Counted from the first letter of the stretch, positions 1-24,792 are shown. The stretch is 24,792 nucleotides of DNA from Candidatus Aenigmatarchaeota archaeon (GCA_029932645.1 JAOZPR010000010.1:1-24792); one strand, 5' to 3'. The notes: generated by a model from the sequence alone, not told the origin. Numbers and translations: made by a program.

Positions 1-350
1 GTGCCATCCTGACCAGGTCTGTTCGTCACCACAGCACGGCCGGATTCTGTTTCAATTATCGCACCCTTTGTGATTATATTTCTTCGCACAAAGTGTGAAT
101 CAGCTGGGTTCTCGACAACCTCGAGTATTTTCGCCTTCTGCGTCTTGCCGCCGACCGTAATATTTGCAATATCAGTGGATAATGCAATAAGTTTTCTATT
201 TCCGCCTCTTACCCTGACTGTTTTGACCTTCTTTTCATTTATCTCAGTTGGTAAGAAATCTCTGCCCCTTTCAGAAGGTTTCTTCTTCCTATGACTCCTT
301 AAAAATCCGCCTGTCTTTTTTCTTTTGGACTTTCTATGCCATTGCACCAT
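1..350 (-). CDS. rps8e: 30S ribosomal protein S8e, 3' end runs off the window
   Basis: Not in the ORF track. Manual translation from ATG at 350: MVQWHRKSKRKKTGG...VRVRGGNRK...VVENPADSHFVRRNIITKGAIIETESGRAVVTNRPGQDG, the S8e signature. RBS AGGTGAG at 354-360. Confidence 0.96.
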   Translation of the reverse strand, partial: MVQWHRKSKRKKTGGFLRSHRKKKPSERGRDFLPTEINEKKVKTVRVRGGNRKLIALSTDIANITVGGKTQKAKILEVVENPADSHFVRRNIITKGAIIETESGRAVVTNRPGQDG

Positions 351-471
351 GTGCTCACCTATCTTGCCTTCAAATATCAATAATAAGAAAGTATTTAATG
401 GTTTATATTTATGTTTTTAAAGATATCTGGCACTAAATGTATTATATTTTAAGTTTTTAGGAGGTTTTAAA

Positions 472-690
472 ATGAGTGACAGACCAATCGATGTCTTGAA
501 TGAAGCAAAGGGGAAAAGAGTAATAGTGAAACTAAAAAACGGCGATGAAATATGTGGCGTACTTCAGGCGCTAGACTTGCATCTCAATATGTGGCTGGAT
601 GATGCCGAAGAAATCGGTGAAAAGAAAAAGGTGAAATACGGGACAGTCTTGGTCCGCGGTGATAACATATTGCTGGTTTCTCCGGAATAA
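472..690 (+). CDS. lsm: Sm-like archaeal protein (SmAP1/Lsm), 72 aa
   Basis: Sm1 motif (V.VKLKNG...G.L...D.HLNM.L..AEE) and Sm2 motif (VLVRGDNILLVSP). RBS AGGAGG. Sits upstream of L37e, the conserved archaeal arrangement. Confidence 0.95.
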   Translation: MSDRPIDVLNEAKGKRVIVKLKNGDEICGVLQALDLHLNMWLDDAEEIGEKKKVKYGTVLVRGDNILLVSPE

Positions 691-749
691 ACCTAATAAA
701 ACCCGATAAAATCATTTTAGAAACACTGAGTAAGCTATAAGGTGATAAC

Positions 750-938
750 ATGGTTAAGGGTACAACAGCAGCTGGTAAAAGACAGACAATAACACATATC
801 AGATGCAGGCGATGTGGCAGGCATTCTTATAATATAAGAACTAAGGTCTGCAGCGCGTGTGGTTATGGAAAGAGCAGCAAGATAAGAAACCAGAAGTGGA
901 AAAACAAAACAATAGGAAAGAGAAAGCGCAAAAAGTAG
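750..938 (+). CDS. rpl37e: 50S ribosomal protein L37e
   Basis: MVKGT...[13 protein letters not shown]...CSACGYG zinc ribbon with basic tail. RBS AGGTGA. Confidence 0.97.
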
Positions 939-979
939 CCAGCAAAATCTTAGTTCTGCAACTGAAAAAACTTTAATAA

Positions 980-992
980 ATAAATTTATAAG
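980..992 (+). promoter_or_regulatory. Putative TATA box of tRNA-Lys
   Basis: AAATTTATAAG about 26-30 nt upstream of the tRNA 5' end at 1018. Confidence 0.55.
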
Positions 993-1017
993 TTAAACAT
1001 CAACATATATTTGTTGT

Positions 1018-1148
1018 GGGCTCGTAGCTCAGCCTGGTGAGCCTTTCTCTTTAAAAAGAGAAATCCTCAAGGGAAAGAGAAACACTTGGGTAAATAGAGC
1101 AACTGGCTCTTAACCAGTAGGTCGCGGGTTCGAATCCCGTCGAGCCCT
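1018..1148 (+). tRNA. tRNA-Lys(CTT) with a predicted 56-nt noncanonical D-loop intron (1038-1093); CCA not encoded
   Basis: Acceptor GGGCTCG/CGAGCCC, D stem GCTC/GAGC, anticodon arm ACTGG-CTCTTAA-CCAGT, T arm GCGGG-TTCGAAT-CCCGT. Bulge-helix-bulge: GCCT(1032-35)/GGGT(1088-91) with bulges GG|T and AA|A. Splicing gives D loop AGCCTGGATA. Confidence 0.92.
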
Positions 1149-1149
1149 C

Positions 1150-1160
1150 TATTTTTTCTT
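1150..1160 (+). terminator. Oligo-T terminator after tRNA-Lys
   Basis: TATTTTTTCTT directly after the discriminator base. Confidence 0.5.
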
Positions 1161-1168
1161 GCTGCACA

Positions 1169-1735
1169 CTAGTAAACAGACGAACCGTCAAAAAGAATAT
1201 ATACGCTGGCCTTCGGGTCTAGTGGTGATCCGAAACCGACACGCCAGAGATATTTTCCACCGACAATAGCAGGCTGGACAAATATGGTCGCTGTCTGATT
1301 CCCGTCTTGGTATTGCTTGGCTGTGTCTGTCTCCAAAAACTTGCTTTCCAGCATATCTGAGAATTCTGCCGCCTTGTCTAAGATAGCAATGCTTGCATTC
1401 TGCAATAATTCATTCGTCTCATTAACTATTATCTTTTCTCCTGTGGTGTTAAGCTCTTTCAGTGCTAATGATAGCTCAGCAAGCTCTGATTTGTTGACTG
1501 CTCCGACAACCCAGCCCTTGTCGCTATCTCCAGCAACCAGGCACATGTTTTTACTAACATTACAGTTTATCATGAACTCTTTGCTATCTTGATATTCCTG
1601 GTACTTTAGTGTTGTAAAACTTATTTCCGCCGGAATTGCTTCTTCCTTAACAGGAATTCGGCTGACTAGAACAAAAATAATGCCCAGCATGATTACCAAA
1701 ATCAATGCACTTGCCCTTTGCTTTCCTTTGTCCAT
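1169..1735 (-). CDS. Hypothetical single-pass membrane protein, about 188 aa
   Basis: N-terminal hydrophobic helix (ALILVIMLGIIFVLV). Start moved to ATG 1735 because RBS AAGGTGG precedes it and overlaps the upstream stop codon. Confidence 0.75.
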   Translation of the reverse strand: MDKGKQRASALILVIMLGIIFVLVSRIPVKEEAIPAEISFTTLKYQEYQDSKEFMINCNVSKNMCLVAGDSDKGWVVGAVNKSELAELSLALKELNTTGEKIIVNETNELLQNASIAILDKAAEFSDMLESKFLETDTAKQYQDGNQTATIFVQPAIVGGKYLWRVGFGSPLDPKASVYILFDGSSVY

Positions 1736-1745
1736 TTTATCCACC

Positions 1746-3932
1746 TTATTCAATCGTATAGTTCTGCGCGACGATTTTTATTGTTTCAGTGTCGCTGCTC
1801 ATCGCAGACGCAGCAGTAACATTTATGAAGTAATCCTTGACCTCGACGTCAACAGGCATTCTTATGGCCATGTAAGATGTCTTTGTCTCGTTTGGCTCCA
1901 GTACAAGTTCGTCTGGCTCTATCAATATCCACTCGGCTGCGCCGTCGTGAACAGTTAAACTGAACGTGTCCTTCGTTAAGCCCAGGTTCGTAATGTTCAG
2001 CTCAACAACCTTGTTAGAGCATTGTTCTATGCTGAGTTCTTCCTCTGTCGCCAAATCAACAGCATAGCACTCAGACTTGTTCAAAATGGTTATATCATAA
2101 CTTACCGTTTTCTCAACAGTCGGGTCATATTTTGACCTTATAACTATCTCTGCAGTTTCACTCTCGTTTGTTACTTTGTCTGCTACTATGCGTACGTCTA
2201 TGACTTTTGTTTCTTCTTTGTCCATAAACAAGGTTTGGTTTGTTATATTATCAATCAGCAACCAATCCGCAGATGACGTCAATAAAAATTCATCCTTACA
2301 ATTGCCCGTATTTGTTATTCTTATTTCGTCTTTCTTTTCCTCGCCAGGACACAAGCTCATCTCCTTCTTGTAGGAGTCTAGCTCAAAGCCGAAACAGCTT
2401 TTGACATCGAGTATGACATGCGCCCTGTCAGAGCATTGCTCAGACAAAACATTTATGTTTGCCACATACGTGCCAGGCTCTTTTGGTGTCTTTATCCTGA
2501 GCCTTATCAGACTTGTCTCTTCTTTCACAGGCGTAGAAAATGTTCTGGACTCGGGAACAAGCCACGGCTGATCTATTAAGATTGTATAATTCTCGTCTCC
2601 AACACTTTTGATACCAAGCATCGTGCTCACACCGGCTATCGAACCAGCACAAAGCTCAATCGTATCCGGCGTTGTTATGGCGCTGATATCACAGCATGTC
2701 TCCACAACAAGCTTATTGGTTTGCGTCCTCTCCAGACCAGAGTCTGTACGGACTGTTATATTAACATCGTGCGTGCCCTCTTTCAGACCAGCCAAAACGA
2801 GCGTTGTGCTATTCATCTCATCTGGCTCAGCTGTTAATCTCGTGTCTGTTAAGTTACCTATATTCACACTGAGATTATAACCATCCTCAATCGGCCCGGT
2901 GTTTTTCACACTGACCGAATATTTTATAGTGTCACCAACACAGAAGGTCTCATTCTTTGCCGTGATTATCATGAACGATGCGCACTGTTCAACTTTCATT
3001 GGAACATTAAATTCTTTTTCAAGCCCAGAACCTGTTTTTATGTTTAATTTAATTTTGGTTTCATTAAGCTCTGGCTTATAACTCGCTTTCACAATCATTG
3101 TCTCGTTTGCGGCCAACGAGAATGAATCGTTTTCCAAACTCACATCAGCCGGACCAGATACAATATAAGAATCGGCAGAGTCGCCGATATTCTTGACATT
3201 AATTTCGAAAGACATCTCATCGCCAAGACAAACCTTCTCAGGCGCCGTGAATCCGTATTCAAAATCAGCACACGGTTCGACAACAACGCTCACTACCAAA
3301 TCTTTCTTCACGTCTGTTACCTTACGGTTCTTTGCCGTGAGTTTGACCTCATAAGTGCCTGGCGTTGCTCTACCAGCAAAGTCCAGATTAATATCATGCT
3401 TCTGGCCAGGTTCTAACATGAGCGAATCAGTATCAGCAGTGGCTCCTGTCACAGTGATATCAAAAATATCATTGAACTTGCCTGTGTTCTTTATTTCCGC
3501 AACCAGCTTGACATCCTCATTAACACATACACTAACAGCATCTGGCGCAGTTAATTCAAACGTGTGACAGTTTTTCACAATAAGTATAATCTCTTTTGTG
3601 TAAATTGTACTGCCAGCAGCAGCCTTTATGGTGAAAGAATAATTTCCTGGTGACACATAACATTTTGGTGTGATGAACGCATAGAACTTTGCGCTCTTTC
3701 CTGCATCCAGCTCAATGCTCGCCGGAGCCAAAGATACCCACGCGCCGTTCTCGCCAACAACCGAAAGCCCAAATGTTCCGGTTTCTTCGCCGTCATTTTT
3801 CAGAATCATTTTATAAACAGTGCTGTCGCACTGACAAACTGGTTCTGACGGCTGCTCTGCTATTGTTATGTCTGCCAATGCCATCGTTGAAAGAACCAAT
3901 AAAAATAATATAGCTAACAATATTTTCTTCAT
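1746..3932 (-). CDS. Secreted protein with seven tandem Ig-like (CARDB/NEW3, COG1470-like) domains, 728 aa
   Basis: Signal peptide MKKILLAILFLLVLSTMALA. Repeats of about 100 aa with hydrophobic-x-hydrophobic-KN(T/I/D)G...D-x-(F/Y) and conserved Cys. Many N-x-S/T sequons. Confidence 0.85.
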   Translation of the reverse strand: MKKILLAILFLLVLSTMALADITIAEQPSEPVCQCDSTVYKMILKNDGEETGTFGLSVVGENGAWVSLAPASIELDAGKSAKFYAFITPKCYVSPGNYSFTIKAAAGSTIYTKEIILIVKNCHTFELTAPDAVSVCVNEDVKLVAEIKNTGKFNDIFDITVTGATADTDSLMLEPGQKHDINLDFAGRATPGTYEVKLTAKNRKVTDVKKDLVVSVVVEPCADFEYGFTAPEKVCLGDEMSFEINVKNIGDSADSYIVSGPADVSLENDSFSLAANETMIVKASYKPELNETKIKLNIKTGSGLEKEFNVPMKVEQCASFMIITAKNETFCVGDTIKYSVSVKNTGPIEDGYNLSVNIGNLTDTRLTAEPDEMNSTTLVLAGLKEGTHDVNITVRTDSGLERTQTNKLVVETCCDISAITTPDTIELCAGSIAGVSTMLGIKSVGDENYTILIDQPWLVPESRTFSTPVKEETSLIRLRIKTPKEPGTYVANINVLSEQCSDRAHVILDVKSCFGFELDSYKKEMSLCPGEEKKDEIRITNTGNCKDEFLLTSSADWLLIDNITNQTLFMDKEETKVIDVRIVADKVTNESETAEIVIRSKYDPTVEKTVSYDITILNKSECYAVDLATEEELSIEQCSNKVVELNITNLGLTKDTFSLTVHDGAAEWILIEPDELVLEPNETKTSYMAIRMPVDVEVKDYFINVTAASAMSSDTETIKIVAQNYTIE

Positions 3933-4033
3933 TTACATCACACCCCGATACTAATATCTTGGCAGAAATAGATTAAAAATTACGCCACATTACGCACGTA
4001 ATTGATTCTCTCTTAATTTATTTACGCCTGGCT

Positions 4034-4657
4034 TTACTCGCTCATCTTTTTGAAGCCCATTTCATTTAGTTTTTTCCTCTTTTGTTTCTTTTGTTTTTCA
4101 TTAGGACGTTTCTTTTGATCACGCCCTACAGTACGAGGTTTCTTTTTAGAACCAGGTGTCGTGTGGCGATACTTCTTTTGTCGATCTTCTTTCTGTTGAT
4201 ATGACTTCTTCGAGATTTTGTAACCGAAATCGTCTTCCAAACGCTTTTTTGTCCCAAAGAACATGTAATCTATCCCACCTTTCTTATTATAGTGCTCTAT
4301 AACAGACATAACACCTTTCTTTCTCCAGAAATAACCAAAAATTTCAACTAACTTTTGCTGGTAATCACTCGGAAAACGTAAAACAATTTCCTTCTCTAAA
4401 TCGGGATTTGTATCGATTTTCTTTCTAGTTTTCTCTCTAAGTTCCTCTTCTATTTTCTTTTCTATTTTTATCTCTTCGTCGGTTTTGAATTTAGCACCAC
4501 GAAATTTCAGATATTCTCTAGATAGAAGCTCGTCTTTAATTTCAGGGATTCTGTATTTTTTTGCTTCACCTAAAAGTTCTTCTACGATGAATTTTTTGTA
4601 ATCAGAAAGCTTACCCTTATAAAAAATCTTTACTCTATTTTCTTTCGTCGTCATCAT
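4034..4657 (-). CDS. Hypothetical Lys-rich protein, about 207 aa
   Basis: Long AT-rich ORF. Start placed at ATG-ATG 4657 to avoid overlap with the upstream gene. No recognisable motif; very basic C-terminus. Confidence 0.7.
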   Translation of the reverse strand: MMTTKENRVKIFYKGKLSDYKKFIVEELLGEAKKYRIPEIKDELLSREYLKFRGAKFKTDEEIKIEKKIEEELREKTRKKIDTNPDLEKEIVLRFPSDYQQKLVEIFGYFWRKKGVMSVIEHYNKKGGIDYMFFGTKKRLEDDFGYKISKKSYQQKEDRQKKYRHTTPGSKKKPRTVGRDQKKRPNEKQKKQKRKKLNEMGFKKMSE

Positions 4658-4673
4658 AGTTGTCAGAACTTTA

Positions 4674-6668
4674 TCAGCTTTGATACTCAATCTCTGCGTA
4701 GAACTCATAGAAGGTCGGAGTCCACATCTGCCAGCCAGAACTCACCGGAACAAACTCTATCGTGTTCATTCCTTTTAGTTCTGTGAGTTCTATCTCATAT
4801 TCGCCCCTGTAATAAATATCACTTGCGATAGTGTCGCCGTTCAATATAATATTAAGCGGCTTGATGGAATTCGTCTTCTTTATGTCCATCTTTAAAACCA
4901 TGTTTCCTTTGCCCTCAAAACCAAAGCGTGCATAATTCTTACCAAATATCAGACCGCTGAATACATTGATTCTTCCCAGCTCCAGGGACTCAACATCCCC
5001 AGCATTCGTAGAGAATACTGTGTATTCATCGCCTTCGACGCATCGGCCATTGGACATATAATATTCAACGCATGTCTTCTTCTTCTGTTGCTCGCCGCAT
5101 TCTACCCAGTCACCACACACATCCTCACAGTGTGTAGTCAGGCATTGTCCATTAAGACAACCTGCTGTACAGGTCTGTTTTAGCTTCTCTGTGTCCTTAT
5201 ACAAACATCCCTGTTGTTCAGAGCAGTAATAATCCCTATAAACCTGGTAAACATTACCACCAGAACAATAAACATCGCCAACAAATCCGTCCTTCTTGTC
5301 GCATGCACCCGAAGAGCACAGTGCCGTGCAAAAACCGCCACTGCATCCGCCTGCGCAGTTTTCTATCTTTACTTCCTTTTCTGTGTACACACATGTGCCA
5401 CCCGAATAAGAATAGTCCCTATACTTTCTGTAAACATTGCTGCCCTTACAATATCTTGAACCGACATACCCGTCCTTGTTATCGCAGTTCACTTTGCAAT
5501 CGCAGTCACAATCATAATCACAGCAATCGTCACAGTCATAACAACGTCCGCAAGCACAGCATCCTATGCAGAATGTTCTCGAATATACGACAGGGTCATA
5601 GTCGCAAGCATCATACACAACCTTTATCTTGTGCTTGCCGCAGTCCTTCGCTTTCATGTCACAATCCACGGTCTTTGTTCTGCCAGAGCGCACATATACG
5701 CGAGAATCATCACAACTCATCCTTTTACAATCATAAACCCTGCCACTTGAGCCAACCTTGCATAGATATGCTCGCAGGGAAACGTATTCAGAATCGCAAC
5801 CATCATTGTCTATGGTTATCTCTGTCTTCACACGATCGCCTTTGCACACGCAGGAAGGTGTTGATACATCAACATCTATGTCACAATAATCACATTCGTC
5901 TTCTTCTTCACCATCCAAACAATAACCATTATAGCATCCATAATCACAATATTCATAATTCTTCCATGTCGTAGAGCAGTCAGAACGCTGATACTTGCGC
6001 TGTCGCCAGTCGCCATCACAACGATAATCCAGTAAGTAGCCAGGATCGCATTTGGGCTCACAATCACTAGGGCATGAAGAATATGTCTCGTCGCAGTTGC
6101 ATGAGCCGTCGCCGCAGTGGTCGCAATGTGAACAATACGCGCCATGATTGTGGCACTGCCAGTCGCCGTCTTCGCATATCATATACTGCTTGACATCATA
6201 ATCGCATCTGCTGTCGCCCTCTTCACCATAAGGATTTTCACAATACTTCTCTTCTGGCTCGATATAAACGGTATCGTAAACCCATGGCTGCGGTCCCTGG
6301 CACGCAATAGAATCACACCATCCTACAGCCTTTGCTCTCACATTTTTGCTGCCAGACGAACATCCACTTGTGTCCCACACTTCAGTAATCGTAATAGAAT
6401 GGCATGGAGAAATGTCATAATTATAATAATGCTGGCTGCCGCCAACAACATGGCCACAGGGCACATCAAACTCGACGCGCTCCCTTATAAGCGTCTGCTC
6501 GCCCTGGTTTTTTATCACAACGTTCAGTTCCACGTCTTCGCCAGCGCTGACGTGGTCAGGCACAGCATCCAAATCCAGCGCCTGAATCCAGCACGAAATA
6601 GCGAAAGCCATACCGACGACTAAAGGTAGCAATATCAATACAAGCAAGAGCCTCTTTGCGACATTCAT
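4674..6668 (-). CDS. Secreted cysteine-rich surface protein, 664 aa
   Basis: Signal peptide, N-terminal CARDB-like domain (LNVVIKNQG), CGDGSCNCDETYSSCPSDC motif, three repeats ending C-x2-GC-x2-G-x-C, and a Cys-free C-terminal domain. RBS-like GGTGTGG. Confidence 0.85.
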   Translation of the reverse strand: MNVAKRLLLVLILLPLVVGMAFAISCWIQALDLDAVPDHVSAGEDVELNVVIKNQGEQTLIRERVEFDVPCGHVVGGSQHYYNYDISPCHSITITEVWDTSGCSSGSKNVRAKAVGWCDSIACQGPQPWVYDTVYIEPEEKYCENPYGEEGDSRCDYDVKQYMICEDGDWQCHNHGAYCSHCDHCGDGSCNCDETYSSCPSDCEPKCDPGYLLDYRCDGDWRQRKYQRSDCSTTWKNYEYCDYGCYNGYCLDGEEEDECDYCDIDVDVSTPSCVCKGDRVKTEITIDNDGCDSEYVSLRAYLCKVGSSGRVYDCKRMSCDDSRVYVRSGRTKTVDCDMKAKDCGKHKIKVVYDACDYDPVVYSRTFCIGCCACGRCYDCDDCCDYDCDCDCKVNCDNKDGYVGSRYCKGSNVYRKYRDYSYSGGTCVYTEKEVKIENCAGGCSGGFCTALCSSGACDKKDGFVGDVYCSGGNVYQVYRDYYCSEQQGCLYKDTEKLKQTCTAGCLNGQCLTTHCEDVCGDWVECGEQQKKKTCVEYYMSNGRCVEGDEYTVFSTNAGDVESLELGRINVFSGLIFGKNYARFGFEGKGNMVLKMDIKKTNSIKPLNIILNGDTIASDIYYRGEYEIELTELKGMNTIEFVPVSSGWQMWTPTFYEFYAEIEYQS

Positions 6669-6861
6669 TCAACCACACCCGATGTAATTGATACACCAAT
6701 AATACATTAACAGCGCAAAACGATATATTCCTATGCACCCTTACAACCGTAATGCACCAGTAATTACTACATAATAGTAACTATTAATATATAAAGTTAA
6801 CGGTCGGGCTGTATTGTAACGTTAAAGGGACGCAAAATCGTGAAAAATAGAATTTGGCATT

Positions 6862-7050
6862 TTATGCTATCCCAACTATAATCAAAAGAACCACGCCAAG
6901 CAGCACAGCATACTGTTCTGACTGGAATTCTGTTATGGAAGCTGAGAACACGTCCACCTGTATGGTCTTAGAACCAGACCAGGGGCCTGCGGCGCTGCAG
7001 TCAGCATCGCTGCAATCTGATGAAACCTTTAAGTCATATTCACCACTAGC
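6862..7050 (-). pseudogene. Possible 3' remnant of a surface-protein gene with a PEF-CTERM-like sorting tail
   Basis: Frame reads ...GEYDLKVSSDCSDADCSAAGPWSGSKTIQVDVFSASITEFQSEQYAVLLGVVLLIIVGIA*. It is GC-richer than the AT-rich flanks and has no convincing in-frame start. Confidence 0.35.
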
Positions 7051-7294
7051 CAACAAGATAAGAAAATTTATATTAAAAAAACTGACGTGAATTACGGAGC
7101 AACTACGAAAAAGTACTGTTAATAGCTTAAGGCCGTATTTTGGGCTATACACTGATTAGTGAATTGTTTATAAATGAGAGATAAAGAAATACAGTAAAAA
7201 GAGAAAAGTATTTGAAGAATTTGCTCTAAATATCCTAAATATGTAACTAACTATATTGAGGTTATGTTACTTAGTAGCATAACTCATCTTACTT

Positions 7295-7630
7295 TCATCT
7301 TACTTTAATGCCATTCTTGACCGGCTTTACAGGCCTTAGCAGTGATATAATGTTCTCTTTTTCATCGTCCGCTGCCAACAGCATACCGTCACTCTTTTCG
7401 CCTCTCAGCATCGCCGGCTCGAGATTGCACAGCACGACTATCTGCTTGCCGACAAGGTCTTCTTTCGTATAATGCCCCTTTATGCCTGCTACTAACTGTC
7501 GTGTTTCGTTGCCCAAGTCAACCTGCAATAGAACAAGCTTGTCAGCATTCGGATGATCCTTGAAATCCGTAACAGTTCCCACGCGTATATCAAGCTTCTG
7601 GAACTCCTTGAAAGATATTCTTTCGGCCAT
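7295..7630 (-). CDS. Stand-alone MetRS C-terminal tRNA-binding OB domain (Trbp111-like, MetRS beta subunit), 111 aa
   Basis: ISFKEFQKLDIRVG, HPNADKL, VDLG..TRQLVAGI, NLEPAMLRGEKSDGMLLAA. Own RBS GGAGGT. Confidence 0.93.
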   Translation of the reverse strand: MAERISFKEFQKLDIRVGTVTDFKDHPNADKLVLLQVDLGNETRQLVAGIKGHYTKEDLVGKQIVVLCNLEPAMLRGEKSDGMLLAADDEKENIISLLRPVKPVKNGIKVR

Positions 7631-7802
7631 ATTATTACCTCCGGTGGTTTGTAAAATCTTTATGATTATTAGAAGTAAAAGAAGTAAAATACTTATAGTT
7701 TAAATCGTGCGATTTATAGAAAGTCTGCCAACCGTAAACTATATATACTGGCTCTGCATATATTTACTACTTAGAAGTAATATTTATGGTGGTGTGGTTG
7801 GT

Positions 7803-8510
7803 ATGGATAGAGGCAATATTCCTGTCAAAGAGAGCAGACAAGCGTATAGACCAGAGCGTATAACTACTCAGGCGTATGCTAGAGATTGCGGACTGGCTTG
7901 TCTGAATATGATAGGCGCCAAGAAAACTGGAATTAAATACGAAGAGAAAGAATTAGTCGATATGGCTAGAGAAAGGAGCTTCTTAAATAAAGAAGGTTAT
8001 CTTGAGGTTCCCAGTGCTGTAGCAGCTGCCAATTACTTCTTTGGTCTTAAAAATGTGGTTGTCTTTACAAAAACACCGCATGAAATACAGGAAAGATTAC
8101 AAAATAGAGAAGTTCCTGATAAAAGAGAGAGAGAAAGACTTAAACAACTGCTGAAGGATTATTTTGCATTAAGCCCCGGAAATCCTTATTATGATTATGA
8201 CAATAATCTAGATCCTAAAATAGAGTTTTTAAAGGAGGACCTTTTTGGTAACAAAGAAATGGTTAAAAAAATTTTCGAATATTCAAAATATCCTTTCATG
8301 TTTATATCGGATTCTCATTATGAAGTAGGATTAAAAATAACCCAACAATTATCAGGAATTACTGTTGAGACTATAGAACCGGTGACTGGAAAAAAAGCTT
8401 TGAATACAAAGCCATATAACATTAATGATATGTTGTTCTTCCCAAAACATGACCCTAATTTTAAGAAACGAAAAAATCATCTGAAAGAAGCCGGTATTAC
8501 CGTGTTTTAG
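7803..8510 (+). CDS. C39-like (papain-fold) cysteine peptidase domain protein, about 235 aa
   Basis: QAYARDCGLACLNM matches the C39 motif Q-x4-DCG-x-ACL-x-M. SHYEV supplies a candidate His; IEP sits at the usual DP position. Start ATG 7803 follows GGTGGTGTGG. AT-rich. Confidence 0.65.
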   Translation: MDRGNIPVKESRQAYRPERITTQAYARDCGLACLNMIGAKKTGIKYEEKELVDMARERSFLNKEGYLEVPSAVAAANYFFGLKNVVVFTKTPHEIQERLQNREVPDKRERERLKQLLKDYFALSPGNPYYDYDNNLDPKIEFLKEDLFGNKEMVKKIFEYSKYPFMFISDSHYEVGLKITQQLSGITVETIEPVTGKKALNTKPYNINDMLFFPKHDPNFKKRKNHLKEAGITVF

Positions 8511-10145
8511 TTATTTCTCCAGAACCTTGCCGCGTATCTTTTCTATCTCTTCATCATCAAATGTCTTGAACAGCGGCTTGATGCTGCCCAGTTTTGCGCT
8601 CTTCAACAATGGCTCGCCAGCATCAACATAAGAACCTTCAAATGGCAGCTGCTTTTTGAGTTCTGCAGCAGTGAACGGGCAAAACGGTTCTAGAAGTATT
8701 CCTAACGTGCGCACAAGACCAGCCGCATTGTAGAGAACATTAGCAGCAGCCTGCTCATCTGCTTCTTTGTCAGACTTCACAAGACTCCAAGGCTTGTTCT
8801 TCTGAAAATACTGGTTGCCCAGCGCTGAGATGGCAAGTATCTTCTCAAGCGCGCGCTTTAGCTTTATCTCTTTCATTAGCTGCGTTGCTTCGTCTGTGAG
8901 TTTTTTTACTTCTTTCCACAGTTCTTGGTCAGGTTCGCCCTCTGGCACCGTGCCTTCGAATCGCGAGCTTATAAAAGACAAAACCCTGTAAACAAAATTA
9001 CCCACATTTCCGACAAGCTCGCTGTTGATGCGCTCCTGAAACTCCTTCAGCGAGAAGTTGCCGTCCTCTGCTGAATACGGCGTTGTGAGTGTGATATAAA
9101 ACCGCAGGTAGTCTGCGCCAAAATATTTTATTCCGTCCTCTATGCTTATGTACCAGTTCCTGCTTTTTGAGAATTTTTTGCCTTCCAGCCTGAGAAAGCC
9201 GCGCACAGGCATAGCTTTTGGCAGAACGTGCCAAGCCTTACTGAGCATCGAAGGCCAGAAAAGGTAATGATGGTATACTATATCTTTGCCTATGAAGTGT
9301 ATCATTGTTTTATAATCCTGCCAATCATCTGGCCGCAGTTTTTTCAAGGACGACAAATAGCCTATCGGCGCGTCAAACCACACGTATAATACTTTATCTT
9401 TTTCGCCAGGAATTGGGACGCCCCATGTCATATCACGGGTAATGTCCCAGTCCCTGAGATCGTCCAGCCAGTTCAGAACATAGTTCTTAACTTCATCCTG
9501 GAGATTTTTGTTGTTCTTCAAGTAGTCTGTCAGAAAATCCTTGAACTTTGTCAGTTGGAAAAAGTAGTGCTCTGATTTTTTCAGTATGGGTGCGGCGCCG
9601 CACACAGCACAGTGCGGGTCTTTGACTTCTTTTTGGTCATATGTCCTGCCACACTGCTCACAGCTGTCGCTGTACTGATCCTCTGCACCACAATACGGGC
9701 AGATACCCTTGACAAACCTGTCTGGCAAAAAGCGCTCGCACTTAGGACAATAGAAACGCTCTGTCTCCTTCTTGTAAATATAACCTTCCTTGTATAGCAT
9801 AGTAAAAAAATTTTGGCTGAGCTCAATGTTTTCTGGCGAGTGTGTTGTGTAAAATATATCAAAACGGACACCGAGCTCTCCCAAGACGCGTTCATGTTCA
9901 TCATGCCAGTAACGCACGTAATCTTCAGGCTGCTGGCCAGCCTGCTCTGCGCCGAACAGTATGGGTGTGCCGTGCGCATCTGATGCGCACACATAGATGG
10001 CATCGTAGCCAAGTGAACAAAGAAAGCGCGTGTATATATCTGCTGGTAGATAGGTCGACCTAATATGGCCCAGATGCAGCTCACCGTTTGCATAAGGCAA
10101 GGCGGCTGTAACAACGATTTTTTCGTTTTTGTCTATATTGAACAT
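8511..10145 (-). CDS. metG: Methionine--tRNA ligase, catalytic and anticodon-binding domains only
   Basis: ALPYANG, HLGH, SDAHG, four CxxC (CPKC, CPYC, CEQC, CAVC), WDITR, YVWFDA, FIGKDI, KFSKS. No C-terminal OB domain. ATG 10145 follows AGGTGA. Confidence 0.97.
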   Translation of the reverse strand: MFNIDKNEKIVVTAALPYANGELHLGHIRSTYLPADIYTRFLCSLGYDAIYVCASDAHGTPILFGAEQAGQQPEDYVRYWHDEHERVLGELGVRFDIFYTTHSPENIELSQNFFTMLYKEGYIYKKETERFYCPKCERFLPDRFVKGICPYCGAEDQYSDSCEQCGRTYDQKEVKDPHCAVCGAAPILKKSEHYFFQLTKFKDFLTDYLKNNKNLQDEVKNYVLNWLDDLRDWDITRDMTWGVPIPGEKDKVLYVWFDAPIGYLSSLKKLRPDDWQDYKTMIHFIGKDIVYHHYLFWPSMLSKAWHVLPKAMPVRGFLRLEGKKFSKSRNWYISIEDGIKYFGADYLRFYITLTTPYSAEDGNFSLKEFQERINSELVGNVGNFVYRVLSFISSRFEGTVPEGEPDQELWKEVKKLTDEATQLMKEIKLKRALEKILAISALGNQYFQKNKPWSLVKSDKEADEQAAANVLYNAAGLVRTLGILLEPFCPFTAAELKKQLPFEGSYVDAGEPLLKSAKLGSIKPLFKTFDDEEIEKIRGKVLEK

Positions 10146-10194
10146 AATCACCTCTAAATCATTGAAATATTAAGAAATAGTTGATAAGAAACTT

Positions 10195-11319
10195 TTAATC
10201 CTTTACCAGAAACTTGTCAATATTCTTTCTGGCATGCTCCCTGCGCTTTTGATGTTCTTTCAGGAAATTGCGTACGTGCTTTGCTAAGCGCTGCTTGCAC
10301 TCGCCACACATTATGCGGCCGGCTTTGCAGTCCTCGCGCATTTGCTTCATTTTCTCGTCACTGGGTTCAAATATATAATACATGTAATGATAGACAGTAC
10401 ATACGTCAGGGTTGCCGCCCTTTTCCTTCTGCTCTTTCAGAGAGCCGCGACCGCCTGTGAACGCTGCCATCACCTTTTTCTCAGCCACGTCCAACGAATC
10501 TGTCGTAAATATGGCTGTGTTCGGCCTGGATGCGCTCATCTTGCTTCCCGGTCCCTGAAGACCTGGCAAAAACATGCTGTGTATCTGTGCAGGCTTGTAA
10601 TAACCCAGCCGCTCAGCAGCATCCCTAGCTATCCTCCAATAAGGATCCTGGTCAATGGCAGCAGGTATGAGCACAGGCGTTTTCTTGCCACTGAGTTCGC
10701 TTGGCAAGAAGCATGGCGCTGCCTGCATCGAAGGGAAGAACGCCATTCCGATATTTGTGCTGTTGTCAAATCCGAAGACAGCCTTGGCTGTCGAGAACGT
10801 GGTTAGCTTTGCCACGCGCACAGCTATCTTATAGAGAGTCTTTGAATAGTCAGTGTCAGAGAATATTATTGTCTTTTTAGGGTCGAACCCAACAGCAATC
10901 ACATCTAGAGCGTTTTCCATTGCAAATGATTGTGTGTCATCAAGTGACAGCTGCTTGTTCATAAGGAATTTTTCATCGTCCGTGAGCTGGAAGTACAAAT
11001 CAGCGCCAAACTTGTCCTGCAGCCACTTTGTGAATATCCACGGAACCAGATGCCCGATGTGGGTGTGACCAGATGGGCCACGACCAGTGTATAGCGCGAA
11101 GCGCTCGCCCTTGTCGTACTTGTTCAGCAACCAGTCAAGGCCACGATGAGAGAAAAATAAGCGGCGCCTTAGCATAAGGTGAAGCTCACCAGTGTGTTTT
11201 TTGATTTTGTCTATAAGTTTGTCTGTCAATGGCTCTGTACCAAATTGTTTTATCAGCTTCTTATAATCAATCTCTCCTTCAACTGTCCACGGAGTAACCT
11301 TCATCTCTGCTGCCATCAT
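10195..11319 (-). CDS. trpS: Tryptophan--tRNA ligase, archaeal/eukaryotic type
   Basis: VTPW, YTGRGPS, HIGH, TDDEKFL, AIDQDPYW, KMSAS, AFTGGR, CGECK. Confidence 0.97.
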   Translation of the reverse strand: MMAAEMKVTPWTVEGEIDYKKLIKQFGTEPLTDKLIDKIKKHTGELHLMLRRRLFFSHRGLDWLLNKYDKGERFALYTGRGPSGHTHIGHLVPWIFTKWLQDKFGADLYFQLTDDEKFLMNKQLSLDDTQSFAMENALDVIAVGFDPKKTIIFSDTDYSKTLYKIAVRVAKLTTFSTAKAVFGFDNSTNIGMAFFPSMQAAPCFLPSELSGKKTPVLIPAAIDQDPYWRIARDAAERLGYYKPAQIHSMFLPGLQGPGSKMSASRPNTAIFTTDSLDVAEKKVMAAFTGGRGSLKEQKEKGGNPDVCTVYHYMYYIFEPSDEKMKQMREDCKAGRIMCGECKQRLAKHVRNFLKEHQKRREHARKNIDKFLVKD

Positions 11320-11462
11320 TTGTCACCTGAATAGATTATGTATATAGTTATTTTTTGTTGCGACAAATATAAATAAAATTTATTTTTGTTTAATCATTTA
11401 ACAAATAAGGCTAAATATCAGATACATGTTAAATCATATAACAAATTGCATACCGAGCAGAA

Positions 11463-13379
11463 TCACTTTTTCTTTCCGTATATGAACCAACACTGGGTGA
11501 AATATTTCTTGTAGCCCTCGACACGGACATCGTAGCCAAGGTCTTTGAACAACATATGAATCGCGTGCCTATTTTTCAGGAAATGCGGCGGAGGGATGCC
11601 AAAAGAATATCCAAAGCTGAGGAAGCAGAAACCACCGCCCTTTTTGAGCAGTGTCATGAGCCGTTCTATGATGCGTCTCGGGTTTACGAAATGCTCAAGC
11701 ACGGATACTGACACAAAAGCATCAAATGTTTCTGGCTCAAAAGGTGAAAGTTCGGTCTCCTTGATGAGAACGGCATTGGTTATATTCTTCTTCTCTACCT
11801 TTTCCTTTACTTTCTTTAGCTGGGACTTGGAGATGTCCGTAGCCACAACTATGCCTCTCGGTCCGACACGCTTGCTTATGGCTATTGTAGACAGACCAGA
11901 ACCAGAGCCAAAGTCTAAAACGGTTTGCCCCTGCTTAACACCTGCGTAATTCATTACTTTTTTTAGTTCTTCATTCCCATACCATATAGGGAAAAACTTG
12001 TCCCAGAACCATGAGAACCTGTCGAAAAATTTGGCAGTAAACCTTTTGTCAGCCTGGAACTTGATTAAAAAGTAGAAAGGTATGCCTAAAAGGACCAGCA
12101 CAGCACCCTTGACGAAAACATCAACCTCTGTTTGCATTAATAAAATAAATATCAGAGCTGCCAAGAGAAATGTTAAGATGTATGCAAAAGGCAGACGGAA
12201 ATATCGTTTTCTCTTTGGGTCTTTTTTCCTTAAAATCAAAAGAGACGCTATCACCAGAAAATATAACAACAGAGAAACAGGTATGAGAACCTTCAGAAAC
12301 AGCTCATAACCGCCTGTTATTATATTGGAAAATATTATGATGGATGTTACAAAAAACTGGAAGAGCAGAGCCTTCCTTGGAACACCTGCATCATTGGTGT
12401 CAGCAAAGAAATCCGGGAGCATGCTCTCCTTTGACATAGCATATGGAAGCCTTGGTGAGGCTGTAATCCAGCTGTTCAGACACCCGAGAATTATTATAAC
12501 TGCGCCGAGCGAGAGAAAAAAACCAGCACCGTGGACATAAGAGCCGGCCAGGAAGGCTAGCGGAGCATCTGCGGCTACAAAGTCAGACAATCCACCGGGA
12601 AGTATGTGAACAGAACCAAGCGCGGTCAGCGTAACGAGAAAATAAAGCGAGGCTACAATAAGGGTTCCAAGTATAATACCCTTTGGTATGACCTTTCTGG
12701 GGTTTTTGGTTTCTTCAGCAAGGAATGTGACATCCTGCCATCCAATATAAGGTTCTATGAGGATAGCGGCAGCCATCAGGAAGTATTCCCAACCCAGAGG
12801 CTCGAAAACCATCGTGGAAAAATTAATAAAATCCCAGCCGAGATCAACAAAGCTCAAAAGAATCAGGAACGATGCACCTGTCAGAATCATCTGGAGCCGC
12901 GCACCATGTTTAATGCCTTTGAGGTTGACAAATGTGAACAATGCAACAACAAAGATTGATACAATTATCTTGGCTGTATCAGACAGCGGAATTATGTGAG
13001 ACATATAGCTGACAGCAGCCGCAACCAACATAGCTATTGTTATCCAACTAATTACCCAAGCAACCCATCCAACAACAAATCCAAGCTTGTCGCCGAAGGC
13101 GCGCTTCACATATGTGTAGACCCCGCCAGAGTCTTCATACATGCTGGTCAACTCTGCGAAAACCATGGACATCATTATCGCAACGAGTCCCATCACAATC
13201 CACAGGAAGAGGGAAGAATAACCAACCATGCCCGCGGCTATAGCCGGTATCATAAATATGCCAGAACCTATTATAGCTCCAGCAGACAAGAATACGATTT
13301 CCTTGAGCCCGAGTACTTTTTTTAATTCCTTCCCAGCTTTTTTCTTTGGTTTTTTAGCTGGAATATTAGCAGCAGTCAT
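11463..13379 (-). CDS. APC-family amino acid permease fused to a C-terminal class I SAM-dependent methyltransferase, 638 aa
   Basis: APC motifs IIGSGIF, AEL..MY..SGGVYTY, AEETKNP, PRLPYAMS and about 12 TM segments. Then VLDFGSGSG (motif I), VVATDIS, ETFDAFVS, LKKGG. Confidence 0.9.
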   Translation of the reverse strand: MTAANIPAKKPKKKAGKELKKVLGLKEIVFLSAGAIIGSGIFMIPAIAAGMVGYSSLFLWIVMGLVAIMMSMVFAELTSMYEDSGGVYTYVKRAFGDKLGFVVGWVAWVISWITIAMLVAAAVSYMSHIIPLSDTAKIIVSIFVVALFTFVNLKGIKHGARLQMILTGASFLILLSFVDLGWDFINFSTMVFEPLGWEYFLMAAAILIEPYIGWQDVTFLAEETKNPRKVIPKGIILGTLIVASLYFLVTLTALGSVHILPGGLSDFVAADAPLAFLAGSYVHGAGFFLSLGAVIIILGCLNSWITASPRLPYAMSKESMLPDFFADTNDAGVPRKALLFQFFVTSIIIFSNIITGGYELFLKVLIPVSLLLYFLVIASLLILRKKDPKRKRYFRLPFAYILTFLLAALIFILLMQTEVDVFVKGAVLVLLGIPFYFLIKFQADKRFTAKFFDRFSWFWDKFFPIWYGNEELKKVMNYAGVKQGQTVLDFGSGSGLSTIAISKRVGPRGIVVATDISKSQLKKVKEKVEKKNITNAVLIKETELSPFEPETFDAFVSVSVLEHFVNPRRIIERLMTLLKKGGGFCFLSFGYSFGIPPPHFLKNRHAIHMLFKDLGYDVRVEGYKKYFTQCWFIYGKKK

Positions 13380-13476
13380 TTATCAATCACTATAAACAAT
13401 TTGCCTCGGGCGCTATTTATATTTTTTCGCACATCAATGAGGAAATTATTTATACCACATCTGGAGAAATAAAAAC

Positions 13477-14730
13477 ATGGGACTTAAGCGCGAGTTAGGG
13501 CTTTTCCAGACAGTTGCGTATGGTGTCGGAATCATTCTGGGCGCGGGCATATACGCACTCATAGGACAGGCAGCAGGCATGGCTGGCAACGCTGTCTGGA
13601 TGTCTTTCGTAATAGCAGCGTTCATCGCCTCTTTTACCGGCCTTAGCTATGCAGAACTCTGCTCTGTGTTTTCCAAGGATGCAGCTGAATACCTCTACGT
13701 CAAAAAGGCCTTTGGCAACGAATTGTTATCATTCCTAACAGGATGGTCTATTGTTTTGACAGGTGTTGTCGGTGCTGCCGCGGTCGCACTCGGCTTTGGT
13801 GGATATTTCTCAGCCATGTTCGGCACACCAATTATAGTTGTAGGTGTTAGCGTTTTGATATTGTTTTCTCTGCTGAACTTCTATGGCATAAAAATGTCCA
13901 CAGGTATAAATATTATTTTCACACTGATAGAAGCCGGCGGCATTTTGCTGATAATTGCTCTCGGCCTAGGTCATATCGGTTCTGTTAACTACCTTGAGTC
14001 AACTGGCACAGCCGGAATCTTCTCAGCAGCTGCCCTGATATTCTTCGCATACATAGGATTTGAGAGCATTGTAAAAATGGGTGAAGAGACAAAGAGCCCA
14101 AGAAAAATACTTCCGACAGCCCTGATATTATCTATAGTCATCACAACAATACTGTACATTCTTATGTCTCTGTCTGTAGTAAGCATAATGCCTTGGGAAG
14201 AACTCGCCAAGAGCAGTGCGCCGGTTGCTGATGTTGCTGCCAGAGCAATGGGTGGCCAGGCATATCTTATGTTATCTGTTATAGCATTGTTCGCGACAGG
14301 CAACACAGTACTTATACTACTCATCGCGACGTCCCGAATGATTTACGGCATGACAAAAGAACACGTGCTGCCAAAACCTTTTGGATATGTACATAAAACA
14401 AGGAACACTCCATGGGTCTCAATATTCTTTGTTATGTTCGTTTCCATGTTATTCACGCTCATAGGAAACATAAAAACCGTTGCAAACATAACCAACTTCT
14501 CTGTATTTCTGGTTTTCATAATGGTTAACCTTTCACTCATCAAGCTGAGATATCGCAAAGGGTTCAAACCGCGATTCAGGTCGCCTATCAATATTGGAAG
14601 GTTCCCTGTTCTTGCTGCGCTTGGTATAGCTGTTTCGCTCCTCATGCTTCTGCAATTCAGCACGATTGTCGTGGCCTATGGACTCGGCATACTGCTGGCA
14701 GGGGCAATCGTCTATAAACTTATAGATTAA
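13477..14730 (+). CDS. APC-family amino acid permease, 417 aa
   Basis: LKRELGL, ILGAGIY, SYAEL, FFAYIGFE, EETKSP, SRMIYGM, TPW; about 12 TM segments. Confidence 0.93.
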   Translation: MGLKRELGLFQTVAYGVGIILGAGIYALIGQAAGMAGNAVWMSFVIAAFIASFTGLSYAELCSVFSKDAAEYLYVKKAFGNELLSFLTGWSIVLTGVVGAAAVALGFGGYFSAMFGTPIIVVGVSVLILFSLLNFYGIKMSTGINIIFTLIEAGGILLIIALGLGHIGSVNYLESTGTAGIFSAAALIFFAYIGFESIVKMGEETKSPRKILPTALILSIVITTILYILMSLSVVSIMPWEELAKSSAPVADVAARAMGGQAYLMLSVIALFATGNTVLILLIATSRMIYGMTKEHVLPKPFGYVHKTRNTPWVSIFFVMFVSMLFTLIGNIKTVANITNFSVFLVFIMVNLSLIKLRYRKGFKPRFRSPINIGRFPVLAALGIAVSLLMLLQFSTIVVAYGLGILLAGAIVYKLID

Positions 14731-14779
14731 ACTAGTAATCATTATTGTGTTCAGATTAGCGACTAGATAATCTTAGCAA

Positions 14780-15721
14780 CTATATCAGCGACGGCATAAA
14801 CCGTTCTATGATGAATAGCAGATAAAGGATAAGCAGTATGAAACCTTCGTGCTTGGTTATCTTCCCTTCCCTGCTTAAAAGATACCAGACAGTTACCACA
14901 GCTGCCATGAGAAACGGCATTAAGCTGATAATAGATTCTATGTTTATTGGTACCGGGCTCAGTATGCTTGTAACACCAAGTACAAGTGTTATGTTTGTCA
15001 CGCATGAACCGAAGAGGTCGCCCATTGCAAGAGAATATTGTCTGTTCTTTATGGCTTTTATCTCTACTGATAGCTCAGGTAGGGTTGTTCCCAGTGCGAC
15101 CAAAGTGGCGCCCACAAGTGTTGATGTTAGTGAAAAGAAATGCGCTATCTCTATGGCCGACTTAACTACGAAGTCAGCAGACAACAGAAGCAGTCCAATG
15201 CTCAGTAGGAACTTAACAAAAAGTGGGTATCTGTCTCTTTTCTTGCTTTTTTTATCGTCGAAAGCCTTTTCGCTCACGTGACCCTCCTTGTATAGTTTAA
15301 CCAAAAGAAATCCAAACAGGCCAAGCAGCAGAAGACCATGAATAACAGAAAGTTCGCCTCGCTGAAAAATAAAAAGCGCGACAAGAGATGATATGAAGAG
15401 CAGTTCCACAAGGCTAAGTATGTCTTTTTTCTTTAGGTATATTGTCCCACCAAATATCGTGACCAGACCTAAAACAAGCGTCAGGTCTGTGAAGTTTGCA
15501 CCAAGGACATTGCCAACAGACAGGCCAGGCTCTCCCCAGACACCGGAAAAGAGAGCAACAGATAACTCTGGCAGTGATGTTGCAACAGAGATAAAAATGA
15601 AACCCAAGGCAAAGGTGGATATTCTCATAACTTCTGACAGCTCGATGCCATACTTTATGACCGAATCGCTTGATTTATAGAGAACTAGTGCACTCACCAA
15701 AAACACAATGAAAAAATACAT
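14780..15721 (-). CDS. Calcium/sodium antiporter, CaCA (YrbG-like) family
   Basis: Alpha-1 repeat ATSLPE...GNVLGANFTD and alpha-2 repeat GTTLPE...GDLFGSCVTN; about 10 TM segments. Confidence 0.92.
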   Translation of the reverse strand: MYFFIVFLVSALVLYKSSDSVIKYGIELSEVMRISTFALGFIFISVATSLPELSVALFSGVWGEPGLSVGNVLGANFTDLTLVLGLVTIFGGTIYLKKKDILSLVELLFISSLVALFIFQRGELSVIHGLLLLGLFGFLLVKLYKEGHVSEKAFDDKKSKKRDRYPLFVKFLLSIGLLLLSADFVVKSAIEIAHFFSLTSTLVGATLVALGTTLPELSVEIKAIKNRQYSLAMGDLFGSCVTNITLVLGVTSILSPVPINIESIISLMPFLMAAVVTVWYLLSREGKITKHEGFILLILYLLFIIERFMPSLI

Positions 15722-15780
15722 TTAAATCACGTTGAGCTTTATTACGTCGGATTTTTCGCCTAATTTCACTATAGCCTCGG

Positions 15781-15825
15781 TTTCATTTTAGCTGATTTCA
15801 TTTTAACTGATTTCATTCTAGTTTA
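15781..15825. repeat. 15-bp tandem repeat, three imperfect copies, at the rnz stop codon
   Basis: TTTCATTTTAGCTGA / TTTCATTTTAACTGA / TTTCATTCTAGTTTA. Confidence 0.8.
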
Positions 15826-16745
15826 ATGCTCATGAAATCCTTTGCTATCTTTATTTTTTTCTTCAGCTCGTCGCCAGCAACTTGGCTAATAATTTCTTCC
15901 AGCTCTTTTGTGGACTGATAGCGCCTGCTTATATGAGTCAGCACGATTTGCTTTGCATTTGTTTCTTTAGCAATTTTAACAATATCTTCTATAGAGCTGT
16001 GGTTTCTCTCTACAAACTTCTTATCAAAATAGGTGCATTCATGAATCAGCAAGTCAGCGTCCTTCGCAAGCTTCACAAGACCATCGCACGGCCGCGTGTC
16101 GCCTGAATAAACTATCTTCTTGCCCTTCTCTACAAAGGATACCTCGTCGAGCAAGATTTTCTTTCCTTTGTATGTTACCTCGCCATTGGCCTTTAGCTTT
16201 TTATATATCGGCCCCTTTTTAGGTAGGCCAAGACCAACAGCCTTCTCCTGGTCTATCTTTACACGGTCCTTCTCAAGGAATGCGTAAGCAACAGCAGGTA
16301 TGCCATGGTCCACAGGCATGGAAACTATTTCATATTCTTCATCATCCAAAAGCGTTGTCTGTTCCTTGCCATCAAAAGGAACATCTATAGTGTTAACAGC
16401 AAATCCCTTGGAAGAATATCCGAGCTCGGCTAAGACATCAAAAAACTTTGATGCTTCTGGCCCATAAAGATGAAGTGGTCTAGTCCTATTTTCCAGGCTC
16501 ATTGTTTCTAACAGGCCGAGCAAGCCAGCAAAATGGTCAGCGTGCCAGTGTGTGATAAATATATGGTTCAGGCGCATGAAATTCAGGCCTGAAATAAAAA
16601 TCTGACGCTGTGTCCCCTCTCCACAATCCCAGAGAAAGCAGTGCTCATTCTCGCTCTGATACGTTAAATATAGAGCTACATGCCCCCTATGCTTTGTAGG
16701 AATAGAACCAGTCGTTCCTAAAAAAGTAACGATAAACCGTGTCAT
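15813..16745 (-). CDS. rnz: Ribonuclease Z (tRNA 3' endonuclease)
   Basis: FLGTTGSIPT, DCGEGTQ, THWHADH (HxHxDH), flexible-arm GP motif, YSGDTRP, HECT, LTHISRRY. Confidence 0.96.
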   Translation of the reverse strand: MTRFIVTFLGTTGSIPTKHRGHVALYLTYQSENEHCFLWDCGEGTQRQIFISGLNFMRLNHIFITHWHADHFAGLLGLLETMSLENRTRPLHLYGPEASKFFDVLAELGYSSKGFAVNTIDVPFDGKEQTTLLDDEEYEIVSMPVDHGIPAVAYAFLEKDRVKIDQEKAVGLGLPKKGPIYKKLKANGEVTYKGKKILLDEVSFVEKGKKIVYSGDTRPCDGLVKLAKDADLLIHECTYFDKKFVERNHSSIEDIVKIAKETNAKQIVLTHISRRYQSTKELEEIISQVAGDELKKKIKIAKDFMSIKLE

Positions 16746-16815
16746 GTTTTATTGTTTGTCATCAGACTATTAAAAGTTTTGTAAGTTTTGTGAGTTCCGG
16801 CGAACTGGTTTTCTA

Positions 16816-17016
16816 TTATTCTCTGTTGTCTATAAAAAGGAATACCACCAAAGACGCCAGCATCGTTAGTGCGCTGTACCAAAAGGCTTCCAAGAAGTAT
16901 AGCGACATGCCAACACCGAAGACGATTCCCGTTACAAACAGCAGTAATGCGTGCTCTTCCTTCTTCTTAAATGTCTTCTTGTCAAGTATCGTATCTTTTC
17001 TCATAATCTTCAACAT
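16816..17016 (-). CDS. Small two-TM membrane protein, about 66 aa
   Basis: Basic N-terminus followed by two hydrophobic helices. RBS GGGTGA before ATG 17016. Co-oriented between rnhB and rnz. Confidence 0.65.
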   Translation of the reverse strand: MLKIMRKDTILDKKTFKKKEEHALLLFVTGIVFGVGMSLYFLEAFWYSALTMLASLVVFLFIDNRE

Positions 17017-17033
17017 ATTCAATCACCCTATAA

Positions 17034-17303
17034 TTAACTATACAAACCAATATTAAAAAATATTGCCCAGACCACAAGCCAGAATAAAAGGAATAAAGTC
17101 ATGTCTTTGTCAAATTTGAGCCTGAAGTTTTTTTTAGCCACGAATTTGGCATTAAGAAAAAGCGTCGCCACCATTACAATCATCGAGATGAAAAAAATGT
17201 ACATGGTGTTGACTAGTTTCTGAGCAAGGATAAATGAGATACAACCCATTAGCGCTCCAGCAACAGCCACGACCATTTTAGATTTCATATCTTTGTCCAT
17301 CAT
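17034..17303 (-). CDS. Three-TM membrane protein resembling archaeal EMC6-like proteins, 89 aa
   Basis: TM1 has G-x3-G-x-IS; TM3 ends F..FW..VW.I.FN, the pattern I recall for EMC6-like proteins. RBS GGTGA. Confidence 0.6.
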   Translation of the reverse strand: MMDKDMKSKMVVAVAGALMGCISFILAQKLVNTMYIFFISMIVMVATLFLNAKFVAKKNFRLKFDKDMTLFLLFWLVVWAIFFNIGLYS

Positions 17304-17330
17304 CTATCACCATATGTTAACAATTAATTA

Positions 17331-18068
17331 TTAGTGAGTCTTGTGAGTCTTTTTTACTTTGCTTTTTGATTTTTTCTTTCCTGCGCTGGTTGTCCGGTCC
17401 TTGAAAAATATTTCCAATTTCTTTTGTTCGTTTTCTTTTTTGATGAGCTCAAAGGTCAGCCAGGAATGCCGAACAAATTCAAGGTTATTGCCTTTATTAT
17501 TCATCCAGTTCTTTAAAAACTTGATTGTCCTTTCGTCGCTTGGATATCCGCTCCCGATTTCCTCACCAATGTTGTCGCTTATCTTTCTTATTTCCCTGTC
17601 GCGCTGAACCTTAGCCAGGATAGAAGCAGCGCCGACAACAGGATATCTTTTATCAGCAAAGTTTTCTGCTATGATTTCTGACCGGCACGTAATTCCTTGT
17701 TTTATTTTCTCCGCAAACTTTTTTGTGTTGGCCTCAATCGCGTCTATGATTGCTTTGTCCGGTTCGAGAAGGTTTATTATCTTTTGCACGTGTTCAATCT
17801 CTATCCTGTTCAGATTTTTTATTGACCTTAGCCTATCAATCTCGCTTGCAGGTATGCTGAGAAGTATGAAATCATGTGAGAGCTCTTTCAACTTTTTCTC
17901 CATGCGTTGCCTTTGACCAGGAGACAGCAGCTTAGAATCCTTAGCGCCAAGCTCAACAAGCTGCGATAGGTTTTCTTCTTTTATCATGTAGCCGCATATG
18001 AGGAGCGGCCCGAGAACAGGCCCTTTACCAGCCTCGTCAATGCCAAGAATTAATTTATTTTTGGTCAT
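17331..18068 (-). CDS. rnhB: Ribonuclease HII
   Basis: GIDEAGKGPVLGP, DSK, IDA, AASILAK..RD, GSGYPSD, RHSW, PIP-box-like QKKLEIFF. Confidence 0.96.
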   Translation of the reverse strand: MTKNKLILGIDEAGKGPVLGPLLICGYMIKEENLSQLVELGAKDSKLLSPGQRQRMEKKLKELSHDFILLSIPASEIDRLRSIKNLNRIEIEHVQKIINLLEPDKAIIDAIEANTKKFAEKIKQGITCRSEIIAENFADKRYPVVGAASILAKVQRDREIRKISDNIGEEIGSGYPSDERTIKFLKNWMNNKGNNLEFVRHSWLTFELIKKENEQKKLEIFFKDRTTSAGKKKSKSKVKKTHKTH

Positions 18069-18090
18069 AAAGATTAGTTATAAAACTCAA

Positions 18091-18122
18091 CTATTTATAA
18101 ACTTTTCCACAAATTTATAGTT
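18091..18122. promoter_or_regulatory. Divergent promoter region for rnhB and tRNA-iMet
   Basis: Palindromic TTTATAAA at 18094-18101, about 26 nt before the rnhB ATG, and AAATTTATA just upstream of the tRNA. Confidence 0.5.
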
Positions 18123-18134
18123 GTTAAAAAACAA

Positions 18135-18270
18135 AGCGGGGTAGAGCAGCCATCTGTTACTGTTGGGGTAGCAGACTGTAATGGAGTGCTCGTCGGGCCC
18201 ATAGTTCCTTTTCCTTGCAAATAAGGAAAGGGTTACCCGAAGGTCAATGGTTCAAATCCATTCCCCGCTA
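18135..18270 (+). tRNA. Initiator tRNA-Met(CAT) with two introns: D-loop (18152-18181) and canonical 37/38 (18204-18234)
   Basis: A1:U72 acceptor AGCGGGG/CCCCGCT, D stem GAGC/GCTC, anticodon stem TCGGG/CCCGA with three G-C pairs, T arm AATGG-TTCAAAT-CCATT, A73. Both inserts form hairpins with BHB-like junctions. Confidence 0.93.
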
Positions 18271-18272
18271 TT

Positions 18273-18821
18273 ATGCTGACACAAGAGGAAGGTCTATCGC
18301 TAGTTCGTCTTGCACGCAAGACCATAGAAAGTTTTGTCAGAAACGAACCCATTGACAAGCCAAAAGATCATAAACCCTTTATGGACAAAAAGCGTGGCGT
18401 GTTCTGCACACTGACCAAACATGGCCAGCTTCGCGGCTGCATTGGCCTGCCTTATCCAACACACAAACTTGTGGACGCTGTAGTCGAAGCTGCCATGGGC
18501 TCTGCAGAAGACCCAAGGTTCCCGGCTGTGACAGAAGACGAACTCAAGCATATAAAAATAGAGATATCTGTGCTGACAGAACCAAAAAAGATAGAGGCAA
18601 GCGGAGAAGAGATTCTCAAAAACATCAAGCCGAATGAAGACGGCCTTATAATAAAGCACGGTTTTAACCAGGGGCTTTTCCTACCACAGGTATGGAAAGA
18701 ACTCCCGAGCAAAACAGAATTCTTGGATCATCTTTGCCTGAAGGCAGGACTTGCTCCCGGATACTGGAAAAGGCCTGGCGTGACGTTTTATGGATTCCGT
18801 GTCCAGGCATTCAAGGAGTGA
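18273..18821 (+). CDS. AMMECR1-domain protein (AmmeMemoRadiSam protein A type), 182 aa
   Basis: RGVFCTL, LRGCIG, EDPRFP, IEISVLT, GLFLPQV, LCLKAGL. Confidence 0.94.
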   Translation: MLTQEEGLSLVRLARKTIESFVRNEPIDKPKDHKPFMDKKRGVFCTLTKHGQLRGCIGLPYPTHKLVDAVVEAAMGSAEDPRFPAVTEDELKHIKIEISVLTEPKKIEASGEEILKNIKPNEDGLIIKHGFNQGLFLPQVWKELPSKTEFLDHLCLKAGLAPGYWKRPGVTFYGFRVQAFKE

Positions 18822-18838
18822 CTAACTGGGTGTGGCCA

Positions 18839-19999
18839 ATGTATGAAATAACACTTCTAAAAAAACTCATTGCGCTGAATACTGACAGCACAACAAAGGA
18901 AAATTATAAAGAATGCGCGCAGCTCATAGTCAAAGAAGCCAAAAAACTTGGAATGAAAACAAAAATTATCAATGCGCCTGCACCTGATAAAAAGCCAAGG
19001 CCAAATGTTCTGGCTGAATTAAACGTAGGCGCTGACAAGACTCTTCTGCTGGTTACGCATTATGATATTGTACCTGTTGGCAACGGTTGGCATACAAACC
19101 CGCTATCGCTTGCTATTAAAAACGGCAAAGCATTTGGACGCGGGGCATCCGACGACAAGGGCGGAATAGTTGAAGCCTTCGGCGCGATAAGAGAAATTGT
19201 GAAAAAGAACAAAACACGCTATAATATAAAACTCGTCTGTGCATGCGATGAAGAGGTCGGCGGCAGATACGGACTGCGATATGTCTGCCAAAAACATAAA
19301 AAAGATGTACAGGCTGATTTAGCACTGGTCATAGACTCTGGTGTAGAAAACATAGTTACAGGATGCAGTGGTGTGTTGGATGGGAAAATAACTATAAAAG
19401 GCAAGGCGTGGCATGCTGGATATCCTCACCAGGCTGACAACGCGATATACAAGGCTATTCGTGTTGTTGAAGAAATCAGAAAGCTTGAAAAGAAAATAGA
19501 AAAAAGATATTCGAAACTAAAGGCACCGAAAGGCTCACCACATAAAAAGGTCTGGAACAGGCTGAATGTTACTGTCTTCAACTCTGGAGAAAAATCAAAT
19601 GTGATTCCTGGCGAAGCAATTGTAGAATTCGATTATCGTATGTTGCCAGAACAAAAACCGTCGGATGCTAAGAAAGAAATCAGGAACATGCTCAAGAAAA
19701 TCAACAAGAAGTTTGGTATTAAAACTAAACTGGAGTTTGAACAAGCACATCCAGGTTATATAACCAACGCACGCAGCCCAATCGTGCAGGAGTTTCAGAA
19801 ATATGTATCAAAGGTATTCGGACGTAAAGAAATCGTTGGTCAGCTTGGCGCAATTGATGGCACATACACAGCAGCCGCAGGCATACCATCCATTGGCTTT
19901 GGTCCAGGTGGCGGCAACCACCACGCACCTGACGAATTCATACCGCTCAACGACATCAAGAAAATGAGAAAATTGATTGTAAAGTTTTGCGAAGGCTAA
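18839..19999 (+). CDS. M20 (ArgE/DapE) family metallopeptidase/amidohydrolase, about 386 aa
   Basis: THYDIVP, GRGASDDKGG, DEEVGG, GKAWHAG, SNVIPG, FGPG...HAPDE. Start moved to ATG 18839 after GGGTGTGG to avoid overlap. Confidence 0.92.
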   Translation: MYEITLLKKLIALNTDSTTKENYKECAQLIVKEAKKLGMKTKIINAPAPDKKPRPNVLAELNVGADKTLLLVTHYDIVPVGNGWHTNPLSLAIKNGKAFGRGASDDKGGIVEAFGAIREIVKKNKTRYNIKLVCACDEEVGGRYGLRYVCQKHKKDVQADLALVIDSGVENIVTGCSGVLDGKITIKGKAWHAGYPHQADNAIYKAIRVVEEIRKLEKKIEKRYSKLKAPKGSPHKKVWNRLNVTVFNSGEKSNVIPGEAIVEFDYRMLPEQKPSDAKKEIRNMLKKINKKFGIKTKLEFEQAHPGYITNARSPIVQEFQKYVSKVFGRKEIVGQLGAIDGTYTAAAGIPSIGFGPGGGNHHAPDEFIPLNDIKKMRKLIVKFCEG

Positions 20000-20310
20000 A
20001 CTTCTAAGTTACGCCTGTACTCGGGGTTTCCTTCCAAATAGTGCACAAAAAAGGCAGCTTTCTTGCCAAAGAGCGTCAGATTGTCTCCATCTAAGAGACC
20101 TGCATCCTTCGCAACCTTTTCAAACCTTGCCTTGTCTATTCCTTCCCAACTATAACTTATTGGAAATTTTTTTTCTGCTACCAAACGAAGAGTATCTCTT
20201 GTAGAATCATTATACTTCCAAATGTCTTCTAGTGTTTTTCTTGTGATTTCGCCTTCATGAGTGTCAATAATTCCTTTAATATCATTAGCCGTTTCATTTC
20301 CATAGTTCAT
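19996..20310 (-). CDS. Hypothetical protein, 104 aa
   Basis: ATG with RBS GAGGTGA; convergent 4-nt overlap with the M20 gene; no recognisable family. Confidence 0.7.
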   Translation of the reverse strand: MNYGNETANDIKGIIDTHEGEITRKTLEDIWKYNDSTRDTLRLVAEKKFPISYSWEGIDKARFEKVAKDAGLLDGDNLTLFGKKAAFFVHYLEGNPEYRRNLEV

Positions 20311-20380
20311 AGCATCACCTCATCGGTCAAAGCATTATCTTATAATTATTTTTAAACCCGTGTGTTTGCTTCGTAATGTA

Positions 20381-21058
20381 TTATATAATCCTGCCGAGCG
20401 TTGCCCACACATAAGGTATGAGTATCATTATCATGAACATTACCAGGATTATCTTTATGCCCTGGCGCCAGCCCTCGCGCTGAAATCCGAAATATAGACC
20501 GATTGCCAGACCGCCGAAATGGGCTATGTAAGAGATATTGCCCGCTGCTGTGCCCAGGCCTGCGGCAGCAAATCCTATTGCGTTGTATACAGCATATATC
20601 AATCCAAGAAGTCCGAGCGGTACAGGCATGAAATAAGGATAAAAGGAAAAATCAAAAGGTCTGACAAGCATGCCCGTGCCAATGAGCGCGAACACACCAG
20701 CGCTCGCGCCTATGGAAGGCATAGCCCAGGCATAAATGCCCAGAAAATAAAAAGATAGTGAAAAAATATCGCCCAGCCAAGCGCCAAGAAGAAAGATGAG
20801 TAGCATCTTTTTCGAGCCCAGCTCAGACTCAACAGCCGCGCCGAAAAAGAACAATATCAACATATTTGAAAGAAGATGCTCCAAGTCTCCATGAATAAAT
20901 ATAGATGTCACAAGCACTTCGGGATGTGTGAAAAGATTCTGTCCCGAAAATCCGTAGCGCTCTACGATATACTTGTTTGCTTCAGGCGACAGAAACGCCA
21001 TGCCTATGAATATCACTGTACAGAGAACTACCAAACTTAGTGTAACCCGCATGCTCAT
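20381..21058 (-). CDS. Rhomboid-family intramembrane serine protease
   Basis: TSIFIHGDLEHLLSNM, catalytic GASAG and AHFGG, multiple TM segments. Confidence 0.93.
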   Translation of the reverse strand: MSMRVTLSLVVLCTVIFIGMAFLSPEANKYIVERYGFSGQNLFTHPEVLVTSIFIHGDLEHLLSNMLILFFFGAAVESELGSKKMLLIFLLGAWLGDIFSLSFYFLGIYAWAMPSIGASAGVFALIGTGMLVRPFDFSFYPYFMPVPLGLLGLIYAVYNAIGFAAAGLGTAAGNISYIAHFGGLAIGLYFGFQREGWRQGIKIILVMFMIMILIPYVWATLGRII

Positions 21059-21102
21059 GCTTTATTTTTGTTTCCGTCGGATTTAAAAGTTAATTTTATT
21101 TA

Positions 21103-21258
21103 TTAAATAAGCATATCAGATTCGCGTTTTATTAATCTCACTAGAGACTCTCCCTCAGGAACGAACGAACAAAAAGTCAACCCTCCTGTTATTTCATACT
21201 TAACTCCTGGTTCTGGAGCAACACCCGGATTTTTATCATATCCGTTGTTTCCACCCAT
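21103..21258 (-). CDS. Putative small protein, 51 aa, below the ORF-track cutoff
   Basis: RBS AAGGTGAG just upstream of the ATG. MGGNNGYDKNPGVAPEPGVKYEITGGLTFCSFVPEGESLVRLIKRESDMLI*. Confidence 0.5.
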   Translation of the reverse strand: MGGNNGYDKNPGVAPEPGVKYEITGGLTFCSFVPEGESLVRLIKRESDMLI

Positions 21259-21289
21259 CTTTCTCACCTTATTAACGCTTATGAAAACT

Positions 21290-21457
21290 AGCTTTGCGAA
21301 GCTGAAGAAACTACCACACCAAGAATAGAAAAAGAGGGCGGCATCGCGTGCCGCCCTATCTATGGGGTGTGGTCTACTTCAAGTATGATTACCTGCGCAC
21401 GGGCATGTGCACAGGATGTTTTTTTAAGAGTGTGGTCATAGTATGACTGCTGTGGCC
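21290..21457. ncRNA. Structured element directly downstream of ftsZ (3' UTR element or ncRNA, class unknown)
   Basis: Nested stems TGAAG/CTTCA, ACCACACC/GGTGTGGT, ATAGA/TCTAT, AGGGCGGCA/TGCCGCCCT (21303-21381). Further hairpins at 21290-21303, 21392-21415 and 21434-21457. Confidence 0.5.
21326..21357 (-). terminator. Hairpin plus U-tract, possible ftsZ terminator
   Basis: Minus strand AGGGCGGCA-CGCGA-TGCCGCCCT followed by CTTTTTCT. Confidence 0.5.
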
Positions 21458-21458
21458 T

Positions 21459-22586
21459 TCAGCTAATAACTTTTATGCCAAGGTCATTTATCATGCTCTG
21501 GACACCTTGCCTATCTTGTGAGTAAGCCTTCTGGGATGGGCCCAGGATGTATGGCGACTTGACACCAGTTATTATCGTGATAACCTGAATCTTGTCAGCA
21601 TAGTCAGGAAGCACACGCGCGCCCCAAATAACCTGCGCATCTGGGTCAAGGTTCTTTGCCACTGACTCGCCTATCTCATTTATCTCACTCAGTTTCATGT
21701 CTTCTCCACCAATAATCTGTATCAGCGCACCTGTTGCACCTGTGTAATCTACTTCCAGCAAAGGATGTGTCAGAGCCTTTTGCACAGCCTCTTGTGCACG
21801 ATGCTGGGATGTGGAGTCGCCAACACCTATAGCAGCAACGCCTCCAGAGCGCATCACTGCTTTCACATCTGCATAATCAAGATTCACCAGCGAAGGTTGT
21901 GAGATTGTCTCAGAAATGCCTTTTATCATTGTGGCTATCAGGTTATCAGCCATGGCAAATGCCTGCTTTAGCGGCAGATCACCAGCAAGCTTGAGCAGCT
22001 TCTGGTTTTCCATAACAATGACAGTATCGCATACTTCCCGCAATTGCATCAGTCCGTCTTCGGCCTTGCCTATTCGGGCACCTTCTATCTTGAACGGCAG
22101 TGTGACACAACCTATCACAATAGCCCCCTGCTCTTTTGCCAGCCTAGCAATAACAGGTGCAGCGCCTGTACCAGTTCCACCGCCTAAGCCGCATGTGATA
22201 AAAACAAGGTCAACATCATTGAGCATTTCTTTTAAATCCTGTCTTGATTCTTCTGCGGCCTTTTTTCCGATATTCGGATATCCGCCAGCACCAAGACCTT
22301 TTGTAAGATCTCTTCCTATCAAAACCTTTTTTTCAGCTTTTGTTATACTCAGATGTTTAGCATCTGTATTAACCGCTATTGTTTCTGCTCCTGCAATCCC
22401 CATGTCAGTCAGCCTCGTAACACTATTATTACCTGCCCCGCCTATTCCAACAACAAGAATCCGAGCAGTGTGTTCTAAAAACTCCTGGTCAGCCGCCTCC
22501 TCTTCATGAGCCGGCTTAGACGACTGGAATGACCATTCGTTATCTTTATCTTGCTCGTCAAATGCAGATTGTATGATGCTGTCCAT
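21459..22586 (-). CDS. ftsZ: Cell division protein FtsZ, FtsZ2-type
   Basis: GGAGNN, NTD, GLGAG, GGGTGTG, NLDYAD. AKEQGAIV, ISETISQPSL, HPLLEVDY and WGAR resemble the archaeal FtsZ2 clade as I recall it. ATG 22586 follows AAGGTGTGG. Confidence 0.97.
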   Translation of the reverse strand: MDSIIQSAFDEQDKDNEWSFQSSKPAHEEEAADQEFLEHTARILVVGIGGAGNNSVTRLTDMGIAGAETIAVNTDAKHLSITKAEKKVLIGRDLTKGLGAGGYPNIGKKAAEESRQDLKEMLNDVDLVFITCGLGGGTGTGAAPVIARLAKEQGAIVIGCVTLPFKIEGARIGKAEDGLMQLREVCDTVIVMENQKLLKLAGDLPLKQAFAMADNLIATMIKGISETISQPSLVNLDYADVKAVMRSGGVAAIGVGDSTSQHRAQEAVQKALTHPLLEVDYTGATGALIQIIGGEDMKLSEINEIGESVAKNLDPDAQVIWGARVLPDYADKIQVITIITGVKSPYILGPSQKAYSQDRQGVQSMINDLGIKVIS

Positions 22587-22618
22587 ACCCACACCTTCCT
22601 ATATCTTTTATTATATAT

Positions 22619-22653
22619 TTTACCAAAGCGAAAAGCATTTTTAGTTTGGTAAA
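22619..22653. repeat. Inverted repeat next to the ftsZ-proximal TATA-like tract
   Basis: TTTACCAAA (22619-27) and TTTGGTAAA (22645-53), adjacent to TTATATATTT at 22611-22620. Confidence 0.6.
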
Positions 22654-22667
22654 CATAATAGCTTTAC

Positions 22668-22841
22668 TTTTTTGGAAGGTATGTCCAAACTTTCCAAGAA
22701 ATAGTCTAAACAGTATAAGAAAAAAACGAATCAAATGCAAATCCAACCAAAAGGTTTGTCCAAACCCTTTGAATTGTATGTTACGTCCAAACCGATTGTC
22801 CAGATCGGTTGTAACTGACACGTTGTCCGAACGTGTTTTCT
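22668..22841. ncRNA. Array of hairpins displaying GTCC/GGAC (candidate regulatory leader or sRNA)
   Basis: Hairpins at 22672-97, 22748-71, 22780-815 and 22817-37, each with GTCC in the loop, plus a GTCCA bulge at 22785-89. Confidence 0.6.
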
Positions 22842-22871
22842 AAAAAAGTACTAAATATTCTTTCTTTATTC

Positions 22872-22888
22872 TCTTTAAAAGGCTTTTC
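22872..22888 (-). promoter_or_regulatory. Putative BRE/TATA pointing toward the hairpin array and ftsZ
   Basis: Minus strand AGAAAAGCCTTTTAAAG: purine-rich BRE-like tract followed by TTTTAAA. Confidence 0.4.
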
Positions 22889-22944
22889 TATACTCTGGTA
22901 TATATGTTCACGAATTCATTATTGTATGGTAAAGAAAGATATAT

Positions 22945-23003
22945 ATTTGGAAAATCCAAACGATTCATTACACCCAGTAACAATAAATTTGGATTTTCCA
23001 AAT
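22945..23003. repeat. Perfect 16-bp inverted repeat with a 27-bp spacer
   Basis: ATTTGGAAAATCCAAA (22945-60) and TTTGGATTTTCCAAAT (22988-23003). Each arm is itself TTTGGA-N3-TCCAAA. Confidence 0.85.
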
Positions 23004-23033
23004 GATTGTCTAAGTCTTGTCAGAAAAAAAACA

Positions 23034-24158
23034 CTAGAAGACATTAAGAAACCTTGTGTATATCTCGTTGCCAAGCGCGCTTCTCAGGAATTCGCTGTTT
23101 TGTGCATTCTTTACCGCGTCTTCAAGTGTTGTTGGTAGACTTTCTGCTTCTTCCAGCTTGTAGGCATTTCCATTTACGAGCGATCGCATCTTCAGATTCT
23201 GTTCAACACCAAGCATGCCTGCGTTGATAAGCGCTGTAAAAACAAGATACGGGTTAACCTGTGGGTTGGGTGCTCTGAACTCTATATTAATATCAGACGA
23301 CTTGCTGCACTTGGGAATTCTTATCAGCGCTGATCTGTTTGCCATGCCAACACATATGTTTTTTGGCGCCTCACTCCCACCCAGCCTTTTATAAGCTTCC
23401 TTGTCAGGTGCAAAAACAATTGTCATGTCCTTTGCATATTTTAGTAAACCCTCGATAAAAGATTTACCAAACTCACTTAGGCCGTGCTTGGAATCGTCGC
23501 CAGCAAAAAGATTTTCTCCATTTTTCCAGACTGATATATGAACATGCATACCATTGCCTGCCATCCCTTCGAATGGCTTTGGATGGAATGTAGCTTTCAG
23601 GCCGTGCTTTGCAACAAGCTGGTGAACAAGCATCTTGAACATTATCAGGTTGTCCCCTGTTGTTACAGGATCTGCATACTTGAACCCGAACTCATACTGA
23701 CCAGGACCAACCTCGTGATGCATCCTTGTTGGTATAAGCCCTGTCTGCCTCATTTTATCTATCAACTCCTTCTCAAACCCGTTAAGAAAAACGTGAAACA
23801 TATATTGCTTGTTGTCCAGCAATCCGCCATCCTGCCCAAGAATATAAAACTCCGGCTCGATACCGATAAAAACTTCATACCCCTTTTTGTGCAACTCGCG
23901 CACAGTCTCTTTGAGCAGCGAGCGAGCGCAATATTTTTCTAGGTTGCAGAAGTTCACCTCTTTTGTCACACCATTCAGATTATATGTTCGCACAGCATCC
24001 GACATCAGTCGCATGTCAGACTCTTCTATGCCAACACCGAGATGCACAGATGATGCATCAACAAAGCATTCTTTCTTGTCATCAAAAATATGCATCACGC
24101 GAAACCGGCCTAAGAAATCGCAGAACACAAAATCCCTGACAATGTTGCTCTCAGTCAT
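23034..24158 (-). CDS. glnA: Glutamine synthetase type I family protein, shortened (about 374 aa)
   Basis: GIEPEFY, HHEVGPGQYEF, ATFHPKP...AGNGMHVHIS, YKRL...EAP, NRSALIRIP, IEFRAP...NPYL. ATG 24158 follows GTGTGG. Confidence 0.85.
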   Translation of the reverse strand: MTESNIVRDFVFCDFLGRFRVMHIFDDKKECFVDASSVHLGVGIEESDMRLMSDAVRTYNLNGVTKEVNFCNLEKYCARSLLKETVRELHKKGYEVFIGIEPEFYILGQDGGLLDNKQYMFHVFLNGFEKELIDKMRQTGLIPTRMHHEVGPGQYEFGFKYADPVTTGDNLIMFKMLVHQLVAKHGLKATFHPKPFEGMAGNGMHVHISVWKNGENLFAGDDSKHGLSEFGKSFIEGLLKYAKDMTIVFAPDKEAYKRLGGSEAPKNICVGMANRSALIRIPKCSKSSDINIEFRAPNPQVNPYLVFTALINAGMLGVEQNLKMRSLVNGNAYKLEEAESLPTTLEDAVKNAQNSEFLRSALGNEIYTRFLNVF

Positions 24159-24322
24159 TGACCACACTTTTCCATTCGTATTTATACCCCATATTCACCC
24201 AAAATAATAAAAATATAGATTATACTTGTACAAATAAATATTTTAATGTACTATTAGAAAACAAATGTATTTAAATAATTTGAAAAACAATACATTTATA
24301 TCAAAAAGTAAGGGGTATAACC

Positions 24323-24792
24323 ATGAAAAGCAAACAAATGTTTTTGAAAAAACTGGACAAACGAGATGCTGCAATAATAAACGAGCTGAACAAGGATGCG
24401 CGAGCGTCGTTCAGGAAAATCGCCAGAAAGCTTGGCGTTGCGACAACCACGGTTATAAACAAATACAATAAGCTAAAGAAATCCGGAATTATCAAAAGCA
24501 CAGCACCAATTATCGATACAGAAAAGGCTGGATACAAACTCACAGCAGCCATAGAAATCATTGTGTCAAAAGGAAAGCTCATAGAAGTGGAAAAGAAAAT
24601 AGCCAAAATGCCCGGAGTATTCGCTGTTTACGATATTACTGGCGAGCCTGACTCGCTAATAATTGCGCGCTTTCACAGCAGAGCTGAACTAAACAATTTT
24701 GTCAAGTCGTTGCTGGCCATGCCATACATCGAACGAACCAATACGCACTTCGTTCTCAATATAGTCAAAGAGGATTTCAGGGTTTTTGTTTA
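24323..24792 (+). CDS. Lrp/AsnC-family transcriptional regulator; stop codon probably cut by the window edge
   Basis: Not in the ORF track. Manual translation: LDKRDAAIINELNKDARASFRKIARKLGVATTTV...LKKSGII (HTH) and VYDITGEPD...IERTNT (RAM domain). Ends ...EDFRVFV then TA. Divergent from glnA. Confidence 0.93.
   Translation, partial: MKSKQMFLKKLDKRDAAIINELNKDARASFRKIARKLGVATTTVINKYNKLKKSGIIKSTAPIIDTEKAGYKLTAAIEIIVSKGKLIEVEKKIAKMPGVFAVYDITGEPDSLIIARFHSRAELNNFVKSLLAMPYIERTNTHFVLNIVKEDFRVFV

Follow-up and report, generated by a model that had tools for sequence, protein, structure and literature searches.

Introduction

The bacterial RNAs CsrB and RsmZ, and the mRNA leaders that are bound by CsrA, display a short G-rich loop word on a series of hairpins whose stems are unrelated to one another. 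The iron-responsive elements (IREs) in the 3′ UTR of the transferrin-receptor mRNA are hairpins with different stems and a CAGUGN loop, and there a known protein reader acts on the fate of the mRNA. T-box riboswitches possess a specifier loop together with an antiterminator containing UGGN. Antisense control in plasmids proceeds by loop–loop kissing (CopA/CopT of plasmid R1; Inc RNA/repZ of plasmid ColIb-P9, with the loop motif 5′-rUUGGCG-3′), with YUNR being the rule for U-turn loops. Asano et al. 1998 name this hexamer in their title.

Here we analysed a stretch of 24,792 nt from a Candidatus Aenigmatarchaeota archaeon (GCA_029932645.1, JAOZPR010000010.1:1-24792; hereafter the window), in which an array of hairpins lies upstream of an ftsZ gene. 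This array shares with CsrB/RsmZ the logic of multivalent docking, including further single-stranded copies of the word between the hairpins, but its constant part is YUGG and not A(N)GGA, in other lineages GGG or GGC stands at the place where GGA would be required, and it is archaeal, linked in cis to one gene and always in the orientation of that gene. As in the IREs, hairpins with different stems carry one constant loop, although the loop of the array is not CAGUGN, and the IREs are eukaryotic, lie in a 3′ UTR and have a known reader. With plasmid kissing control the array has in common stem-loops in a leader with a YUNR loop, the occurrence of UUGGCG in arrays of DPANN archaea and a promoter-like word that points back across the hairpins. 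It differs in that three to five hairpins share one loop and are accompanied by unpaired copies of the word, in that it is chromosomal and precedes a cell-division gene, in the loop found in the window (CUGGACA) and in that the antisense RNA is a prediction. The resemblance to T-boxes lies in the UGGN word.

To our knowledge, the only described regulators of the levels of archaeal tubulin-like division proteins are the DNA-binding proteins CdrS and CdrL of haloarchaea. The array described here suggests that ultra-small, host-dependent archaea control cell division after transcription, and would be among very few conserved cis-regulatory RNA structures known in this domain.

Results and discussion

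The hairpin array and its gene neighbourhood

The window forms part of a MAG of 718,593 bp (43 contigs, 41% G+C, 89% complete). The gene downstream of the array (Table 1) had been named ftsZ2 in a first-pass annotation made from the sequence, and this name proved apt: its product matched FtsZ1 from M. jannaschii (PDB 1W58) at 344 bits, compared with 442 bits for the paralogue on another contig (C17), and this lower score marks the window copy as the FtsZ2-like one. The C17 copy has a short spacer and no array. 

The same annotation had listed four hairpins and a variant word in the spacer, all of which we found at the positions claimed and all in the same direction, the GTCC seen on the plus strand in every listed hairpin being GGAC on the ftsZ-sense strand. 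The sense-strand readings are given alongside the plus-strand ones in Table 1.

Table 1. Features of the region upstream of the FtsZ2-like gene, in window coordinates.
Feature	Coordinates	Strand	Sequence or remark
FtsZ2-like cell-division gene	21459..22586 (or 22592)	-	TIGR00065 at 408.6 bits
Conserved proximal block	22584..22621	-	AAAAUAUAUAAU 22621-22610; Shine-Dalgarno-like GGAAGGUG 22599-22592; likely AUG 22586-22584
Spacer with array	22593-23033		441 nt; between glutamine-synthetase-like gene and ftsZ
Antisense BRE/TATA-like word	22629..22643	+	CGAAAAG-CATTTTTA; same rule as P1
Hairpin, plus-strand reading	22672-22697		TTGGAAGGT-ATGTCCAA-ACTTTCCAA
Hairpin 5	22672..22697	-	UUGGAAAGU-UUGGACAU-ACCUUCCAA (GGAAAGU-UUGGACAU-ACCUUCC); one A.C mismatch on sense strand
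Linker, degenerate words	22703..22746	-	UUGGAU 22746-22741; GUUUAGACU 22711-22703; U7 run 22726-22720
Variant word, plus-strand reading	22704		GTCTAAAC
Hairpin 4	22747..22772	-	UCAAAGGGUUU-GGAC-AAACCUUUUGG (also written AAAGGGUUU-GGAC-AAACCUUUU)
Hairpin, plus-strand reading	22748-22771		CAAAAGGTTT-GTCC-AAACCCTTTG
Nested hairpin, plus-strand reading	22780-22815		GTTAC...GTAAC / AACCGAT-TGTCCAG-ATCGGTT
Weak outer stem	22780..22815	-	GUUAC/GUAAC; encloses hairpin 2 and unpaired UUGGAC (22785-22790)
Hairpin 2	22790..22810	-	AACCGAU-CUGGACA-AUCGGUU
Hairpin, plus-strand reading	22817-22837		GACACGTT-GTCCG-AACGTGTT
Hairpin 1	22818..22836	-	ACACGUU-CGGAC-AACGUGU
13-nt inverted repeat I6, 5′ arm	22838..22850	-	partner 22665-22677; 92% complementary; able to close whole array
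Predicted sense transcript start	22849..22852	-	in TAGTAC; inferred from TATA-to-start spacing
Distal promoter P1 (predicted)	22873..22889	-	BRE AGAAAA 22889-22884; TATA TTTTAAAG 22880-22873
Glutamine-synthetase-like gene	23034-24167	-	upstream of spacer

When the sense strand is folded to minimum energy, the inverted repeat I6 forms; the same-genus relative retains it in part, and none was observed in the sister genus. The linker agrees with a conserved end motif of related arrays, UGGACU-AUUUCU(N)AG, and its U7 run may serve as a partial terminator. The array occupies the stretch 80–260 nt away from the start codon, and the proximal block next to the gene is near-identical across three genomes. 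A strict regular expression for the proximal promoter block matched in only 11 of 74 loci and was uninformative. Among the 20 sequencing runs listed, none of those containing the locus is recorded as RNA. When DNA contigs from four sequencing runs were compared with the window, parts of the spacer being uncovered in three of the runs, they contained strain variants only. One of these, 22829 G>A, which belongs to the main environmental strain, changes loop 1 to UUGGAC and so brings it nearer to the consensus.

Three other roles for this spacer were considered and set aside. The array is not the terminator of the upstream glutamine-synthetase-like gene, which has its own T8 run directly after the stop codon. 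Neither does it resemble a replication origin with ORB repeats, there being no orc1/cdc6 among the genes of the window and all words running in one direction. An 87-codon frame that spans the array was rejected as coding sequence because three 1-nt indels separate the window from its same-genus relative inside the array.

Frequency of the word and hairpins within the window and its genome

The word GTCCAAAC occurs three times in the window, each time in the array, against 0.71 copies expected, and three of 100 shuffled sequences reached this count. Comparison with shuffled sequence, a check proposed at the outset, went only partly in favour of the array. Under a rule that allows one mismatch the spacer contains four same-loop hairpins, a number reached in 64 of 2000 dinucleotide shuffles of its 441 nt; under a strict rule it contains two, and these were matched by 661 of 2000. 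Given these proportions the window alone is only suggestive, and the array, judged from it, is modestly unusual. The decisive support comes from the comparative data presented below.

Genome-wide, GTCCAAAC was not over-represented, with 20 copies on both strands of the 718,593 bp. An enrichment of GGAC-loop hairpins across the genome was likewise not borne out: we detected 20 in total, a rate of 6.6 for every 1000 GGAC words, whereas the median over all 4-mers was 8.7. The array is, however, the only place in the genome with at least five YGGAC words per 200 nt. From the lack of enrichment of word and hairpin, together with this one cluster, it follows that the array is a single local feature and not a dispersed repeat. 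Dispersed palindromes of the REP or MITE type, which require many genomic copies, were rejected given the one locus in the genome.

A single good hairpin with a UUGGGGAG loop was also observed on contig C1 (7684-7709), between convergent genes, and is seemingly unrelated.

Conservation of the array in Aenigmatarchaeota

In a genome of the same genus the spacer is split across two contig ends, at 88% identity, and retains hairpins 1, 2, 4 and 5. Hairpin 1 reads ACACGU-CUGGACA-ACGUGU in this relative and AUCACGU-CUGGACA-ACGUGAU in the sister genus, the FtsZ of which is 75% identical and the spacer of which retains three hairpins. Hairpin 2 is identical in both. Hairpin 4 of the same-genus relative (AAAGGUUUU-GGAC-AAAACCUUU) differs by a change that is compensated. 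Hairpin 5, which has a mismatch in the window, is perfect in both relatives, reading GGAAAGU-UGGACAG-ACUUUCC in the one of the same genus and GGAAAG-UUGGACAUU-CUUUCC in the one of the sister genus. The outer stem GUUAC/GUAAC is absent from the same-genus relative, where the UUGGACGUAAC word is retained.

Further away, in other families of the order, at least two hairpins with unrelated stems and a shared YUGGAC(A) loop precede ftsZ, always on the ftsZ strand; two families of the order (f7 and f8) have the loops UUGGGGGA, CUGGCA and GGGC. Clusters of three TGGAC words were detected just upstream of ftsZ, on its strand, in 18 of 41 related genomes, and in one more such a cluster lies at a contig end. 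Other matches to the triple-TGGAC pattern were coding-like and about as frequent as those to a reversed control pattern. One TGGAC cluster, in genome G006, is flanked by ribosomal-protein genes and is devoid of hairpins. Where a genome has three ftsZ genes, it is the second FtsZ2-like copy that the array precedes, and for this reason several of the best-hit ftsZ loci seemingly have no array.

Covariation of the stems around a constant loop

The proposal that the array is a selected single-stranded structure, with a constant loop and stems that differ, was examined in an alignment (A2) of every YYGGACR word in 21 upstream arrays, whether it looked paired or not, which gave 59 rows. An 8-bp stem was placed around a 7-nt loop, and in the control the letters of the 3′ arm were dealt anew 500 times. 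Of the 472 stem cells, 75.4% paired compared with 42.8 ± 1.9% in the shuffled control, and the covariation score was 0.74 compared with 0.195; none of the 500 shuffles reached either value. When the register was slid by one to three columns pairing amounted to 31.6–48.7%. All eight pairs showed changes on both sides, counts which overstate the number of independent events since the rows are partly orthologues. The stems are distinct words (CACGU, CGAU, GCAAU, AAUCCU, GGAAGU, UUCAAGU and others). Thus the check suggested earlier, a comparison of ftsZ2 upstream regions in relatives, came out as predicted across the 21 loci: the loop is kept and the stems covary.

We searched 41 whole genomes with a covariance model built from this alignment. 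The 22 highest-ranking hits (E ≤ 0.018) all fell in arrays upstream of ftsZ, and the next one (E 0.0196) lay elsewhere; because most of these 22 had been among the rows that trained the model, the informative part of this result is that no equal hits occurred at other places. In the genome of the window the three best hits were hairpin 2 (E 0.0017), hairpin 4 (E 0.016) and hairpin 1. The tie between array and ftsZ that had been assumed from one locus therefore holds among these genomes, both for the model hits and for the TGGAC clusters.

The YGGAC word is strand-specific, with 91 sense and two antisense copies in the 21 arrays. Among the sense copies, 25 lie outside hairpins and 17 of these read UGGACU, whereas the letter following the word is A in 51 of the 66 loop copies, so that the arrays contain two classes of word, YUGGACA in loops and UGGACU free. 

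These data also bear on a function at the level of DNA, in which TTGGACAA boxes upstream of the ftsZ promoter would be bound by a transcription factor (for instance of the ribbon-helix-helix or Lrp type) or the palindromes would form cruciforms. The 8-bp word is near-palindromic (TTG-GA-CAA), the wobble statistics are symmetric, and two Lrp-type palindromes with TTTGGA half-sites are found 100–150 bp further upstream. Covarying arms of 6–12 bp around a constant asymmetric centre are nevertheless unlike what a duplex-DNA reading would give, the word runs one way in 91 of 93 cases, and the array is located downstream of the conserved BRE/TATA and not upstream of it. We consider such a role highly improbable.

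A wider family of arrays in DPANN archaea

Sampling was confined to DPANN, from which we fetched 77 ftsZ loci by FtsZ similarity (labelled Aenigmatarchaeota, Woesearchaeota, Nanoarchaeota, Parvarchaeota and Nanohalalkaliarchaeum, with one Promethearchaeota) and scanned the 450 nt upstream of each. An unbiased scan for 5-mers found TTGGG 104 times in sense and 14 times in antisense orientation, and hairpins with GGGG loops numbered 23 in sense and none in antisense. The more general word YUGG[ACG][CG] occurred 176 times in the sense upstream sequences, with 62 copies in perfect hairpins of at least 5 bp representing 39 distinct stem ends. By comparison, the antisense strand contained 41 such words, two of them in hairpins, and both strands of the ftsZ coding sequence contained 455 words, a single one of which was in a hairpin. 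At least one perfect hairpin of this kind was present in 42 of the 77 loci and at least two in 15, figures that are an underestimate as imperfect stems and second ftsZ paralogues were left out. The locus labelled Promethearchaeota (L116) had no YUGG hairpin.

Distant DPANN arrays carry the loops UUGGGGR, UUGGGCG and UUGGCG in the same design as that of the window, which itself has at least two YUGG hairpins with unrelated stems on the ftsZ strand and within 450 nt upstream. UUGGCG is frequent, accounting for 18 of the 62 perfect hairpins and occurring in many loci. In loci L097–L118 the UUGGGC and UUGGCG types share place, strand, design and the YUGG start of the loop with the arrays of the window's order, which are distinguished by CUGGACA or UUGGACA loops, by single-stranded UGGACU words and by a hairpin 1 that usually stands at the predicted transcript start. 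Loop positions 5 and 6 drift among lineages (GGAC, GGGG, GGGC, GGCG) and only YUGG is constant; given the loop types of the sister lineages, the CUGGACA of the window is one flavour of a YUGG family. The array is kept across Aenigmatarchaeota and has a variant form in genomes labelled Woesearchaeota, Nanoarchaeota and Nanohaloarchaeota, always before one ftsZ paralogue and nowhere else in the genomes searched. No conserved neighbouring gene presented itself as a partner, the best gene cluster being found in only 17 of the 77 loci.

Two proposals had been based on the GGA of the window's loops (UGGACA), which is not constant in the family. The match of GGACA to the m6A DRACH consensus was discarded, nothing being in its favour and sister lineages having GGGG, GGGC or GGCG where the window has GGAC. 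As to binding by a CsrA-type protein, PF02599 had no match in the 89%-complete genome, with Escherichia coli, Bacillus subtilis and Thermotoga maritima positive as controls. Rfam returned nothing at gathering score in the window or in 16 related loci, and at E ≤ 10 over 22560-23060 only chance-level matches to miRNA and snoRNA models. A T-box riboswitch was rejected on the same Rfam result for the window and the 16 loci, the bare UGGN word being all that is common to the two. The statement in the first-pass annotation that no archaeal element like this has been described agrees with our own search, which found none in Rfam or, at the title and abstract level of a full-text search, in the literature.

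Predicted promoters and the likely transcribed strand

All promoters and start sites reported here are predictions from a simple word rule of our own. P1, which reads AGAAAAGCC-TTTTAAAG in sense orientation (22889-22873), corresponds to the BRE/TATA noted earlier on the minus strand at 22872-88; it is conserved, stands at a fixed distance from hairpin 1 and favours a long ftsZ leader, as had been thought. A BRE/TATA word lies upstream of the array in sense orientation in 15 of 21 loci and in the opposite orientation in one. With a looser rule, 18 of 21 loci have a BRE-like word at a distance of 40–73 nt ahead of the first loop (40–41 nt in nine of them), compared with three of 21 in the opposite-strand control. 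Archaeal promoters start transcription about 23 nt after the TATA box, and for most lineages the start predicted from this spacing coincides with the base of hairpin 1, while in the window it falls some 12 nt before that hairpin. No canonical sense promoter word was seen nearer to ftsZ than the array in the window, and one of the 21 loci has such a word. The array is therefore likely, to judge from these predicted signals, to be transcribed on the ftsZ-sense strand as the front of the ftsZ message.

Several arguments for a plus-strand RNA lost their force. The G-U pairs said to favour it do not do so, and wobble pairs do not mark the sense strand either (G.U 8 against A.C 13 in well-formed hairpins, p = 0.38); the supposed terminal T-run amounts to no more than T4, with a pyrimidine-rich stretch after it. 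Fold energy does not tell the strands apart, each being more stable than its shuffled versions (-47.5 kcal/mol and z -2.9 for the sense strand; -44.7 kcal/mol and z -4.0 for the antisense strand). The AUGGACA at the ftsZ start, put forward as a further copy of the motif, is not conserved, the genome of the same genus having AUGGAU and that of the sister genus AUGGAA, and no conserved complement to the loops was found by eye near the ftsZ start in the window. 

The question of strand, left undecided in the first pass, is thereby narrowed: the conserved P1 and the 91 to two bias of the word speak for the sense strand, and against a simple answer stands a promoter-like word between array and ftsZ that is antisense in 12 of 21 loci and sense in one. 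From this word in the window (22629-22643) a plus-strand RNA is predicted that would begin near 22666, at the base of hairpin 5, and run back across the array. Such a convergent promoter is no less compatible with an RNA partner than with a protein. The antisense RNA would pair by its loops with the YUGG U-turn loops of the leader, and the outcome of this kissing would be a duplex, decay or interference with transcription. All loops do begin with YUGG, which fits the YUNR U-turn rule, UUGGCG is found exactly in many DPANN loci, and the stems are of the Watson–Crick kind on both strands, each of which folds well. A perfect antisense RNA, however, needs neither a common loop nor extra free words, yet 25 of the 91 words are outside hairpins; moreover, the promoter rule is crude, and the plus-strand RNA would end at no more than the T4 run and pyrimidine-rich stretch mentioned above. 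We regard sense/antisense kissing as the main rival reading, possible if doubtful; it is compatible with docking of a reader on the leader and does not exclude it. Should the partner be an antisense RNA, plasmid copy-number control would have in the array a chromosomal equivalent that uses the same loop chemistry.

P1 could also belong to an independent small RNA gene that is syntenic with ftsZ, running from P1 to the U-rich tract (U7, 22726-22720) and yielding a trans-acting sponge for a protein or RNA. This would account for the canonical promoter as the gene's own, for the U5–U7 runs or AUUUCU(N)AG motif that follow the hairpins in many loci, and for an architecture like that of sponge RNAs. 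Hairpin 5, however, lies beyond the U7 run, is conserved and has a better stem in two relatives; ftsZ2 would be left without a promoter, given that only one of 21 loci has a sense promoter word between array and gene; and the orientation of the array is always that of ftsZ. A separate gene is accordingly unlikely.

Possible function as a docking platform

The structure, its covariation, the strand-specific word, the restriction to ftsZ and the geometry of the promoter are supported by the data. The explanation that we prefer, while holding it tentatively and at slightly less than an even chance, is that of a structured ftsZ2 leader to which one reader acting in trans binds by way of the repeated U-turn loops and the single-stranded UGGACU words. 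That the word is read, and not the shape alone, is indicated by the 25 of 91 words outside hairpins and by the variant at 22829, the loop of which is nearer to the consensus.

We infer transcription, the existence and nature of a reader and its effect on ftsZ2 as follows. Transcription from P1 would give the ftsZ2 mRNA a leader of some 260 nt. In its first 190 nt, four to five copies of YUGGAC would be displayed to one trans-acting reader. Most copies would be presented in U-turn-type hairpin loops (YUGGACA) and the rest as single-stranded UGGACU-like words. The reader would most probably be an RNA-binding protein, and its binding could set the amount of FtsZ2 by altering how stable the leader is, how far the U-rich tract is read through or how accessible the start site is. 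As a 190-nt RNA with a 7-nt loop, the array offers a concrete bait for such a regulator.

Finally, the array might be an RNA sensor and not a protein site, the UGGN of its U-turn loops pairing with an abundant cellular RNA, a version that we judge very unlikely. Candidates may be uncharged tRNA, by its NCCA-3′ end as with bacterial T-boxes, or tRNA-Gly, by its anticodon loop, the latter because GGA, GGG and GGC are all glycine codons. Were this reading true, cell division in DPANN archaea would be linked to translational state by a riboregulator as yet undescribed in archaea. With regard to P-loop mimicry, a further idea considered, the MAG contains no LSU rRNA, and with regard to tRNA pairing ARAGORN detected two tRNA genes in it, or 12 with introns allowed, the only glycine acceptors among them being tRNA-Gly(GCC).

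The array of hairpins and its distribution

The ftsZ set of seven genomes in family f2 (G003, G010, G020, G023, G026, G031 and G038) comprises three genes each, two FtsZ2-like and one FtsZ1-like, and the array of hairpins with different stems and a shared loop was found in these genomes only ahead of the second FtsZ2-like copy. Within the window, a natural variant present in contigs from two sequencing runs (22829 G>A) falls in hairpin 1 of the array and converts its loop from UCGGAC to UUGGAC. Elsewhere in the same genome we detected a lone hairpin (listed below with the other features), whose 5' arm recurs as a direct repeat after the hairpin. The open frame that spans the array was rejected as a gene because three 1-nt indels interrupt it in the same-genus relative.

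Features in and around the array, with one hairpin from another contig of the same genome
Feature	Position	Strand	Description
Open frame	window 22558-22821	minus	87 codons; crosses the array and enters the ftsZ start
Inverted repeat TTTACCAAA...TTTGGTAAA	window 22619-22653		between the array and ftsZ
Palindrome TTTGGAAAATCCAAA	window 22945-22960		15 bp; Lrp/FFRP type
Palindrome TTTGGATTTTCCAAA	window 22988-23003		15 bp; Lrp/FFRP type
Glutamine-synthetase-like gene	window 23034-24167		upstream neighbour; short protein, 377 aa
Lrp/AsnC-family gene	window 24323-24790		
Single hairpin, loop UUGGGGAG	contig C1 7684-7709		9 bp; between two convergent genes

Flanking sequences and the upstream gene

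The spacer inverted repeat encloses an A-rich box and a TTTCG word, and the corresponding position in relatives is occupied by a hairpin or palindrome whose arms differ from those in the window; this repeat may represent a promoter, an operator or an additional RNA hairpin. On the other side of the array, the two Lrp/FFRP-type palindromes, spaced 42 bp apart, lie directly past the upstream gene and approximately 100 bp ahead of P1, the predicted distal promoter. Both are conserved in the same-genus relative and may be operator sites for P1.

The protein encoded by the upstream gene lacks the N-terminal portion of the GlnA model and scored 277 bits in the model search against a cut-off of 429, thus remaining under the threshold. 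A T8 run immediately follows the stop codon of this gene.

tRNA genes

ARAGORN, run on all contigs of this metagenome-assembled genome (rated 89% complete), returned two tRNA genes, or 12 if introns were permitted, a low count that may reflect genes that are split, intron-rich or unassembled. The sole tRNA match in the window (1088-1148) is just 61 nt long.
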